In this document: piece after piece, positions 1-64,000 of the stretch | Position numbering within the stretch: position 1 is the first letter of the stretch | How the letters are laid out: the number at the start of each line of letters is the position of its first letter | IMG/VR virus record: IMGVR_UViG_3300011868_000001 | Location: 1 to 64,000 of that record | Direction: 5' to 3' (one strand) | Source: a virus | Lineage: Duplodnaviria; Caudoviricetes | DNA: 64,000 nt | Program-made: the position numbers and the translations under genes | The notes under the pieces: model-generated | Told to the model about the DNA's origin: nothing | The model's input: the letters and a program-made list of their open reading frames with translations, nothing else | Database searches by the model: none

Positions 1-754
1 AACACACCACGAAATCATAGCGGTACTTAAGCGAATCCCCGATCCGATTGCGCAGATGGTGCGGGGCATTGATCAGTGCGTAGCGATGTCCATTCCACAC
101 CCCTTCCTGAATGTAATTGCGGATCACCGACTTGACGATCTTCTCATCGTAGTCGATCAACGTCTGCCCGAGGGCGATGGTCTCGGGTCGGAACCGACCG
201 TTGTCATCGAGTGCTGTATCGATGTCCTCCACCCGAGAAGCACAGTTGATCATCCATGCATTGACCGCCTCGGTATCGTCCAACTCGAACTTCCAGAGGT
301 CGTAATCTTCCACCTGCTGCAGAGCCAGTGGAATGGATTGTCTCCAGTCCTCAGTGGTCAGGAGGTTGTTGAAGAAGGCATGGGCAAGTACAGCTCCGGA
401 TCGAGAAGCATCGGCGAGCAGAAAGACACCACCTTTCTCACGAGTCGCCATGTAGTCAGCGTACGAATAAATCGCAGGTAGATGCCCGAGCTTATCGATA
501 GCGGTCTTATGGTGATCAATGATCATGATCGATTTGATGTGATCGGGATAGATCGAGTCGATCTGTTCTGGGGTCAGCGACAGGTCCACCAGAATCAGGT
601 GTTTGTTATACACCTGCGTCGGCAGTTCCTCCCCGTACTGATATTGAATCAATGGAGTGCCTTTCGGCAGAACCTTGCTGGCCGCCCAAGCTGCCCCCAG
701 ACCGTCGTTACAGCCCCGATGATACAGGACGACGGTATCGTAGTTATCGTGCAT
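1..754 (-). CDS. DHH-family phosphoesterase (NrnB/oligoribonuclease-like), runs off the window start
   Basis: Not in ORF track; manual translation from ATG 754 (SD AAGGAG): MHDNYDTVVLYHRGCNDGLGAAW...LVDLS...IIDHHKTA...SGAVLA...EDYDLW. Confidence 0.85.
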   Translation of the reverse strand, partial: MHDNYDTVVLYHRGCNDGLGAAWAASKVLPKGTPLIQYQYGEELPTQVYNKHLILVDLSLTPEQIDSIYPDHIKSIMIIDHHKTAIDKLGHLPAIYSYADYMATREKGGVFLLADASRSGAVLAHAFFNNLLTTEDWRQSIPLALQQVEDYDLWKFELDDTEAVNAWMINCASRVEDIDTALDDNGRFRPETIALGQTLIDYDEKIVKSVIRNYIQEGVWNGHRYALINAPHHLRNRIGDSLKYRYDFVVC

Positions 755-763
755 CACCACTCC

Positions 764-1588
764 TTAAACCTTAGCCAAAGTTAGTCCTGTCTGATACATG
801 TACTTGCCACCTTTGTCTTTGTAAGAACGTAAGCACTGCTCATCGCCTTGGAAGAACACGAATTGGGCGATACCCTCTTCAAGGTAGCACCTTACTGGGC
901 TATTCGATACATTCGCAACCTCGATCACTACATGGCCTTCGAATTCAGGTTCGATAGGTGTGACGTTGCAGATCAGTGCCGAACGGGCATAGGTTGATTT
1001 ACCCAGGACGATCACCAGCACATCACGAGGGATGTGGAAGTATTCGACGGTGGGCGCTTGAATGTAGCTGTGAGCCGGGATCAGTACGTAACGCGCCCCT
1101 TCTTCATCAACCCGGATCAACGGTGTTGCGAAGTTCTCCGGCATCATGCGCTTAGGATCGATTTCCGGCATGAACACATTGGTAAAGACCTTGATGTGTT
1201 CCGGATCACCTTTAAGGCGCACATCGTAGCCATACGACGACGTTCCGTAAGAGATGACCTTACGGGCTGTCTCTGGCGGTTCCTCGCCATAGGGGACGTC
1301 TACGGGCTCACCAGAGGCTTTGTCGACATAGCGCACTGGACGATCGAACGCATTCTCGATCATCGGTACCCAATGAGCCACCTCCTCCGGGGTCACTGGT
1401 CGGCAGTACTCTTTGCGCATGAACTTTTCACGACCGTTCTCCAGACACCAGTTGTTGATCACTTGCTGCTGGTACGGCGAATACGGTGGACCGATCAGGC
1501 GACCGTTGGACGGGTTAGCATGTTCGATAAAAAGGTGAGTAGGCTTGGTGCACTGCTCGATGATCCAGCGATCACTTTTAAGACCCAT
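764..1588 (-). CDS. dcd: dCTP deaminase with N-terminal insertion
   Basis: ISYGTSSYGYDVRL, GKSTYARS, NVTPIEPEFEG, EGIAQFVF, Y..KGGKY..Q motifs. Confidence 0.93.
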   Translation of the reverse strand: MGLKSDRWIIEQCTKPTHLFIEHANPSNGRLIGPPYSPYQQQVINNWCLENGREKFMRKEYCRPVTPEEVAHWVPMIENAFDRPVRYVDKASGEPVDVPYGEEPPETARKVISYGTSSYGYDVRLKGDPEHIKVFTNVFMPEIDPKRMMPENFATPLIRVDEEGARYVLIPAHSYIQAPTVEYFHIPRDVLVIVLGKSTYARSALICNVTPIEPEFEGHVVIEVANVSNSPVRCYLEEGIAQFVFFQGDEQCLRSYKDKGGKYMYQTGLTLAKV

Positions 1589-1607
1589 TGTAAGTTACCT
1601 GTTTGCT

Positions 1608-1955
1608 TTAATGAATGGATGCCTGTCTGGCCGCCTCTGGGCTTCCACACGGCTTGAATCGACTTGCCCGCTCTCGTAGTGCTACCGTGAGGTTAAACCG
1701 CGTGGTGGCGACACCCAGCTTGTTCTTGACGGCGTGATTCAATGCCAGCTTCAAGACCGTCTTACGAATCGGCTCAAAGTTACTGATGTCCTCAGGGTCT
1801 TGGAACAGATCACCTACGTAGTAGATGGTCACCAGACCTGACTTATTGCCCTTTTCGTCTCGAACGACACAGGTGCCCATCTTACGGAACCCTGGAAGGG
1901 CTGTAAGGCTAACCGTTACCTTGTCATTTAGGTTATGTACTGAAACTGAACTCAT
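1608..1955 (-). CDS. hypothetical protein
   Basis: ORF downstream of a candidate early promoter; start uncertain (track start 2021). Confidence 0.55.
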   Translation of the reverse strand: MSSVSVHNLNDKVTVSLTALPGFRKMGTCVVRDEKGNKSGLVTIYYVGDLFQDPEDISNFEPIRKTVLKLALNHAVKNKLGVATTRFNLTVALRERASRFKPCGSPEAARQASIH

Positions 1956-2025
1956 TGCCCCTACCCCATGTTGACAGCATAGAAAAGACCACTTGTTTTT
2001 ATTTTTACGTGGTATATTCACCTCT

Positions 2026-2036
2026 GTAATGTATCG
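2026..2036 (-). promoter_or_regulatory. candidate phage early promoter (TACATTAC)
   Basis: Minus strand CGATACATTAC after an AT-rich tract; resembles phiKZ early consensus TATATTAC; related motif recurs at 18533, 22718, 29744, 35891. Confidence 0.5.
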
Positions 2037-2145
2037 CTATATAACACTCCATTTAGAAAAAACATCTACCTTGTTAATCTATGCAAAGAGGACCAACCAT
2101 TCGCCAACGCAGGTCCAAGAATTCATTCAGCTAGAGCCTTGACAC

Positions 2146-4635
2146 ATGATCAAAGAGTTTATCAAACGTGACGGACACATCGAGCCTTTCAATGCCGCCA
2201 AGGCGCTGGGTTGGGGTAAATGGGGTGCACGTGGGTTCTCCAAATACATCGATTGGAACAAGATCGTTGTTCAGACCGTCTCCCAGATGCCTGAGCGCTG
2301 CACGGCCAAGCAGTTCAACGATGGCTTGATTCGCAATGCCTTGAACGAAGACAGCTGGGCCGGTCAACTGATGGCTGGGCGTATTTACGCAGCTGACATC
2401 CACAAGGAAGTTTTCGGGGGCAAGAAGAAGCTGCCGATCAAACAAGTCCATGAGATCATGCAAGCCGCCGGTGTCATGGTCAAGCTCAACTACTCCGATG
2501 CCGAGTATGAGCAACTGGAACAATGGATCGATCACGAGCGTGATTTCCATTGTGCGCACTACCAGCTCAAGCAAGGGCGTGACAAGTACGCGCTGCGCAA
2601 CCGTATCACCGGTCGTATCTACGAGACCCGTCAGCACGCACTGATGCGTGTGGCCATGGCCATCTGTGAGCCAGAAGACCCGATCATCCGGATGGCACGA
2701 CTGGAATCGCTCTTCTCGGACCTGTCGCACGAGCGCCTGTCTGCTCCGACGCCGAACCACAACAACATGGCCACCGGCCATAACGGCTTCTTCAGCTGCT
2801 GTCTGTTCACCTGCACCGACACCAAAGAGTCTATCGCTGCCTCCAGCCACATCGCTGAAGTCATGACCTACATGTCGGCAGGCCTCGGTGAAAACATGCA
2901 GGTGCGTTCGCTCGGCGACGGTATCCGCAACGGCTCGATCGTCCACAGCGGTAAGATTCCGTACTACAACAAGCAGACCGGGATTGTAAAATCCAACAAG
3001 CAGGGTCCTCGTGGCGGTAGCCTGAACGAGTTCTTCTCGGCCTATGATCCGGAAGTCGCCGGGATCATGGTCCTGAAGAATCCGCGCACGCCGATCAACA
3101 AGCGTAACCGTAGCATCGATTACACCATGATGCTCAACCGCTTCTTGCTGCACAAGTCCTCGCTAGGCGAGAACGTCTTCCTGTTCAACTGCTACAATGC
3201 CCCTGACCTGTACGCTGCGATGTATAGTAAGGACCAGGACCTGTTTGTCAGCCTGTACGAGAAGTACGAGAACGACCCGACTTTCAAGAAGACGTACGTC
3301 TCGGCCAGGCAGCTGGTGGTCAACGCACGTTCCGAAGGCTTCGAAACCGGCCGCTTCTATCTGGCGATGATCGACGAGATCAACTACCATACCCCGCACC
3401 GTGATCCGATCTACTCGAGTAATCTCTGCGTAGAGATTACCCAGCCGACGTACTGGTACAAACATTTGACCGAGTTGTACTCGACCAAGTTCTTGGGCTT
3501 CATCCGGTTCGAGACGGCCAAAGGACAGGACAAGATCCTCGACAGCAACATCCCGGTTGAGATCAAGGGCTATCCAGGTAAGGTGGCAGCGCTGGAACTC
3601 AAGCCAGGCGTCATGTACCGTAAAGCTGACCGTAAGAAAGGCGATGACGAATGGACCACAGTCACCAAGGTTGTGGAAAGCCGTCAAGAGCCTGAGGTTT
3701 CCCTCTGCGCCCTGGCTGCCATCATCATCACCAACATCGACAGTGAAGAGCAGTACGCTGAAACGGCTTACAACGCCCTGTACATGATCGATTACTGCAT
3801 CGACCATAACGACTACGCACTGCCGCACATGAAGCTCACAGCGCAGGCGCGGCGTAATGCCGGTGTGGGGATCATGGACCTGGCGCATTACATGGCCCGT
3901 AAGAAGCTGCCCTACCACAGCGAGGAAGGCTACAAGGAATTGCATCGTGTGGCAGAGCGTCATGCCTACCACCTGATCAATGCCTCGATCCGCCTGGGTC
4001 AGGAACGTGGTAACGCCGAGTGGATTCACAAGACTGATTGGCCGCGTGGTTGGACGCCGCTGGCGACCTACAACCGCAACGTCGACAAGCTGGCCGACTT
4101 CGAATACCAGTACAACTGGGACGCGGTGTCGTTGAACCTCATCGCCTCCGGCGGTGGTCGTTTCAGCTCGTTGATTGCTCACATGCCGGGCGAGTCCTCG
4201 TCCAAGTACAGTGCGGCAACCAACAGTCTGATGGAACTGCGCGAACTGTCGATCATCAAGACCGACGGCGACAACAGCATGTATTGGGTGGCTCCTGAGG
4301 CTGATACGCTCAAGGACTACTACGGCATCGTCTGGAATTCGAACCGCTACCAGCAGACCAACCTGTACGCCATCTTCCAGAAGTGGGCAGACCAGTCGAT
4401 CAGTGCTGACCTGTACGCCACCTTCAAGGGTGATGAAAAGGTCAACAGTTCCGATCTCATCAAAGAGACCAACTACATTGCGGACATGGGTCAGAAGACC
4501 GTCTACTACACCAACTCGGACACCGCTGACAAAGAAGCCCTCAAGGCCGTCATGCAGCGTGTACGCCGTGAGGTCGAAGATGACGGACTGGATATGTCCG
4601 GTCCTGTCTGCACCAGCGGTGGTTGCTCGATTTAA
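2146..4635 (+). CDS. nrdA: ribonucleotide reductase class Ia alpha subunit
   Basis: SSCC, SSNLCVEI, SLCAL, KTVYY and C-terminal CTSGGC motifs. Confidence 0.95.
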   Translation: MIKEFIKRDGHIEPFNAAKALGWGKWGARGFSKYIDWNKIVVQTVSQMPERCTAKQFNDGLIRNALNEDSWAGQLMAGRIYAADIHKEVFGGKKKLPIKQVHEIMQAAGVMVKLNYSDAEYEQLEQWIDHERDFHCAHYQLKQGRDKYALRNRITGRIYETRQHALMRVAMAICEPEDPIIRMARLESLFSDLSHERLSAPTPNHNNMATGHNGFFSCCLFTCTDTKESIAASSHIAEVMTYMSAGLGENMQVRSLGDGIRNGSIVHSGKIPYYNKQTGIVKSNKQGPRGGSLNEFFSAYDPEVAGIMVLKNPRTPINKRNRSIDYTMMLNRFLLHKSSLGENVFLFNCYNAPDLYAAMYSKDQDLFVSLYEKYENDPTFKKTYVSARQLVVNARSEGFETGRFYLAMIDEINYHTPHRDPIYSSNLCVEITQPTYWYKHLTELYSTKFLGFIRFETAKGQDKILDSNIPVEIKGYPGKVAALELKPGVMYRKADRKKGDDEWTTVTKVVESRQEPEVSLCALAAIIITNIDSEEQYAETAYNALYMIDYCIDHNDYALPHMKLTAQARRNAGVGIMDLAHYMARKKLPYHSEEGYKELHRVAERHAYHLINASIRLGQERGNAEWIHKTDWPRGWTPLATYNRNVDKLADFEYQYNWDAVSLNLIASGGGRFSSLIAHMPGESSSKYSAATNSLMELRELSIIKTDGDNSMYWVAPEADTLKDYYGIVWNSNRYQQTNLYAIFQKWADQSISADLYATFKGDEKVNSSDLIKETNYIADMGQKTVYYTNSDTADKEALKAVMQRVRREVEDDGLDMSGPVCTSGGCSI

Positions 4636-4697
4636 CTGCCAGTGAACGGCCGGTAAACATTACCGGCCTTCCCTCCCTCATTCGGATAACGACAGAC

Positions 4698-5849
4698 ATG
4701 TTTGACAGCAAGATCTTCAACGCTGAAAAAAGTGATTACGATCAATCCACGCTTTTTCTAGGACAACCCAATGGACTGCTTGACACGGTTAATAGCCATC
4801 ACTCTCGCCTGTGGGATCTTTACCGCTCCCTCCGGGGCCTGGACTGGGACACCCACGAATTCGATTTCACTCCCTGCCTACTTGAGTTCAAGACTAAGCC
4901 CAAGGGAATATCCCAGGCCATGATTCAGAACCTGGGTTGGCAGTGGGAAGCCGACTCAGTAGCCGCCAACTCCATCATGGCGGTGATGAACCACTTCGTG
5001 ACCGACTCAGGCCTTAAGACGGTCTGGGATCAGATCGTGGCGAATGAGAACCTGCATGCGACGACCTACTCGGAAATCGTCCGCTACAGCTTCGACGCCC
5101 CGAACAAGGTCCTTGAAGAAGTGCTGGGGGTCAAGGAAAGCCTGATGCGCCTGTCCACTGTGGGCAAGGTCATGGGCAATGCCTTCCAGGTCGGCCTCAA
5201 AGTCTCACTGGGTCTGATCCCCCGTGATTCGGAAGAAGCCTACACTGCGGCATTCCTGTTCACCTGTGCCCTGTTCGGCCTCGAGCGCGTCAACTTCATG
5301 GGCTCGTTTGCCGTGACGGGTGCCATTGCTCAGACTGGCGATTTCATGCCTATCTGTAAGGCGGTTCAGCGCATCGCGCAAGATGAAGCTGAAATCCATG
5401 TCAACGTCGGCAAGTACGTGATCCAGACAGAACTGGCCACCGCTCGTGGTCGTGCCTGCTGGAAAGCCAACCGTCAGATTATCGACGACATGTACATGGA
5501 AATCATGGCCTCGGAGATGCGCTGGGTCAACTTCCAGCAGAATTCCGGTTCGGAACTGCCGAAGGAAATCACCGGCTGGGATCAGATCAAGCAGTACGTG
5601 CGGTTCAACGTAGCCGATGCACTGGATACCCTGGAGCGCCCAGTCGACTTCAAGGCACCGTTGGAAATCCCGCTGCCGTACATGGTCAAGTGGCTTGATG
5701 TATCGGCCACCCAGGCCTCGCCACAAGAGCAGGACAATGGCCAGTATCGAGTCAACGTGGTGCGCCATGATGACCACGGTCTGACCTTCCCGTTCGAGCC
5801 CAAGCGTGAGCGTAAACGCTGGTTGCCAGCGTCTGTAGCTGTTGCCTAA
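4698..5849 (+). CDS. nrdB: ribonucleotide reductase class I beta subunit
   Basis: EADS, ENLHATTY (ExxH plus radical Tyr), LERVNF, DEAEIH, SPQEQDNGQY; follows nrdA; start moved to ATG 4698. Confidence 0.93.
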   Translation: MFDSKIFNAEKSDYDQSTLFLGQPNGLLDTVNSHHSRLWDLYRSLRGLDWDTHEFDFTPCLLEFKTKPKGISQAMIQNLGWQWEADSVAANSIMAVMNHFVTDSGLKTVWDQIVANENLHATTYSEIVRYSFDAPNKVLEEVLGVKESLMRLSTVGKVMGNAFQVGLKVSLGLIPRDSEEAYTAAFLFTCALFGLERVNFMGSFAVTGAIAQTGDFMPICKAVQRIAQDEAEIHVNVGKYVIQTELATARGRACWKANRQIIDDMYMEIMASEMRWVNFQQNSGSELPKEITGWDQIKQYVRFNVADALDTLERPVDFKAPLEIPLPYMVKWLDVSATQASPQEQDNGQYRVNVVRHDDHGLTFPFEPKRERKRWLPASVAVA

Positions 5850-5853
5850 GTGA

Positions 5854-5889
5854 CATAGTCCCGTAGCCATTCAGGCTACGGGACTTATG
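5854..5889. terminator. CATA/TATG-closed stem-loop after nrdB
   Basis: cata-gtcccgtagcc-attca-ggctacgggac-ttatg. Confidence 0.75.
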
Positions 5890-5896
5890 CCGCCCC

Positions 5897-5904
5897 ATCC
5901 TATG
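5897..5904 (+). promoter_or_regulatory. candidate late promoter ATCCTATG
   Basis: Same octamer in 5 intergenic positions upstream of genes; phiKZ late promoters have a TATG core. Confidence 0.5.
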
Positions 5905-5956
5905 TACAGGGGTTCTTTTTAAACTGTACATTCATAGCTTAACTGAGGGAAACCGC

Positions 5957-6484
5957 ATGAATAGCGCCAAAACCGGCCGGGCTCTGCTGCTCGCCGCTCT
6001 GAACCGTGCTGCCGCTGCACAAGGCTACAGCTTCAGTGAATCTGATCTGACCTTCAGTGCCGTCTCCGCCACGGACAACCCCAACCGCGAAGTCGAAGTG
6101 ACTTACGCCGCGACTCCTGAGAGCCAGTTCGAGGGTCAGGAAGTTGCCTACTACAACCGCATCGACCTCGGTCCGCTGTTTGCCAACGCTGGCTATGAAG
6201 TGATCGAGATGGCGCCGGGCGCCTCCATGGCCGGCAGCGTTGTTGAATACATCAACAACCGCTTCGACATGGGCTTCACCGCCGAAGACTTCGACTTCGA
6301 CGCCCCGGTCGGTGATTCTGATGAAAGCGTCGTGCTGACTGCACTGCCGGGTTCCTACGCCTTCAAAGGCCAACTGGTAATCCTGCTGGTTGCTCCCAAG
6401 GTTCAGCTGAGCGACGCCGTGGTCAACCCTGAGCTCGACGGCATGGAAGGTGACGCCCAGCCGCAAGAAGTAGCGCCTGAGTAA
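5957..6484 (+). CDS. putative virion structural protein
   Basis: Acidic beta-rich protein with YYNRIDL motif shared with 9763-10320 (YYARADI); heads a fibre gene cluster. Confidence 0.6.
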   Translation: MNSAKTGRALLLAALNRAAAAQGYSFSESDLTFSAVSATDNPNREVEVTYAATPESQFEGQEVAYYNRIDLGPLFANAGYEVIEMAPGASMAGSVVEYINNRFDMGFTAEDFDFDAPVGDSDESVVLTALPGSYAFKGQLVILLVAPKVQLSDAVVNPELDGMEGDAQPQEVAPE

Positions 6485-6518
6485 TCGCCCTTAGTACGGA
6501 CTGAAGTGAGGATACCCT

Positions 6519-6998
6519 ATGGGTGATCAAAGCTTAACCGTCTCGATTGCCCAGCTTCCTCCACTTGATCCGCAGCTGCTCTCGGGTGAAGACAGCGTTG
6601 AAATCACCATCAGCACTCGTGCTGATGGTGGTGCTGGGTTTGCGAAGAAGACGTACCGGACCACGCTCAACGCCATCCTCAAAATCTACGCTGGAAGGCG
6701 AGATAACCCTAACCAGGTGACTGCCGAACAAGTTGGCGCTCTCACCGTAGAACAGGTAAGGGCACTGCTTGCGGAGAAGCTTGGCGTTAATGATGTTGCC
6801 GTTAACGCACTGAAGCTGGACGGTAAGACTCGACAAGAGATTGTCGAAGAAGCGCGTGCGGGAACTGTAGAAGACGCGCGCAACCTAGGAGGACGTTCTG
6901 CTGAGGAATACCTTCTGGTTGACAGTTTCCAATCGGTCATGACCAACGTGACCCTGAGTATCGATGAGCTTGCTGACTCCCTCAGCACTTCCAATTGA
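6519..6998 (+). CDS. putative tail fibre-associated protein
   Basis: RRDNPNQVTAEQVG and KLDGKT/NLGG repeats shared with neighbouring fibre genes. Confidence 0.65.
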   Translation: MGDQSLTVSIAQLPPLDPQLLSGEDSVEITISTRADGGAGFAKKTYRTTLNAILKIYAGRRDNPNQVTAEQVGALTVEQVRALLAEKLGVNDVAVNALKLDGKTRQEIVEEARAGTVEDARNLGGRSAEEYLLVDSFQSVMTNVTLSIDELADSLSTSN

Positions 6999-7010
6999 AG
7001 GTAACGATTC

Positions 7011-7994
7011 ATGTCCCTCGATGTACAAAAGCTGACAGCCCTGCTGACCTCCATCAGCGCATTCAACGTCACCCTGCGCCAGCGCCTGGAAACCAAACTC
7101 GATGCCAATGGCACCGCAGCCAACGCTGAGAAGCTCGGTGGTCAAACCCTGACCGAAATCCTGACCAATCTGGATGCTGCCAGCCGCACCCAGCTCGAAG
7201 CCCTGAGTGCTGACCTGACTGCCTTTATGGCCCGTCGGGACAACCCGCATCAGGTCACCAAAGAGCAAGTCGGCCTCGGTAACGTACAGAACTTCGGTAC
7301 TGCAACCGACACCGAAGCCCTGGCAGGTACTGCTGCTGACAAGCTGCTGACCCCGGCGAACCTGGCTGCCTTCTGGGCTGACAAAGTCGGCGCTGCTCCT
7401 CAGACGCTCGACACCATCGCTGAGATCTCGGCTGCTCTGCAGAACAACCCTGATGTGATCACCGCCCTGCAAGGCCTGGTCCAGGATAACGCTGACGATC
7501 TGGCTGCCATGCAGCTGCTGCTCGATGCCAAGCTGGGTCAGACCGGTCTGGACCTCGTTGCAGCCAGCGATGACAAGACCCGTTATGTCACCGGCACTCC
7601 GACCGCTATCGGTAACGTTACTCTGGTCACCGGCGTTGCTGCAGCTGCTGACCTGGGCATCACCGATGCACAAGTCGCCGACCAGACTGGCGTTCTGACC
7701 ATCACCTCCGGTTCGGTGGGCGGTAGTGTCATCGTCAGCCGCAAATTTGCCGTTACTGTTGAAGGTCAGACTGTTACCTTCGATCAGGTCGGCACTGCTG
7801 TAGGTGGCTGGGGCGCGTGGTCGCGCGTCATGCGCACCACCGATCAGTCCAGCGACGCTGCGACCCTCGGTGGTTTCGGTCCGGAGCATTTCGCGACTGC
7901 TGCTCAACTGTCGACCGTGCAGGCCGATAGCGAAGCGGGCTTCCAGGCTCTGATCGACGAAATGGCCGCTCTGGCTGCTTCGCTCGAAGCGTAA
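7011..7994 (+). CDS. tail fibre protein
   Basis: DNPHQVTKEQVGLGNVQN and APQTLDTIAEISAALQNNPD fibre repeats. Confidence 0.75.
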   Translation: MSLDVQKLTALLTSISAFNVTLRQRLETKLDANGTAANAEKLGGQTLTEILTNLDAASRTQLEALSADLTAFMARRDNPHQVTKEQVGLGNVQNFGTATDTEALAGTAADKLLTPANLAAFWADKVGAAPQTLDTIAEISAALQNNPDVITALQGLVQDNADDLAAMQLLLDAKLGQTGLDLVAASDDKTRYVTGTPTAIGNVTLVTGVAAAADLGITDAQVADQTGVLTITSGSVGGSVIVSRKFAVTVEGQTVTFDQVGTAVGGWGAWSRVMRTTDQSSDAATLGGFGPEHFATAAQLSTVQADSEAGFQALIDEMAALAASLEA

Positions 7995-8132
7995 GAATAT
8001 CCCACACTTGCTGTGAGATAGTATGAGAGGGTGCTTTATATACCGTAAAGCACTCATCTAAGGATCGTCCAGCCCTGACACGATTGGGCGTGGGCGGTCC
8101 GACCTTTCTTCTGTTAACGAGGATGTACTCTG

Positions 8133-9716
8133 ATGGCAATGTCCAATGCGGCTCTTGAAGCAGCCCTGAAAGCAGCCCTTCAACGCCTGGTCGCAGCGCT
8201 GGCTAACAAAACTGCGCCCGACTCCCTGAAACTCGAAGGCAAGACCCTTGCCGAAATCACCACTCAGATCCTCGCTGGCAAAGCTGCATCCGCTGCTGAA
8301 GCTGACAATGCGCTGGCCCTGGGTGGCAAAGACCTCGCAACCATCGAAGCTGAACGCGCTGCTGCGCTGACCGCTGCGATCGATGCCCTGCGTACCGAAC
8401 TGGAAGGCTCCATCGGTGGCGTGACCAAGGAATCCATTGGTCTGGGTAACGTCGTCAACTACGGTGTTGCGACCGAAGAAGAAGCTCTGGCTGGCGCTGC
8501 TGACAAGTACGTCACTGCCTTCCTGGCCGACAAGATCGCTCAGGCCAAGATCGACGAACTGGTCGGTGCTTCTCCGGAAACCCTGAACACCATCCACGAA
8601 ATCGCCGCGGCGCTGAACAACGATCCGGACGTCATCAACTCGATGATGACCCTGATCGGCACCAAGGAGACTCCGGAAGGCGCTCAGGCTAAAGCCGATG
8701 CTGCCCGCGACGCTGCCATTGTCGCTGCTGGCACTGAAACCGATGCCAAGATCGCTGCTGCGGTAAGTGCTTCCGAAGAAGCCACCGACGGAAAGATCGC
8801 CGTTTCCGCCTCCGAGACCCTGGAGTCGGCCTCCCTCGACGCGCAAGCCAAAGCTGACGCTGCCGAGCAAGCTGCTATCGATGCTGCTGCCCTGGATGCA
8901 CAAGCCAAGGCTGACGCTGCTGTCGCCACCGCCAATGCTTACACCGACACTGGCCTGGCTACCAAGCTGGGTAAAGAAGAGCAGGCTGCTGACTCTGCCA
9001 AGCTCGGTGGCAAGACCCTGGCCGAAGTCATCGCCGATGCGCAAGCTGGCGTGGACATGTCCAACCTGGTGCAGAAGACTGATGACTTCAGCGCCTACAA
9101 GGTCGGCGAACAAGAGCTGGGCGTGCTGCTCGCTGGTCTGGCCAGCGGTCAGAGCGTTACTGATCTGCAAGCTGCATTCGACGCGTTCGTAGCTGCCAAG
9201 GCTACCGACAACGACATGCTGACTGGCACTGACGACACGAAGTACACCACTGCTCGTGCTGTCAACTACGCCATCGAAGCGGCTATCTCTGCTCTGGTTG
9301 GTACTGCTCCGGAAGCACTGGATACCATCCAGAAGCTCGCCGCTGCTCTGCAGAACAACCCGGAAGCACTGACTGCCCTGCAGACCATGGTTGGCCAGAA
9401 CGCTGACCGCATCACTGCGCTGGAAGCCAAGGTCACCAGCGACACCGCTACCGTCCTGGCTGATGCCAAGGCGTACACCGACGCGGAAGTCGCTGCACTG
9501 GAAGCTGTGGTTGACACCAAGCTGGACAAGACTGCTCAGGCCGTCGACTCCGCCAAGCTGGAAGGTCAGTCCCTGGCTGACATCAACACCGCTCGCGATG
9601 CAGCCATTGCTGCTGCTGTAGCGCCGGTGGTCAGCGACCTCGAAGCACTGGTCATCGAACTGACCGGCGCCTTCGATCAGGCTGCGGCTGAGTTGGAAGG
9701 TACCCCTGCCGTCTAA
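8133..9716 (+). CDS. Ala-rich coiled-coil tail fibre protein
   Basis: Two SPETLNTIHEIAAAL/APEALDTIQKLAAAL repeats, several KL(G/E)GK(T/S)L repeats, AQAKADAA repeats. Confidence 0.75.
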   Translation: MAMSNAALEAALKAALQRLVAALANKTAPDSLKLEGKTLAEITTQILAGKAASAAEADNALALGGKDLATIEAERAAALTAAIDALRTELEGSIGGVTKESIGLGNVVNYGVATEEEALAGAADKYVTAFLADKIAQAKIDELVGASPETLNTIHEIAAALNNDPDVINSMMTLIGTKETPEGAQAKADAARDAAIVAAGTETDAKIAAAVSASEEATDGKIAVSASETLESASLDAQAKADAAEQAAIDAAALDAQAKADAAVATANAYTDTGLATKLGKEEQAADSAKLGGKTLAEVIADAQAGVDMSNLVQKTDDFSAYKVGEQELGVLLAGLASGQSVTDLQAAFDAFVAAKATDNDMLTGTDDTKYTTARAVNYAIEAAISALVGTAPEALDTIQKLAAALQNNPEALTALQTMVGQNADRITALEAKVTSDTATVLADAKAYTDAEVAALEAVVDTKLDKTAQAVDSAKLEGQSLADINTARDAAIAAAVAPVVSDLEALVIELTGAFDQAAAELEGTPAV

Positions 9717-9727
9717 CGGCGACACGA

Positions 9728-9759
9728 CATACAGGGAGGGCTTCGGCCCTCCCTGTATG
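9728..9759. terminator. stem-loop between convergent genes
   Basis: catacagggagggc-ttcg-gccctccctgtatg, perfect 14-bp stem; exact reverse complement of 22753-22784. Confidence 0.85.
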
Positions 9760-9762
9760 CTG

Positions 9763-10320
9763 TCAGTCCAACGTCTCATCTTCGATTACACGTACCGCAC
9801 CTTCATCGGTGATACGTATTCTTCCATCGTCAGTGACTCTTCTAAGACCACCCGACCAGAAGATGTGGATGGTCTTGCGGCCGATGTAGATGTAGGAGGT
9901 GTCCTTGGCAAAGATGTCGATACTGGTCAGCTGTGCCAACGACTCAAAGGGTTCATTGACATCAACATCAAACTCACCATCGACCAGGTTGAACTTACCG
10001 TCCAGATAAGCGACCAACGCATCTTTATCGTTGATCCCTACCACTTCCTTAGCGTCGATGCTAAAAGTGGGGTAGTGTGTGTTGATATCCGCTCGGGCAT
10101 AGTACAGGTCTTGTTCACCGTCAAGTGGACCGTCGGCACGTGCCTTGACCAAGATGATGGTGTTGTCGCCGTGCTCGTCTTCTTCAATCGCTCGAGGTTC
10201 CCCTACCTCAATCAGGTCCTGACTAAGACGCACCCGGTTAGTCCGATAGACCAGCGCAAAGAGGTTCTCCAGCGCCGACTTGTCGGGGTCAAACTTAAAG
10301 TTATCAGTCTTGCATGCCAT
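9763..10320 (-). CDS. putative virion structural protein
   Basis: YYARADI motif and C-terminal RVTDDGRIRITDEG repeat; paralogous to 5957-6484. Confidence 0.55.
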   Translation of the reverse strand: MACKTDNFKFDPDKSALENLFALVYRTNRVRLSQDLIEVGEPRAIEEDEHGDNTIILVKARADGPLDGEQDLYYARADINTHYPTFSIDAKEVVGINDKDALVAYLDGKFNLVDGEFDVDVNEPFESLAQLTSIDIFAKDTSYIYIGRKTIHIFWSGGLRRVTDDGRIRITDEGAVRVIEDETLD

Positions 10321-10344
10321 GGTGTTCTCAATACGGTAATGGGA

Positions 10345-11013
10345 TTATTCCACGAGTTCAAGCAATGGTCGCCAACCTAAGAAATCGCTCGCGGATGTTT
10401 TAAGCGAATAATTCAGATAGGACACGCCGTACCTGCCCCGATACGGTATAGAACTTTCTCGACATAGCGTGTATGTGCCGATACCGTTATACGCCACAAG
10501 TCCTAATTCAGCATCTGTGTATTGAGCCCAATCCCCTTCTTCAATCCCTTCCGATGCGAGGGTGGTTCTGGCCCAGGTGAAAGGCTTGCCACTGATGTGG
10601 TACATCAGGCGGTTCCACTCAGACGTATGGGTGACAAACGAGTCGTACGTATCAGCAGCGCCCGAACCACCTTCCCTAAGTCCATTTATCAGACGAACCT
10701 TATATGTTTTACCGGAGATGTCAATCTCGTTGCTTCCAGATACCGCCCCAAGTACGTTGAGGTGATTCCATGATATATTGCGACGTATAGGCATCTTGCT
10801 GATGTATTTGACTTTATTATCGACAGGGTCTTTGAACTTGAGCCAGCCGCCATTCACATTCATGGCAGTGCCGGCAGTGAGCCCTATGGCTGCAGCCAAT
10901 GCATCACCTCTGATAAAATCAGCCGACGCTACCTCACCTAGGAATGGGATAGCGCGTTTACCAAAACGCTTACGAGCCTCACTGGCTACCAACATTAGAC
11001 TATTCATATCCAT
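10345..11013 (-). CDS. virion protein, WRP(V/L)LEL paralog family (copy 1)
   Basis: Shares GLTAG, WLKF, ISWNHLN, SEWNRL.Y, GWRPLLEL with four genes at 38.5-43 kb. Confidence 0.75.
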   Translation of the reverse strand: MDMNSLMLVASEARKRFGKRAIPFLGEVASADFIRGDALAAAIGLTAGTAMNVNGGWLKFKDPVDNKVKYISKMPIRRNISWNHLNVLGAVSGSNEIDISGKTYKVRLINGLREGGSGAADTYDSFVTHTSEWNRLMYHISGKPFTWARTTLASEGIEEGDWAQYTDAELGLVAYNGIGTYTLCRESSIPYRGRYGVSYLNYSLKTSASDFLGWRPLLELVE

Positions 11014-11047
11014 CCCTTACTTATCGCCCGTCAGAGATAACTAGGCT

Positions 11048-11419
11048 TCATAGTATTTCACCTCGATACTGCACGGCGTAGCCGTTATCTTCGGCCACCT
11101 CAAGGATGTACTGAAGGTACAGGTGTCGGTGGCAGAATTTACCGGCTTTACAGTAACAGGCAATGGCCAATGGACCCGGTCGTTCCAAGAACGCCTCGAA
11201 GTCCTCAGGAGCCTCTATAAAGCGTTTCCTGAGCTTCTCTAAGTAAAGCTGGGTGTATTCCTCATCGGAGACTTCACCGCGCTTGTAGGCCCATAAGACG
11301 TCGTCATAAGGGGCAAAGGGTTTGTACCCCGACTTGACGGTGATGTCGAACAGTTCAATGTGCCGCGCTTTCGCTTTGCGCCACTGGGGAATGGCAATTG
11401 TGTACAGGTCCATACCCAC
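11048..11419 (-). CDS. DUF488-like protein
   Basis: FAP..D...YK.G, IACYC....CHR motif. Confidence 0.65.
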   Translation of the reverse strand: MGMDLYTIAIPQWRKAKARHIELFDITVKSGYKPFAPYDDVLWAYKRGEVSDEEYTQLYLEKLRKRFIEAPEDFEAFLERPGPLAIACYCKAGKFCHRHLYLQYILEVAEDNGYAVQYRGEIL

Positions 11420-11471
11420 TCCTTATTTCCTCTATACAGTACCTGGCATTATTTCCAAATCACGGCAACAC

Positions 11472-11910
11472 AAAAAAAAAATAACAATGTACATCCCCCA
11501 GTGATCGAACCCATGATAGAGTCTGATCACTGGAGGCTGCACATTGGCGACGGGTTCAGCGAGGAGTGGCACCTAGACCGTCACACGCTGCTTTGGGTTA
11601 GCCGGCCCCAAGCAACGCCTTTCTTGCAGCGGTACGGAACAACAGCTCAACGTACCATCGTTTACTGACACACACTGCTAGGTAGCGGTGGAAGCAGGGC
11701 GTCAGAACAGCAACAACCTTGGTTATCACGACGAGTTCACCAAGGGCAACGAAGAAGACCCAGGAGGCCGAAGCCTCCATGAGTAGTGGGTGACAATCGG
11801 TGCCTTATGGGGGTAGGCTGTCACGCCGGTGCAGAGGATTATCTGCACTGATTTACGCACTTAAGCGCATTGGGGGTGAGGATCAAGTTGTGAAAGAACA
11901 GGTCCTACAT
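11472..11910 (-). ncRNA. putative structured non-coding RNA
   Basis: About 9 consecutive hairpins, no credible ORF, TATG at 5' end and hairpin plus U-run at 3' end on minus strand, C(UUCG)G loop on minus strand. Confidence 0.5.
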
Positions 11911-11973
11911 ACTATACTGGGTTTTACTGCTAAAAATTGTCAAGGCAGGTGGGGGTAAACACCCCCACGTCCT

Positions 11974-13344
11974 TTAGACTCCCAGCAGCACGCCCATCGC
12001 GCGCACGTTGGCTTCACCGTCACGCACCGAGGCTGCAATCCAGGTGTGGTAATGACGTGCCAAGACATCAGCGGCGCGCGGTGCAACCATGCTGTCGTCG
12101 AACACGAACTCATCACCCAAACCATTGAGCAGTGCTTCATGACCGGCTTCAGTCAGCAGGTCTTGGGTATGCAGGAAACTCATCAGCGAATTGAGGATGT
12201 CCTTGACGGTATCCTTGTCTTCGGTACGAGTGGCCAGGCTTTCGAAGACCACCGGCTCCAATGACTCCGTCGAAGCGGTTTCTTCCTCTTCGTCATCATC
12301 GTCATCGTTCTCGGTGTTTTCTTCTTCTTCTTGCGTTTCGTCGGTGTTTACTTCAGCTTCGCTGTCAGCAGCGTTGTTGGCTGCCTCGACTTCGCTTTCA
12401 GCAGCATCGATTTCCACATCGGCGATGGCGGTGTCATCCTCGACGTCAGCTTCAGTGCCGGCGTTGTCATCGGTCACATCGCCGCCTTCACCACCTTCGA
12501 GATCGAGATCAGCCGAAGCTTCCTCGCCACCTTCGACAGGCTCATCGGTTTCAGGCTTATCGACTTCGTGTTCGATGGTCGTGACCTTGGTCTCGTCATC
12601 AAGAATGGCACCGGACGGGTTTTCACCCCGATGCTTCTCGATCATGTCGCCCATGGGATCACCGCCCTCACTACCCACGCTTTCTGCTTCACTGCGAATG
12701 CCTTCGGCATGCTCCAGTGCTTGCTCGTGGGCCTTGGTCACCAGCGCTTCGATGCGCTCGACCGCTTCGGACATCTCACCGAGCACCTGGGTCTCTTCCA
12801 GCGCTTCCAGCGAGACGCCCAGCCCATGGAGGTTGTCTTTGACACGCTGTGCCACCGTGAGGACCATGGGTCGGGCCAGATCGACACTCATCCCTTCCAT
12901 GGACAGTACTTGGCGCACGGTGCCGATGTTCTCACGGTACAGACCGAGTACCTCTGCCGAGAAGAGCGCCTCTTGCGACACAGCGGTTTCAGCGTCACGG
13001 GTGGTGAACGGAACCGGTTGCTGCGATTCGGCTTTCTCGAGCAGTGCTTGTTCGATGTCTTCGACTTCAGTCAGTCGAGGTGTCAGGACATCTTGCATGA
13101 TCAGCTCGACACGAGCCTGACCTTCTTCCACGCCTTCGACCACAGCCAGATCACCTTGATGATCGGCTTCTTCCAAGACACCTTCGGCCAACACTTGGTA
13201 GGCGTTGACAGCATCGTCTTCCAACGACGGTTGTGCCAACATCACCTTACCGATTGCCATCAGGGATTCCAGGCTGGTGCGATAGTTCTGCGCCGAATGG
13301 AGCAGCTCTACGGCGGTCGGTTGAGCGGTGGTTTTATGCGTCAT
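11974..13344 (-). CDS. acidic internal head/scaffold-like protein
   Basis: Very D/E-rich with many S/A-x-E sites (SLE, SQE, SME, ALE, STE) of the kind cut by phiKZ-type prohead protease. Confidence 0.6.
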   Translation of the reverse strand: MTHKTTAQPTAVELLHSAQNYRTSLESLMAIGKVMLAQPSLEDDAVNAYQVLAEGVLEEADHQGDLAVVEGVEEGQARVELIMQDVLTPRLTEVEDIEQALLEKAESQQPVPFTTRDAETAVSQEALFSAEVLGLYRENIGTVRQVLSMEGMSVDLARPMVLTVAQRVKDNLHGLGVSLEALEETQVLGEMSEAVERIEALVTKAHEQALEHAEGIRSEAESVGSEGGDPMGDMIEKHRGENPSGAILDDETKVTTIEHEVDKPETDEPVEGGEEASADLDLEGGEGGDVTDDNAGTEADVEDDTAIADVEIDAAESEVEAANNAADSEAEVNTDETQEEEENTENDDDDDEEEETASTESLEPVVFESLATRTEDKDTVKDILNSLMSFLHTQDLLTEAGHEALLNGLGDEFVFDDSMVAPRAADVLARHYHTWIAASVRDGEANVRAMGVLLGV

Positions 13345-13391
13345 CTTATGACCCTCTTAGTTCTACTCCCTGATTCACAAGGAATATAGGA

Positions 13392-16304
13392 ATGTACGCC
13401 AGTTTTTCGCGCATGCTGGGATTGGTCTCTGTCAAAGAGACGGATTCTCACATTATAGTCAATGGAATCCCCGGTTTGCGTTTTTCCAGAGACATTTACA
13501 ACCACTGGAAAACCAGCAAAATCAACAATAACCTGTTCACGACGGTGTCCCGGTCATCGGTGAAATTCCCTAAGTTCTACGCCATCGAAGTGCTCTATAT
13601 CATCGAGCAGCTCATCCAATCTCGGCGCACCTACGTCGGGCGTCGGTTGCTTAGCCGCGTGGCTGAAGAGCTGACACACAGCACATGGTTGCGCAATATC
13701 GGCGTGACGGGGTTTGCACCACGCCTTGATTACAGTGCGCTGGCAGACCTTAACGTCACATTATTTCCTCACCAACTTAATTTTTTACGTGAGTACGATC
13801 GGACCACGTTCGAATACTCGCTTCAAGGCATGCTGATGGATGTCGCCGCAGGCGGTGGCAAGACGATCACCAACTACTCCTTGGGGTATGTGCTCAAAGC
13901 TGACACCAACATCTTGGTGGTACCGAAGAACTCGGTACTCGATGTCTGGGTCAAGACCATCAACATGCTGTTTAAAGTCACGCCCGACTACTGGCACAGC
14001 CTGAGTGGACTTGATCCGGTGGCTGGGAAGAAGTACTACATCGTCCATTACGATTACCTGGATAAGTTCCTTGCCTTTGCCAAGGCGAACAAAGGTAACT
14101 TTGGTAAGGTGTTTGTCGCCATCGATGAATCGCACAACTTTAACGAGCAGTCAGCCCGGACCAACTACCTGGTCGAGCTGGTTCAGGTCGTTAAAGCACG
14201 CGATGTTGTTCATGCCTCCGGTACACCGTTCAAGGCCATGGGTTCGGAAGCCATCACCTTGCTCAAGACGGTCTGCCGTGATTTCACGCCGGATGTCGAA
14301 GCCTCCTTCCGCAAGATGTTCGGTAAAGAGGCCAAGCGCGCCCTGGAGATTCTGGCCAACCGCATCGGGATCGTGTCCTTTAAAGTCCCGAAACAGGACA
14401 TCGAAACCCCTGGCGTGGACTATCACGAGGAGAAGATCACAATCAAAAATGGTCAGGACTACACTCTGACCAGTGTGCGCGACAAGATGAGCAAGTTCAT
14501 CGAAGAGCGTCTGGAGTTCTACCGCAAAGGCATGAAGGAATACGAAGCGCTCTATGCCCAGTGCATGGATTTACATGCTCAATCACTTGGCAGTAACAAC
14601 GCCGCCAAGACTGAGTTTGCAGAATACAATCGTGCCATTGCCACGATCCGTAAAGGGTACGACCCAGTCACCATGAAAGACCTGGTGATGTTCTGCAACC
14701 GGTACGAACTGAAGAAGATTGTACCGTCCCTGCCTGAGCGTTTCCGTAAGCCGTTCTTGAATGTCCGGGCAATCATCAAGTACGTTGATCTTAAGGTCAT
14801 GGGTGAGGCTTTGTCCCAGGTGTTGGGTCGGATGCGCATTCAGTGCCATCTGGACATGTTGCCAAGCATGCCGCTCGATACCATCATCGACAATGCGGCC
14901 AGTAAGACAGTGATCTTCACCAGCTACGTTGAAGTTGTGAAAGAGCTGGATGGCTTGCTGAGTAACGCCGGGTACAAACCCTTGCTGGTCTATGGCGACA
15001 CCAACAAGGACTTGACCAACATCGTCAAGAAGTTCGAACAAGACCCGGATGCCAACCCGCTGATCGCTACCTTCAAAAGCCTGTCGACTGCTGTGCCGTT
15101 GACCATGGCCAACACCGAGATCTTCACTAACGCCCCGTTCCGTGACTACGAGCGGACGCAGACGATCGCTCGAGTTGACCGTATCGGGCAGAAGCACCGC
15201 TGTCATGTTTGGGAGATCTTCCTAGACACCGGAGCCGAAGGCAATATCTCTACCCGTTCCAAGGACATTATGCAGTGGTCGAAAGAACAAGTAGCCAAAA
15301 TCTTAGGTGTGGAAGCTCCCGACGACTTGGAGACGTCGCTCGAGTCGCTGGTGGAGAACCCGAACGCCACGTTGACTGACGCTGAAGCCTTCATGGATCA
15401 GCTCAAGCAGCAACTGCCGATCGATGTGGTGGACGGTGATGAAGTCAGTCTGGAAGGGCTCCTCTCGTCCTTGGGCGGTCTGTTTAAGAAAAAGAAGCCG
15501 TCCGTGGAAGGCCTGCCTTCGAACCAGAAGGACTCCTCCTACCGTGAGCGCGACGCCGCGGTGAAGAAGTTTCTCGGCGAGATGGAGAAAACGTACCTGG
15601 ATCGTCAATGGGTGGCTAAGCAGAAGTTTGTGACCACCCCCATTGCGGCCAAGGACTTTTCGTCCACCTTCGAACTCGATGGCAGACCACCGGTTGATCC
15701 GTTGGCCAACCTGGAGTTGTTTAAGCGACGGATGCAGGACTTCCTCACCAAGTGGCATGTGGTTCTGAAAGGGACCCATGACAAGGTGCAGGCGTTGCAC
15801 GACGGCGTGCTCAAACAACACGCCAAAGGCGGCGACGAGGACAAACTGATCGACTACGTGAAACAGGTCATCAAGCAGTTCGAGGCCCTGCCTGACCCCA
15901 TGCAGAAACTCCCCAAGCTTCAGGGTACGCTGCTGGGCAATCAGACGTTCGTTGTCGGCAAACACGGCGAGCTGGATCGTAAGGTCAACGTGGAGCCTAA
16001 GGGTGTTGATACCCTGCCGCCCCTGACAGCCGAGCAGATCGTCACCGTGGCCACGCTGATCAAGGCCATTGTCACGGAAAAATGGACGCCGGCGTTTCCG
16101 AAGTTGTCGTGGCTTGACTTTGAAGACGGTGATGCCTTTACCGATTGGATCTACGATGCAGACAACGCTGTCTACATGGATTACTACGACCGTTTCTACT
16201 GGCAGAGTGCATGCCGGCGGTGGGTCGATGCCACTTGGTGGCTGAAGGGAGACCATGATATTGTCGTCGGCCTGATCAAGTGGATGGATCGCTCGATCAA
16301 ATAA
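13392..16304 (+). CDS. SNF2/SF2-like helicase with C-terminal extension
   Basis: AAGGGKT (motif I), IDESH (II), ASGTP (III), QTIARVDRIGQ (VI); about 300 extra residues after TSLESL/VSLEGL. Confidence 0.85.
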   Translation: MYASFSRMLGLVSVKETDSHIIVNGIPGLRFSRDIYNHWKTSKINNNLFTTVSRSSVKFPKFYAIEVLYIIEQLIQSRRTYVGRRLLSRVAEELTHSTWLRNIGVTGFAPRLDYSALADLNVTLFPHQLNFLREYDRTTFEYSLQGMLMDVAAGGGKTITNYSLGYVLKADTNILVVPKNSVLDVWVKTINMLFKVTPDYWHSLSGLDPVAGKKYYIVHYDYLDKFLAFAKANKGNFGKVFVAIDESHNFNEQSARTNYLVELVQVVKARDVVHASGTPFKAMGSEAITLLKTVCRDFTPDVEASFRKMFGKEAKRALEILANRIGIVSFKVPKQDIETPGVDYHEEKITIKNGQDYTLTSVRDKMSKFIEERLEFYRKGMKEYEALYAQCMDLHAQSLGSNNAAKTEFAEYNRAIATIRKGYDPVTMKDLVMFCNRYELKKIVPSLPERFRKPFLNVRAIIKYVDLKVMGEALSQVLGRMRIQCHLDMLPSMPLDTIIDNAASKTVIFTSYVEVVKELDGLLSNAGYKPLLVYGDTNKDLTNIVKKFEQDPDANPLIATFKSLSTAVPLTMANTEIFTNAPFRDYERTQTIARVDRIGQKHRCHVWEIFLDTGAEGNISTRSKDIMQWSKEQVAKILGVEAPDDLETSLESLVENPNATLTDAEAFMDQLKQQLPIDVVDGDEVSLEGLLSSLGGLFKKKKPSVEGLPSNQKDSSYRERDAAVKKFLGEMEKTYLDRQWVAKQKFVTTPIAAKDFSSTFELDGRPPVDPLANLELFKRRMQDFLTKWHVVLKGTHDKVQALHDGVLKQHAKGGDEDKLIDYVKQVIKQFEALPDPMQKLPKLQGTLLGNQTFVVGKHGELDRKVNVEPKGVDTLPPLTAEQIVTVATLIKAIVTEKWTPAFPKLSWLDFEDGDAFTDWIYDADNAVYMDYYDRFYWQSACRRWVDATWWLKGDHDIVVGLIKWMDRSIK

Positions 16305-16320
16305 AGCAAAAAAAGAAACG

Positions 16321-16354
16321 GCATAGAGAGGGAGCCTAGGCTCCCTCTCTATGC
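16321..16354. terminator. stem-loop between convergent genes
   Basis: gcatagagagggagcc-ta-ggctccctctctatgc, preceded by an A-run. Confidence 0.85.
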
Positions 16355-16360
16355 TGTCAG

Positions 16361-16681
16361 TTAGCCTCGAAACGGCTCACCGACAGGCTGGGTCGATTCG
16401 ATCAGCGCAGCCAGGCTGTCGAACTGAGTATCACGTCCAGCAACATCGACTTCGATCAGCAGGCCATCACCTTCGTCGGTCACGATGTAATCGGCAGCAG
16501 CCAGGCTGGCTACCAGACGCTTACGGGTGACAGTCTTCAGTCGCTCGAGGCCCATTTGGGTTTTGAGTTCGGCTTCGGAGATGGTCAGGACGATCGGTGC
16601 AAAGTTGCCTTTGGCGATATTGAGTTTGACGCGGTACTCGACGGCATCGATGATGGTTTTGGCTACGGCTTTATACGGCAT
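16361..16681 (-). CDS. hypothetical protein
   Basis: ATG with AGGAG SD, phage-like codon usage. Confidence 0.7.
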   Translation of the reverse strand: MPYKAVAKTIIDAVEYRVKLNIAKGNFAPIVLTISEAELKTQMGLERLKTVTRKRLVASLAAADYIVTDEGDGLLIEVDVAGRDTQFDSLAALIESTQPVGEPFRG

Positions 16682-16728
16682 GTTACTGCTCCTGGTGGTT
16701 ATCGAGTGTTGGGTGAAACAATGTTGGA

Positions 16729-17022
16729 TTAGTGGATGGGTTGAAGGCCATGGGTCTCCAACAGCCGGCGTGTGCGGTTGACCCAGGTTTCATTGGGCGG
16801 GCGTTTGGACAGACGACTGGCTACCTTGCGGCGTACCGTGCGTTCTTCGAACAGCAGCCCCAGTGGGTAGTAACCACAACCCTTCTCCGGGGTTCCGTGG
16901 CGCACCAGCAGATCACGGGCATCGTCGACTTCTTCGACCGGGATGCTAAGGTAGCTGATGCCAGTATCGGCCTGAATCTTCTTGAAGACCAGACCTTCTT
17001 CTTCGTGATAGACGTTGATCAT
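16729..17022 (-). CDS. hypothetical protein
   Basis: Start moved to ATG 17022 (SD AAGGAG). Confidence 0.65.
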   Translation of the reverse strand: MINVYHEEEGLVFKKIQADTGISYLSIPVEEVDDARDLLVRHGTPEKGCGYYPLGLLFEERTVRRKVASRLSKRPPNETWVNRTRRLLETHGLQPIH

Positions 17023-17032
17023 GAGTGTCTCC

Positions 17033-17707
17033 TTAGAATTGAGCAAGGGTCTGAAGGTAGTCATCCAGCTCAGCGCGCTTGGCTGACCACATCTCACTTG
17101 TGATAGATCGGCGGAACGAGCATGCCACCAGTGGGTCGTGAAAGCAGTTACCGGCGGCCGCATAGACAAACTTATCGTTTATCTCAAATCGCACCAAGAT
17201 ATCCGGGTCGATGAACATACCGACATTGTTCCTGCACATTTCGATCATGCGCTTGAACACTTTCATCTCGTTGATCTGACAATACAGCAATCCTCTTTTC
17301 CGATAGAGAATACCGCCCAGTTCATGACGAATGATGCAACCATCGGCCGCGCGCTCATTGAGATAGATGCCGTTGGGTCTGTTGATGAACACCTCGACAT
17401 CGATCAGCTGATCACAGACCTTAAGCTTTTTGAGTTTGTGCAGGTACATCACCGCGCCGAAGACAGCAGGCAAGGTTGTCTCCAGTCCCTTGAACTTCTT
17501 GGCACTGTCAAGAATGATCCGGCCATCCTCGTTCTGCTCGTACTTCATGATCAAGGTATCGTCCTTGATCTCATAGCCCACCTCTTCTTCAACCGATGGC
17601 TGACGAGAGATGTAGAGGTTTTCGAAAACTTCAGTGGTGTTCAGACGGATTTCTTCGAAATCGGTGTGGTCGATGATGAATGAATACTGCATGGGTGTCT
17701 GCTCCAA
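17033..17707 (-). CDS. hypothetical protein
   Basis: Tightly packed in minus-strand cluster. Confidence 0.65.
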   Translation of the reverse strand: MEQTPMQYSFIIDHTDFEEIRLNTTEVFENLYISRQPSVEEEVGYEIKDDTLIMKYEQNEDGRIILDSAKKFKGLETTLPAVFGAVMYLHKLKKLKVCDQLIDVEVFINRPNGIYLNERAADGCIIRHELGGILYRKRGLLYCQINEMKVFKRMIEMCRNNVGMFIDPDILVRFEINDKFVYAAAGNCFHDPLVACSFRRSITSEMWSAKRAELDDYLQTLAQF

Positions 17708-17722
17708 ATAGCAGTGGGTAGG

Positions 17723-18295
17723 TTATTTGACTTTCTTAAGGGCCAGCCACTCATCGCGGTAGTCCCCGTAGGTCACATGGTGTTTATTCAGGCTGTAGGT
17801 CAGCACAGGCACTTTGACGAACTTCTGTTCCAGTTCATGTTCGAACTGTTGCTCAGCCGTGCAGCCGTTTAACTCACCTTGATAGATGAGGTACTGACCG
17901 ACCTGCATGTTGTTGATGATGTCCTTGGCAAACGGCTTGTTGCAAGGTGGCCAAGTCATCACCACGACATCGTACTGGCGAAGGTCCAACTCACGGGCAT
18001 CATGATGGATCACCCCGTAGTTGATGTCAGCGTTGGTGTAATGACTGGAGAGGTTATCGTAGGCTTCATAGTGCTTCACACCCAGTCGTCTTAGGTGGGC
18101 AGCCAGAAAGCCATTGCCAGCTCCAACCTCGATAGTCTTACGGCTCTTCAGGAAGCCTGTGAGAATATCGACAGTCTCTTTTGACAGCATGAAATAACAC
18201 TGAGTCCGTGTCAGGGCATAAAGCTCGGAGACCGACAGGTCCCGAGCTACGAGTGCCTTGAGTTGAGCTTCAGTCATCAGATCAGGTAGTTGCAT
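17723..18295 (-). CDS. class I SAM-dependent methyltransferase-like protein
   Basis: IEVGAGNGFLA glycine loop, VMTWPP, IYQGE..GCT. Confidence 0.75.
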   Translation of the reverse strand: MQLPDLMTEAQLKALVARDLSVSELYALTRTQCYFMLSKETVDILTGFLKSRKTIEVGAGNGFLAAHLRRLGVKHYEAYDNLSSHYTNADINYGVIHHDARELDLRQYDVVVMTWPPCNKPFAKDIINNMQVGQYLIYQGELNGCTAEQQFEHELEQKFVKVPVLTYSLNKHHVTYGDYRDEWLALKKVK

Positions 18296-18337
18296 GATAA
18301 ATCTCTGTAGGTGATGGTCCCCAATGGACCATGGGTA

Positions 18338-18493
18338 TTAGCGCGATGGCTTGGTGATCTCAGGCACATCTGCAATTAATTGGCTGACTTTTTCACGAAT
18401 TACCTTTTTCTCCCGCTTCTTTCTCAAATGCCGCTCAACACCCCAGCCTACAACAGCACCAACAACGACACTTGCAGCAATGCGACCAATCAT
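18338..18493 (-). CDS. small membrane-anchored protein (51 aa)
   Basis: Not in track; MIGRIAASVVVGAVVGWGVERHLRKKREKK...; GGAG SD; first gene after candidate early promoter. Confidence 0.6.
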   Translation of the reverse strand: MIGRIAASVVVGAVVGWGVERHLRKKREKKVIREKVSQLIADVPEITKPSR

Positions 18494-18532
18494 GATTTAA
18501 GCTCCAATAGCTTCGGTTATGGGTATACATCG

Positions 18533-18545
18533 CTATCATGTATTG
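18533..18545 (-). promoter_or_regulatory. candidate early promoter (ATACATGATAG)
   Basis: cgctatcatgtat (13 nt) identical at 18531 and 22718, both just inside a hairpin. Confidence 0.5.
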
Positions 18546-18602
18546 TCGTAGAAAAGTCGAATCAAGTCGGCATAGAGGAGGGCCGACGCCCTCCTCTAGG
18601 TA

Positions 18603-18881
18603 TCAATCGGGCTGTACTGCGTTGTTGCGGGCGTTGATCAGTCGGATGTTGTTGTTGCAACGCATCACCGACTTGACCTGATGAATGTAGGCATCACCAA
18701 TGATGACGAGCTTCTCATCTGGGGTTGCATCCAAGTACTGCTCAGGCTGCGGAGGTTTGGCTACGTTGCACTCCGGCACCTCATGATACGGTTGGGCCTG
18801 GCAGCCACTCAAGGCGGCCAGCAGTACCACGGCCATGATCAGAAAGCCCACAGGGATTGGCCACTTGGGCCGACCTGTCAT
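18603..18881 (-). CDS. o-spanin-like lipoprotein
   Basis: Hydrophobic signal with lipobox LSGC, Pro-rich mature part, ATGA overlap with upstream TM/coiled-coil gene. Confidence 0.65.
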   Translation of the reverse strand: MTGRPKWPIPVGFLIMAVVLLAALSGCQAQPYHEVPECNVAKPPQPEQYLDATPDEKLVIIGDAYIHQVKSVMRCNNNIRLINARNNAVQPD

Positions 18882-19390
18882 CGGAAGGGTGCACATACAT
18901 TGTCCTCATTGTTGGTGGCTGTGCAGTATGCTCGCCAGGTGTTGTTCAGTACTTGATTGGCTATTTCTTCATTGACCGGACGTAGCTGACTGACCGCTGG
19001 ATCGAACAACTCAGCCTTTTCTGGATCGGTGGTCGGACACTGCGTCTGACGATCACGGTATTTGATCACCTCAACAATTTGAGGACCTACCGGTGCTGGC
19101 GCTTTGGCATCATACCGCGCAGCACACAGAAGATTGACCTGCGATTGTTCGATCTCATCGAAGTTCAACTTGATTTTCTTCTTGGTGTTGGTGTGATCAT
19201 CGATTGAGTCGGTAAGCTTTTTGATCACCCCTTCCAATCGTTTGATTTCGGTATTTTGTTGGGCGACAGTGGTGTGCATGTTAAAGGACCAGTTGACCCA
19301 GAAGGCGAACCCTCCGACAACTGCTCCGATCAGAAGTATTTTCAAGACCAGCCCCTTAAGGCCCGTCAATTTAAGCAATTTGGTAAACAT
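18878..19390 (-). CDS. i-spanin-like protein
   Basis: N-terminal TM helix then coiled coil; paired with lipoprotein gene. Confidence 0.6.
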   Translation of the reverse strand: MFTKLLKLTGLKGLVLKILLIGAVVGGFAFWVNWSFNMHTTVAQQNTEIKRLEGVIKKLTDSIDDHTNTKKKIKLNFDEIEQSQVNLLCAARYDAKAPAPVGPQIVEVIKYRDRQTQCPTTDPEKAELFDPAVSQLRPVNEEIANQVLNNTWRAYCTATNNEDNVCAPFR

Positions 19391-19477
19391 GAAATAGGCC
19401 TCTTAGGACATGACTCATATTAGTAGTGATCCGGCATAGAGAGCGGCCAAACGGCCGCTCTCTATCAGGGCGCAGAC

Positions 19478-19852
19478 TTACAGCTGTTCGATGAACGCTG
19501 CCAGGATCGCGGCTTGCAGGGCAGCAACCGTGATCTTGCGACGCTTGGCTTCTTCGCGCAGCTTGGCACGCTGAGCTTCGGTCAGCTTGCCGCCAACCAG
19601 ACCGGCCAGGAACTTGCTCAGATCGACTTCAGCCTTGGCGACTTTGGCTTTCGGCGCAGCCTTCTTTGCTACCGGCTTGGCCGGGGCCTTGACAGCAGCA
19701 ACGGCAGGCTTGGCTGGCGCAGTGGCTTTCTTGGCGGTGGCCTTGGCCGGAGCAGCTTTGGCGGCAGGCTTGGCAGCGGGCTTGGTAGCAGGGGTTTTCT
19801 TGGCGGCGGCAGGCTTGGTCGCAGCGGTAGCGGTTTTCTTGGCGGTGGCCAT
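19478..19852 (-). CDS. histone H1/AlgP-like Lys-Ala-Pro-rich protein
   Basis: KPAA/KKAA/KPVA repeats over about 75 aa then a short helical domain; ATG 19852 with GAGAGGGA SD. Confidence 0.75.
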   Translation of the reverse strand: MATAKKTATAATKPAAAKKTPATKPAAKPAAKAAPAKATAKKATAPAKPAVAAVKAPAKPVAKKAAPKAKVAKAEVDLSKFLAGLVGGKLTEAQRAKLREEAKRRKITVAALQAAILAAFIEQL

Positions 19853-19919
19853 GTCAGTATTCCCTCTCGGACTCATTGTGGTTTATCAGACCCGATTAAG
19901 GTCTGTCATATAATGGCAC

Positions 19920-20474
19920 CTAGCCAGTATTTTTTAATGCGAATAGGTTGACGATGCGGTTGCCATCAGCAAACACTACTGGTTTAGTGCCAGGATGACT
20001 CTTCTTTGCAATGAGGTCGAACATAAGGTTACTGATCTCAAACCGTATCCCTGGGGCATCACCTAGTTTATTCATTACAGGATCACCCACAAGGAAGAAG
20101 ATAAACCGTGCTCGTTCTCCCTGAGGGCGATGAAAGACGAACTTCTCCTTGCCGAATGAGCCGATCCCTAATGGATACGTACCTACCATGATGAGTTCGG
20201 CGTGCCACCGATCAATGATCTCTGGATAACCTTCGGCATAAAACTCACCCTGTAAGCCTTTCTTTGAAAGGATGTCGATGACCATGTCGGTCACCGCACC
20301 TTTGATCATGAGCTTAGCGTAGTCACGCCCAAGACCCCCTTTGAGGTCAAGGAAGATATAGAACGTGGCCTCATTGAGCACGGTTTCATGTACCAGTGCT
20401 TTGAGGGTCTTTAGCATTTTCCTTTTCCGCGATCGCCACGCTAACAGGTCCCAGAGCATCGTCAGGTACAGCAT
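19920..20474 (-). CDS. hypothetical protein
   Basis: ORF; start uncertain. Confidence 0.55.
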   Translation of the reverse strand: MLYLTMLWDLLAWRSRKRKMLKTLKALVHETVLNEATFYIFLDLKGGLGRDYAKLMIKGAVTDMVIDILSKKGLQGEFYAEGYPEIIDRWHAELIMVGTYPLGIGSFGKEKFVFHRPQGERARFIFFLVGDPVMNKLGDAPGIRFEISNLMFDLIAKKSHPGTKPVVFADGNRIVNLFALKNTG

Positions 20475-20904
20475 AATGATAAATTCCGTCTTGCAGGCTA
20501 TCGAGAATCTTAGGCAGGTGCAGGTGCAGTAGGGTGGACAACGCCTTGTTGATTCGACAGATCAGCAACATGGTATTGTCTTTATGAATCACGGCCTGAA
20601 GCATCAGGTGTTCGCAGCGATAGGGCATCAGAAGGTTAATCGCAGCCTTAAAGCTTGGTTCCTCAAATGCATAGCCTTCGGTCCCAACCGCCAGGATGTG
20701 CCAGTAGTCGTACTTGTCATTGTCTTTGAAAACGATCTGCCAAGTCGAATCATACACACCCAATGTGCCCGAATAACGGCGCGTCTCGTCATCTGGGGTC
20801 ATGTCAACGAAATCCTGTCTGATCACCTCAGTATTGTATAGCAGGTCATCGATCTCATGAGGTTCTGGACACGAGCCTTCACGAAATACCAGCATCTTTT
20901 TCAT
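20386..20904 (-). CDS. hypothetical protein
   Basis: ATG with AAGGA SD. Confidence 0.6.
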   Translation of the reverse strand: MKKMLVFREGSCPEPHEIDDLLYNTEVIRQDFVDMTPDDETRRYSGTLGVYDSTWQIVFKDNDKYDYWHILAVGTEGYAFEEPSFKAAINLLMPYRCEHLMLQAVIHKDNTMLLICRINKALSTLLHLHLPKILDSLQDGIYHYAVPDDALGPVSVAIAEKENAKDPQSTGT

Positions 20905-20965
20905 GGTGTAGTGTCCTTGATAATCTACACTATCGGCCTAGAGTTTATTTATTAACGAGGACGTT

Positions 20966-21430
20966 ATGCATCATCTCTATCATGGATCGGGCTACCAGCA
21001 GACTGAACTGAAACCCGGTGTACATTATACCGGTGAAGTCGTGCGTTGGGATAAAACCGAATCGAACGAGTGGTTATATGCGACCACCTCCATGGAAGAA
21101 GCCATTGCTCAGGGCTTTGCCTCCACGGTGGAGAAGCATTTCAAATTGGCACGCTACCGGTCCCATGGCCGGGTACTCGAGCTGGTCTTCAGTGGACCTG
21201 TGCCTTCGCTCGATCAGCTTAAAGGCCTCTCGGTGTACCTGTACAAGATCGACTGGATTAAAGATCAGTGGATCAAGGTCGATAACCTGCACAACGGCAT
21301 GACCAACGAGTACAAGACGCAGGCTATCCTTAAGGATGTCATCGACAGCTGCACGGCGGTTGACCTCAATCACTGGCTCAGCCGTAAAGAGATCAAGTTG
21401 TTGGCCAAGAACGCTGGGATGAACTGGTGA
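20966..21430 (+). CDS. hypothetical protein, possible ADP-ribosyltransferase-like fold
   Basis: GAGGA SD; LYHGS...WLYAT...VYLY pattern. Confidence 0.55.
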   Translation: MHHLYHGSGYQQTELKPGVHYTGEVVRWDKTESNEWLYATTSMEEAIAQGFASTVEKHFKLARYRSHGRVLELVFSGPVPSLDQLKGLSVYLYKIDWIKDQWIKVDNLHNGMTNEYKTQAILKDVIDSCTAVDLNHWLSRKEIKLLAKNAGMNW

Positions 21431-21487
21431 TTTAGAACGAAGCCTGTCTATGGTGTGATTCTACCTTACTCTATTAAGGACGTCCCC

Positions 21488-21844
21488 ATGGAAATAGCGA
21501 TCGATTTGCACAGCATCATCGAGGAAGACTGGCTCGCCGATGAATACACCAAGTTGTTTGTGGGGATTGATCGCAATGGTGAATACGTCCATCCCAAGAG
21601 CGCTATTACGTTAGAGTGTTGGAAGTGCATACCCAAGCATCTCCGACCCTCTGGCCCTGCGTTCAAGGAAGCCCCAGAGGCGTTGGTCCTGGCGCTGTTG
21701 CGTAAGGGTGGTAAGTTCTATTCGCTTTATAACAACCTTGAAACCAAGTCGACCGACCAGGCAATCAAGTGGTTGAGTACGCTGCACCGGTTTCCGGAAG
21801 GCGATCTTAACGAAGTGACCGCTAACTTGAACCGCCCTGCCTGA
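21488..21844 (+). CDS. hypothetical protein
   Basis: ATG 21488 with AAGGA SD. Confidence 0.6.
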   Translation: MEIAIDLHSIIEEDWLADEYTKLFVGIDRNGEYVHPKSAITLECWKCIPKHLRPSGPAFKEAPEALVLALLRKGGKFYSLYNNLETKSTDQAIKWLSTLHRFPEGDLNEVTANLNRPA

Positions 21845-21897
21845 CAAAGAAAAAAAGAAAGAGGGGCGTTGGCCCCTCGATCTATTTTGTTTCTCCC

Positions 21898-22662
21898 TCA
21901 ACGACCGTTGAGGAAGTCCTTGGCTTGCTTGGATGTCAGGTTCTGCATACCCTTACCACCGAAGCGGTTGGCAGCAGAACTGATACCGGCAAACTGATTG
22001 TCACCGATGTAGTAGACGAACGAGATGTTGCCTTTGGTAACATGCAGGATGCCGCTGAATGTGTCGTTCAACGTCGCACGATGATAGCCACGCGGCAGGT
22101 TCATCGGGCGATTGTCGAAGTCAGCCAGCTCAAGCAAGATACCCTCAGGCCGACGGATGTTGCGCAGGAAGTGATCCCAGAACATCGGTGCGGCGACATC
22201 CATAGGTTCGGTTTCGGCCACAACCTCGACTTCAGGCTGAATAACTTCTTCGCTCACTTCCACCGGGGCGACGGCTTCCACTACAGCTTCAGGCGCCTTG
22301 TACTGCGGCTTTCTGATTTCCACCACCCGCATCCGCGATACCGAGGTCAGACCGGTGTCATCAACGAGCTTGATGATATCCACAGGCTCCTGAGGCGCTT
22401 CAGGTGCAACGATCTCGGGCTTAGCCGCCTCAGCTACCGCTTTGGCCGCCGGTGCCATAGGAACGTCATACAGGCCCATCATGCGAGCACGGATTTCCTG
22501 CTTACGCAGTGCGATCTCTTCAGCAGACAGTTTCTTCTGCGGATCGGCACCCAGCTCCCGAGCCACTTTACGCGATTTCAGGCTCTTCCAGCCCAGACCA
22601 CCTACAACGGCCGAAGTAACAGCCACAGTAGCACCTGCAACAATCATAGCGACATTAGTCAT
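21898..22662 (-). CDS. membrane-anchored hypothetical protein
   Basis: N-terminal TM helix plus basic residues, P/E/V/A-rich linker; AAGGAG SD. Confidence 0.7.
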   Translation of the reverse strand: MTNVAMIVAGATVAVTSAVVGGLGWKSLKSRKVARELGADPQKKLSAEEIALRKQEIRARMMGLYDVPMAPAAKAVAEAAKPEIVAPEAPQEPVDIIKLVDDTGLTSVSRMRVVEIRKPQYKAPEAVVEAVAPVEVSEEVIQPEVEVVAETEPMDVAAPMFWDHFLRNIRRPEGILLELADFDNRPMNLPRGYHRATLNDTFSGILHVTKGNISFVYYIGDNQFAGISSAANRFGGKGMQNLTSKQAKDFLNGR

Positions 22663-22717
22663 GTGTGTTCTCCTTAAGAACAAAGGTAATGAACGGAGAT
22701 TTATTCTCCTTGTTCAC

Positions 22718-22732
22718 CGCTATCATGTATCG
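22718..22732 (-). promoter_or_regulatory. candidate early promoter (GATACATGATAG)
   Basis: Matches 18531 copy; AT-rich upstream. Confidence 0.5.
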
Positions 22733-22752
22733 TTGAAAATATTTCGAATCGA

Positions 22753-22784
22753 CATACAGGGAGGGCCGAAGCCCTCCCTGTATG
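22753..22784 (-). terminator. stem-loop (UUCG loop on minus strand)
   Basis: catacagggagggc-cgaa-gccctccctgtatg. Confidence 0.85.
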
Positions 22785-22787
22785 CTG

Positions 22788-23090
22788 TTACGACTTGGCC
22801 ACACACATGCGATAGAACTCCTCATGCACATCGAGGATCTCCTGCAAGGTTGTTACTGTTTGAATCCGGTCAATGAACACCCCAGCCGAGGCCATGATGT
22901 GGATCAACAGTTCTCGTGCGGCTTCGAATTCATCACCCTTGAGCAGTTCCTTGGGCGCATCACGCCACATCTCCAGAAATACTCGCAAATGACTAGCCGT
23001 GATTCGAGCTGCCATCCAGCGCTCTCGGTTGTCAAGAAACCCCGGCGGCGTACGATTAGCCGGAGAGATAGAGACGTGCATCAGTGTCAC
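22788..23090 (-). CDS. hypothetical protein
   Basis: ORF between assembly gene and hairpin. Confidence 0.55.
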   Translation of the reverse strand: MTLMHVSISPANRTPPGFLDNRERWMAARITASHLRVFLEMWRDAPKELLKGDEFEAARELLIHIMASAGVFIDRIQTVTTLQEILDVHEEFYRMCVAKS

Positions 23091-23098
23091 CCCTGTAA

Positions 23099-23755
23099 TT
23101 AAACGGACTCGGTAGGCTCGACCGTCATCGACATGTCAGGTGGCGGCACCAGGTAGAACGACCAGGTGACTGCTTCCAAGGCGGCACGGTCTTCCAGTTC
23201 ATAGGCCATGAGCAGGCGCTTTTCAGCAGCATGACGCTCGGCCGTGAACAGCGCCATGGCGGGCGAGAACTGGCTGTCGTTGTGGATCACCCGGTTGGCC
23301 AGATCAAGCAAATCGCTTTCCAGGCCTTTGATCTGACGGCTCTGTGCCAGATCATAAAGAAACGGTGCTTCACTGCGAGGGAAATCTGCGATGACCCGCG
23401 CTGGGTCAGCAGCCATCCAGTTGATGACTACACGCGCCTCGGCGATCTGAACTGGCCAGGTGATGGTTTCTGCCAATGGATAACCTGACTTGATGAAATT
23501 TACAGCCGACTCGTATTCTTCACTCAACTGATGGATACGGGTCTGGAGCAGGATATTGAGAGGCAGAACCACAGGCTCTGCAATCGGCGCATCGACCAAT
23601 ACAGGATATCCATCATCACCTGGCTGTAGAACCTTGGTACCAGTCTCTAACTGCGCCATGATAGCATTGTAATCAGCATCGGGCACAGGCACAACATCTA
23701 GCCAGATAGAGCCATCATTGATGAAGGCGTTTCTACTAGGGGAATAATACATCAT
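23099..23755 (-). CDS. tail fibre assembly-like protein
   Basis: YYSPS..F...Y..I......G..L.P.DDGYPVLVD.P N-terminus and YP..E..TW..Q..EAR typical of Tfa-like proteins. Confidence 0.65.
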   Translation of the reverse strand: MMYYSPSRNAFINDGSIWLDVVPVPDADYNAIMAQLETGTKVLQPGDDGYPVLVDAPIAEPVVLPLNILLQTRIHQLSEEYESAVNFIKSGYPLAETITWPVQIAEARVVINWMAADPARVIADFPRSEAPFLYDLAQSRQIKGLESDLLDLANRVIHNDSQFSPAMALFTAERHAAEKRLLMAYELEDRAALEAVTWSFYLVPPPDMSMTVEPTESV

Positions 23756-23773
23756 GTTACATTGCTCCAGTGA

Positions 23774-24052
23774 TTAGGGGAGATAGGTCAGCCAGATATC
23801 ACCATCGGCACCGTCGGCCGAAGTGGGCGAGGCAGTGGAGATGAATACATTGCGTTTACCCATGGATTTGAGCCCTAGGTCAATGTCTCCAGTCCCATCG
23901 AAATCCACCCCTTGAATCTTGCGAGCAGTACTCAGACGCTGGGCTGCAGTAGCGGTACCGGTCACATCCAATTTACCCCCTAGGCGAGTCAGCATAGCGG
24001 TGGTCATACGTTGGATAGACAGTACGGCGGCTGCAAATGAGGAGTTGCTCAT
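23774..24052 (-). CDS. miniature tail fibre-like protein (92 aa)
   Basis: KLD...TA..A.RL.TARKIQGVDFDGTGDI and STASPT..DG.DGDIW fibre motifs. Confidence 0.65.
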   Translation of the reverse strand: MSNSSFAAAVLSIQRMTTAMLTRLGGKLDVTGTATAAQRLSTARKIQGVDFDGTGDIDLGLKSMGKRNVFISTASPTSADGADGDIWLTYLP

Positions 24053-24102
24053 AAGTCACCTATGAAATTGGTAATACGGTAAGTCTCATAGGATGACAGC
24101 AC

Positions 24103-24964
24103 AAAAAAACAGCGAGGCAAAAAAATAAAGGAAGTCTTGGGAAGGGCAGATATATACGTCAGCTTGCGAGAGCGCTCAGGCTCTAACGGACCGCCGTCCG
24201 TCCTGCGTAAATTGATCCCCTTCCCGTAACCTTTGCTACCAGCGCCTACGAATTGGTAGGACTTGGACAGAACATGTCTGTCAATTGCCGAACTTAATCG
24301 GTTGAGATATGGTGGTAGCTGTGCTACTCGACCTAGGAATGCTTACGGGGCCCACAACCACCGTGCAATTCGACAGATCGAGCCGTCTTCAATACCTGCC
24401 CACTTACTACTTCACTTGGAGCTTCACCGCGATCAATTCCAACGTACAGTTCAATCTCATGGTAGTATGGTAATACTGCCTTAAACAGCGCGATGGCCGG
24501 GGTCTCGAGATAGAATGAGTTGTTTGGTGCACTAAAGTGTTGCTCGCTGGAAAACCACCCGGCTGCTACCTGGCCAGTGTGTCCAATCAAGTGTCCTAGT
24601 AAGAAGACCAATATCAAGACTGGTCCGCGTGTGACGATACCGTCCTCCTTGAAGGGGGTGTTTAGTGGGGCAATTGGACAGTGCCCAGATCCTGTCAGTT
24701 AAGGTTCAAAGTCACGTCAAGGTCGTCACCAGACCACGGCCCTTTACCGTGCGGCGCGACTTCGGCGCAGATAGCGTGAGGCGAAGCGTATCGAGGCACA
24801 CGCTCAATCCGACACTGGAGTGTCAGGTGGTAGGGTGGTTTAAACCCTACCTTGACCTGACAACTTACCCAATGTGCCTGACTGAGTGCGGTCCCACGGA
24901 TGGCCTCGCAAAGCCAGTCAAAGTACATGCATGTCCTTAGACGATGTCACAGTGCTACTACATA
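24103..24964 (-). ncRNA. putative large structured non-coding RNA (about 850 nt)
   Basis: No credible ORF; more than 12 hairpins and nested helices; TATG at 5' end and A-runs (U-runs on minus) at 3' end. Confidence 0.45.
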
Positions 24965-24990
24965 GATATAGTCGCGCTCGTAAAAACTAA

Positions 24991-25278
24991 CTACCCCATA
25001 GCAATGCCGCCGCTACCTCCGCTTGGCACAACAGTGTCTTGATTGAAGTAGATTCGACGGATCTCCCCGGTTTCGATGTCGATCAAGATACGTGAACTGG
25101 ACTGCACACCACTGTCGGGTTCGCCTTCATACTCCACCGTCATCTCGATGGTTCGGCCCATCGAGAAGCTTAGACGTTTTTCAGTGTCGACGCGGTTGAC
25201 GGTTACGACCATTTCAGTCATGTACCCAGCTAAGAGTTTCAATAGCGGGTGGTGACGTTCGACATCTTTAATCTTCAT
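24991..25278 (-). CDS. hypothetical protein
   Basis: ATG with GAGGA SD. Confidence 0.6.
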   Translation of the reverse strand: MKIKDVERHHPLLKLLAGYMTEMVVTVNRVDTEKRLSFSMGRTIEMTVEYEGEPDSGVQSSSRILIDIETGEIRRIYFNQDTVVPSGGSGGIAMG

Positions 25279-25287
25279 GCTTCCTCC

Positions 25288-26487
25288 TTAAGAGAAGACA
25301 GGGCCATTGGGGACAAAGCCAAAGCCTTGACGACGGTTGGCCATATGGCTGCCAAACACGTTTGATCCGAGTGGAACATGACGCCCGTTATCATCTTTAC
25401 GTGGAATATTTTTATTGGCCAGGACACCTTCGCTGGCATAACCGAATTTCACCATGATTTCAATGGAGAGGTTCGTGCCTTTGAGGCAGACCTTATTCGA
25501 TCCCTCTTTGGAGAGTTTGGTCATGTCAAGATTGTGAATCACCGCCTTGTGCCGGATGATCCCACCGTCTGCATCAAGCTGTTCTTCATGCAGGACGACA
25601 CGATCTGCGCTGTTGTCAACGAAGACATGGTACCCATAGTCATCCTCTTTCAGCGTTGCGTCGACGACCTTGACATCCTCGATGTACCATTGGGTCTTTG
25701 GGAATTCCGGTACGTTAAGAATTTCCAGACGATCTGCCAGTTCATCGGCACAAACCAATCCGGCGGATTCGCGCACAGCGCACATCAGTGAATCGAAGTT
25801 AAGGTGATGAACCTGGGTGTTGATGTATTCGTAGAAGCCAGCATGCAGGGATTCCGGAATGGACATGGTTTTCAGGATGTCCGCCAGGGTCTCCTTATCA
25901 ACCCCGCCACTGTAGGGGATTGCATAACGGAAGCGCTGGGGACGATGGAACAAGTATTCAGAGAACTCTTCTCCTTCATTACCAGTGATGACGAACATGG
26001 TGCCTTGGAAGGAGGAATCACTGAACAGGGTCAGCATGCGCTGACGGTCATTAATGTCATGGTAGACCTTACCAAACTCGTCGATATAGATCATGCACGG
26101 ACCTACCGCCTGAATCACAATGCGAATCTCAGCGGCGGTCATGGGAGTATCGATCATCACGACCGGCAGGTCTTGCTTGATCATCCAGTTACCCAGCTCT
26201 TCAGCCATGAGCGACTTACCGGTACCCTTCTGGCCATACAGCAGAACGCCTGTGCTGTTGCCATCTTTGCTATAGCCGGAGGTGATTTGATTGAAGTAAC
26301 GCTTGTGACGCCCGAAGCGCAGTTGCGGCAGGTTGAACGTCGGCCGGTCTTTGATCAGAATGATCTTGTCACGGACCACCGCCTTATACACCATCGCGGG
26401 GACGTGATCGATGGTATTGGATTGATCGGTGACCGAGATGGTCAGGATGTTGTCGTAGTTGTTGATGGTGATGGATGATTGTTGCAT
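25288..26487 (-). CDS. AAA+ ATPase
   Basis: Walker A GQKGTGKS, Walker B IYIDE, sensor TGN, RPQRF; start moved to ATG 26487. Confidence 0.85.
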   Translation of the reverse strand: MQQSSITINNYDNILTISVTDQSNTIDHVPAMVYKAVVRDKIILIKDRPTFNLPQLRFGRHKRYFNQITSGYSKDGNSTGVLLYGQKGTGKSLMAEELGNWMIKQDLPVVMIDTPMTAAEIRIVIQAVGPCMIYIDEFGKVYHDINDRQRMLTLFSDSSFQGTMFVITGNEGEEFSEYLFHRPQRFRYAIPYSGGVDKETLADILKTMSIPESLHAGFYEYINTQVHHLNFDSLMCAVRESAGLVCADELADRLEILNVPEFPKTQWYIEDVKVVDATLKEDDYGYHVFVDNSADRVVLHEEQLDADGGIIRHKAVIHNLDMTKLSKEGSNKVCLKGTNLSIEIMVKFGYASEGVLANKNIPRKDDNGRHVPLGSNVFGSHMANRRQGFGFVPNGPVFS

Positions 26488-26578
26488 GGTGAGTTCCTTG
26501 ATGAACGGGTTATGGTATTTATTGGTTGATCGATGCGGCATAGCGGTGATGGGCGTGCTGCCCATCACCGTGTGTCAC

Positions 26579-27646
26579 TTAGCCTTCTACAGCAGCTTCC
26601 TGACTCCGTGCATCGGTCTTGCACTGTTCGCGCAGGATGACTTCCATATCGTCCAGATGCTCGATCAGATACTGAGTCCAAGGCTCGCAACGTGCATGCA
26701 GCTCACGCAGTTCGTCCTTGGTCTTCCAGCCGATGGTGGTGTACTTCTCTTCCAGGACCTTGAAGTCCACGGTCGAATCCACACGGAACATGGCCAGCAC
26801 GCCCAGGTGAGTGTTGCCCACGAAGCCCGGCTTGTCCATGTCGCGATCCGATACGAAGCCGTACGGCACCAGGTTGCTGTGCAGTTCGAGCGCTTCGACT
26901 TGCTTGATCGGAGTCTTGCCGGAGAACATGGCGAAGACTTCAGCCAGCGACGGGCCGTCGGCCAGGGTGTAGAGGTAGCCTTCCTGGGTTTCATCGTCAC
27001 GATGAATGATGGCTGCTGGGGTGACGAGCAATGCACCTTCGGTGTGTTCTTCGGTGAACGCACCTTCGACGACGACATGATTGAGCTTGGTTTCGAAGGC
27101 GAAACCCACACGCATGTCTTCGATCATCTCCTCGACCGTGTACTCGCGCTCCACATCACCCTTGGTGAAGAACATCACTTCTTCTTGCAGCTCGCGCATA
27201 CCGGAGTTCATGGTGGAGTAGAAGCTCGAGGGCACTTCAGGAACCTGCAGCATGCCGCGCTCGGTCTTGATGTAATGGCCCACCAGATCATTGCACTCGA
27301 CGTGACCACCAAAGCCCATGGAGAAGCCATCTTTAAGACGGGCTTCAGAACCGGCAGCGCGCTGGTACACGGCGAAACGAACTTCGTCGTTTTCATCGAT
27401 CATACCGGCGGTCGTGTACAGGATCAGTTGACGGACGTTTTCCAGCTTATCGATCAGCGAGCGACGCATGCCGACGAAACCTTCATCCATCTGCATCATG
27501 AGGTCATGGACCTCATTGGAACTGTACAGTCGGGCATCACCTTTCATGTTACCGACGAGGTTGTGCGGTACGTATTCCGGCAGGATACCGAAGGTCATTT
27601 CGTCACGCTTGGTGCGGATGTACGTCTTAGGTTGTTGCTGGCTCAT
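26579..27646 (-). CDS. NUDIX-like phosphoesterase with internal insertion
   Basis: Y.R....EARL....S.GFGGH, MRELQEEV Nudix box, VG..HLG. Confidence 0.7.
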   Translation of the reverse strand: MSQQQPKTYIRTKRDEMTFGILPEYVPHNLVGNMKGDARLYSSNEVHDLMMQMDEGFVGMRRSLIDKLENVRQLILYTTAGMIDENDEVRFAVYQRAAGSEARLKDGFSMGFGGHVECNDLVGHYIKTERGMLQVPEVPSSFYSTMNSGMRELQEEVMFFTKGDVEREYTVEEMIEDMRVGFAFETKLNHVVVEGAFTEEHTEGALLVTPAAIIHRDDETQEGYLYTLADGPSLAEVFAMFSGKTPIKQVEALELHSNLVPYGFVSDRDMDKPGFVGNTHLGVLAMFRVDSTVDFKVLEEKYTTIGWKTKDELRELHARCEPWTQYLIEHLDDMEVILREQCKTDARSQEAAVEG

Positions 27647-27700
27647 TGGAGCACTCCTTGGTGGTGATGTTAAACAGTGGTGGACGGAAAGGGGAAGGGG

Positions 27701-27979
27701 TTATCGGCCATTACCAGCACGGTCGTAATAGCGTTCGAGTTTAGCATAGTGTTTTTGCTTGGCTGGGGTCAGCCTCTTGAGGATGCCTTTAGAGCTAGCT
27801 ACTCCGCATTGCGGATTCCAGTAAACATCACGCAGCCAGGTGTGGGTCAGAAGGCTTTGTACCATGTAAGTGTCCCACAAGCGTCGCTTGGGGTTCCAGT
27901 GTGACTTCTCACGTTTCAGGCGCTCAAGCCCTTCAGTGCCTACGTATTGGAAATGTTTCTTACCGAGCTTACGGCTCAT
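27701..27979 (-). CDS. basic hypothetical protein
   Basis: ATGA overlap with upstream gene. Confidence 0.6.
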   Translation of the reverse strand: MSRKLGKKHFQYVGTEGLERLKREKSHWNPKRRLWDTYMVQSLLTHTWLRDVYWNPQCGVASSKGILKRLTPAKQKHYAKLERYYDRAGNGR

Positions 27980-29094
27980 CGGCTACGCTCCTGTTTGTAT
28001 TTTTCAACGCCGTCGTCGATCTCGATCTCCAGCCACTGGGCATATCCAGCTTTCACTCCCATGCGCGCCTTATGATGCTCAATGCGGTAGAGATTGTCAT
28101 CGCCCTTGCTGACACGAGCACTGACATCAATGGCCTGCTTCTTGAAGTAATGACGCCAGTCTTCAGGTAGCTGGTGACGATTGATTTGAATGTCCAGGAC
28201 CTCGGCCTTATTGGACAGGATGCTGGTCTCGTACGCCCATCCGAAACACAGTTCCTTGGTGCTGTTGGTGTCACGGATAGTGATCCACAGACGTTGTTCA
28301 CCTGGCAGGGGTTGTGGCCGGCGCTTGGCAAAGTGCTTCTCTTCCGGTGCTGGCGGTTCCAAGCCTGCCATGATGGTCAGGTGATACGCCAGTGACGCAC
28401 GAGCAGCTTTGGTCAGATGTCCTTCGTAGGTCTGGAACCATTCAGGCAGATGACGCTTGGTCCAACCGCGCATACTGAGCAACTCACGAATATGCGCCGC
28501 ATCATGCGTACTGAAAGTATCGGTGTAGAGCAGCAGACTGCGGGTGGCATCGACCATGTCTTCGCTCATGTGCTCGGCATCTGGCACGATGACATGACCC
28601 TGCCCGAGCAGATGGAGATGACGCATGTGTTCAGGCAGATTATCGATCAGGCGAAGTGCAGCCACTGTTTCGCCATTGAGGATGTGTTGGCGCAGCTGCT
28701 GCATCCAGACAAAACCACTTTTGATAGACACCGCATCGGTGTCTGCCCAGGTTGTCCCTGTTTCGATGGACAGATCGGGCGCACCTTTCGAAACATCAAT
28801 GGTGGTCACGGCGGTAGACCCAGCCAGTGCTTGTAGGCGCAGCTTGGTGACCAGTGCGTCGAACCGGGCAGTGTCTTCATCTGAAATGGCATTGTACCCA
28901 CGACCCCAGCCACGCCAGCTCAAATTGTTACCGTCTCCGTCGTCGCTGTTCATCCATGCCTCGATGTTACGCTCTACGTCTTCACGCCACTCTTCAAAGT
29001 GGGCAACGACTTCAGCCGGCACTGGGATGTTCTGAGCAAAGACTTCTTCTTTGAGCCAGTCCTCTAAGGTGGCGGCTCCGTAGTAATCAGACAT
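27976..29094 (-). CDS. hypothetical protein
   Basis: ATG 29094 with AAGGAG SD. Confidence 0.7.
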   Translation of the reverse strand: MSDYYGAATLEDWLKEEVFAQNIPVPAEVVAHFEEWREDVERNIEAWMNSDDGDGNNLSWRGWGRGYNAISDEDTARFDALVTKLRLQALAGSTAVTTIDVSKGAPDLSIETGTTWADTDAVSIKSGFVWMQQLRQHILNGETVAALRLIDNLPEHMRHLHLLGQGHVIVPDAEHMSEDMVDATRSLLLYTDTFSTHDAAHIRELLSMRGWTKRHLPEWFQTYEGHLTKAARASLAYHLTIMAGLEPPAPEEKHFAKRRPQPLPGEQRLWITIRDTNSTKELCFGWAYETSILSNKAEVLDIQINRHQLPEDWRHYFKKQAIDVSARVSKGDDNLYRIEHHKARMGVKAGYAQWLEIEIDDGVEKYKQERSR

Positions 29095-29183
29095 GTTACA
29101 CTCCTTGACTGAACATACATGATGATACATTCGTTTTCTTTGACAGACGGCATAAACGGCGCCCCTAAGGACGCCGCCTATGA

Positions 29184-29663
29184 TTACCGGTACTGGTCAT
29201 ACTTGGACGCATGATTAGCTGTACGATGAGTATTAAGCAGACCCAGAAGATCATGCTTTTCCTGACGTTCCAGCAGGTTGATGGCAAACCGCGCCATCTT
29301 CAGCGAGGTGATTTCACCTGGCCGTTCGAACAGATACCAGTTTTGAAGTTCAGGGGCTTTGAAGGCACCTGGGAGTACATTCATGATGTAGCCATGGACC
29401 AGAGTGGCCTCATGAGCACTGATCTCACCAATGGACTCAGCGTCAACCAGAACGAGTTCTTTGACGCGGTTAGGACGATTTTGACTGTAGCTCTTTTCAA
29501 GGAGCTTTTCCATTGCACGCTCATCTTTCGGCGTCAGAGCACGAATGCCCATTTGCCGAATCAGCACCATGGATTGACCGCGTGGAATTTCCCCTTTCAC
29601 GAGAAACAGCTCACTTCCCGGTTGCCCCATGACCACTGGTATTACATACTTGCCCTTTGACAT
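29184..29663 (-). CDS. hypothetical protein
   Basis: ORF between candidate promoter and hairpin. Confidence 0.65.
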   Translation of the reverse strand: MSKGKYVIPVVMGQPGSELFLVKGEIPRGQSMVLIRQMGIRALTPKDERAMEKLLEKSYSQNRPNRVKELVLVDAESIGEISAHEATLVHGYIMNVLPGAFKAPELQNWYLFERPGEITSLKMARFAINLLERQEKHDLLGLLNTHRTANHASKYDQYR

Positions 29664-29863
29664 GGTGGTAATTCCCTGAGTGTCATATTGATCACTACTT
29701 ACCCACCGGACGTTTAGTTGTTTGTATTGGTTTGCTCGGCAGAATAATGTAGCGTCTTATTTTAGTCGAGTCGCATTGCTCGCTTCATAAAATGATGCAA
29801 AACAACGCCCTACAAATCTCAGGGAAACAAAAAAAATAAAGAGAGGGGCCGAAGCCCCTCGTC

Positions 29864-30382
29864 TTATTTATCAATGGCCTCGAACGTCTCGAACCGCAAG
29901 ACCTCATTGACCAACAGGTGCTCGCTGCGGGTGTACCGTCCCCAATAAGGTTCGGTCAGACCGGGTTGCTCGACCAATGCAGGACGGCCTTTGATGTCAT
30001 GTGGCTCGAGAATCACCGTACGGTAAACCGTATCGGCAATCTTGATACCGGCATCAATCAACCCTGCACCACCGATGATAAACACCTCATCGGTTGTCGG
30101 CATGGCAAACGCCAATGCCTGCTCCAGCGAGTTGACGAACTGCACACGATCCAGCGGCCCCAGGCGCGCCAACCCTTTACTGCCAGTGACCACGTAGTGA
30201 TACCGGCCCGGTAGCAGGTTAGGCAAGCTGTCAAAGGTATTGCTACCCATGATAATCGGTTTGCCTTTGGTCAGCTCTTTGAAGCGCTTAAGGTCCTCGG
30301 GATAATGCCATGGCAGTGGGTGCGGACCGAGTGCACCGATGGCGCCATCAACAGTCTGCGCGAAGATTACGGAGATTTTCAT
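29864..30382 (-). CDS. folA: dihydrofolate reductase
   Basis: AIG....LPW..PEDLKRFK.LT.GKPIIMG..TF.SLP..LPGR, FIIGGA. Confidence 0.93.
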   Translation of the reverse strand: MKISVIFAQTVDGAIGALGPHPLPWHYPEDLKRFKELTKGKPIIMGSNTFDSLPNLLPGRYHYVVTGSKGLARLGPLDRVQFVNSLEQALAFAMPTTDEVFIIGGAGLIDAGIKIADTVYRTVILEPHDIKGRPALVEQPGLTEPYWGRYTRSEHLLVNEVLRFETFEAIDK

Positions 30383-30975
30383 TCGACTGGCACTTCCTGA
30401 GGCTTGCCGGCATTGGGGTTGTTAGCCAGCCGTTGCAGGTTGCGCAGCATCAGCTGCTGTTGAGTCAGGCGATAGAAGTTCACCGAGAGTTCCAGGACGT
30501 CCAGAACGCCTTCATCTTCCAAGACCAAAATCAGCTCGATACCCTGACCTTTGCTGGAAGCGCTCCACTGACGCAGGAAGGCGGTCCGACGAGGGAACGG
30601 CTGCAGTGCTTCGAACAATGCCTTAGCCGTTTTCAGCGATTCGTCCAGATGGGTCTGTTCGTCGATCTTGGCGATCATCGGAATGGCGTGCAGTTCGAAG
30701 TCTGCCGGCAACTCAGTCCACGGAAACCGATCTGTTCTGACAGCGGCAATGTACTGCTCGATCGCCTCCGACTGAGGTCCCAGCTTCCCGAGGTCGAAAC
30801 GCAACGTGGTTTTGGAAACCAGGTTGTCCTGCCCATACCGAACCCGGAAGAATTCATTACCGAAACCAGCACGACCATGTGCACTGATATCGACAGCCAG
30901 GCCTTCTGCTTGCTCGGCTTTGATTGCATTGAATGCGCTCAGGTACGGCGACACACGATTGAGTTGTTCGGTCAT
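30379..30975 (-). CDS. hypothetical protein
   Basis: Coupled to folA by overlap; start moved to ATG 30975. Confidence 0.65.
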   Translation of the reverse strand: MTEQLNRVSPYLSAFNAIKAEQAEGLAVDISAHGRAGFGNEFFRVRYGQDNLVSKTTLRFDLGKLGPQSEAIEQYIAAVRTDRFPWTELPADFELHAIPMIAKIDEQTHLDESLKTAKALFEALQPFPRRTAFLRQWSASSKGQGIELILVLEDEGVLDVLELSVNFYRLTQQQLMLRNLQRLANNPNAGKPQEVPVE

Positions 30976-30976
30976 G

Positions 30977-31429
30977 TTAGTTCTTCTTGGGCAGGATGTT
31001 GTTGACGACCACGTGGTCGGAGTATTCACGCAGCCGGGTCAACAGATAGCTGTCAACCAGGAGGTCATCGTTGAGGATTAGCAGCATCATGGACTGCTTA
31101 TCTTCATCGACCAGTTCTTGGATGACGTGCATCTCCATCGTGTCATAATGACCGATGAGGGTGTCTTGCTGCACACAACGAATGAAACAATCACGCGAAG
31201 CGATGGTCCCTTCCGGCATGTCGTAAAGCAATTGCGCGATGCCTGGCGTGACAGCCAATGCATAGCGGTAGTGGTCCGAGCGAGCAGTGGCCAGCAGGAT
31301 CATGGAACGCACCGTATCGCGCAGCAGGGATTGGATACCCCAGCCCAAGGCCTGACTGAGGTCAGGCGCTTTGGCTACGGCTGCTTGGATCGATACAGGT
31401 TCAGGGAACTTGATCAATTCCGTGCTCAT
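30977..31429 (-). CDS. hypothetical protein
   Basis: Packed directly after ligase. Confidence 0.65.
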   Translation of the reverse strand: MSTELIKFPEPVSIQAAVAKAPDLSQALGWGIQSLLRDTVRSMILLATARSDHYRYALAVTPGIAQLLYDMPEGTIASRDCFIRCVQQDTLIGHYDTMEMHVIQELVDEDKQSMMLLILNDDLLVDSYLLTRLREYSDHVVVNNILPKKN

Positions 31430-31436
31430 GGATAGA

Positions 31437-33428
31437 CTACTCCTTGGTAATGCGTGTGATGGTGTTGGGATTGACGAGCATCAGCCCGTCTTCGAAGAAA
31501 CCAAGCTCTTTGGCCTGCTTGACCTTATCTGGACCTGCGCCCGTGCCTGCAAAGATGATGTCGACTTTCTTGCTGACCGACTTGACCAGTTTACCGCCGC
31601 GAGAAATCACCGACTCTTCCATGGCTTTGCGGTTGAGACCGTCGAAGTCAGAACCCGTGACGACTACCGTTTTACCGGCCAGGTCCTGAACCTCTGCTTT
31701 CTTGATGATCTCATCGGTGTAGGTCAGGATGGTATCCAGCGCGAGCAGATCGTTGCTGCCTTGAGTAAACGCTTCGATCACAGAGGCTGCTACGGTAGGT
31801 CCAACGTCATCGACTTCTTGCAGCATCTCAGACGTGGCGTCACACAGTGCCTCGAAGTTCGGGAAACGCACTGCCAGCGCTCTGGCGGTCGAATCACCTA
31901 CCTCCGGGATACCTACGGCGCGCAAGACTTTGTAGAACGGCAGTTTCTTACACCGCTGAATACTACCCATGATCTTATCGGTCATGGATTCGCCGATCCC
32001 AGCGTCATAGAAGTCTTGCTCGTCCAGGTAGAACAGCGAACTGAACGAACCCAGTGTCCCAGAAACGATCAGCGATTCTACAGCCGCAGGGCCCAGGTGC
32101 TTGACATCAATCCCATCACGGCTGACGAAATACACCATGCGGTTGATGATCTGTGCAGGACACAGTTGCGTATTGGTGCAATACAGCTCGACCCCACTGG
32201 CTTCTGATTTCTTCACCTCCCCGCCACAGGCCGGACATTCGGTCGGGGTATGAATCAGACCGTGTTCATCTGTGCGCAGGTTGGTGACCACACTCTCAAT
32301 CTTAGGGATAACATCCCCTCGACGAGAAACGACTACCGTATCCAGCAGACGCAGGTCAAGGCGCTTGATCTCCTCGAAGTTGTGCAGGGTCACGCTACTG
32401 ACCGTCACACCACAGAGTTTGACCGGCTTGATCTTTGCCACTGGCGTCAGGACACCGGTACGGCCGACCTGAATGTCCACGCGCTCAAGTACACTGGTGG
32501 CTGTCTGTGCTTCGAACTTGTACGCCACTGCCCAACGAGGAGACGTGGAACGAAAGCCGAGCTTCAAGCGGACCTTAGGATCGGTGATCTTAAGGACAAG
32601 GCCATCGATGTCAAAGCCGATGCTGTCACGACTGGCAGCCACTGCCGAGATTCGATCCATGATCTTATCCAGGCTGCCGGTCAAGCCACGCCAGACATGA
32701 TTGGCGGTCTCGAACGGCCAGGCCAGATCATCCATCACCTGACGGAAGGTCTTGTCCAGCCAGTCATTGTCCTCGTGAACGATGGCTTCGTACGCAATGA
32801 ACTTAAGTCCCAGACCTTGGATGGTTTCTCCATCTTTACGGCGCATGATCCCAGCCACCATGTTGCGGGGGTTGGCATAGGTCGGTTTGCCAGCTGCTGC
32901 GCGGCGTTCGTTGGCTTTATGGAAGTGACTGTGTGGAACGATCACTTCACCCCGGATTTCCAGATGGCCCTTGATGGGCTTGCCGATCAACTCCTGCGGC
33001 ACGCCTTCAAAGAACACCGCATTGTCCGTGATGTCATCGCCTTCGATGCCATTGCCTCGGGTGACTGCATGGATCAGCTTGTTGTTGCGGTAGATGAGAT
33101 TAAGGCTTGCCCCGTCGAACTTGTATTGCAGCTCGGCCAGCGCAGGTACCCCAAGACCCATGGTCCAGTCGGTCAACTCCTCTTCGTTATAGGCGTTTTC
33201 CAAGCTGAGCATAGGCGACAGATGACGAACCTTCTCGAAGCCGCCATCCGAAGCTGCACCCACCACATTGAGCGGCGAATGAGGATCGTCGGTCTCACCT
33301 TCCAGCTCACGCAGTTCTCGCTTGAGCGAGTCATAGACCTCATCGGAGGCATCTGACTCACCGCGGTTGTAATACAGATCATTCAGACGCAGAATCTCAG
33401 CACGTAGCGCCTCGATACGATTGTCCAT
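31437..33428 (-). CDS. ligA: NAD-dependent DNA ligase
   Basis: HLSPMLSL, KFDG, TRGNG.EG.DIT, PRWAVAYKF, C4 zinc finger, HhH repeats, BRCT (KTVVVTG...SVSKK). Confidence 0.96.
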   Translation of the reverse strand: MDNRIEALRAEILRLNDLYYNRGESDASDEVYDSLKRELRELEGETDDPHSPLNVVGAASDGGFEKVRHLSPMLSLENAYNEEELTDWTMGLGVPALAELQYKFDGASLNLIYRNNKLIHAVTRGNGIEGDDITDNAVFFEGVPQELIGKPIKGHLEIRGEVIVPHSHFHKANERRAAAGKPTYANPRNMVAGIMRRKDGETIQGLGLKFIAYEAIVHEDNDWLDKTFRQVMDDLAWPFETANHVWRGLTGSLDKIMDRISAVAASRDSIGFDIDGLVLKITDPKVRLKLGFRSTSPRWAVAYKFEAQTATSVLERVDIQVGRTGVLTPVAKIKPVKLCGVTVSSVTLHNFEEIKRLDLRLLDTVVVSRRGDVIPKIESVVTNLRTDEHGLIHTPTECPACGGEVKKSEASGVELYCTNTQLCPAQIINRMVYFVSRDGIDVKHLGPAAVESLIVSGTLGSFSSLFYLDEQDFYDAGIGESMTDKIMGSIQRCKKLPFYKVLRAVGIPEVGDSTARALAVRFPNFEALCDATSEMLQEVDDVGPTVAASVIEAFTQGSNDLLALDTILTYTDEIIKKAEVQDLAGKTVVVTGSDFDGLNRKAMEESVISRGGKLVKSVSKKVDIIFAGTGAGPDKVKQAKELGFFEDGLMLVNPNTITRITKE

Positions 33429-33432
33429 TAGG

Positions 33433-33915
33433 TTACTCCTGGTAACTGGGACGCTCTTGGGAATGTCCGATTGGCAATGCCGGATTAGGCACTACCACGG
33501 CTTTGGAGATCCCAATGAGCTTACGCCCTTGTGTCGGGTCGTTAGGGTCGCGGTCGACGGTGTTGACCATCAACTGCATCATCATCAATGCACTGGTATC
33601 GACCAGGTCACCGGCATGGTAGTGAACTGTGGCATCTAATACCCACCTTTCTTCTACTTTTACCAGTGCCTTGGCATGCAGCTCACCCAGAACGAACGGT
33701 TTACGACGATCGAACAGATCAATGAGGTTGGGATACTGGCTGGTATCGCGCTTTGGCCACTGGCCGTAGACTGGAATTACCGCCGTGGTGATGGTCTGTT
33801 CGATTTCTTCTTTACTCAACCCTTCGCTATGGGCGACCGGGAGTAAAACCTGACTGCCGTGAGTCAGGTATGCTTCGAAATACTCTTTATCTTCCAGCGA
33901 CATCATCTCGTTCAT
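33433..33915 (-). CDS. hypothetical protein
   Basis: Packed in operon upstream of ligase. Confidence 0.65.
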   Translation of the reverse strand: MNEMMSLEDKEYFEAYLTHGSQVLLPVAHSEGLSKEEIEQTITTAVIPVYGQWPKRDTSQYPNLIDLFDRRKPFVLGELHAKALVKVEERWVLDATVHYHAGDLVDTSALMMMQLMVNTVDRDPNDPTQGRKLIGISKAVVVPNPALPIGHSQERPSYQE

Positions 33916-33924
33916 GACCGGCCC

Positions 33925-34404
33925 TTATTTCACCGCTACCAGCTTCGGACGTTTCTTGAGTTTATCGGCAGCTGCCTCGACTTCCTGACGCTCCTGTTCA
34001 GCCGCAAACAGCTGATCGTGCGTCATGGGGCGCAATGCCATGCCACCGCCTGTGATACCGGTGATCGGAATCGTAGCGAAGTCGTAGAGAAACTCCTGGC
34101 CGGGTTCGCCCATGCCGATCACATCCCCGTAGCAGATGTCCAGACGGTGCTTCTCGCCTTTGAACGCGGCCATGAAGCTGAACCCGTGCTCATGGTGCTC
34201 CAGGTCACGCGCGGCATCATAGCCGATGTTGAGGATAACAAATGCCATCCCATCGATGGTGGTGATGACATTCTTGAGGACAGGGTGCTTCTCGATGAAA
34301 TGGTCGGTGACGCGCACGAAGATGTGTACCTTGTCGGAACGACTCGCTACATAGGTGCGGCAGGCATCGAAATACAGGCGGACCAGATTATTAAGATCGG
34401 TCAT
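33925..34404 (-). CDS. sspB: SspB-like ClpXP adaptor
   Basis: VILNIG..A.RDL......F.A.FKG.....I....V core and C-terminal RPKLVAVK resembling the SspB ClpX-binding tail RPALRVVK. Confidence 0.7.
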   Translation of the reverse strand: MTDLNNLVRLYFDACRTYVASRSDKVHIFVRVTDHFIEKHPVLKNVITTIDGMAFVILNIGYDAARDLEHHEHGFSFMAAFKGEKHRLDICYGDVIGMGEPGQEFLYDFATIPITGITGGGMALRPMTHDQLFAAEQERQEVEAAADKLKKRPKLVAVK

Positions 34405-34420
34405 GATGATGAATTCCCCG

Positions 34421-34753
34421 TTAAGGATTAAGGCAAAGGTAATCGGTGCTGGCAGTGGCTTTAAGCTCCTTGAGAAGCCCGCTACGCGCTTTCTTGGCCT
34501 TCATGGGGTACTCGTATACCCGAATGGCCGAATCGCGTGCATAGAGCTCGTTGAGCAGTTTGTGCGGGTGTTTCCCTAAAGCCAGTTGTGAAAGTTGTTT
34601 GTCAACCTCTTTGCTGACATGGACGCTCTCCCCTAGATAGAAACGTCCAGTGGCATCATGCTCTAACACAAAACAGCCGTCTTGCACTTCTTCTGTGCGC
34701 TTACTACGTCCACTGGGTGAGTGGAGCCATTTGATGACGGTTGGTGTGTCCAT
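34421..34753 (-). CDS. small GIY-YIG-like nuclease domain protein
   Basis: GCFVLEHDATGRFYLGES....V..Q...L..GKH....L; degenerate motif. Confidence 0.6.
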   Translation of the reverse strand: MDTPTVIKWLHSPSGRSKRTEEVQDGCFVLEHDATGRFYLGESVHVSKEVDKQLSQLALGKHPHKLLNELYARDSAIRVYEYPMKAKKARSGLLKELKATASTDYLCLNP

Positions 34754-34761
34754 GGTGATAT

Positions 34762-35208
34762 TCAGCTCTTGTCAGGTGGGGCGATCTCAGCGAGGATATG
34801 CCCCAGGCGTAGAAGCCGGGAGCCCTTGCTGATATCAGCCGGATCAATGAATGAGTGGATCGGTACCAACTCCATACACAGGATGCGACTTTCATCGAAC
34901 TGATGGGTGGGTTGGTAACACACCATACCGATGACAGACCAGGGTATGGGTAGATTGGGGAAGTGACTGATGACTTCCGGCTTGAATGTACCGATCAACG
35001 TGGGCTGGCGATAACGATTGATGCTGGCAACCTTTTCATTGCTGCCGTCGTCATAGTCTGGCCAGACCATAAAAATATCGATGCTGTCATGGACAGCAAA
35101 ATGAACGTCACCGGGGGTGGTTTGCCGACTGACGCCCAAGGGAAAGTCTACACGGGTGCGATGCTGGAATGTCGTCTCCTTGTCGCGATATACCGCTAGG
35201 GTTTTCAT
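34762..35208 (-). CDS. hypothetical protein
   Basis: Start moved to ATG 35208 (AAGGA SD). Confidence 0.6.
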   Translation of the reverse strand: MKTLAVYRDKETTFQHRTRVDFPLGVSRQTTPGDVHFAVHDSIDIFMVWPDYDDGSNEKVASINRYRQPTLIGTFKPEVISHFPNLPIPWSVIGMVCYQPTHQFDESRILCMELVPIHSFIDPADISKGSRLLRLGHILAEIAPPDKS

Positions 35209-35260
35209 GATGGTTCCTTCTGGGTGTGCTGCCGAGAATCCCCGGCAGCATAAGGTGACT

Positions 35261-35842
35261 TTACTGGCAGAACTGCTCGTAGTCGATGACCGCTGCCTTC
35301 TTATCCATGGTGACGACATAGGTGTGAGCCGGCTTAAGCAATTGGATGCCTTTCTCGCCCATACCCACAGGGATAGCCCACCACTTCTCGTTGTCGAGCC
35401 CAACAATCGTCAGCGCGTTGCCATTGATGTCGATCTGCGTAGTCTCGATAACGTTGTCGCTTTGACGGAAGTCATGGCCGAACATGGACTTCTGCATGTA
35501 GGAGTATTCCCGGCGACCGGTAATCCTGAACTTCTGACTCTCGTCGACGAATTCACAGTTCTTGTACGTGATAATGCGCAGCCCTGGCTTGTGGTACTCC
35601 AGGTACACGTAATAGACAGCCGCTGCGATAACGGCAAGTAGTAGCAGGGTCAGTGTGACGTAGGTCCGTACGATGACACGCCTGACCTTAATGCCACGGG
35701 CTTGAACCTTCTCGCGGGCTTTAGTGCCAGCGTCGGCACGAATCTGATCTAACATCGTGTCAACCGTGTTGTCAACGTCGCTGACACGGATGTCGGATTT
35801 AGTAACGGTAACGTCATTGCCCATCAGATCATGGTGAGACAT
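35261..35842 (-). CDS. membrane-anchored hypothetical protein
   Basis: Single TM helix; first gene after candidate early promoter at 35891-35901. Confidence 0.7.
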   Translation of the reverse strand: MSHHDLMGNDVTVTKSDIRVSDVDNTVDTMLDQIRADAGTKAREKVQARGIKVRRVIVRTYVTLTLLLLAVIAAAVYYVYLEYHKPGLRIITYKNCEFVDESQKFRITGRREYSYMQKSMFGHDFRQSDNVIETTQIDINGNALTIVGLDNEKWWAIPVGMGEKGIQLLKPAHTYVVTMDKKAAVIDYEQFCQ

Positions 35843-35948
35843 ATTGCAGTTCCCCTTTTGGTTATAGTTGGCATTAGTTTAATCACGCTTATAATGTATT
35901 GCTCCAGAATTTTTAATTACGGAACAAGAAAAAAAAAGAAGGCGGCGG

Positions 35949-35978
35949 CATAGAGCCGGGGTAATCCCCGGCTCTATG
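35949..35978 (-). terminator. stem-loop with U-run on minus strand
   Basis: catagagccgggg-taat-ccccggctctatg. Confidence 0.85.
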
Positions 35979-35983
35979 TTCAA

Positions 35984-36397
35984 TCATCGCCGATAACCAA
36001 GGTCAGCATATGGATCATCGCGTTCTTCATCGGACGGTACAACCAAGACAGGCTTGGGCATGGTCACTTGAGCCGGAGCTTTAGTGACTTCTGCAATTGC
36101 CTTGTCAAGATCACGTTCCGCCATGAGCTTACCCATCCAGTCGACATTAAAGCCAACGAAGTTACGCTTACCAGCGACACTGGTAATTCCGCGTCTAACA
36201 CTTAGCATTTGAACCAGACGGTCCATCTTTGCTTGTGTGGCAAGTACAGCAAAGAAGACGGGGTCAGGGTCGTTCAACGCCTCACCACTCATCTGACTCA
36301 ACGGATACGCGTGAGATACGCCGAGTTTGACCAGTATTGCGTCTACCTCAGTTTCAGAATCCGCCAACACAACACTCACCCCAGTATTATTGCGCAT
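35984..36397 (-). CDS. hypothetical protein
   Basis: ATG with GAGGA SD. Confidence 0.65.
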   Translation of the reverse strand: MRNNTGVSVVLADSETEVDAILVKLGVSHAYPLSQMSGEALNDPDPVFFAVLATQAKMDRLVQMLSVRRGITSVAGKRNFVGFNVDWMGKLMAERDLDKAIAEVTKAPAQVTMPKPVLVVPSDEERDDPYADLGYRR

Positions 36398-36797
36398 GGT
36401 AACTGATCCTCGTTGTTTGTAGTTAGATGCCGACTACCTTGATCATCACGGTGACGACACTACGTTTTTGAAACCCTTCCGACGTGAAATGACCACCCGA
36501 CCCACCAGTTACAATCGGCTGGGAAAGTTTCGAACGGCGGTAAGCAATGGTGCAATATCAACGTTCATAGATTTACCTAAGGTAAATGAGTAGGCGGCCG
36601 GCATAAATGCTCTGCATGGTTTGTGCCATGCAGAGCACCGTACAGGCGCCGTGGTCGCAGGTGTCGACTTCCCGTCGAGGCCATTTTGCAGACCGGGTAT
36701 CGCTGAGCTGGATCACCCCCTCACTAGACAGAATCACTGCCTGTACATACAATAGGTATTTCTCCCCTACACAATGTAGGGTTGAAAGATTGTTCAT

Positions 36798-37376
36798 TCA
36801 AACTGGGAAGACCACACGATTAGACGTCGAGAGTTTACACTGAAGCATCCCACGTTTGATTCCAGCACCGACACCACATTTCGTGGTCTCGACTTCAAAC
36901 GAGGTGTAATAAGCCGACGGCAATAAGAACGAGATAACAATGTTACCATTGGCATCAGCATACTGATCGGTTGTTATCGTGCCCATTGCTTCCCGATTGA
37001 GGAATGATTCGGCCGGGCTGTAGCTATATCCAACGTACGTACAGTCAATCACTTTAGCAGAGCCGTAAGAATACCCTCGGATGCGAACATGGTGCATCCA
37101 GGTATTGCGCTGGATGTTCCCTGGCAATTTAATGTGGACATAGACATTGTTTTGTGTACTGATGCCGGAGACATCCACAGGGTCGCCACTGACCTGTTTC
37201 GTGGTTGCATCGATGTTGTAGATCATCAGGCGGTAGACATTGCGAAACACAGTCCCGACTGCCGTTTCAGGCCCAATGATAAACTTCTGGTTCTCATAGT
37301 GCATCAGGGTGTTGCGCACAATGAAGAGGTAGTTGCTCAGTTTGTCTTTAAGGGTGGCCCAAATAGTGCTATTCAT
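36798..37376 (-). CDS. putative virion/tail protein, paralog of 37384-37929
   Basis: NVYVHIKLP...GYSYG..K...YADANG...SAY shared with neighbour. Confidence 0.6.
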   Translation of the reverse strand: MNSTIWATLKDKLSNYLFIVRNTLMHYENQKFIIGPETAVGTVFRNVYRLMIYNIDATTKQVSGDPVDVSGISTQNNVYVHIKLPGNIQRNTWMHHVRIRGYSYGSAKVIDCTYVGYSYSPAESFLNREAMGTITTDQYADANGNIVISFLLPSAYYTSFEVETTKCGVGAGIKRGMLQCKLSTSNRVVFPV

Positions 37377-37383
37377 GACTGAC

Positions 37384-37929
37384 TCAGAAGGTAAGGGTGG
37401 TGGACAGACTGGCTTTAGCGACGATGTTGCTAAGAGCAGCACGATGCGCATCGTTCTCGGCAAAGCCTGAGACCGTCAGACTAAGTACATAGGCACTGCT
37501 GAAGAACAGTCGACAGACTACATACCCGTTGGCGTCGACATACACAGCAGGGCTATGCGCTGTGGTTCCTTGGACGTGACTGTTAACGACACCGGCCAAT
37601 CGCCCTACAAAAAACTGCCCACGTACAATCTTACCGCCGCCGTATTGATAACCGTCAATGTCCAAACGACAACAGAAGTCCTCAGTAGGGGCAAAGGGCA
37701 ACTTGAAATGGATGTAAATGTTCTCAGTCTGACCCAGATCATCGGGTGGGAGACCTGTGGTACTCGGCGGACCATGGATACCGCCTAGCGACCAGACTGA
37801 TACTACCATGACTCGAGCTCGCCACCAGCTACCGGTTTCGGCATGAGTAACCAGGCTGGTATACCCTGCTTCAAGCAAGCTTGTAATCTTCGCGGCGTAC
37901 CGGTTATACGCGTCAACAACAGCGCCCAT
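37384..37929 (-). CDS. putative virion/tail protein, paralog of 36798-37376
   Basis: NIYIHFKLP...GYQYG..K...YVDANG...SAY. Confidence 0.6.
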   Translation of the reverse strand: MGAVVDAYNRYAAKITSLLEAGYTSLVTHAETGSWWRARVMVVSVWSLGGIHGPPSTTGLPPDDLGQTENIYIHFKLPFAPTEDFCCRLDIDGYQYGGGKIVRGQFFVGRLAGVVNSHVQGTTAHSPAVYVDANGYVVCRLFFSSAYVLSLTVSGFAENDAHRAALSNIVAKASLSTTLTF

Positions 37930-37978
37930 GAGACAATCTCCATTATGAAAAGGTAAGGATACATACCATTTCACACGA

Positions 37979-38010
37979 CATACGGAGAGGGCTTAAGCCC
38001 TCTCCGTATG
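37979..38010. terminator. CATA/TATG-closed stem-loop
   Basis: catacggagagggc-ttaa-gccctctccgtatg. Confidence 0.8.
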
Positions 38011-38018
38011 TTTATCAC

Positions 38019-38465
38019 TTACCGACCGCACCAGGAGACCTTAGTCCCACCGGTGTAATGGTCAGCCAGCCCGCTTTCAATTAGCCGGGTGGCCACATCG
38101 GTACCATCTACCGATACGCGCGCCAACAACCTGAAGTACTTGTCCCGACCTAGGTCAGACAGGACAATGACGCGTCCTTTACTGACCAGATCATCCACTA
38201 ATTGCCGGGCCTGCTGAGCTTTTAACTTCTCAGCAGTTTTCAAGGCAGCTGTGGAACAGGTGCTGATTAGCTCTGGGGTGTTGACATCTCTGATCCGTAC
38301 CCCGAGTGCTGCACCAAAGACGGGCAACTGACCCGGTAGATTGACGGTGATGGTGTCACCATCATAAACCCTGACCACATTCATGGACGTGAGTTCGATG
38401 GTCTCGGCATTTGTATTTGGGATATAAATGCAAAGACCCAAGATGATCAGTAAGATACGGATCAT
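38019..38465 (-). CDS. thermonuclease (SNase-like) with signal peptide
   Basis: VVRVYDGDTI, RI..V.TPE, DKYFR.LA, L...GLA; hydrophobic N-terminus. Confidence 0.88.
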   Translation of the reverse strand: MIRILLIILGLCIYIPNTNAETIELTSMNVVRVYDGDTITVNLPGQLPVFGAALGVRIRDVNTPELISTCSTAALKTAEKLKAQQARQLVDDLVSKGRVIVLSDLGRDKYFRLLARVSVDGTDVATRLIESGLADHYTGGTKVSWCGR

Positions 38466-38476
38466 GGCGCATGTCC

Positions 38477-39337
38477 TCAGAAAATGAGTTCCAGTACAGG
38501 ACGCCAGTGGCCGGGGTTGGTGGCGGGCGCAGAAGTAATGCCGTTGACCCCATTCCCGCCACGGGAAACTCGAGAAGAAGCAACGGAACCTAGATCCTGC
38601 ATGAGAAATGCCGCGCTGCCATTGGCCGAATCAGTTCCGGAATGGGCATAGTCGTCCCACTTAGGTCCTTCAGTGGCAACCTGACCTTGTACGATACGAT
38701 AGATCAGACGATCCCATTCGCTTTTATCGGTCGGACGGCCGCTACTCGACATGGTTTCAGTCGGATTGTTAGTGCCGGTGAACAACCTGACCGCAAAACG
38801 ATGACCGTTCTTCTCAACCTGAGCAGGTGGGTTCGGTCCGTTAAACCCAAACACCAGATTCTTCTGGTTCAGGTTATCCCAGGTCACGCTAGTGCTCATG
38901 GAGCTATTAGGGGTGAACAGGATTTTCCCATCCAGTGCGAATTTGAACCACTTGGTTGCGGTGTTTGGCCTGGTGCCACCTGGACTCAGGAGCGCATGCA
39001 GTTCCGTATCGGTAAACATCTCCGACATGGTCAAGGTGCCGAAATAACCATCGCGGAAGTCTCCCCGCAGTGGTTGATTACGACCGGGTCCAGTGTACGG
39101 GAACGACCCTAGCACATGTTCAGACGACTGTAGTTTGTCGTTGCCCTTGAACGTTTCAAGGATGTAGTAGTACAGTTTGTTCTGTACCACGTCATTGTCG
39201 ATGTAGCTCATGACACCGGGCGCTAGGGTGACCAAAGGCGCTGGCAGCGCCGCCGGGCTCATGGGCTGTTCGCTGCGATAAATACGCGTGCCGTCTGAAA
39301 AGAGGTTACGGTCTTTCCAGGTCAATTGGAGAGGCAT
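38477..39337 (-). CDS. virion protein, FN3-like domain plus WRPVLEL domain (copy 2)
   Basis: LTW.......RIYR...Y.D......YYY N-terminus; WFKF, SEWDRLIY, HWRPVLEL. Confidence 0.75.
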   Translation of the reverse strand: MPLQLTWKDRNLFSDGTRIYRSEQPMSPAALPAPLVTLAPGVMSYIDNDVVQNKLYYYILETFKGNDKLQSSEHVLGSFPYTGPGRNQPLRGDFRDGYFGTLTMSEMFTDTELHALLSPGGTRPNTATKWFKFALDGKILFTPNSSMSTSVTWDNLNQKNLVFGFNGPNPPAQVEKNGHRFAVRLFTGTNNPTETMSSSGRPTDKSEWDRLIYRIVQGQVATEGPKWDDYAHSGTDSANGSAAFLMQDLGSVASSRVSRGGNGVNGITSAPATNPGHWRPVLELIF

Positions 39338-39350
39338 GTCTTAATTCCCC

Positions 39351-40304
39351 TTAGATGGACAGGTTAACTTGATAGTCTGGAATTAGTTCCAGTACAGGAC
39401 GCCAGTGGGCACCCGTCGTTATCTGAAGGATGCTAGCGTTTGACAACGCGCCTTTAGTTGACAATGTGCTTGTTCCACGCATGATGCAGTTTGTTGGGGT
39501 GTCAACTACAAGCTCCTGCTTCAGACACGAGCTAAAGCTGTTAAAGTCACTTCGTGTCTTGCTGCCAAAGTTCGAACCACGTTGCGTCGAAGGAACCCAT
39601 TCACACACCCGATAAATCAGATCATCCCATTCAGAACCGATTGTCTGCGTAGGTAGTTCAATAGTGCCGCCTGGGTAGACGATGCCGCGGTCGGGCCTCG
39701 GTGCAGCCGTTGTCATCAGACGGACAATAAAAGTCTCAAGGCCGATCTTGACGGTGCGGCGCTGATTAACCTTAGCACCAGTATAGAGACTCGATCCATC
39801 ATCGTTAGTCCCGTAGACCAGTCCTGCGTCGTAAAGTGCTTTCCAACTGATGCCGGAAGCCAGGGGCTGTACTGGAATGAACAACGTTTTGCCCTTGTAA
39901 GCAAACTTCATCCATACTGGCGCGTCGGTAATGACACTACCGGCATTGAAATTCAACGCTGCGCGCAATTCAGTGAGCGTGATGAAATTGGCAGATAACA
40001 AGTCGCCGTAATAACCGACTTCATGATCACCACCCAGCAGGGTCTGGGGGCCAGGACCCGTACGTGGCAAAGCCCAGGCCTCGATGTTGTGCGAGACAGC
40101 TCGATCACGCGCCGACAGGCTTTCCAGGACGTAGTAGTACCGTTGGCCAGCGATGGCTGTAGTATCGGTCCAGGTGGTCTCGCCCTGAGTTAGCGTAGCC
40201 AGTGGGTTACTCAGGTTAGCCCGATCCAGAGGCTGGGTGCCACGGTATACCTTGGTGGTCGTGGCAATGACGTTGGGGTTCTCCCAAACAAGTTTAATCT
40301 GCAT
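39351..40304 (-). CDS. virion protein, FN3-like domain plus WRPVLEL domain (copy 3)
   Basis: Same architecture as 38477-39337. Confidence 0.75.
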   Translation of the reverse strand: MQIKLVWENPNVIATTTKVYRGTQPLDRANLSNPLATLTQGETTWTDTTAIAGQRYYYVLESLSARDRAVSHNIEAWALPRTGPGPQTLLGGDHEVGYYGDLLSANFITLTELRAALNFNAGSVITDAPVWMKFAYKGKTLFIPVQPLASGISWKALYDAGLVYGTNDDGSSLYTGAKVNQRRTVKIGLETFIVRLMTTAAPRPDRGIVYPGGTIELPTQTIGSEWDDLIYRVCEWVPSTQRGSNFGSKTRSDFNSFSSCLKQELVVDTPTNCIMRGTSTLSTKGALSNASILQITTGAHWRPVLELIPDYQVNLSI

Positions 40305-40315
40305 CAGAAACTACC

Positions 40316-41284
40316 TCAAACAGTGATGCCTTGGATATCGGCGATTGAAACCAGGGGTTCGTTAGCACCGCCAATGACGAAACGCGGCGCTAAAGCAGAT
40401 TCGAATGGCTGACCTTGAATGTCACCAACAATCAACGGAGAATCCGCTTGCGGGGTGATGGCGCGCATCGCTACAAGCGTTTCGATACCAGTCCCTTCCA
40501 GACCTGCCGGAGTCAGCAGAGTAGGCGTGCCGCCTAATGACTGCACCTTCTCAATGGCGAACGTATAGAGATCGTTCGGAATCAGTTCCAGTACAGGACG
40601 CCAGCCGTGGCTGGTGTTCACTCCTGTTTTCGGTACAGTTAGGAACGCATCCTTTAGCGAGGCGTTGGTACTGGCGATACGCCGCAGCACATGGCCCTCA
40701 GGCGAGAGTACCGGTTCCTGACAGATGTTGTATTGTCCATTACCACCAAACCCCAACTGAGTTGGTGTCTGCCGGGTCCAGAACGTACCCGATGGATCAG
40801 ATTCCCACAACTTAAACAACAGGTCGTTGACTTCACCACCGTTTTGAGTGGCTGGAATGGCGTCACCGCCCTTGATCAGTCGGACGATGTAGGCATTGCC
40901 CTTGATGACCAGGATCTTGTTTTGGTTGACAGGACCTTGGCTTCCGTGGTAGGGACCCGGACCGTCAGTACCATAGACGATACCTGCGTTGTATAGGTGG
41001 TCCCAGGAAAGGCTGTAGCGGAGGGTGGACTTAGGCATGAACAAGGTTTTGCCCTTGTGCATGAATTTCAGCCAGTTGATCATGGTGTTATGGGCAGTGC
41101 CCTGCGTCAGTCCCACCGCAGTAGCCAGTGCCGCCCCATCGATCAGGTCGGTAGCCGGTATCTCCCCAAAGTAACCGCTACCTACATCACCTGCAATGAG
41201 GTCCTTAGCGCCCGGACCTGTAAAACGAAAGGGATTGAACCCTTTACGGCGCCTGGCTGCTGCCATCAGTAACGCATGGAGCAT
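40316..41284 (-). CDS. virion protein, WRPVLEL domain with LLMAAARRR leader (copy 4)
   Basis: GPG..L..GD...GYFG, WLKF, GWRPVLEL plus C-terminal extension. Confidence 0.75.
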   Translation of the reverse strand: MLHALLMAAARRRKGFNPFRFTGPGAKDLIAGDVGSGYFGEIPATDLIDGAALATAVGLTQGTAHNTMINWLKFMHKGKTLFMPKSTLRYSLSWDHLYNAGIVYGTDGPGPYHGSQGPVNQNKILVIKGNAYIVRLIKGGDAIPATQNGGEVNDLLFKLWESDPSGTFWTRQTPTQLGFGGNGQYNICQEPVLSPEGHVLRRIASTNASLKDAFLTVPKTGVNTSHGWRPVLELIPNDLYTFAIEKVQSLGGTPTLLTPAGLEGTGIETLVAMRAITPQADSPLIVGDIQGQPFESALAPRFVIGGANEPLVSIADIQGITV

Positions 41285-41342
41285 AGTGCTTACCTCGCGA
41301 ATAAAAAGACCTGTGTGGACTCCACACAGGTCTCGGTGATGG

Positions 41343-41855
41343 TTAAGCCACCTTTACCATGCCCTTGCCGAGCAGGTAGCCGTCCCAGGTCAGACCACCG
41401 TCAACGGTGCTGAACGCCAGGGTGTCACGACCGGCTGCCGACAGTTCTGGTTTGGTACCGTCGGACCAGAAGATGTTCGGCCACCAAGTGATGGCATGAG
41501 CACCACCATTGGTCAGACGCAGGGTGAAGGTGTAAGCACGGCCGCCGGCCGGTACACGCTCCAGGGAGAACGTGGTCGCTGCGGTGATGGTTTTGCCGAA
41601 GTGGTTGGCCACGTGGCAGTCGATGACGCTACCAGTGCCCAGCGGTTCGAAGCGCTCGGTAATGGCTACACCCATGTCGCCGCCGGAGAACATGCCCATC
41701 TCGATGTTTTCGGCATCGTAGGATTGACGCAGTTCTTCCATCAGACGATCGAGTTCAGCAACCGCGGCTTTGTCGCCGTTTTCGATGGCTGTTTTGACCT
41801 TGCCGCTGTAATTGGCCAGCGAGGCCAGCAGTGCCTGCATTTGAGCTTCTTGCAT
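41343..41855 (-). CDS. short tail fibre/adaptor protein
   Basis: C-terminal LTNGG...ITW...I.W..GT.P.LS..G.D...F...DGG.TW.G domain seen at the ends of phage fibres. Confidence 0.65.
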   Translation of the reverse strand: MQEAQMQALLASLANYSGKVKTAIENGDKAAVAELDRLMEELRQSYDAENIEMGMFSGGDMGVAITERFEPLGTGSVIDCHVANHFGKTITAATTFSLERVPAGGRAYTFTLRLTNGGAHAITWWPNIFWSDGTKPELSAAGRDTLAFSTVDGGLTWDGYLLGKGMVKVA

Positions 41856-41885
41856 GTCGATCTCTCAGTTGAAAAGTAAAACGGG

Positions 41886-42323
41886 TTACCCCTTAAAGTG
41901 ACTTTCTCCACCGATGCGGACACCGGTATAGAAAATCCCAGCGCGCCAGCGAGCGATACCTTCATCTCGCAAAGCACGGTAGAACACGGCATCTGCTTCT
42001 TCCCGCGTCAAGGCACGCACGGTGCCATCGGCGAGTGTCACAGGGTTGCCGCTGTACAACCAGTCGTGAATGGTGGCGGATTTGTCCCCGTAGTCTGCTA
42101 GTAACGCATAGAGCGGAAACAGGAACAGATTGCGCAACGAATCAAGACTGGCATAGTTGGTCTCGAAGCCTTTCTTGACCGTGATGGGTCCGAAGACTTC
42201 ATCATGATACGTAAAGTCATCGAGCATCAGATACAGGCGACGCTTCAGTTCACGGGTATCGAAGTTGGAGAACTTCCCGATCCCTAAGGTGTCGGTGTAC
42301 TGAGGAAGCGAAAGCTCAAACAT
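41886..42323 (-). CDS. DUF1353-like protein
   Basis: V.KGF.T..AS, A.IHDWLY, R.EAD.VF..AL...G...WR......VR.GG. Confidence 0.75.
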   Translation of the reverse strand: MFELSLPQYTDTLGIGKFSNFDTRELKRRLYLMLDDFTYHDEVFGPITVKKGFETNYASLDSLRNLFLFPLYALLADYGDKSATIHDWLYSGNPVTLADGTVRALTREEADAVFYRALRDEGIARWRAGIFYTGVRIGGESHFKG

Positions 42324-42383
42324 GAGTCAAATCCTCGCATGAGGCGGAATATCCAGTCTCATAGGATTGGTGGCCCTGTCGAG

Positions 42384-42992
42384 TTATTCTACCAATTCCA
42401 ATACCGGACGCCAGCCGTTATTCTCATGTGACGCACTTTTCACAAGAAGGTTATATATCGTGGAAATTCCGGTTTCACCTCGATGAACACCTACAGTGGA
42501 GGTTTGGCCAGCCTCAGCCGTGATGGACGCTCTACCGCTGCCGGATACCGCCCCCACACCTAATTGCTGTTCGCTGAAACGCGCCCAGACGCCTTTCCTC
42601 ACATCAGACACCCGGTAGAGCAGGTTAGTCCATTCTGAACCAGTTATGAGTCGACAAATGAAATTCCGCCCTTGGACGTTGACCACTTTACCGGCCATTA
42701 ATCCTCTTGCATTTAGGTGGTTCCACGATACGTTATAACGCCTGGGTGTCTGGGCGATCAGGAGTTTCTTATTTTGATGCGAAAACCCTAACCAATTGCC
42801 GGTGTTGTTCTTCACACTTCCGGCGGTGAGTCCAACCAAACTGGCCAATTCACTGCCAGTAATGACCTCACCGGAGGTATATGTCCCGTAGTAACCTGTT
42901 ACTGCGTCACCGCTCAATAGATCTCGTCCAAGAAGTCCAACGGAAGGCCCTTTCATGCGCTGTCGGGCCGCCCCTAATAAAAGAATATTCAT
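42384..42992 (-). CDS. virion protein, WRPVLEL family with LLLGAARQR leader (copy 5)
   Basis: GLTAG, VSWNHLN, SEW..LLY, GWRPVLELVE; start moved downstream of ATCCTATG. Confidence 0.75.
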   Translation of the reverse strand: MNILLLGAARQRMKGPSVGLLGRDLLSGDAVTGYYGTYTSGEVITGSELASLVGLTAGSVKNNTGNWLGFSHQNKKLLIAQTPRRYNVSWNHLNARGLMAGKVVNVQGRNFICRLITGSEWTNLLYRVSDVRKGVWARFSEQQLGVGAVSGSGRASITAEAGQTSTVGVHRGETGISTIYNLLVKSASHENNGWRPVLELVE

Positions 42993-43046
42993 GTCCAAAC
43001 TATCCATAAGCCGAGTAAGAAGGCCACACATAGGATTGGTCACACG

Positions 43047-43079
43047 GCATACAGGGCGGGATTACCCCGCCCTGTATGC
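43047..43079 (-). terminator. stem-loop closing the desaturase cassette
   Basis: gcatacagggcggg-attac-cccgccctgtatgc immediately after stop at 43083. Confidence 0.85.
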
Positions 43080-43082
43080 TAG

Positions 43083-44006
43083 TTAGGCAAATGCCTGCAG
43101 GATAGTGTCGATGACTTTATCCTTATCCGCGATGGCCTGGTTGAGAGCAATGCGCACCCGATGCCGACCATTCATGGACACCGCTTGGACCCGCCCCATC
43201 TGATTTTTCTTCAACATCTGAAAGATCTCAGGGGTCTCGTAGTTCACCATGCCCATTGGCGATGAACCTACAAAACAATTACCTGTGGTCTCACTTTGAC
43301 CATGTGCAATCATCAACCGGGTAAGGTTTTCATGACTGCAGTCCAGAGAAAAACGACCGTTCTTAAGCGATCCGGAACCATACAGGGAGTAGTGCCCATA
43401 ACAGTGCTCAAACCCTTCCAGAATCTTGCTGGTGATCACGTTCGGGTTTCCCAAGGCCTCACATGCAGCCTGAGCCAGGAAGTCCTGTACGCGCATGCCA
43501 GCCGCTTTAGCACGCTTTAAGTAATTGTCACTGATAAAGACAGTGTGGGTCTCAGCCTCACCCTCGATGCCTTCAAAGGTGAATTCCCGTGGGTTGAACA
43601 AGTTGTTCGGTACAATCTTAGGCACAGTCGAAGGCGTCTCATAAACACCGAGTTCGCCGCCGGCCGCTACCCTGAAGATTTCCTGAGTCAGACGGCTGTA
43701 ACTCCAGCCATCAAGGAACTCATGCGTAAAGGACATCCAGTAGCCGTCGTCACACTCGATCACCTTAAAGCAGCTAGGGTGATCAAGGTGATCCCGTGGA
43801 TGACCGGTCAGCAGTACCAACCGCTCTGCCAGCTCTACCTTGCCATCCTTCCAGTCAGCACGCATGAACGGGATCTGCTGAGCGATCTCATTTGCGGCCT
43901 CCATCAGGACATGTGACGGACAATCGAACTGCGGGATAAACAATGCCCCGTAGGTCATCTGCTTACCATGGCCTGAGAAGGCCCGTTGCATCGGGTTCAG
44001 TCTCAT
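43083..44006 (-). CDS. stand-alone condensation-domain-like / CoA-dependent acyltransferase
   Basis: MRLNPMQRAF start (C-domain-like L.P.Q) and SFTHEFLDGWSY = HxxxDG(WS); ATG overlaps upstream TGA (ATGA). Confidence 0.7.
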   Translation of the reverse strand: MRLNPMQRAFSGHGKQMTYGALFIPQFDCPSHVLMEAANEIAQQIPFMRADWKDGKVELAERLVLLTGHPRDHLDHPSCFKVIECDDGYWMSFTHEFLDGWSYSRLTQEIFRVAAGGELGVYETPSTVPKIVPNNLFNPREFTFEGIEGEAETHTVFISDNYLKRAKAAGMRVQDFLAQAACEALGNPNVITSKILEGFEHCYGHYSLYGSGSLKNGRFSLDCSHENLTRLMIAHGQSETTGNCFVGSSPMGMVNYETPEIFQMLKKNQMGRVQAVSMNGRHRVRIALNQAIADKDKVIDTILQAFA

Positions 44007-44746
44007 TTCTTGATCATCCTCACAAACCAGGAGGTGGGGTCGACTTCCCACTTCTTGATGGCAAAGTTCCACCGGTTAGGGAACTTGTGGTGGTTGTTAT
44101 GCAATCCCTCGCCACCGAATAGCCAGCCCAGTATCTTGGAGTTCTTCGAACCCTCACCGGTCTCATAGGACACGTAACCGAACTCGTGAATCCACTTGAT
44201 GGTCACGTACTTACGGGCAAACTGCATCGCCACCACTGGCAGGGCCCACAGGTAAATCAGCGCTTCCAATGAGATCAACGACAGCAGGACAATGGCTGCG
44301 AACGAATACGCAAAGTAGTACCGGTAGGTACGCATCATGATCGGATCGGAAATGAACCGCCGTTTCATGCCTGGAGTCATCTTGACGTTGATGTTCTTAA
44401 ATGATACCATGCCGCTTTGGGCGTAGTAGTGGTGCGGATCGTCAGGCTGGTCAGACTTTAAGTGATGCTCCAGATGGATGATCGCGTAGAAGCCTGGGTG
44501 ACCAGATAGGCTGGTACAAGTCGCCCAGATCATAAACTCACGCCAAAATGGCGTGGTCTCAAATGAGCGATGAGTGAAGTAGCGATGGTTCCCGGCTGAG
44601 AGTCCTGCAATCCAGTATACCTGGAACATACAGAACGAGCCTAAGAGCCACCATCCGTTCGGCATAAAAAGCGCCCCGACAGAGATGACCATCGCAAGGA
44701 TGGTCATCGCCGCAGCCTGTCGGTGATCAGACTGGAGCAGGCGCAT
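44003..44746 (-). CDS. membrane fatty-acid desaturase (delta-9/DesC-like) B
   Basis: His boxes HRYFTH, HLEHH, GEGLHNNHH; D...DPH; KWEVDP; TM helices. Confidence 0.92.
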   Translation of the reverse strand: MRLLQSDHRQAAAMTILAMVISVGALFMPNGWWLLGSFCMFQVYWIAGLSAGNHRYFTHRSFETTPFWREFMIWATCTSLSGHPGFYAIIHLEHHLKSDQPDDPHHYYAQSGMVSFKNINVKMTPGMKRRFISDPIMMRTYRYYFAYSFAAIVLLSLISLEALIYLWALPVVAMQFARKYVTIKWIHEFGYVSYETGEGSKNSKILGWLFGGEGLHNNHHKFPNRWNFAIKKWEVDPTSWFVRMIKK

Positions 44747-45543
44747 TACGCAGCCCCAGCCTTCTTGCTACGAATCAGGCAGATGAACCAGTAACCCGGA
44801 TCGAACTCCCACCACTTCTCGCCCAGCTTAGCGCGCTTGGGACGTTTGTGATGGTTGTTGTGCCAGCCTTCGCCGCCTGCAATCAGAGAAGCGAACCACC
44901 AGTTGTTACTGAGGTCGCCATTGTCGTAGGTCTGATAACCCAGTCCCTTGACGTGCCCGGTCCAGAGGACGAAGCGAAGGGTCAGCTGGGACAAACCTGC
45001 CGGCACCATCCACAGCCAGAAGATAGCCTCGAACGCGTTCAAACCCGCCAACAGACCCAGTGCAGTCATACCCACGACGTAGGACGCCACGTAGAGCCAG
45101 TAATACTTGATCGTCAGTTGATGCAACGGATCACGTGCCACCATGGTCAGCAGGAACCGCTTGCTCACCGTGGTCTTGTGGTCGAACGGTGATTCACCGG
45201 TCAGCTGCAACTTACGATAAGGGTCTTCTGGCGTATCCGCCTTGCGGTGATGGGTCATGTGAGTGTCAGCCCAGATGCAGGGCGGGCCGACCAGCGAGAC
45301 CATAGCGCAGTACGACATCACCCATTGCCAGAACCGATTGGTTTCAAAGGCATTGTGCGAATAGTACCGGTGGACGCCGACGCTGATACCCACGACGTTC
45401 AGGACTTGCCACAGCACGAGCGCTGCGATGACCAGAACTGGATTGAACTGAAAGAACGCAACGATCGGCGCAACTGCCGCTGACGTCATGATGATCCGGT
45501 TCCCCCAGACCATGTTAGTGTTGGTTGGTTTGAACATGTTCAT
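44746..45543 (-). CDS. membrane fatty-acid desaturase (delta-9/DesC-like) A
   Basis: His boxes HRYYSH, HMTHH, GEGWHNNHH; WWEFDPG; start at ATG 45543 with AGGAG SD; TAATG overlap with next gene. Confidence 0.92.
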   Translation of the reverse strand: MNMFKPTNTNMVWGNRIIMTSAAVAPIVAFFQFNPVLVIAALVLWQVLNVVGISVGVHRYYSHNAFETNRFWQWVMSYCAMVSLVGPPCIWADTHMTHHRKADTPEDPYRKLQLTGESPFDHKTTVSKRFLLTMVARDPLHQLTIKYYWLYVASYVVGMTALGLLAGLNAFEAIFWLWMVPAGLSQLTLRFVLWTGHVKGLGYQTYDNGDLSNNWWFASLIAGGEGWHNNHHKRPKRAKLGEKWWEFDPGYWFICLIRSKKAGAA

Positions 45544-45551
45544 GTAGCTCC

Positions 45552-46181
45552 TCACCCCTGTAGAATTTGTACGCTGGCCATGGCCTCAGGTGACACTTCA
45601 GGATAGAGGGACTTGACCTCCTCCTTCGTCACTTCATACATATACACCAAGAAGGCATTTTCTTCACTGTTGTTAATGAAGGTGTAGGGGATGGGTTTGG
45701 TTAGCTTCAGATGTTTGAAGCTGTTGTGACGCGATGGGCCTATGTCAACACTACCTTCGACTATGAAGACATTGCGCTCATTGCCAGTGGTTTCAATCGT
45801 CACGGATTCCCCAGGAGCCAATGGGAAGTTTTGGGCGGCGTACAAACGCTTACCGGGTTCATTGGCCATGATACAGACAAACTTCGAGTTGTCTTCTTCA
45901 CCCTGTATTCTATATTCACCACGCACTGTTAAGCGTGCGTTAAGTGTGGTGTCACCGCGATAACGGACGAATTCAGGTAAGGTGGCCGACTTAAATCTTA
46001 CCGCCCCAGAAACAATGGCATTGGCCCTATGAACGTTGATTCCAATCTCTTGTCCATTGAACGCGAGTTGAGGAGGCAGGTCAACAGCAACAACCGCGTA
46101 TTGATCCTTATTGAGCGACAATTCATAAATGGTGAATTCGCTAAGTGGTCTGACGACCCATGCAAACGGCTTGAATTCCAT
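45552..46181 (-). CDS. cupin/pirin-like beta-barrel protein
   Basis: LAPGESVTI......VFIVEGSV.I pattern, beta-rich. Confidence 0.5.
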   Translation of the reverse strand: MEFKPFAWVVRPLSEFTIYELSLNKDQYAVVAVDLPPQLAFNGQEIGINVHRANAIVSGAVRFKSATLPEFVRYRGDTTLNARLTVRGEYRIQGEEDNSKFVCIMANEPGKRLYAAQNFPLAPGESVTIETTGNERNVFIVEGSVDIGPSRHNSFKHLKLTKPIPYTFINNSEENAFLVYMYEVTKEEVKSLYPEVSPEAMASVQILQG

Positions 46182-46183
46182 AC

Positions 46184-46417
46184 TTAGATCTCCTCGCTTT
46201 CCGCGTTGCGGTCAAAGCGCGTATCAGGGACCGGGTCCATGATCGGTTGGGGAATTGGGTTACCGCAGTTTTCTAGCAACGAATAAGCCATGCCCAAAAC
46301 AAAAGCTTGTTTCACGCTCAGACCACCTAAATCTAACGGTCTGAATTCCATAGTAACGGGCATGTTACCGTTCTCTACGACTGCGGAGCTTGACCCTATT
46401 GAAATGATTTTAATCAT
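46184..46417 (-). CDS. small hypothetical protein (77 aa)
   Basis: Fills gap exactly between adhesin-like and cupin-like genes. Confidence 0.6.
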   Translation of the reverse strand: MIKIISIGSSSAVVENGNMPVTMEFRPLDLGGLSVKQAFVLGMAYSLLENCGNPIPQPIMDPVPDTRFDRNAESEEI

Positions 46418-46431
46418 ACCGATTACTCATG

Positions 46432-47019
46432 TCAGTTGAAGACGACAGTAGTGGTCTTATTGATAATGGCGTTATATATCTGATTGTATTGTTGAACAGT
46501 GATACTGATACCATAGATCTTGAACGCCGCCGTCGATGAGGTATAAAACGTAGAAGTGCCTGTCGGTGTGGAGGCTGATCCTTTGTAGGAAAGCGACATA
46601 TCTACACTGAATATACCTGCTATAGTCAGACCACCTATGGTCACACTGCGTGGGGTCATATGTGACCCGGATGCAGATGACGTGTCTATCATCAACATGA
46701 GGTGACAGATAGGACTGGTACCACCAGTGTTTTCAATGTAACATTGTCTTATCGGTATTCCGAATACAGACGTAGGGGAAATTGAACCGAACGCACCTCT
46801 CGAAAATCCACACATCGTACCGCTTGCCACGGCAGATAGGTTAAACGACCCTAGACCGATGGCAGCAGACTTGCCCCGCAGAGCAGACATTGCGATAGCG
46901 CCTGAAGCCAGGCCTGCCAGAGAACGGACGTTGCTCTGACCAAGACTGATAGCGCCTGAAAGACCTAGTTCTGACCGGATATCGGCCATCGAGATAGGAC
47001 CAGTTGAAGGTAGTGGCAT
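46432..47019 (-). CDS. tail fibre tip/adhesin-like protein
   Basis: MPLPSTGPISM.DI..ELG....ISL....VR.LAG..SGAI.MS.LRGKS leader typical of genes following chaperone-bearing fibres; S/G/T-rich C-terminus. Confidence 0.7.
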   Translation of the reverse strand: MPLPSTGPISMADIRSELGLSGAISLGQSNVRSLAGLASGAIAMSALRGKSAAIGLGSFNLSAVASGTMCGFSRGAFGSISPTSVFGIPIRQCYIENTGGTSPICHLMLMIDTSSASGSHMTPRSVTIGGLTIAGIFSVDMSLSYKGSASTPTGTSTFYTSSTAAFKIYGISITVQQYNQIYNAIINKTTTVVFN

Positions 47020-47048
47020 GATGCTCTCCCGGAGTAGATACCGTGAAT

Positions 47049-47075
47049 ATAGAGGAGGGGCGACCCCTCCTCTAT
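47049..47075. terminator. stem-loop upstream of the adhesin/desaturase cassette
   Basis: atagaggagggg-cga-cccctcctctat. Confidence 0.8.
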
Positions 47076-47086
47076 GTCGTCAGTCC

Positions 47087-47548
47087 TTAGACGGGTTCAA
47101 CCGGTTCATCACCGCCAACTGGCGGGTCTTCCGGAGCAGATTCATCTACCGGCTCTTCATCTTCGGCAGGCAGTGCCTCTTGTTCTTCCTGCTCGAGCAG
47201 CTCTTGTAGACGACGAGCTTCCTCATCACGCTTGTCAGCGAAGTGCACGTACGCCGAGGTCAGCAGGGCTGCCAGCTGCGCAACACTTGCCGTCTGACCA
47301 GAAGACGTACCGTCCGGGTTGAGCACGGCGTACTCTTCGAACAGGTTGGTGTTGTCAATGGCCATCATCAATTCACCTGCTGGTCGACGGAAGATACTAC
47401 CATCGACTTCGACGATCTGTTCTTCGGCGAAGAGCACGCGTGGAATCTGACCGTAGTCATTATAGATGATGATCGATGCTGCCCGTTTCCAGGTATCGCC
47501 GATTGCTTCTTGCTTGTTGTACTTGAAATCCATCGAAGGGATTGTCAT
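47087..47548 (-). CDS. fibre-associated hypothetical protein with acidic tail
   Basis: Directly after long fibre gene. Confidence 0.65.
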   Translation of the reverse strand: MTIPSMDFKYNKQEAIGDTWKRAASIIIYNDYGQIPRVLFAEEQIVEVDGSIFRRPAGELMMAIDNTNLFEEYAVLNPDGTSSGQTASVAQLAALLTSAYVHFADKRDEEARRLQELLEQEEQEALPAEDEEPVDESAPEDPPVGGDEPVEPV

Positions 47549-47573
47549 TTTGTGTTACCTTAAAGCGAATGAG

Positions 47574-49820
47574 TTATTTGGCAACCAGTTCTTCAAACAG
47601 AGCCTGGAGTTCATCGATACGCTGAGTCAAGGTATCGACCTGGGCTTCCAGCGACACAATGCGCTCGCCTTGCGCGATCACAATCTCGTCAAGTTCTTTG
47701 ACGCCTTCTGCCAGCAGTGCAGTGACGTTGCCGTAGCAGATACCCATCTTGCCAGAGCCCGGTTCACCGACCACCACTTCCGGGAGGATCTTGTACATCT
47801 CCTGGGCAATGAACCCAGCCTGAACCTGACCGGTGTCCTTACGGGTGAAAGTCACACCCCGCGTGCGACGGATACGGCTCAGTGCATCAGAGATGAGCTT
47901 GATGTCGGTTTTCAGGCTGAGGTCTGAGTAGGCTGTGATGTTACCGCCTGCATAGATATCGAGCACGACACCCAGACCACCCGATACGCGCAGGGCACCG
48001 GTAGTCGCGCTGGTAGCGTTACTGGTGTTGCTGAACGTAGTCACGCCAGTGACAGTGCCACCGGTGGTGTTGAACTTGGCATCCAACGACGTCTGCAGGT
48101 TGGTGATGGTCGAGATCGCCTGTGCACCGGTGTGGTTAGCACGGTTGAGCAGGGTGGCATCAGTGGAGTTCGCTGTCGCACCTGCCGCAATACCATCGAG
48201 TTTGGATTTGTCAGCCGCGACCATCAGACCTGCCAAGGCAGTAGTGGCTGCGGTCAGCGCAGCGTTACCACCTGTGGAACTCGAAACCGTACCGCCAGTG
48301 GAGGTAGCCGACCAGGACAGGTTCGTGGCAACGTTGACTTGCGCCCCTGCTTGAATTCCATCCAACTTGGACTTATCTGCCGAGGTCAGCAGGCCGGCTG
48401 CAGCGGTAGTAGCAGCCGGTAGCGTAGCGTTGTTACCGGTGGAGCTGGTTACAGTACCCGAGCTGGCTGCTGTGGTGTAGCCAAGATTAGTCCCGCCGAT
48501 GTTGCTCAGTCCGTCGAGTTTGGTTTTATCGGCGGCGGTCATGAGACCCGCTGCCGCGGTAGTGGCTGCTGGCAGGGTCGCGTTGTTGCCAGTCGAGCTA
48601 GTCACCGTACCATTGCTGGCAGCACTGGTATAGCCCAGGTTGGTGGCCACGTTGACCTGTGCCCCAGCCTGGATACCGTCGAGTTTGGTCTTGTCGGCAG
48701 AACCCGCCCACCATGCAGCAATCGCCTGACGGACGCGCTGTGCAGTCCAGGCACGACGAGTGGTGGCTGTGCCGGCTTCAGCTTCAGCTTGTGTGACCGT
48801 TACAGCATTCCATTCACGAGCATCGCTAAGACGTGCATCGGTCGAGTCGACCTTAGCGTCTAGTTCAGTCTGCAAGCCGCTGACAGTGGCGATCGCTTGA
48901 GTGCCCGTGTGTGTGGCACGGTCACGCAACTGAGCATCGGTCGAGTTGGCGGTGGCGCCAGCAGCAATGCCATCGAGTTTGGTTTTCTCAGCACTGGCGA
49001 TCCACCAGGCAACGATAGCTTGACGAACACGCTGAGCAGTAAAGGCACGCCGAGTCGTGGCCGTACCGGCTTCTGCTTCAGCCTGCGTGATGGTGCTGGC
49101 AGTCCACTCGCGGCTGTTGGTCAGACGGGCATCATCATCATTGACTTTGGTGCCCAGCTGAGTTGCAACAGTGGTGGCGAAGTTTGGATCATTACCCAGC
49201 GCCGCGGCCAGCTCGTTGAGGGTGTTCAATGCCTCTGGAGAGGAGTCAACCAGCGCCGCAATCGCAGCATTACAGAAGGCCTTGTATTCGCTCTCGATGG
49301 TTGCCAGTTGTTTACCGTCAAGGGTATCGGCATCCAGACCCGATCCTGCGCCGTCAACCGTGAGCAACTTAGCCAGTACATCAGCTGCCGTGTAGAGCGC
49401 AGCATTGAGTTTGCTGTTAAGGGCGGTATCCAGACCGGTGACCTTGCTGGTAGGTAGGGCCGGAATCCGATCGACATGGAAGGCACCGGTGGTGACTTTG
49501 GCAGCATCTAGCACCGGAATGTCCGCTGCAAGCAGCAGTTCACCTTTGGTGACGCGGCCTTTAGCGTCGACCGTCACTTTAGGGTAGACACCAGGGGCCA
49601 CTGCCGTGTTGGCCAGTGTCAGGGCAATCGAGACATTGGCATCGCCCGATACCGATTGGGTGCCGGTGGCATCGCCGGTGACGATCAGGTTAAAGGGATT
49701 GGTCAGTTTATAGGCGCTGACCGCTGGGGCTGTCTTGTCGAGCTTACTGTCGATCTGATCCGAGATCGACGACAGCAGCCCTGAAAGCTTAAGCTTGAGT
49801 GCTTGAATTTGAGGCGACAT
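47574..49820 (-). CDS. long tail fibre with C-terminal peptidase S74-type intramolecular chaperone
   Basis: VTVDAKGRVT, GSGLDAD.LDG, SPEALNTLNELAAALGNDPNF, internal repeats, YSD..LK..I...GV.F...GFIAQE....LPEVV then coiled coil. Confidence 0.9.
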   Translation of the reverse strand: MSPQIQALKLKLSGLLSSISDQIDSKLDKTAPAVSAYKLTNPFNLIVTGDATGTQSVSGDANVSIALTLANTAVAPGVYPKVTVDAKGRVTKGELLLAADIPVLDAAKVTTGAFHVDRIPALPTSKVTGLDTALNSKLNAALYTAADVLAKLLTVDGAGSGLDADTLDGKQLATIESEYKAFCNAAIAALVDSSPEALNTLNELAAALGNDPNFATTVATQLGTKVNDDDARLTNSREWTASTITQAEAEAGTATTRRAFTAQRVRQAIVAWWIASAEKTKLDGIAAGATANSTDAQLRDRATHTGTQAIATVSGLQTELDAKVDSTDARLSDAREWNAVTVTQAEAEAGTATTRRAWTAQRVRQAIAAWWAGSADKTKLDGIQAGAQVNVATNLGYTSAASNGTVTSSTGNNATLPAATTAAAGLMTAADKTKLDGLSNIGGTNLGYTTAASSGTVTSSTGNNATLPAATTAAAGLLTSADKSKLDGIQAGAQVNVATNLSWSATSTGGTVSSSTGGNAALTAATTALAGLMVAADKSKLDGIAAGATANSTDATLLNRANHTGAQAISTITNLQTSLDAKFNTTGGTVTGVTTFSNTSNATSATTGALRVSGGLGVVLDIYAGGNITAYSDLSLKTDIKLISDALSRIRRTRGVTFTRKDTGQVQAGFIAQEMYKILPEVVVGEPGSGKMGICYGNVTALLAEGVKELDEIVIAQGERIVSLEAQVDTLTQRIDELQALFEELVAK

Positions 49821-49860
49821 GGAAATTCAACCTTAATAAAAGGGTAGCGCACGACTAACG

Positions 49861-51378
49861 TCATGTGCGGAACATTGCTTGCAACACTCGCAGGTTCCTG
49901 GGCAACGACGGCGTGAATTCGACAGCAGCCTGGTTGGGCACTGTCTTAAGATCAGCGAACAGCTGTCGCATCAATTTTACGGGTGTCGCGGTGGGTGCGT
50001 AGCTCTGCAAGGTCTTCAGTGACACCGGCAGTCGCTCAACATCCAGATCAGGCTGGAAACGCTTGACTCTGAGCAAGGCAGTCATGTTCAACGGGGCGGT
50101 CAAGATGATCTTGAACTCATCTCCATTTTTCACCTGGAAGGTTCCAGTGATACCGTTATCCCAAGTCAGACGTGAGCCGACCGATGGCGCGAAGGAAATC
50201 GTTCCAACCCGGACATCTTTGAAATACACAATGCCTGATACCGTTTCCTGCGGGGTGCCGTTGATTACTGCTGAGATGGCAACTACGTTACTCAATCCTG
50301 CGTTGATCTCCTCACCACTGACGACTCCATTCCCCGTACTGATAAACAACACTTGGAAATCCAGCACGTAGTAGTACACCCGAAGAATCTCAACGCTACC
50401 GTCTTTGAGGTTAGCAGCTACTTGAATGGTAGTGCGTCCCTTACCGATTTGGAACGACGGCACGTTGCCCGGCAGATAAGACGGGGTCTGAGCCACGAAC
50501 ACACGGCTCTCGGAGCCGCCTGCATGGATCGATTCAGCGTTGGTCATCCCGGCATAAAGCGGATGATCGCCATAGGTACTGCGCAGGAAGCCAACGTTGA
50601 CTGGGACCCGATTATAGTCCCCTGAGAACCAGCAACCGAATCGTGTCACCACCCGGTTGGCCATGTTGAAAAACCCAGCCCGTGAGGCAATGGCTTCTTC
50701 GATGGTGTTGAGAACAGGGCCGTGGTCGGTCACAACAAACAGTCCGTTGCCTTGTTCACGATAGAGGACCATGGCATCAACCGCTTGCTCGGTGATCCGG
50801 TCAGAACCAGCAGCACTGGTACTGGACATCAGAATGACGCAGGCGTACTGATTCAGTTCGCTCAAAGTCGGATTGAGTCGAGTATTGGGGTAATCGGCTG
50901 CATCTTTGATCGTGAGTTCAAAACCTGCAATCTGGGCCAGTCGAGTAAAGCTCACCGCAAAACCACTGCTGTTGACAGCGTCTTTGACCATGTAACTGCC
51001 AGTGGTCTGATCACCCAAGAGCAGGACCTTACGATTGCCGATGGCTAGCTTTTCAGGATTGGCAATGAAGTTCAGGGTGTTGTAAAGGAACTTGAAGCTT
51101 GCAGGAAGCTGAGCAAACGGTGTCCCTGCGGCTGGCGCCATGCTGTTATAGAACTTTGGAAAACCACCGTCATAGACGACATTGCCCAGACCATCTTGAG
51201 TGACAGCAATAAACGGAACCGGCGGTGAACTGGTGTCGTACGCCACGTACTTGGAAATCGATGGCGCACCCGCATTGACGGTGTACTGTACACTCTCCAC
51301 CTCGCCAGACAGTACGAGGTTGACGGTGGTGGGGTTATCGTAAAACCCCGGCTGCTTATCGAACGATACGTTGGACAT
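49861..51378 (-). CDS. putative tail/virion protein
   Basis: N-terminal P..Y....V.L......I/VQYT.N module, central alpha/beta domain (LNQYACVIL...GNGLFVVTDHG); within tail operon. Confidence 0.6.
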   Translation of the reverse strand: MSNVSFDKQPGFYDNPTTVNLVLSGEVESVQYTVNAGAPSISKYVAYDTSSPPVPFIAVTQDGLGNVVYDGGFPKFYNSMAPAAGTPFAQLPASFKFLYNTLNFIANPEKLAIGNRKVLLLGDQTTGSYMVKDAVNSSGFAVSFTRLAQIAGFELTIKDAADYPNTRLNPTLSELNQYACVILMSSTSAAGSDRITEQAVDAMVLYREQGNGLFVVTDHGPVLNTIEEAIASRAGFFNMANRVVTRFGCWFSGDYNRVPVNVGFLRSTYGDHPLYAGMTNAESIHAGGSESRVFVAQTPSYLPGNVPSFQIGKGRTTIQVAANLKDGSVEILRVYYYVLDFQVLFISTGNGVVSGEEINAGLSNVVAISAVINGTPQETVSGIVYFKDVRVGTISFAPSVGSRLTWDNGITGTFQVKNGDEFKIILTAPLNMTALLRVKRFQPDLDVERLPVSLKTLQSYAPTATPVKLMRQLFADLKTVPNQAAVEFTPSLPRNLRVLQAMFRT

Positions 51379-51390
51379 CTTCCCAGCCCC

Positions 51391-51915
51391 TTAGACAATC
51401 TTCGGCGGCACTGTCACTCGAACGTAACATTCGATGGCCTTACCGGATTCATTGGAGACCATGACGTAACGATTACCCTTGATCCCGTAGACGACGTAGG
51501 CCTGGGCACTGACGAAGGCATTGAGCGTAGGTGAGCCAGCTACAGTGTCTTTAACACGTACCTCAATGTCCACAGCGGTCAGGTCGTACAGCGCAGCGTT
51601 GGTACCAAGCAGCGTCTGTAGATCGTATTGCTTGAGTTGGTCAATGGCCAGGTTGACGGTTTCTTTGACCGGGGTAACGGTCCGCAGTTGTTGCTTGGCA
51701 GCCGCGCTCAGGGCGACTTCCAAAACAACAGTCTCATCTCCGTGAACCATCTCGCTACCGGTGACGTCACCGGTCACACGTAGTTCGAACGGTGCACTCA
51801 ATTTATTGGCACTGACGGCTGCTTCCGTCTTCCCGAGCTTGTCGTCGAGTTTTTCGGAGATTGCTGTGAGCAGCGTCATGAACTTAGCCTTAAAGGCTTC
51901 GATTCTATTTGACAT
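51391..51915 (-). CDS. short fibre-like protein sharing N-terminus with the long fibre
   Basis: First about 70 aa align with 47574-49820 (IS...D.KL.KT..AVSA.KL..PF.L.VTGD.TG). Confidence 0.7.
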   Translation of the reverse strand: MSNRIEAFKAKFMTLLTAISEKLDDKLGKTEAAVSANKLSAPFELRVTGDVTGSEMVHGDETVVLEVALSAAAKQQLRTVTPVKETVNLAIDQLKQYDLQTLLGTNAALYDLTAVDIEVRVKDTVAGSPTLNAFVSAQAYVVYGIKGNRYVMVSNESGKAIECYVRVTVPPKIV

Positions 51916-51990
51916 TTTGTTTACCTAATCGTACGACAAGGGGATATTCGTATTTTTTTACATAGAATTGCCCCAAAATAAAAGGGAGGC

Positions 51991-52034
51991 GACATACATG
52001 CAGGAGGGTCCGAAGACCCTCCTGCATGTATGTC
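51991..52034 (-). terminator. long stem-loop (20-bp stem, UUCG on minus strand)
   Basis: gacatacatgcaggagggtc-cgaa-gaccctcctgcatgtatgtc. Confidence 0.85.
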
Positions 52035-52830
52035 AAGGATAAATGCTGTCTCGCCAAATACGAATCTGGTTTTTACACCAGTACGGGGAACGACCTTTAT
52101 AGGTAATCGGTTTGGGAAATGGAGGTTTATGAGAGGGGACTCGTCCATAACGGTAACGTGACAATGTAGTCGAAGCGATGCCCAGTGCTTTCATCACTTC
52201 AGCGGCTGACAACAGATTACTCCAATCTATCTCATCTGGAAGGCGATCAACATCAACCTGCATGATCTGTCTGATCGCATCCAGCTGTTTATCCCATGTA
52301 CACCCCCATTGAGCTAGTAGATCTATAGCCGTCTGAGACGGTAGTTGACGAATCAATGCCTTGGCCCAGGTGTCGATCTCGCTGATCAAGGTTTTGACCA
52401 GCACAGGCGAACCTCCCTGGACCGGACATCCTTGAGAGTTCAGGCACAACACAGTGCCGACCGGAACAGCCAACGCCCTTAGCATGGGATCAGATACCAC
52501 CAACATTCCAAGTCGGGTGGTTTTATCAGTTACCTCGACGCAGACTCGTTGTTTCTCCGGCGGTCCAAAGACACCATGGTTAGTCGAATGCGTAATCAGT
52601 AGACGATGCAGTTTACGCATGGTCTTACTGTAATCATTCAAGGTTTGTAAAATTTCGGCCCAGTCGTCCAACACCACCGCATTGGTCAGAACTTCTTCCA
52701 GTGCCTCACGACCGGCTTTAACTGACCGAATAACCACCCCGGTCAACAGTTCTATCACGACCCAGCCTTCGAACGGCAGGGATTCAAAGCGACAAATTCG
52801 CTTGTTCGTTACATCGTGAAAATAGATCAC
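52033..52830 (-). CDS. protein with C-terminal AlpA/excisionase-like HTH
   Basis: LLSAAEVMKALGIASTTLSRY......FPKPI...GRSPYW....I..W; GTG start with AAGGAG SD. Confidence 0.7.
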   Translation of the reverse strand: MIYFHDVTNKRICRFESLPFEGWVVIELLTGVVIRSVKAGREALEEVLTNAVVLDDWAEILQTLNDYSKTMRKLHRLLITHSTNHGVFGPPEKQRVCVEVTDKTTRLGMLVVSDPMLRALAVPVGTVLCLNSQGCPVQGGSPVLVKTLISEIDTWAKALIRQLPSQTAIDLLAQWGCTWDKQLDAIRQIMQVDVDRLPDEIDWSNLLSAAEVMKALGIASTTLSRYRYGRVPSHKPPFPKPITYKGRSPYWCKNQIRIWRDSIYP

Positions 52831-52885
52831 GGAATTCTCCTTATCGGTTAAGCGGCATAGAGGCTCCCGAAGGAGCCTCATGTCA

Positions 52886-53119
52886 TCACTGCTTGGAAAA
52901 GATCACCTTACCATGCTGATCGCGGATACGGATGACGCTGTGCTGATCGACACCATGGTCAATAGCGAAATCCTTAAGCGCTCTGATTTCCCAGGCCTTG
53001 GACAAGGCTGCCCGGAGCCTGAACCACGTGCTTACTGAAACCGGGATGTAGTACCCATCGGCCACAATGGTGTAATCGGCACGAGTATCGGCTTTGGGAA
53101 TCATCAATTTTACAGCCAT
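52886..53119 (-). CDS. hypothetical protein
   Basis: ATG 53119 with AAGGAGG SD. Confidence 0.65.
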   Translation of the reverse strand: MAVKLMIPKADTRADYTIVADGYYIPVSVSTWFRLRAALSKAWEIRALKDFAIDHGVDQHSVIRIRDQHGKVIFSKQ

Positions 53120-53132
53120 GACAACCTCCTTG

Positions 53133-53438
53133 TTAACGGAATGCGCCTTCGAGCAGGTCGGCCAGTGCGGCGTAGCCTGGTTCGAAGCCATCAGCGGTGA
53201 TGAACAAGCCATAGCCTGTCGGTAGGCGTGAGACCGGGTCGGGTCCGATATCATTGATCAGCAAGATACGGTGTCGATCGCTCTTTAGGCGATAGGCGTG
53301 GTTCTTCTTGAAGTGCGTGACATCCAAGGCCACCAGGTCTTTGGCTTTCTTGAGCTGGGTACGCAGTCTCACGGTCGCATTGAACAACAGTGCATCGCCC
53401 TCGGTTACATCGTCGTCATCGACATGGTTGTCGGTCAT
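53133..53438 (-). CDS. hypothetical protein
   Basis: ATG 53438 with AGGAG SD, overlapping upstream stop. Confidence 0.65.
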   Translation of the reverse strand: MTDNHVDDDDVTEGDALLFNATVRLRTQLKKAKDLVALDVTHFKKNHAYRLKSDRHRILLINDIGPDPVSRLPTGYGLFITADGFEPGYAALADLLEGAFR

Positions 53439-53800
53439 GCTGGTGCTCCTGTTAGCAGATACTGGGTAATGAACCAGAGGTAGAAATACACCGCCGGGTA
53501 ATTCAGTCCGCAATCGATCATGTGCTGCGCGAGTGACTTGTCGTTCATGGTCACCGGTTTGGTGCTCATGGATATCAGTGAGGTGATATCGGCCTTATTG
53601 ACGGGGTTCCAGCCACCGAATGCCCAAAGGTAGAACCGACCGGCATTGATAAAGGGAATCCGACCAATGCGATACCGCCAGGTCTGATCTACAGCCTTCA
53701 GTTCACCTGAGACCTGAGGGTAAAGGGTGCTGTGAACAACGTACGCGATCAACACGGTGCCAATCAACGCGATAGATGAGATGAGGAAATAGTGCCACAT
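53435..53800 (-). CDS. membrane hypothetical protein
   Basis: N-terminal TM helix. Confidence 0.6.
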   Translation of the reverse strand: MWHYFLISSIALIGTVLIAYVVHSTLYPQVSGELKAVDQTWRYRIGRIPFINAGRFYLWAFGGWNPVNKADITSLISMSTKPVTMNDKSLAQHMIDCGLNYPAVYFYLWFITQYLLTGAPA

Positions 53801-53874
53801 GGTTAACTGCCTAAGGGATGGTAAGGATTCATAGAATCCCTACCGGATGTGTTAAATTAATAACGATTGATGAC

Positions 53875-54390
53875 TCACTCCTTTTCAGGTGTGCAGAATC
53901 GATCAAGCCAGGTTCGTCTGAACTCCCGACGTTTGCGGGTGATCAATCTCCGGATGGACAACTCACCACTGATCACCTGGTGGGTCTCATCGACCGAGAG
54001 CGTGATGTCACCGTAGACAATGACGTTATTGACTGACCAGAAGACCTCGCTGCCGTCCTCACCAAGTTCGGCCTGGAATTTATCCCGGTGGATACCGGTA
54101 ACGTACTCCAATGCCCGAATCAGCTCCGTACCGTAGCCTTTACGACGTAAGGTGGGTTTCACATACGCCATGATCTTGTTGGTGCGCCTATGGTGCACTG
54201 CACAGCCCACCAGCCGACCATTGACTTCAAGGGCGACGACCTTGTACTGAGAGGGTTTGTGGCCGTCCCAGATTTCATCAAGGATGCCGTGCATAGTGCC
54301 CAGCCGACCGTTGTGCAACTCGGCATCAAGACACATTGAAGCCACAGCTACTTGGTCGTTGAACACATACTTAACGACGTCTTCTGTCAT
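53875..54390 (-). CDS. GNAT-family acetyltransferase
   Basis: LVGCA...YVKPTLRRKGYGTELI (R/Q-x-x-G-x-G acetyl-CoA motif). Confidence 0.8.
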   Translation of the reverse strand: MTEDVVKYVFNDQVAVASMCLDAELHNGRLGTMHGILDEIWDGHKPSQYKVVALEVNGRLVGCAVHHRRTNKIMAYVKPTLRRKGYGTELIRALEYVTGIHRDKFQAELGEDGSEVFWSVNNVIVYGDITLSVDETHQVISGELSIRRLITRKRREFRRTWLDRFCTPEKE

Positions 54391-54544
54391 AACCCCCTCG
54401 CTTCATGTGTGGAATGCGTTCTGATCGCGGGCGGTTGACATTGCTGTCCAGCCCCTTGAGCTTGTTCTTAAACCGTTTGGACGTGATCAGCAGGTCGATA
54501 GCATGGCGTTCGTCTGGATGAATGGCGTCGACTACCGGATACAT
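54371..54544 (-). CDS. small basic hypothetical protein (57 aa)
   Basis: Not in track; MYPVVDAIHPDERHAID...GGYDRRRR; strong GAGGAGG SD. Confidence 0.55.
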   Translation of the reverse strand: MYPVVDAIHPDERHAIDLLITSKRFKNKLKGLDSNVNRPRSERIPHMKRGGYDRRRR

Positions 54545-54640
54545 TTCGCACCCTCCTCTATTTTCGTTTTCAGCTTATCGATGATGTCGACATAACGGGC
54601 CGACAAGGACGCCGGCTGCGCCCTTGACGACCTCGTCAGC

Positions 54641-54910
54641 TTATTGTTGCGGCACGGTCAGATCAATCACAGGGCCGGTACCCCATTGATCGTAACGGCG
54701 CTTGAGGTGCACATAACGCTCGGTCATCTGCAACTGGGTACTCAGACGTTCGTAGGCAGGATCACTGGTCGGTGTACTGGCCAAGACACTACGATACCAC
54801 TTGATGTCCTCCTCCATGTCATGTAATTCACAGCCATGAAGCGAATGGCTGTTGTATTCATCATACTGCTCTGGAGTCAGAGGACCGGTGTTCTCGACAT
54901 CATGTTCCAT
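54641..54910 (-). CDS. hypothetical protein
   Basis: Start moved to ATG 54910. Confidence 0.55.
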   Translation of the reverse strand: MEHDVENTGPLTPEQYDEYNSHSLHGCELHDMEEDIKWYRSVLASTPTSDPAYERLSTQLQMTERYVHLKRRYDQWGTGPVIDLTVPQQ

Positions 54911-55586
54911 GGTTATTCTCTTGGGTGTCTGATGGGGTGCGCACTGCAGCGAGGGCTTCTTGAAGATCACGCAGAGGCACTCGCCATTTGTGATTGCCAT
55001 CGAGATGATAGGTAAATGGGTAGAAGAATTCGTCGAAGTCTTCGCGGGTCATCCACAGCGTCTCGCCTGTTTTGAGGGGTCGACTGAAACACTCCCCCTC
55101 ATCGAGTTTGATGGAGGCGACATACCGTCCGTGGTGTAGATTATCATGGGCGGTGTTGATACGCACCTCCATACCGCTTTGCAAAACTGCTCTGATTGGC
55201 GGGGCGTCCTGTTGACGGGCTTTGGCAGCGATCATCATCTGATGCGCTGTCCAGTCTCCATATGGTCGGTCCTTATCAACCGGCTGCATCGCTTCGGCGA
55301 TGTCGGTATCGGTGTGTTCTCCAATGGTGACTTTGATCAGTGTCTTAGAACCTCGTCCCAAGCAATGTCTGAGGCTTCCGGCAGCGGCACCGATTGCAAA
55401 CTCATTGGTTGACGAGCCACGGTTGGTGTCGATCAAATATTGTAGCCAGCGGATCTTGGTGGCCAGGTCTTCGAAGTTTGGTTCATAGTCTTTGACGCAT
55501 GAACGACAGAGGCCAAACGCATTCAGCGAGAAGGGATTCGAGACGTGCTTACACTCTATGCACGCGGCTGGCTCGAGAAAATTCAT
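54900..55586 (-). CDS. hypothetical protein with N-terminal CxxC..CxxC
   Basis: CIEC...CRSC; GGAG SD. Confidence 0.6.
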   Translation of the reverse strand: MNFLEPAACIECKHVSNPFSLNAFGLCRSCVKDYEPNFEDLATKIRWLQYLIDTNRGSSTNEFAIGAAAGSLRHCLGRGSKTLIKVTIGEHTDTDIAEAMQPVDKDRPYGDWTAHQMMIAAKARQQDAPPIRAVLQSGMEVRINTAHDNLHHGRYVASIKLDEGECFSRPLKTGETLWMTREDFDEFFYPFTYHLDGNHKWRVPLRDLQEALAAVRTPSDTQENNHGT

Positions 55587-55694
55587 GGCTGGTACTCCGA
55601 TATATAGGTTAGGTTCTCCCGAATGATGTATGATCAAGAAAAAATCCATTACACTTAAAGGCCCGAGGGAATCCCTCGGGCTCAGTATGTCGCG

Positions 55695-55988
55695 CTACAT
55701 CGATCCAAACCCGAAGTTACCGTCTGCACTTATGCAGCTGGCACTGATCTCGGTTTTACCGCCCACCGCCGGACGGAATTCAATCCGCACCTCGTATTGC
55801 TCAGTATCCCCGACGCATTCGGTGATGACGACGTCCCCATCCCCTTGTTGTTCCCTGTACTCATTGAGCTTGCTGATGGTGAAGTCACCTTCAAGGGTTT
55901 CGACGCACTCTGCGCGCCAATCCACCTGCGGGTCTTCCTTGAGGGCCAGCAGGTCAGCACGGGTCATTGTCTGCGGGATCTTGATCAT
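55695..55988 (-). CDS. hypothetical protein
   Basis: Overlap-coupled small gene. Confidence 0.6.
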   Translation of the reverse strand: MIKIPQTMTRADLLALKEDPQVDWRAECVETLEGDFTISKLNEYREQQGDGDVVITECVGDTEQYEVRIEFRPAVGGKTEISASCISADGNFGFGSM

Positions 55989-56239
55989 GATTTGCTTCCT
56001 CTATGTTCGGGTGGGTTATCACGATAATGCATGGCTGCCATGTCCATGCCTTTGTCGGTCAGGAGATTCGACTGACGTTTGGTGTAATCTTTCTTGGCTA
56101 CACCGATCATGATGAGCTCGGTCATCCCTGCTTTACTGGGAAGGTCACCATCTTCCTGAGGACCGTAGAAATGCAGCTTATCCAAGACGTCAAGCGCACC
56201 GGCACTGACTTTGATGTCACCTATCTGATAATCAGTCAT
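55985..56239 (-). CDS. hypothetical protein
   Basis: Overlap-coupled small gene. Confidence 0.65.
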   Translation of the reverse strand: MTDYQIGDIKVSAGALDVLDKLHFYGPQEDGDLPSKAGMTELIMIGVAKKDYTKRQSNLLTDKGMDMAAMHYRDNPPEHRGSKS

Positions 56240-56445
56240 ACCAGCCCCACAGGATCGCGTGTAACAAGGTGTGGGTTATATGGATCGTTGACCTTAACCG
56301 TGTGGGTCTTTACGATGGGTTTGGGTTCGGGTTTCGGTTCAGGGGGCGGAGGAGGTGTTTGACTCTGACCTAGGGCAGGTAGAGTCACGCAGACAGACAC
56401 ACTCAGGCCAAGTAGCTTGAGTAATTTACGTCGTTGCATGGTCAT
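56236..56445 (-). CDS. small protein with twin-arginine-like signal and Pro-rich tail
   Basis: MQRRKLLKLLGLSVSVCVTLPALG then TPPPPPEPKPEPKP; AAGGAG SD. Confidence 0.65.
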   Translation of the reverse strand: MTMQRRKLLKLLGLSVSVCVTLPALGQSQTPPPPPEPKPEPKPIVKTHTVKVNDPYNPHLVTRDPVGLV

Positions 56446-56451
56446 GACTCC

Positions 56452-56952
56452 TTAAACGGTGGCTGGGGTGTTATCGATAGCGTTGAGATGGAAATTCTCG
56501 CCGTCGAATTCGAAAACGAAATCCTTGTGCAGGAACTTACGCACCGGCACCTTGACACTGATAGCACCGAGTAGATTACACAGGTACATGCGTTGCGCCA
56601 GGCCCTGTATATTGACTGCGTAATCGTAACGACCGCAGTTCTCGGTGACGATATTGATAAGTGCTGTCTGCCGACTGACGATGATCTTGAAACTGCTATA
56701 GATTGGTGTCTGCAGCAGACAGATGATCTTCCGGTCAGCGAAGATATCGCACACTGCATTCAATGCCTCGTGCATCGTCAAAGTGTGCGAGCCATTGAAT
56801 AGATTGACCAGACGGGTCAGCACTTCGACCGAGACCTTACCAAACTCGGTGAAGTCAATCATTGCCTCATTGGATTGCTCATCCGGTTTCATAGCCTGGA
56901 GGAAGGGTTCGAGCGTGTCAAAATATTCTTTTACTTCTGCCCGCATGGTCAT
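56452..56952 (-). CDS. hypothetical protein
   Basis: ATG 56952 with AAGGAG SD. Confidence 0.65.
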   Translation of the reverse strand: MTMRAEVKEYFDTLEPFLQAMKPDEQSNEAMIDFTEFGKVSVEVLTRLVNLFNGSHTLTMHEALNAVCDIFADRKIICLLQTPIYSSFKIIVSRQTALINIVTENCGRYDYAVNIQGLAQRMYLCNLLGAISVKVPVRKFLHKDFVFEFDGENFHLNAIDNTPATV

Positions 56953-57122
56953 GGCTCCTTTGACTGTTCGATAGTTAGGGGTAGCGGCTGTTTGACAGCC
57001 GCCTCCATCTCCAAGGTTGTCTGGGCAATCATGTAAAGCACCCACAAGGAGATCATGCACAGGACAGCGACCAGGAGCGCGTACCACTGAGGTTCCTGAT
57101 CTGGGGGTTTATTGCTCATTAC

Positions 57123-57506
57123 TCAACTACTTGGATGACTGACCAATTCAAAAGGTAGGGTCACTTCGTCCCCTAGACGACTGCCGACAAAGCCGCGACA
57201 GAACCACACGAGGATGTCACCGGGCTTACCGTCGATGGCATCACGCCAGTTAACACCATGCTGTTCGGTGAGCCAGGTTGTGATTTCACGCCAGTGTTTG
57301 TCGATGATGGGACCGGCTTGTTCCCAGCTGACATCCGGGCGGTAGAATCCTCGGTCCTTGTATACAAGGATGCGATGGCCCGATCCATACACCGGTGGAA
57401 ATACTTCAAACGACTCGCCACGTGCTTGGGCCATGGCGTGTCGCAATAGTGGACCGGACAGATCACTGACCGCAACCTTTACACTCACTGGAATAGGGGC
57501 GTTCAT
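57123..57506 (-). CDS. NinX/DUF2591-like phage protein
   Basis: DLSG..L..A.A.A.G...Y.P...W.QAGPII. Confidence 0.65.
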   Translation of the reverse strand: MNAPIPVSVKVAVSDLSGPLLRHAMAQARGESFEVFPPVYGSGHRILVYKDRGFYRPDVSWEQAGPIIDKHWREITTWLTEQHGVNWRDAIDGKPGDILVWFCRGFVGSRLGDEVTLPFELVSHPSS

Positions 57507-57515
57507 GGACTGGTC

Positions 57516-58187
57516 TCATTCAGTCTTCTGGGTCATGGTGCGTTGTTCGACATACTCGGCCAGTGACTCCATGTACCGAGGGGCATGCAAGTCCCAGAGT
57601 ACCTGTGCCGATGGCGTGTAGAGCTTAGCGCTTTTCATGAACGCGGTCTGTCCAGCGAGCATGTCTTGGTAGCTCACCTCAGCGCCACGAGCGATGGAGA
57701 TTTCGGCTCGCAAACCCTCCATAACGTCTTCGGGAGTGCCAAGGTGCGAGGTGTACAGCAAGTCCGCATCACGCAGGACCTGCTCCATGAGGTTGCGAGG
57801 TTCCTGAGTAAAGGGGAACACTGTGCAACGGATCGCCTGTTCAGCGGCCTCGACTTCCTCGATGGTAGCACCCGCACCAATCAGATCAATGGAGAAATCT
57901 GACAGCGCTTGAACCGCCCTTTCGATATTCTCGGTATCGGGTGCGGTACCTGCACTGTGATTGAAATCGTGGAACAGTGCCGCCATCAACAAGACCACTT
58001 CAGGACGGACGGCGGTGATGGTTGACTCTTTCTTTTCCAGCTCCCATAGTTCTTCACAGATTGCATGGACACCGAGCATGTGAGCGTTGTTATGGTACGG
58101 CGCTTCTGCAGCGGCGTTATGATTGCGCAACGCATTAAACGCCTCCATCATGATGCGGTTGATGGTAACCAACGTATCTAACGTCAT
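57516..58187 (-). CDS. HD-domain phosphohydrolase
   Basis: PYHN..H, AALFHD..H, I..T, DADL. Confidence 0.85.
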   Translation of the reverse strand: MTLDTLVTINRIMMEAFNALRNHNAAAEAPYHNNAHMLGVHAICEELWELEKKESTITAVRPEVVLLMAALFHDFNHSAGTAPDTENIERAVQALSDFSIDLIGAGATIEEVEAAEQAIRCTVFPFTQEPRNLMEQVLRDADLLYTSHLGTPEDVMEGLRAEISIARGAEVSYQDMLAGQTAFMKSAKLYTPSAQVLWDLHAPRYMESLAEYVEQRTMTQKTE

Positions 58188-58203
58188 TGTAGAGTCCTTT
58201 CTT

Positions 58204-58443
58204 TTAAATGGCTGACGGATTACGTGCATGAAAAGAATCGTAAATAGCGTAATCGGCCGCTAACACGTGACGTGGATGATTCTGATTTAAATCCAATGGA
58301 CCACCCACTGTACAACCGGCGGTCCAAAATAGATTGCCATCTGAATCTCGCCCATACTGGACATAGTTTTCAGACCAACCACCATGAATCGGTTTGAAGT
58401 ATTGCCCTATACGGCATCTTCGCGCCGCTGTTTTAAAATCCAT
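58204..58443 (-). CDS. hypothetical protein
   Basis: ATG with AGGAG SD. Confidence 0.6.
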   Translation of the reverse strand: MDFKTAARRCRIGQYFKPIHGGWSENYVQYGRDSDGNLFWTAGCTVGGPLDLNQNHPRHVLAADYAIYDSFHARNPSAI

Positions 58444-58521
58444 GTGACTCCTATCTTGCTTGTTGCCAGTGGGGTGTAGACCAAATGAAGAGGGTGGGTT
58501 TCCCCACCCTCCATGCCAGTG

Positions 58522-58857
58522 TCAGCGGTCGTTTGACCACCTGACCGAGTCTGGGCCGAGTTCAAGGATGTCAGCCCCCAGCCCAACGAACGCGGCGATC
58601 ATGTCCCCGACCATTGCCTTGAACGCTGGGTAATCTGTCGCGGCGAGGCCGTTCTCCGTCATGAGTCGAATGAAGGTTTCATCAGACACGGCGGTCGTGC
58701 GGTAAACCTGATTACACAGACCAGTCGCTAGCGCATCGCGCTGCAGGGCGGACATGGCCGGGTATAATGTTTGTAGACGTAGATTGAACGCCTTCTGTGC
58801 GAACGGCCGTTCAGCCTGCGCGATCTTCTTCGCCAGTTGTACTGATTCAGTTGACAT
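58522..58857 (-). CDS. hypothetical protein
   Basis: AAGGAG SD; follows thyA exon 2. Confidence 0.65.
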   Translation of the reverse strand: MSTESVQLAKKIAQAERPFAQKAFNLRLQTLYPAMSALQRDALATGLCNQVYRTTAVSDETFIRLMTENGLAATDYPAFKAMVGDMIAAFVGLGADILELGPDSVRWSNDR

Positions 58858-58872
58858 GGTGTTTCTCCTTCA

Positions 58873-59169
58873 TCACACCGCCACAGGGGCTTTGATGTGT
58901 GGATGAGCCACGTAATCCACCAGTTCAAAGTCATCGATGGAAAACCCAAAGATGTCCGTGACCGCCTTGTTGAGTTTCATCTTGGGCAGTTCGTGGGGAG
59001 TACGCGACAGTTGTAGATCGGCCTGCTCTACGTGGTTACTGTACAGGTGCGTGTCGCCGCCGGTCCAGATGAATTCACCTAGCGCCATGTTGCAGACCTG
59101 CGCCACCATCATGGTCAGTAACGCATACGACGCGATATTGAACGGCACCCCGAGGAAAATGTCCGCACT
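58873..59169 (-). CDS. thyA: thymidylate synthase exon 2
   Basis: [18 protein letters not shown]...GDTHLYSNH...IKAPVAV. Confidence 0.93.
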
Positions 59170-59473
59170 CGATCTGCGGAGGTTCAATCAAGTTCGTTAG
59201 ACCTGACCCGTCAAGGTTTCTCATGTCTTGACCGCTGTATGTCTCCATACAGACCAGACTATATCATGACCTCCTTCCTTAGAGGTCCCTCCCATTTCGA
59301 GGTCACTTGACCCCTACTCTACTCGGTTCGCCTGACTCATCAATGAGGCGCCTTTCGTTAGTCGTTGAACGTTCCCCTGTACGGGGCTTCGCTGCTGATT
59401 GTCTCAATGAGATGTCCCAGCAATTAGAGAGGTTATTCGACCAAGGTCACCCTTGGAAGGCGCAGTGGTGTTT
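59170..59473 (-). mobile_element. group I self-splicing intron (304 nt, no ORF) in thyA
   Basis: Exon 1 ends in U, intron ends in G; P AAUUGCUGGGA, Q AAUCAGCAG, R GUUCAACGACUA, S AUGAUAUAGUC; removal restores YQR-SADIFLG in frame. Confidence 0.93.
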
Positions 59474-60394
59474 ACGCTGGTACAGCTGGCACGACAAACG
59501 ACGCTTAGGAACACCCAGCTCATCGAGCTTAGCGTCGATCAGCTTACCCAGCTCTTCACCTCGGATATCATTATCCAGATCACACAGCCACGCCGAGTAT
59601 TCCGTGTAGCAGCCATCCCAACCCGGCTGAATGATCCGCTCACGTTCTTGCCGGGTCAGCGGCACGGTGTAGAATTGGAACATCGAATGGCACGGTGGGA
59701 GGGCTTGTTCCTCGACGACCGCAGGGTTCCAGGCGCTGACGATCATTCGGCGGCTGTCGGGATTGGTCTTCAGCATCTTGATCAGGTTACTGATCTGGTC
59801 GACCGACTCACCGTCGGGCGATGGCCAGCTGCGCCATTGCGAACCATAGACTGGACCGAGTTCACCGGCGATGAGCGTTTTGGTAGAAACACCACGTTCT
59901 TCAGCCCACGCAAATGCCATGGCGTCATAATCAGGATGTGCCCAGTAAATAGTACCTGGGATGTCCGGACCATTCTTGACATGCATGGTTTTGCCTTGGA
60001 TCTTTTCATAGCCTTCCTTATACTCGGAAAGCCAATACGGCTTGACCCACTCGATGAATTCTTCTTGCAGTCCTGCCGCTTTGATACGGGCATTAACCTC
60101 AAGAAGCGTAGCTGGTCGATATTCTTCAGTACCCGGCTTGACCCACTCATCCCAGATCGAGACACCGTGCTCTTTCAGGTAGCGGATGTTGGTCTCACCC
60201 TGAAGGAACCACAGCAGTTCGTGGATGATCGACTTCAGATGGCATTTCTTGGTCGTGACCAGCGGGAATTTACCGTCGCCAAGATCAAATCTCATCTGAT
60301 AACCGAAGACACTGTAAGTGCCAGTGCCAGTACGGTCTTCCTTGTAAACGCCATGTTGACGTACGTGCCTTAGCAGGTCGAGATATTGTTTCAT
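59474..60394 (-). CDS. thyA: thymidylate synthase exon 1
   Basis: [47 protein letters not shown]. Confidence 0.95.
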
Positions 60395-60647
60395 TTCCTT
60401 ACTTCCTCAACGACGTGATATTTAAAGACCAGAGAACGCTAGTTTGCGAGTGGTAGGACTCGTCCGGATGAAACGTACACCGGCTTGGGTGAAACAATTT
60501 TCAACCAGTTCAGCAGGAGTCCAGTTAGAGGTTTCAAATGCTCATGGAAGTAACTCCCTTTAATAGGTGGCCAAAGGCCTTCATATTCCATCCAACCCAT
60601 CAGCCATCTGATAGGTCAGATACGTTCAAAAACACATGGCGACTCGG

Positions 60648-60680
60648 CATAGTGGGGAGGGCCGAAGCCCTCCCCTTATG
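60648..60680 (-). terminator. CATA/TATG-closed stem-loop (UUCG on minus strand)
   Basis: cata-gt-ggggagggc-cgaa-gccctcccc-t-tatg. Confidence 0.8.
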
Positions 60681-60848
60681 TCAGATGAAGCCAATCACCT
60701 GGAAGATGCGCTCGATCATCAGATAGAACGCCCAGGGAAAGAAGAGGATGGTAAACAGCGTCGACCAGAAACCTTTGGCCAACACCACCCCACCGATCCA
60801 GAACACCATGAACATCATGGCTAGATGCGCTTTGACGAGGAGCTTCAT
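60681..60848 (-). CDS. small integral membrane protein (55 aa)
   Basis: MKLLVKAHLAMMFMVFWIGGVVLAKGFWSTLF...; overlap-coupled. Confidence 0.65.
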   Translation of the reverse strand: MKLLVKAHLAMMFMVFWIGGVVLAKGFWSTLFTILFFPWAFYLMIERIFQVIGFI

Positions 60849-61519
60849 ACCGCACTCTCCAGTCGACCATTGGCACCAGCGGCCGTCATGCCCACACTCT
60901 GGAACGTCTTGTCGAACGTCATGGTGGTGTAGAACGCCACGGCGTCCTGCATGTTGGTCACCGAATCGACGCAATGGATCGGCCGAGTGAAGCGCGGGAA
61001 CTCGAACGACGTCAGGTCAAAGCGCTGCTGGACCGTCAGGTTGTTGTATTGGATCGGCACGGCGAGATTCGGCATGCACTTAAGGGCCAGAGCGATACCA
61101 TCATCGTCAGCTTCACCCAGGTCCAGAGTGTCGAGGAAGTACATCTCACGACAGCTCAGGTGATTGACCGCCCGATGCCGTTTCAAGGCCGAGGCGATCT
61201 CAGCAGCCGGCAGCAGCGAGATGAACATGAGGTCACCGGCTTGACCGTACGCATGGTTACGTTCACGTGCCTGCTCAACCTCACCCATGGCGCGGAACAA
61301 CGCATTCCATGCACCGGAAGGACGGATGCGGAACAGACGCGCATTACGCTTCTTGAAGGTGGCATTGATCGCGGCGCTGGGACGCTTGTTGTTATCACCC
61401 AGAATGAAGAACTCCTTCACCTGCCCCTGATTGTTGACCACTGCTTCGGCTTTCTCATAGGAGTCGACAAAGACGATGGCGTGGCTCAGGAGGGTGAGCG
61501 GGTTGGCTTGTTCTTGCAT
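60845..61519 (-). CDS. hypothetical protein
   Basis: ATG 61519 with AAGGGG SD. Confidence 0.65.
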   Translation of the reverse strand: MQEQANPLTLLSHAIVFVDSYEKAEAVVNNQGQVKEFFILGDNNKRPSAAINATFKKRNARLFRIRPSGAWNALFRAMGEVEQARERNHAYGQAGDLMFISLLPAAEIASALKRHRAVNHLSCREMYFLDTLDLGEADDDGIALALKCMPNLAVPIQYNNLTVQQRFDLTSFEFPRFTRPIHCVDSVTNMQDAVAFYTTMTFDKTFQSVGMTAAGANGRLESAV

Positions 61520-61547
61520 TTGTTTCCCCTTAGTGTTGGCGGTAGAT

Positions 61548-61862
61548 TTAGACAGCGTCTGCTGTCTCGAAATGATCCGGGTCGATGCTACACGACAAGG
61601 CGAAGCGTCCCAATAATGAAACGGCTTCGTCGGCGGTAAATGCAGAAGGGGCGACCTCCCGTATCGACAACCGCTGTGTGATCTGCGCCAGGCGCTTCTC
61701 GACATCAGGTTTGAGCATCGGCACATACTTTAACTGTACGGACTTCAGGATACGCCAAATAGGCTTGACCTGCTCCAAAGCGGCGTACGACTTGACCTTC
61801 TCTAGTTCTTGAGTGAAGCCATCTAGCTGTTGGAAGGTTTCGTACCAAATCTCTTCAATCAT
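61548..61862 (-). CDS. hypothetical protein
   Basis: ATG 61862 with GAGGA SD. Confidence 0.6.
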   Translation of the reverse strand: MIEEIWYETFQQLDGFTQELEKVKSYAALEQVKPIWRILKSVQLKYVPMLKPDVEKRLAQITQRLSIREVAPSAFTADEAVSLLGRFALSCSIDPDHFETADAV

Positions 61863-61869
61863 GGGGTCC

Positions 61870-62337
61870 TCACGACCGGGACGCAATGAGCGGTTCGCTC
61901 ACAGGTTGTGCATCGGTATCTGTTGGTTCAGACGCTGCGGGTTGCTGACGAAACTGCGACCCCGGTGGATAGACCACAGGTGGTACCGCAATGACGTTGA
62001 TCTGACCACTCTCGGTCATGGTTTTAACACCCACAGTACCGGCATTGGCCACCACTGCCCGAACAGCATGGTACGGTACGGTCATGATGTGATCGGCCCC
62101 TTCGACTTGAATGGCGACGGTCATCTCCAGATCACCGAACTCCAAGTGTGTGGTAAAGCCAGGCGACACACAGACCACAAAATCACCGTACGTACCGCCT
62201 TGGAAAGTAGCCAGTACCGTATCGCCCAAGACCGCATTGTCGATCAATAGACACGCCCCAACGGTGCGGTCGTTAAAATAGTCAATGGCAGCCTTGATAA
62301 GGTACTTGGCCCAAAGGACATGACTGCTGTGATCCAT
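61870..62337 (-). CDS. divergent SspB-like protein lacking the ClpX-binding tail
   Basis: KYLIKAAIDYF, VVCVSP.....LE........G......VPY.AV.AV pattern matches the SspB core. Confidence 0.5.
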   Translation of the reverse strand: MDHSSHVLWAKYLIKAAIDYFNDRTVGACLLIDNAVLGDTVLATFQGGTYGDFVVCVSPGFTTHLEFGDLEMTVAIQVEGADHIMTVPYHAVRAVVANAGTVGVKTMTESGQINVIAVPPVVYPPGSQFRQQPAASEPTDTDAQPVSEPLIASRS

Positions 62338-62396
62338 AACCAAACCCTCATGTTGTCATGGTCAGTGTATATCATAGGATCACAGCAAGCTGTCTT

Positions 62397-63140
62397 TTAT
62401 TCCCCATCCATGGCGATCTGACCGGTTTCATCATCGAAGGTCAGGTTGACCTTGGTGATATGGTCAGGTTGGTCACGTAGAAACACCTGAGCAGCCAACG
62501 CAAGGTAATCCACACTTCGAGTAGGCTCCCATTCAAAGAGAAAGGGTCGACGGTTGGCTGCCGTGCGATGGGTAGGGGTGTCGTTTATGTTCACCGAGAA
62601 GGCCCGATCAACAACCGGTGTGACTTCTGCCAGCATCTCGACATCGACCCAAGCCGAATCCAAGCCGAATAGCATCTTGACAAGCTGCCCGTAGGCAGGC
62701 TTGAGCAGATCACGACCGAAGACGAACTGTGACGCGTCGATATCATGGAAGATGAGCCAGTCGCCTTCCATGACCGGTTCTTCGTACAACCAGAGTATCA
62801 CATCGTCCTTGAATGAAGGATCAAGTTTGAACTTGAGCACCTCAAAGCATGGAGTCACCTCATCCTTAAACGAAGCGATCCACTCAACTTGAGTGTCCTG
62901 CTTGTTAGCCCCAGCGTGGACACTCAGGCGGCCACGAAAATGTGGCGTCCGAGTGGTCTCCTCATGCAGGACATCTGGGAAGGGAATCCCGGCGGCAGTC
63001 AGTAACCGCACAGCTCGCTGACAGGAAACACTCTGGAACAGTGTCAGGCGCTCGCCCTCAAGCTGTTCCAGCTCCATGTGCAGGTTGATGCCCAGTTCAC
63101 TCAGCAGACGCTCGATCCCCATCAGGGTCTTAAACGCCAT
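62397..63140 (-). CDS. hypothetical protein
   Basis: ATG 63140 with AAGGAG SD. Confidence 0.65.
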   Translation of the reverse strand: MAFKTLMGIERLLSELGINLHMELEQLEGERLTLFQSVSCQRAVRLLTAAGIPFPDVLHEETTRTPHFRGRLSVHAGANKQDTQVEWIASFKDEVTPCFEVLKFKLDPSFKDDVILWLYEEPVMEGDWLIFHDIDASQFVFGRDLLKPAYGQLVKMLFGLDSAWVDVEMLAEVTPVVDRAFSVNINDTPTHRTAANRRPFLFEWEPTRSVDYLALAAQVFLRDQPDHITKVNLTFDDETGQIAMDGE

Positions 63141-63750
63141 CGACAGGCTCCTTCTTGTATTCGATGATGGCTTTGGAAAGGCTATTGAATTCCTTAGCCT
63201 CCTCACTCGCCGTGGCTTGCGTCACACGCCCGTACGTGGTGCCGAGCTGCTTGACCAACTCGTCGACGACAAAGTTGTTCTCGCCCTTGACCTCAACCGC
63301 CCAGACAAATTCACCCTGAAGCACAGCGGGGAATTGGAAATGCTTGGTATCGAGCTCAATGCCGATGTGCGGCTGGTTGAAGATACTGATGACTTTGCCG
63401 ATGATGGTCTTGGCCAACGACATCATCTGTTCGCCTTCATTAGCGATGAAGTCATCAGGCGTGATCACATAGCTCACATAGACCGTAGGAGCGCCCTGGT
63501 TGGCTTCAAAGACGAAGTAGTGACGTACCCCTTCGATAACCGTATACGGCACCACATGGACCGCCAGAGGACGATACAGAGGGGGTTGTTCATCACTGAC
63601 GGTAAAGCAATCAAGCTCTTGACCATTGTCCTTGAGTTCGTCCATGAGTAGGTTGTCCAGTGCATAGCGACCAGACGTGTTTTCAGTAAACGCTACGCTG
63701 TCCAGAAGATCAGCCATCTTCTTAACGTTTAGTACATAGAGCTTTTTCAT
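63130..63750 (-). CDS. hypothetical protein
   Basis: Overlap-coupled ORF. Confidence 0.65.
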   Translation of the reverse strand: MKKLYVLNVKKMADLLDSVAFTENTSGRYALDNLLMDELKDNGQELDCFTVSDEQPPLYRPLAVHVVPYTVIEGVRHYFVFEANQGAPTVYVSYVITPDDFIANEGEQMMSLAKTIIGKVISIFNQPHIGIELDTKHFQFPAVLQGEFVWAVEVKGENNFVVDELVKQLGTTYGRVTQATASEEAKEFNSLSKAIIEYKKEPVDGV

Positions 63751-64000
63751 ACCTTGCCCTTCCTCGATTGAATGCTTCTTAGGCGATTAATTTGCTCGAC
63801 ATGCCCCTTGATAGCACGCACATCTGCATGCTCCTCCAGCGGTATATCGTCGTTTTTAACGAAGTAATTGGTGCCAGGATAACGCTTCATCCCGGCGGTG
63901 TCCTTACTACATTGCATCTCGATGATTCGCGGGACACCTGAGAAACCGAAATGGGGGAAGAGCACGACTTTACCGAGAAAGTAGCCTTTATCGTATTCTT
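63747..64000 (-). CDS. hypothetical protein, probably starting beyond the window end
   Basis: Stop overlaps start of next gene; true start not visible. Confidence 0.45.
   Translation of the reverse strand, partial: EYDKGYFLGKVVLFPHFGFSGVPRIIEMQCSKDTAGMKRYPGTNYFVKNDDIPLEEHADVRAIKGHVEQINRLRSIQSRKGKV

Follow-up and report, generated by a model that had tools for sequence, protein, structure and literature searches.

A conserved, structured RNA unit of phiKZ-like jumbo phages that appears to encode two small proteins

The DNA analysed here (the window) comprises the opening 64 kb of a virus record 253,747 nt long, and its proteins match those of phiKZ-like Pseudomonas jumbo phages, the closest being pPa_SNUABM_DT01. 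On its minus strand lies an intergenic unit, present in a single copy in the genome and equipped with its own promoter motif and predicted terminator. The unit and its neighbours comprise the following features.

24991-25278: upstream neighbour, a 95-codon gene
24961..24964 (-): phiKZ-type late promoter motif TATG
24119..24961 (-): predicted stand-alone transcript of about 845-850 nt (750-960 nt in homologs)
24943..24961 (-): near-invariant first 19 nt
24934..24939 (-): Shine-Dalgarno (SD) sequence of ORF1, UAAGGA
24695..24928 (-): ORF1, 77 aa, ATG start
24780..24920 (-): long irregular rod of the ORF1 coding region
24728..24754 (-): hairpin 1, with a 5-bp stem, a 7-nt loop that usually contains AAGG, and a lower 3-bp stem
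24644..24650 (-): SD sequence of ORF2, AAGGAGG, 5 nt before ATC
24333..24638 (-): ORF2, 101 codons, near-cognate ATC start, signal-peptide-like
24385..24620 (-): ORF2 rod, with an inner covarying hairpin at 24461-24480
24326..24383 (-): hairpin 2 domain, which holds the ORF2 stop and whose 3′ strand has an alternative downstream partner
24235..24319 (-): four-way junction with the CCGA-UURAGU-UCGG hairpin (loop 24292-24297)
24133..24231 (-): terminal branched hairpin, with a GGU-UAC-GG / CC-AAG-ACU internal loop and a three-way junction
24103..24129 (-): U-tracts of the predicted terminator, with the predicted end of the transcript at about 24119
23774-24052 (-) and 23099-23755: downstream neighbours, a tail-fibre fragment and an assembly chaperone

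An earlier note on this DNA had read the region as a large structured noncoding RNA. The helices to which it gave coordinates all lie where it placed them, the one at 24821-24862 with an additional 3-nt bulge, and the minus-strand CTATG (24961-24965) and U-runs (24103-24129) are likewise present. The TATG occupies the same position in all 16 aligned homologs and in a seventeenth, L187. In phiKZ the late consensus is TATG with the G as start site, and downstream DNA contributes to the promoter (PMC4666361); the G at 24961 is thus the predicted +1 of the transcript. The first 19 nt are near-invariant in clades A and B (defined below) and differ in L023 and L187; promoter-downstream element and 5′-3′ pairing strand are candidate roles for them. 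They also hold a CACnGTG palindrome in which the only variable base is the centre, a possible operator. Beyond the U-tract lie tail-fibre or unknown genes, each with its own TATG, which for the next gene downstream in the window falls at about 24087-24090. The plus strand has one sigma70-like match, at chance level. Since the promoter motif, U-tract, SD sequences and frames are conserved in all homologs, comparison of these sequences settles the strand of the unit as minus. An Rfam scan, both at gathering score and at E<=10, gave no match in the region, in keeping with the note, which had recognised no known family in it, and ARAGORN found nothing in the region and no tRNA genes in the 64-kb window.

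Several features of the surroundings may be recorded here. The 92-aa tail-fibre fragment at 23774-24052 (-), between the RNA and the tail-fibre chaperone gene, is variable among relatives, being absent or replaced by longer fibre genes (L050, L053). Some 5 kb downstream of the RNA, at 18603-19390 (-), adjacent ORFs for a 170-aa N-anchored and a 97-aa lipoprotein-like protein resemble, as judged by eye, an i-spanin/o-spanin pair, and in several relatives an Arc-domain (PF03869) gene lies 1.5-2 kb downstream of the RNA (L009 5827-6198, L026 5133-5504). Elsewhere in the window, a group I intron (59235-59483 (-), Rfam RF00028, 84.6 bits) sits between ORFs 58873-59187 and 59447-60394, the latter presumably, from its motifs, part of a thymidylate synthase gene.

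A 28-nt match leads from the unit to the syntenic intergenic region of the cultured Pseudomonas phage pPa_SNUABM_DT01 (DT01), and motif and neighbour searches yielded 16 distinct full-length sequences, the window included. These fall into clade A (the window, L003, L008, L020, L026 and L031) and clade B (DT01, L009, L010, L011, L012, L014, L016, L034 and L035), with L023 distant and outside both. Each of the 16 starts at a TATG and ends 750-900 nt later in a hairpin and U-tract. A covariance model built from nothing but the clade A 3′ domain recovers clade B and L023 at E-values, rough for such custom models, of 1e-6 to 6e-3 and in one case 1.8. A scan for the UURAGU hairpin added L187, a 960-nt homolog in a 259-kb complete genome that has all parts in order (E 1.6e-5). 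Beyond the window there are hence 16 further distinct homologs, one of them in a cultured phage, and the 17 confident sequences represent few clades.

Five contigs of 84-223 kb (L110, L186, L196, L201 and L204) carry probable remote homologs in rearranged form, the signal-peptide ORF coming first; the assignment rests on the co-occurrence of parts, as individual E-values are only 0.04-0.2. In this version (L110 5760-6630, for example, and likewise in the other four) an ATA-start signal-peptide ORF is followed by a hydrophobic ORF that has no canonical start. The two could be joined in L110, L196 and L201 by an AAGG-AAU-CUU-U stretch, which looks to us like the prfB +1 frameshift site, and in L186 the second ORF lies in frame after a UGA. 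Further afield, neither covariance model found a homolog in phiKZ, Noxifer, PhiPA3 or Phabio in a filtered first look of limited sensitivity, an architecture scan of about 140 kb of DNA of these four phages was blank, and prokaryote genomes gave no motif match. The ~880-nt p40 transcript of phiKZ (PMC8545117) was considered and set aside: the candidate stretch, the placement of which is uncertain, has no similarity to the unit. A 16-nt hairpin match in Edwardsiella phage pEt-SU was not counted, the other parts being missing. That same hairpin occurs in an unannotated intergenic stretch of ~450 nt near tRNA genes in pEt-SU (L333 1777-2224) and Pantoea phage Survivor (L334), together with a 105-nt segment 83% identical between both phages; this stretch may be a separate conserved RNA. 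We found no description of an RNA like the one at our locus in the literature that was searched.

In some relatives the unit may have been lost or remodelled. A complete 254-kb relative, L004, has a 2.1-kb deletion at a 10-nt microhomology (L004 16131-16140; window 26375 to 24247) that removes most of an AAA ATPase gene, the 95-codon gene and the 5′ ~715 nt of the RNA, leaving only the terminal hairpin. Unless this deletion is a misassembly, the loss suggests that the unit is probably dispensable in some conditions. In the close relatives L050 and L053 a quite different 3′ domain follows the UURAGU hairpin (from RNA position ~675), a swap that suggests module recombination at this hairpin.

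The earlier note had called the region free of ORFs with convincing starts. This does not hold, as ORF1 has AAGGA and an ATG, and ORF2 has AAGGAGG and an ATC that standard ORF finders miss; in some relatives gene finders call both ORFs. About 540 of the 845 nt lie in the two frames, only the last ~215 nt being noncoding (the 3′ domain measures 215-330 nt among homologs). Both frames are free of stops in 16 of 16 sequences, where some 35 stops would be expected from the parsimony substitutions and none is seen, and the other two frames of the same strand contain stops in 16 of 16. Indels in ORF2 come in multiples of three in seven of nine cases, against 6 of 39 outside the ORFs (p=0.0006). In the N-terminal segments of both ORFs, substitutions in clade B avoid second codon positions. 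At the comparative level, then, conserved ORFs cover the region that had been taken for noncoding, an outcome that the earlier note had named, for a translated ORF, as one that would overturn its reading, and small proteins are probably encoded.

Selection acts unevenly on these proteins. pN/pS is 0.64-0.75, below 1 in all four sets, as compared with about 0.33 for the neighbouring gene, and amino acids beyond the N-termini drift and are overridden by helix-preserving changes. Synonymous divergence is far below that of the neighbouring gene (0.23 vs 0.79 for one pair), synonymous sites being about three times more conserved, which shows constraint at the nucleotide level. Protein searches with ORF1 and ORF2 returned only family members, with no Pfam match and no distant relative, and an AlphaFold model was uninformative (pLDDT 47).

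ORF1 starts with ATG in 12 of the 16 homologs and with TTG in 4, behind an AAGGA that is invariant in all 16. Its length is 64-86 codons (123 in one homolog), and its N-terminus is amphipathic or hydrophobic, the remainder being poorly conserved. In the window, ORF1 crosses hairpin 1 in a different frame from its relatives and rejoins the same stop, a frame found identically in six independent assemblies; L031 is also frame-shifted.

The start of ORF2 is its most unusual feature. It is AUC in 16 sequences and AUA in L187, AUG being found in none of the 17; GGAG or AGGA precedes the ATC by 6-10 nt in 16 of 16, and in L014 a stop codon stands directly before it. The predicted protein (83-117 codons across homologs) has a basic n-region and a hydrophobic h-region and, in clade B, an AxA-like site, and thus resembles a Sec signal peptide: in all 16 sequences a hydrophobic 11-mer scoring >=2.35 starts at residue 3-9 behind an n-region of net positive charge. 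Among the 158 GGAG+ATC sites of the genome, only that of ORF2 opens such a signal-like frame. The ORF2 proteins of the two clades are only 15-23% identical, and the distance from the start to hairpin 2 is held at 272-284 nt. An apparent C-terminal peptide motif shared between clades (VHG/LHG) proved to be an RNA hairpin read in non-homologous positions. In E. coli, AUC and AUA initiate at 1-2% of the level of AUG (bioRxiv 10.1101/063800), and in infC the AUU/AUC starts are the target of IF3 and the means by which the gene senses it (PMC5499595). The phage genome has no IF3 gene, so that any sensing of IF3 by the unit would be of the host factor.

As to the fold, the earlier expectation that the region would fold better than shuffled sequence holds locally, with 150-nt windows reaching z-scores of -2.8 to -5.7 over 24721-24960 and down to -4.3 in the 3′ part (background in the 64-kb window, -0.68 +/- 1.37), and only modestly for the region as a whole, with a z of -1.84 on the minus and -1.48 on the plus strand. 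Stable folding is seen in the 5′ third (z to -5.7) and in the last 280 nt (z -3.6) but not in the middle, local z being about 0 to +1.9 over the ORF2 body. The decisive support comes from the homologs, which the note had proposed to search for covariation. For three segments in each of the two clades, both the energy of the consensus fold and the number of tree-aware compensated pairs are better than in all 14 column shuffles of each: 12, 9 and 17 pairs in clade A against null maxima of 7, 3 and 6, and 8, 7 and 8 in clade B against 2, 4 and 6. In clade A the 3′ domain reaches 93% paired, and 15 of its pairs are changed on both sides; the hand-drawn structure of the clade B domain is weaker (85% paired, 9 pairs). 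In both main clades, then, covariation extends over the full length of the structure and through both ORFs. What stands of the earlier reading is a large, conserved, structured, phage-encoded RNA running on the minus strand from TATG to U-run; what finds no support is that it is noncoding.

The layout is that of two tandem modules, each consisting of SD, start, long coding rod and stop-bearing terminal hairpin, followed by the noncoding 3′ domain. The ORF1 rod, which includes the helices at 24821-24862 and TGACTG/CAGTCA, is predicted in each homolog and shows covariation. Hairpin 1, close to where ORF1 ends, forms its pairs in 120 of 120 cells (15 sequences), four of its five stem pairs being changed on both sides. 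In the ORF2 rod, where the changes are compensatory and non-synonymous, the signal-peptide codons (24610-24620) pair with codons ~81-85 (24385-24396); the case for this rod rests on covariation, because neither its single-sequence stability in the window nor the duplex energies of the signal strand alone exceed shuffles. The two modules may be paralogous: in clade B, hairpin 1 and hairpin 2 share one design, a 5-bp stem topped by a GG-containing 7-nt loop, and in the remote group an element resembling hairpin 1 stands at the distance of hairpin 2. The strand after the ORF2 stop can, in both clades, pair back into ORF2 or forward at comparable predicted energies, from which one would predict that the 3′ domain is sensitive to the arrival of ribosomes at that stop. 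Of all the elements, the four-way junction bearing the CCGA-UURAGU-UCGG hairpin is conserved most widely.

No loop-loop or pseudoknot pairing covaries across clades, and short self-complementary loops that could kiss are present. Clade A contains unpaired stretches rich in pyrimidines, but these show no conservation between clades. There was no support for pairing between the 5′ end and the strand that precedes the UURAGU hairpin, and a 5′-3′ closure near GGUUAC is predicted in clade B in varying register. In the terminal hairpin of clade B (e.g. L009, L001), the apical loop YUGAUC, which is also self-complementary, is complementary over 6 bp to the ORF2 start region, GAUCAR. As the match occurs in nine of nine clade B sequences and in none of clade A, an anticodon-mimic or IRES-like model was not adopted.

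Among known systems, the unit would seem to work most like an RNAIII-type dual-function RNA with an infC-like start. RNAIII of S. aureus is 514 nt long with 14 stem-loops, a 5′ membrane-active peptide, a conserved 3′ domain and delayed translation (PMC12612679). The phage RNA is likewise a large multi-hairpin transcript with a membrane-directed small protein in its 5′ part, a conserved noncoding 3′ domain and translation that is probably held back by the fold. It differs in being phage-encoded, in having two ORFs (64-117 codons) where RNAIII has a single one of 26 codons, in its near-cognate start and in the covarying rods over its coding regions, and the two are unrelated in sequence. With infC (PMC5499595) it shares a strong SD joined to a phylogenetically fixed near-cognate start, the predicted product being an exported peptide and not IF3. 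As in SecM, MifM and VemP (PMC7897499, PMC10987492), an export signal precedes a poorly conserved spacer of fixed length, and ribosome-sensitive RNA pairings, predicted in our case, lie at the end of the ORF. In contrast to those systems, a terminator takes the place of a downstream sec or yidC gene, and no C-terminal arrest motif is seen: none is conserved at the ORF C-termini, which differ between clades and follow the RNA hairpin.

The likeness to GOLLD and ROOL RNAs (bioRxiv 10.1101/2024.12.08.627333) proposed in the earlier note extends to size (~850 nt), phage origin, extensive covariation, a multi-domain build, a 3′ part more conserved than the 5′ part and apparent dispensability. It stops short of kinship: the unit has no Rfam match, no tRNA island and two conserved frames that look translated, and no pseudoknots or intermolecular contacts were detected in it. 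A tmRNA was rejected on negative ARAGORN and Rfam results and on the ORFs' own SD sequences and starts, and a group I/II intron or small ribozyme on the negative Rfam result in the region and the intergenic position with own promoter motif and terminator. The mRNAs of type I toxins such as hok and aapA encode small membrane proteins, synthesis of which is damped by folding of the whole mRNA. Our unit resembles them in its predicted small membrane proteins, in an output apparently damped by the fold and in a possible 5′-3′ pairing. Unlike them, it encodes not a single short hydrophobic toxin but two longer ORFs (64-117 codons), one with a signal of cleavable type, and is a late gene of a lytic phage. 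On these comparisons the unit does not qualify as GOLLD, ROOL, a tmRNA, an intron, an arrest peptide or a type I toxin-antitoxin system.

What such an RNA does can be approached from the weakness of its second start. A strong SD fixed to a weak start, together with signal codons locked in a rod, points to a deliberately low and conditional output, and for this reason we favour, at a probability somewhat below one half (roughly 45%), a structure-gated bicistronic late mRNA that gives a low, IF3-sensitive output of two envelope proteins. The RNA would harbour two small envelope genes, one of which always has a weak non-standard start, and its fold probably serves to limit the amount of their products or to set when they are made. 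The transcript would be made late by the phage RNA polymerase, and the rods and the AUC/AUA start would keep the output of both proteins low. Because IF3 rejects such starts, the output of ORF2 should rise when free IF3 falls during takeover of the host translation system. Ribosomes reaching the ORF2 stop would open hairpin 2, whose 3′ strand would then move to the downstream partner. The products would be one inner-membrane-associated and one exported periplasmic peptide, in a small or delayed dose. Lysis timing or superinfection exclusion is our best guess for their job, one that we expect to be wrong more often than right, and no protein family match supports either.

Against a structure-gated mRNA speak the ornate 3′ domain of 215-330 nt, which far exceeds the needs of a terminator, the weak amino-acid constraint past the N-termini and the loss of most of the unit in L004. 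In the main rival, less probable than the mRNA reading, the RNA is the effector: the ORFs would act in cis as membrane/Sec tethers or as sensors of translation or export, the mature peptides being by-products, and passage of the ribosome would switch the 3′ domain into a scaffold, decoy or sponge. Concentration of protein-level selection in the N-terminal targeting segments would then make sense, as would the ORF1 frameshifts, tolerated and even fixed in a population, the precedence of helices over amino acids, the constant spacing between start and hairpin 2, the wide conservation of the 3′ domain and the competing helices at the ORF2 stop. However, few molecules would be tethered if the start is used at about 1-2%, pN is lower than pS throughout the ORF bodies, and no conserved tertiary contact, pseudoknot or arrest motif was found. 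An independent base-pairing regulator of phage or host mRNAs in the 3′ domain, with peptides from the 5′ two-thirds, would reproduce the layout of RNAIII and give a use to the unpaired pyrimidine-rich stretches of clade A. We consider it unlikely: these stretches differ between clades, the best complements in the phage genome to four conserved single-stranded elements are 9-11 nt long, and the whole RNA gave nothing convincing there.

That the unit is a purely noncoding ornate RNA like GOLLD or ROOL, with accidental ORFs, would fit its size, its phage origin, its full-length covariation, the low synonymous divergence and the loops that could kiss, but every homolog has two pairs of SD and start, frames that stay open, indels that keep the frame and a hydrophobic N-terminus. 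Along with the lack of an Rfam match and of tRNA genes in the window, this renders the account the least credible of all. Hardly more credible, and already largely refuted, is the converse view, in which the unit is a pair of ordinary accessory genes that evolve fast and are followed by a long terminator region, the structure being incidental. Gene finders do call both ORFs in some relatives, the whole-region z is only -1.8 and one relative is without the unit; yet compensatory changes above all shuffles in every segment, the conservation of synonymous sites relative to the gene next door and a conserved non-AUG start are left without explanation.

On the comparative evidence we conclude that this RNA family of phiKZ-like jumbo phages is real, conserved and undescribed, and that it is coding and structured at once. 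The locus marks a blind spot, being noncoding to annotation, coding to codon tests and in fact both; screens for large RNAs that discard ORF-bearing regions and gene finders that ignore ATC and ATA would each miss half of it. With a cultured member in pPa_SNUABM_DT01, a phage of P. aeruginosa, the family is directly testable. Outside infC it is rare for a near-cognate start to be retained in so many diverged sequences (at least 17), and its retention here suggests that the phage may read the initiation-factor status of its host. Beyond the structure-gated mRNA that we favour, one may speculate, on rather long odds, that the family represents a class of phage RNA of its own, whose ornate fold is coupled by two embedded signal-sequence ORFs to the translation and export machinery of the host. 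Ribosomes would be admitted at the IF3-sensitive AUC/AUA start only once host initiation is depleted, the RNA would be drawn to the membrane by the nascent signal, and the 3′ domain would flip as ribosomes reach the stop. Nucleus-forming phages would in this way possess a timer made of RNA for lysis or another late event at the envelope.

Follow-up and report, generated by a model that had tools for sequence, protein, structure and literature searches.

A fibre-tip cassette of two desaturases and a condensation-fold enzyme in a phiKZ-like phage, a candidate module for acyl tailoring in adsorption

I analysed a window of 64,000 nucleotides from a giant phiKZ-like phage (254-kb, genome 96%-complete), and found that six genes next to a tail fibre gene probably encode a functional pathway that tailors acyl chains and is tied to host recognition or adsorption. 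The best explanation overall, offered tentatively, is that they form a long-tail-fibre accessory module, which tailors an acyl chain for adsorption; that the product is carried by the virion tip is put forward with the same reserve. What was observed is the order of the genes, their folds, the complete catalytic His sets, the purifying selection and the linkage to the fibre tip; acylation of the tip is inferred from these.

The six genes are all on the minus strand and tightly spaced, with gaps of 14, 2 and 8 nt, and TAATG and ATGA overlaps couple desaturase A, desaturase B and the HxxxDG enzyme (Table 1), as the original prediction, made from the sequence alone, had described. Desaturase A probably starts at an ATG preceded by GAGGAG, giving 265 residues; the GTG at 45555 from the open reading frame list is less likely. 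All six genes are under purifying selection, and comparison with close relatives gave dN/dS values of 0.04–0.08 for desaturase A, 0.01–0.035 for desaturase B and 0.04–0.08 for the transferase. The cassette had also been described as enclosed by two strong hairpins. The stems are real (folding z of -4.1 and -5.5), but they are not cassette-specific borders, because they belong to a palindrome family with 32 perfect stems of at least 12 bp genome-wide, of which about 19 have the same CATA..TATG foot. They were also rejected as intrinsic terminators, since they possess no U-tract and neither is listed by the terminator scan. The six genes stand as a group, but the functional unit reaches upstream to the S74 fibre gene, including the 153-aa gene, whose product is probably a fibre assembly factor. 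The S74 fibre gene is found upstream of the tip gene in related loci too.

Table 1. Features of the fibre-tip cassette and its surroundings (positions in the window).
Feature	Position	Strand	Evidence or remark
Tail fibre, 748 aa, C-terminal Peptidase_S74 chaperone	47574..49820	-	PF13884 E 5e-13 and PHROG tail-fibre matches
153-aa gene, between fibre and tip genes	47087..47548	-	kept in close relatives L001, L015, L016
Hairpin, 12-bp perfect stem	47049..47075	.	without U-tail; genome-wide palindrome family
Fibre-tip (adhesin-like) gene, 195 aa	46432..47019	-	gp38-like anchor and beta-sandwich model
77-aa gene	46184..46417	-	tracks tip allele
Cupin-like gene, 209 aa	45552..46181	-	weak Pirin_C/KduI matches, invariant columns
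Naturally swapped block: tip domain past anchor, 77-aa gene, first ~165 cupin codons	45687..46927	-	contig comparison
Desaturase A, 265 aa, SCD/Delta9 fold	44746..45543	-	PF00487, intact His boxes
Desaturase B, 247 aa	44003..44746	-	PF00487, intact His boxes
Condensation/CoA-acyltransferase-fold enzyme, 307 aa	43083..44006	-	predicted structure, Foldseek, HxxxDG
Hairpin, 13-bp perfect stem	43047..43079	.	without U-tail; genome-wide palindrome family

For the last gene product, lack of a CAT-like or condensation fold had been named as grounds for refutation. The predicted structure (pLDDT 93.9, pTM 0.91) does possess this fold, with a Foldseek E of 1e-13 and a best Z of 22.8 (rmsd 3.1 Å over 303 residues), and the Atlas agrees. 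The expected THEFLDGWS and L.P.Q start are both present, the latter reading LNPMQ; the HxxxDG motif is also there, its exact form being xHxxxDG with one His. Residues H95, D99 and G100 are invariant in 16 transferase sequences, and G204-H205 forms a second motif. No Pfam match was obtained in 12 members, while weak profile matches fall on the HxxxDG of NRPS domains. An NRPS condensation domain proper (PF00668) was rejected, with no Pfam match, a length of 307 and not ~430 residues, no HHxxxDG, and no carrier-protein partner in the genome. The fold is common to acyltransferases, dehydratases and isomerases, and the best matches include non-transferases, namely the AzeD dehydratase and heterocyclisation domains. 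The modelled structure points to a minimal condensation/CoA-acyltransferase-fold enzyme, with acyl-transfer activity predicted. To my knowledge, no enzyme of the condensation fold is known to use a folded protein as acyl acceptor.

Both desaturases match PF00487 (70.8 bits, E 2e-19 for A and 54.2 bits, E 2e-14 for B, with a cut-off of 29.7). The three His boxes reported for each are invariant, and the His of the fourth motif is also kept. Hydropathy peaks at residues 21–48 and 150–180 (A) and 9–31 and 144–176 (B) mark hydrophobic membrane segments, one ahead of box 1 and another between the second and third boxes. Both have the SCD fold, and their nearest solved relatives are SCD1. In a tree from a quick search, with SH-aLRT support only and 30 bacterial rows, B is the sister clade of A (31% identical), and together they form their own phage clade.

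An Asn that holds a metal-bound water in such enzymes is missing from both desaturases. In the NxxxH motif it is replaced by Leu in A and Ile in B, with the His kept in both, so that neither carries the NxxxH of SCD/DesC Delta9 enzymes (N261-H265 in mouse SCD1; PMC5566439). This Asn is present in 0/33 A and B sequences versus 80/80 bacterial homologues, counted over sequences that are not phylogenetically independent, and a third desaturase paralogue of other cassettes retains it. Because the active-site motif is non-canonical, plain desaturation is not assured by these sequences, and non-standard chemistry is possible in both enzymes.

Tandem desaturase arrays were found at 36 of 79 viral but 1 of 80 bacterial loci, which together with the Asn loss makes for a poor fit to a simple fluidity gene. 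I consider it improbable that A and B are ordinary Delta9 auxiliary genes for membrane fluidity, located in a tail region prone to recombination, even though SCD1 structures are their closest solved relatives and other phages provide precedents. Delta9 activity has been demonstrated for the vFADs of cyanophages (Roitman et al., PMC5776448), and Arctic brine phages carry 12 FAD genes in four viral populations, with predicted Pseudomonas hosts for two multi-FAD jumbo phages of 222–230 kb (Zhong et al., PMC7300359, PMC10405475); both sets were interpreted there as membrane-fluidity genes. Here, two or three paralogues are fixed and the NxxxH Asn is lost, there is translational coupling to the transferase, and the place behind the tip is constant in unrelated phages.

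No ACP or acyl ligase had been noticed in the cassette, and this extends to the whole genome: PF00550, PF00501 and PF00111 (ACP, acyl ligase and 2Fe-2S ferredoxin) have no match in the 96%-complete sequence, while controls matched. A polyyne or polyene pathway of the cay or jam type was rejected, as its own ACP, acyl-AMP ligase and redox partner are absent from the genome. The lack of ligase, ACP and ferredoxin also weighs against an acyl-amide or ester product (polyene, alkyne or hydroxy-acyl), whether diffusible or retained in the cell, acting as a signal, antimicrobial or host-defence inhibitor. VibH, SgcC5 and the enacyloxin offloading enzyme do make small-molecule amides or esters and are fold matches, and larger phage clusters with ACP, AcpS and Rieske exist (L119), reaching up to 11 desaturases; but such a product would leave the fixed place among tip genes and the co-loss with the fibre unexplained, and I consider it quite unlikely.

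The transferase family was found on phage-like contigs only, and adjoins a desaturase in 15/15 loci. It lies behind a fibre-tip gene in all 13 loci with upstream sequence, unrelated phage types included. The original prediction, which would have fallen had the enzymes never co-occurred with the adhesin elsewhere, is thus not refuted. Pattern searches found no transferase in 185,579 prokaryote genomes, and no homologue in the JGI metagenome and GTDB collections, at a sensitivity limited to the motif used; desaturase B, the transferase and the cupin have no match among cultured phages. The linkage is seen in ~108-kb DnaB/Hfq phages (L012, L086, L093), and in the small phages L155 and L179, where the tip is a true GP38 and the desaturases belong to other lineages; in L155 the same leader is fused to the true GP38 domain. 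In L085 and L004 the enzyme genes are still interleaved with tip genes after rearrangement, and in the nearest cultured relative, DT01, fibre, tip and enzymes are all missing together at the equivalent site. Gene-to-gene distance correlations are confounded by kinship.

The transferase is absent from otherwise complete cassettes at L085, L087, L155 and L179 (for the first two, within the fetched loci). The core is therefore tip, small gene, cupin and desaturases, and attachment at these four loci would need another route. The proposed scheme of desaturation followed by transfer is thus not general, and the original interpretation is partly supported. Desaturases were found in only 1/64 other tip-anchor loci, so that tips generally work without them. 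Among the tail and ejection-type genes of six podophage-like loci, a desaturase gene is overlapped by one or two that encode protein-lysine acyltransferases of the HlyC family, which offers a parallel for protein acylation.

The adhesin label given to the first gene is supported by its gp38-like N-terminus. Residues 1–53 form a helical anchor, and residues 56–195 a variable beta-sandwich (model pLDDT 79.5). Residues 2–53 superpose on residues 2–46 of S16 gp38 (6F45_D) with an rmsd of 2.1 Å over 45 residues (Z 3.6), and structure matches in BFVD include Gp38-domain proteins, with prob 0.99–1.0 but E 0.2–0.5; the shortness of the domain keeps these scores weak. The tip thus has two marks of a gp38-type adhesin, a position behind an S74 fibre and a helical N-terminal anchor. 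No Pfam match to the polyglycine GP38 receptor-binding domain (PF05268) was found in the tip, where the model is a beta-sandwich, and this beta-domain matched nothing in the PDB above Z 4.7. An acceptor residue confined to cassette tips was sought, and none found. A C-terminal helix and NKTT-like strand are frequent in cassette tips, and are missing from L002, L086 and L093.

Tip identity to close kin is 46–53%, and tips of ~50% identity are paired with enzymes of 96–98% identity in close relatives. A contig of sequencing run X2 has 1247 different bases in place of the swapped block, over which identity also dips relative to L001, L015 and L016. The tip gene is therefore exchanged as one block together with the 77-aa gene and most of the cupin gene, while the enzyme genes remain. 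The 77-aa protein is beta-beta-beta-alpha by sequence, with an AFxxGxA motif; it was ruled out as an ACP (no DSL motif, no PF00550 match), and alignment to the small gene that commonly follows other tips gave an hhalign prob of only 2.4. The cupin-like protein is homologous to the L155 cupin (hhalign prob 79.8, E 1.5e-5). Pirin_C and KduI matches, in 6 and 4 of 13 members, are weak and below cut-off, and the family alignment shows invariant Arg52, Arg75, Arg83 and Cys103 but no conserved His.

This exchange bears on the main rival explanation, host-envelope masking, in which the enzymes would alter an outer-envelope lipid or receptor (lipid A, lipoglycan or lipoprotein) late in infection, causing superinfection exclusion or keeping progeny off lysed-cell debris. 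Phage T5 possesses a receptor-binding/receptor-blocking gene pair, which the tip-gene linkage would parallel, and the small partner genes swap along with the tip, as would be expected of a blocker. The usual substrates of desaturases, which are membrane enzymes, are lipids, and condensation-fold relatives such as PapA5 acylate lipids. Cyanophage tailoring clusters are proposed to decorate surfaces or to synthesise a metabolite (Iyer et al. 2021, PMC7824862). However, the enzyme genes themselves stay in place when the tip allele is swapped, an acyl-chain double bond would hide a receptor poorly, and the HlyC parallel suggests protein acceptors. I therefore regard masking as unlikely, if less so than the other rivals.

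In the preferred reading, that of a fibre accessory module, the cassette would be expressed late, with the fibre. Desaturases A and B would lie in the inner membrane of the host, whose redox partners would supply electrons and whose metabolism would supply the acyl chain (as acyl-ACP, acyl-CoA or already protein-borne); the two enzymes would oxidise this chain at two positions, possibly by non-standard chemistry. The cupin and 77-aa protein may be a tip-specific adaptor or acyl shuttle, and the condensation-fold enzyme, where present, would transfer the acyl group to an N or O acceptor via His95. The gp38-like tip, or else a virion protein next to it, would carry the product, which would alter the cells or surfaces bound. 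More speculatively, and somewhat less probably than the module itself, the cassette could be one variant, beside the pairs of HlyC and desaturase and the desaturase arrays with ACP, of a single widespread virion-lipidation strategy of tailed phages, in which a tailored (unsaturated, acetylenic or hydroxylated) acyl group is placed on the receptor-binding tip; host range would then be set by this lipid in addition to the protein sequence. Literature searches found nothing on a phage gp38-type adhesin with a desaturase or on phage HlyC with virion acylation, and no description for any phage of a tailored fatty chain on a host-recognition tip.

Phage desaturases are catalogued as membrane-fluidity helpers. 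Here they are fixed, diverged paralogues tied to a host-recognition tip, and many other viral desaturases are likewise in arrays beside structural genes, suggesting that in many cases the fluidity label may be mistaken. Acylation of the tip, if it occurs, would make host range depend on a chemical modification that is missed by sequence-based prediction and recombinant fibre work. Even otherwise, the cassette comprises a minimal enzyme of condensation fold (307 aa) and di-iron enzymes without the Asn, possibly with new chemistry.

Two known systems involve dedicated protein modification: in HlyC-HlyA toxin acylation a dedicated enzyme acylates a protein from acyl-ACP, and in mycobacteriophage virion glycosylation phage enzymes decorate virion proteins. 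In contrast to the former, the cassette has no HlyC and its transferase is of another fold, and any virion acylation by it is predicted. T-even gp38 (S16, PDB 6F45) shares with the cassette tip its gene place after an S74 fibre and its N-terminal helical anchor; gp38 has a polyglycine domain and no known enzyme cassette, whereas the C-terminal domain of the cassette tip is a beta-sandwich without clear PDB match. Cyanophage vFADs and brine-phage FADs are, like A and B, phage-borne desaturases of SCD/DesC fold, but A and B form their own phage clade without the NxxxH Asn, and term searches in PMC5776448, PMC7300359 and PMC10405475 gave no tie of FADs to a tail-fibre tip, cupin or acyltransferase. 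The cyanophage tailoring clusters also combine oxidative and transfer enzymes with cupins; these are carbamoyltransferases, a halogenase and 2OG oxygenases, with no desaturase or condensation enzyme and, in the passages of PMC7824862 consulted, no tie to a gp38-like tip. Compared to stand-alone condensation domains and CoA-dependent acyltransferases, the phage transferase is ~110 residues shorter (6–13% identity), and unlike them it has no Pfam match, a single His, neither a carrier protein nor an adenylation enzyme in its vicinity, and was found on phage-like contigs only. Along its full 307 residues it nonetheless has the two-lobed fold (Z up to 22.8) of VibH, SgcC5, PapA5, TRI3, AzeD and BAHD, with which it also shares HxxxDG, and in my own reading its start and its GHYS motif are similar to core motifs C1 and C5.

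The virus record, whose first 64 kb make up the window, spans 253,747 bp (96% complete), and the genes around the cassette match those of phiKZ-like jumbo phages. The cultured phage that most resembles it is Pseudomonas phage pPa_SNUABM_DT01 (ligase 65%, structural gene 49.5%), and on this resemblance a host of Pseudomonas type is likely. Re-inspection of the sequence bore out the six genes originally described, with their gaps, overlaps and motifs. The two hairpins said to enclose them are real, fold far better than shuffles and bracket the genes, but the same palindrome family occurs genome-wide, and the cassette is not singled out by it; no U-tail was found at either hairpin. The family possibly represents phage-specific terminators or processing sites. 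Directly past the cassette lies an extra paralogue of a phiKZ-like virion structural family, absent or replaced in three close relatives (L001, L015 and L016) and in two sequencing runs, X1 and X2 (joint 42374-43029).

The first gene very likely encodes a fibre-tip protein, as the original prediction held, since the small helical domain made up of its residues 1-53 can be superposed on the phage S16 gp38 anchor (rmsd 2.1 Å, Z 3.6), the identical leader type is joined to a true GP38 domain in the small phage L155 (E 1e-13), and an S74 fibre lies near the leader gene in 41 of 66 leader loci. The N-terminal domain also superposes on BFVD Gp38-domain proteins. Where S16 gp38 has a polyglycine domain, the cassette tip has a beta-sandwich. 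In Pseudomonas phage Astolliot, one S74 fibre is followed by three tandem tip-leader genes with differing C-terminal domains, and without enzymes.

The last gene product, the transferase, has no Pfam match. Its confident model (pLDDT 93.9) resembles condensation domains and CoA-dependent acyltransferases along its entire length (Foldseek E 1e-13; Z 22.8, rmsd 3.1 Å, 303 residues), which upholds the fold proposed from its motifs, and an Atlas result agrees. It is shorter than these enzymes by about 110 residues, and H95, D99 and G100 are invariant. Because dehydratases and isomerases share this fold class, acyl transfer is its likely, predicted activity. The family is a small one, with 8 representatives among 1.84 billion, and a pattern search of GTDB returned no homologue.

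That these enzymes would co-occur with the adhesin elsewhere was confirmed: the transferase lies behind a tip gene in 13/13 loci with upstream sequence, and adjoins a desaturase in 15/15. These loci take in ~108-kb phages with DnaB, PhoH and Hfq, unlike jumbo phages. Two or three tip genes are interleaved with enzyme genes in two loci (L085, L004), and at the syntenic site in DT01 fibre, tip and enzymes are jointly absent. The converse linkage does not hold, desaturases being present at only 1 of 64 other tip loci. No transferase was found in the DNA fetched for L085, L087, L155 and L179; the core therefore consists of two desaturases with the tip, small gene and cupin, to which a third desaturase and the transferase come as additions. 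In the tree, the desaturases of L155 and L179 are of lineages other than A and B. A trio in which a small YxYxI-type protein and a His-bearing cupin accompany the tip gene is widespread in freshwater phages, directly after the leader gene.

Loci and positions of the features compared
Feature	Locus	Position
Palindromes with CATA..TATG foot and GC-rich stem, ~19 genome-wide	window	9728, 16321, 19436, 22753, 35949, 37978, 43047, 47049, 51991
Extra virion structural paralogue	window	42384-43043
HlyC-family (PF02794, E down to 5e-27) and desaturase overlaps, between tail and ejection-type genes	L101	7935-9091
	L103	7517-9151
	L096	8019-9175
	L138	7567-8720
	L146	3147-4294
	L108	5540-6687
Arrays of 5-11 His-box desaturases on phage contigs	L119	1680-16300
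	L143, L162, L111	
ACP	L119	14405-14647
AcpS	L119	6180-6512
Small phages: fibre, GP38 tip, 90-aa gene, homologous cupin, two desaturases, no transferase	L155	1268-6218
	L179	3689-8642
	L125	
Other enzyme sets next to tip-leader genes: putative 2OG oxygenases (by motif), radical SAM, desaturases	L064	5371-12466
	L059	2650-7354
	L135	43-13685
Tip, YxYxI-type protein, cupin trio	L021, L025, L054, L057, L067	
Tandem tip-leader genes, Astolliot	L079	7875-9552

Among four close relatives, purifying selection on the enzymes is strong (dN/dS 0.01-0.08), against 0.24-0.32 for the tip gene. Identity to L015 is 96-98% for the enzymes, and falls to 50% for the tip, 56% for the 77-aa gene and 74% for the cupin; in an independent-run contig, exactly 45687-46927 is exchanged for 1247 other bases. 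Thus the tip variable domain moves as a single block with the 77-aa gene and the greater part of the cupin, which suggests that the 77-aa protein and cupin are tip-specific and the enzymes generic, although hitch-hiking between recombination anchors could also produce this pattern.

Desaturases A and B, which share 31% identity, form sister clades (SH-aLRT 98) within a large viral radiation, separate from the bacterial desaturases sampled (30 rows). Both retain every His ligand, and the NxxxH Asn is substituted in every A and B sequence. This Asn holds a metal-bound water, so the chemistry of A and B may differ from Delta9 desaturation. It is retained by 80/80 bacterial homologues and by 45/100 of the other viral ones, and the third paralogue of longer cassettes has it too. 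In SCD1, the closest solved relative of A and B, it is N261 (PMC5566439). The 96% complete genome yielded neither an ACP nor an acyl ligase nor a 2Fe-2S ferredoxin, so acyl donors and electrons would be host-supplied.

Tandem desaturases occur in 36/79 viral but 1/80 bacterial loci; one array comprises 11 with an ACP and AcpS (L119), and another is accompanied by a Rieske protein (L162). In six podophage-like loci, amid tail and ejection-type genes, a desaturase gene overlaps with one or two genes for protein-lysine acyltransferases of the HlyC family. The arrangement suggests that acylation of a virion protein is coupled to the desaturase. Among indirect arguments that acylation of virion proteins is fed by phage desaturases, these pairs are the strongest. 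The cassette probably encodes a pathway linked in some form to host recognition. Beyond fold and linkage I infer each step: the cassette would be expressed late, together with the fibre, A and B would oxidise a host acyl chain, the cupin and small protein would hand it over, and it would be transferred to the tip or a neighbouring virion protein. This whole scheme is favoured tentatively, at somewhat short of an even chance.

Cyanophage tailoring clusters have been interpreted as decorating surfaces or synthesising a metabolite (PMC7824862). For the present cassette, masking of the host envelope is rather unlikely, and a diffusible product distinctly improbable. Cyanophage vFADs are demonstrated Delta9 enzymes (PMC5776448), and the FADs of Arctic brine multi-FAD phages, which include two jumbo phages predicted to infect Pseudomonas, were interpreted as fluidity genes (PMC7300359, PMC10405475); that A and B are plain membrane-fluidity genes is the least probable reading. 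No paper tying a fibre tip to desaturases or to a condensation enzyme was found in a literature search covering a minority of subscription journals. The cassette is real and conserved, is specific to phages, and as a system appears not to have been described. It is assembled from known folds and its product is a predicted one; if the tip proves to be acylated, it would be categorically new.
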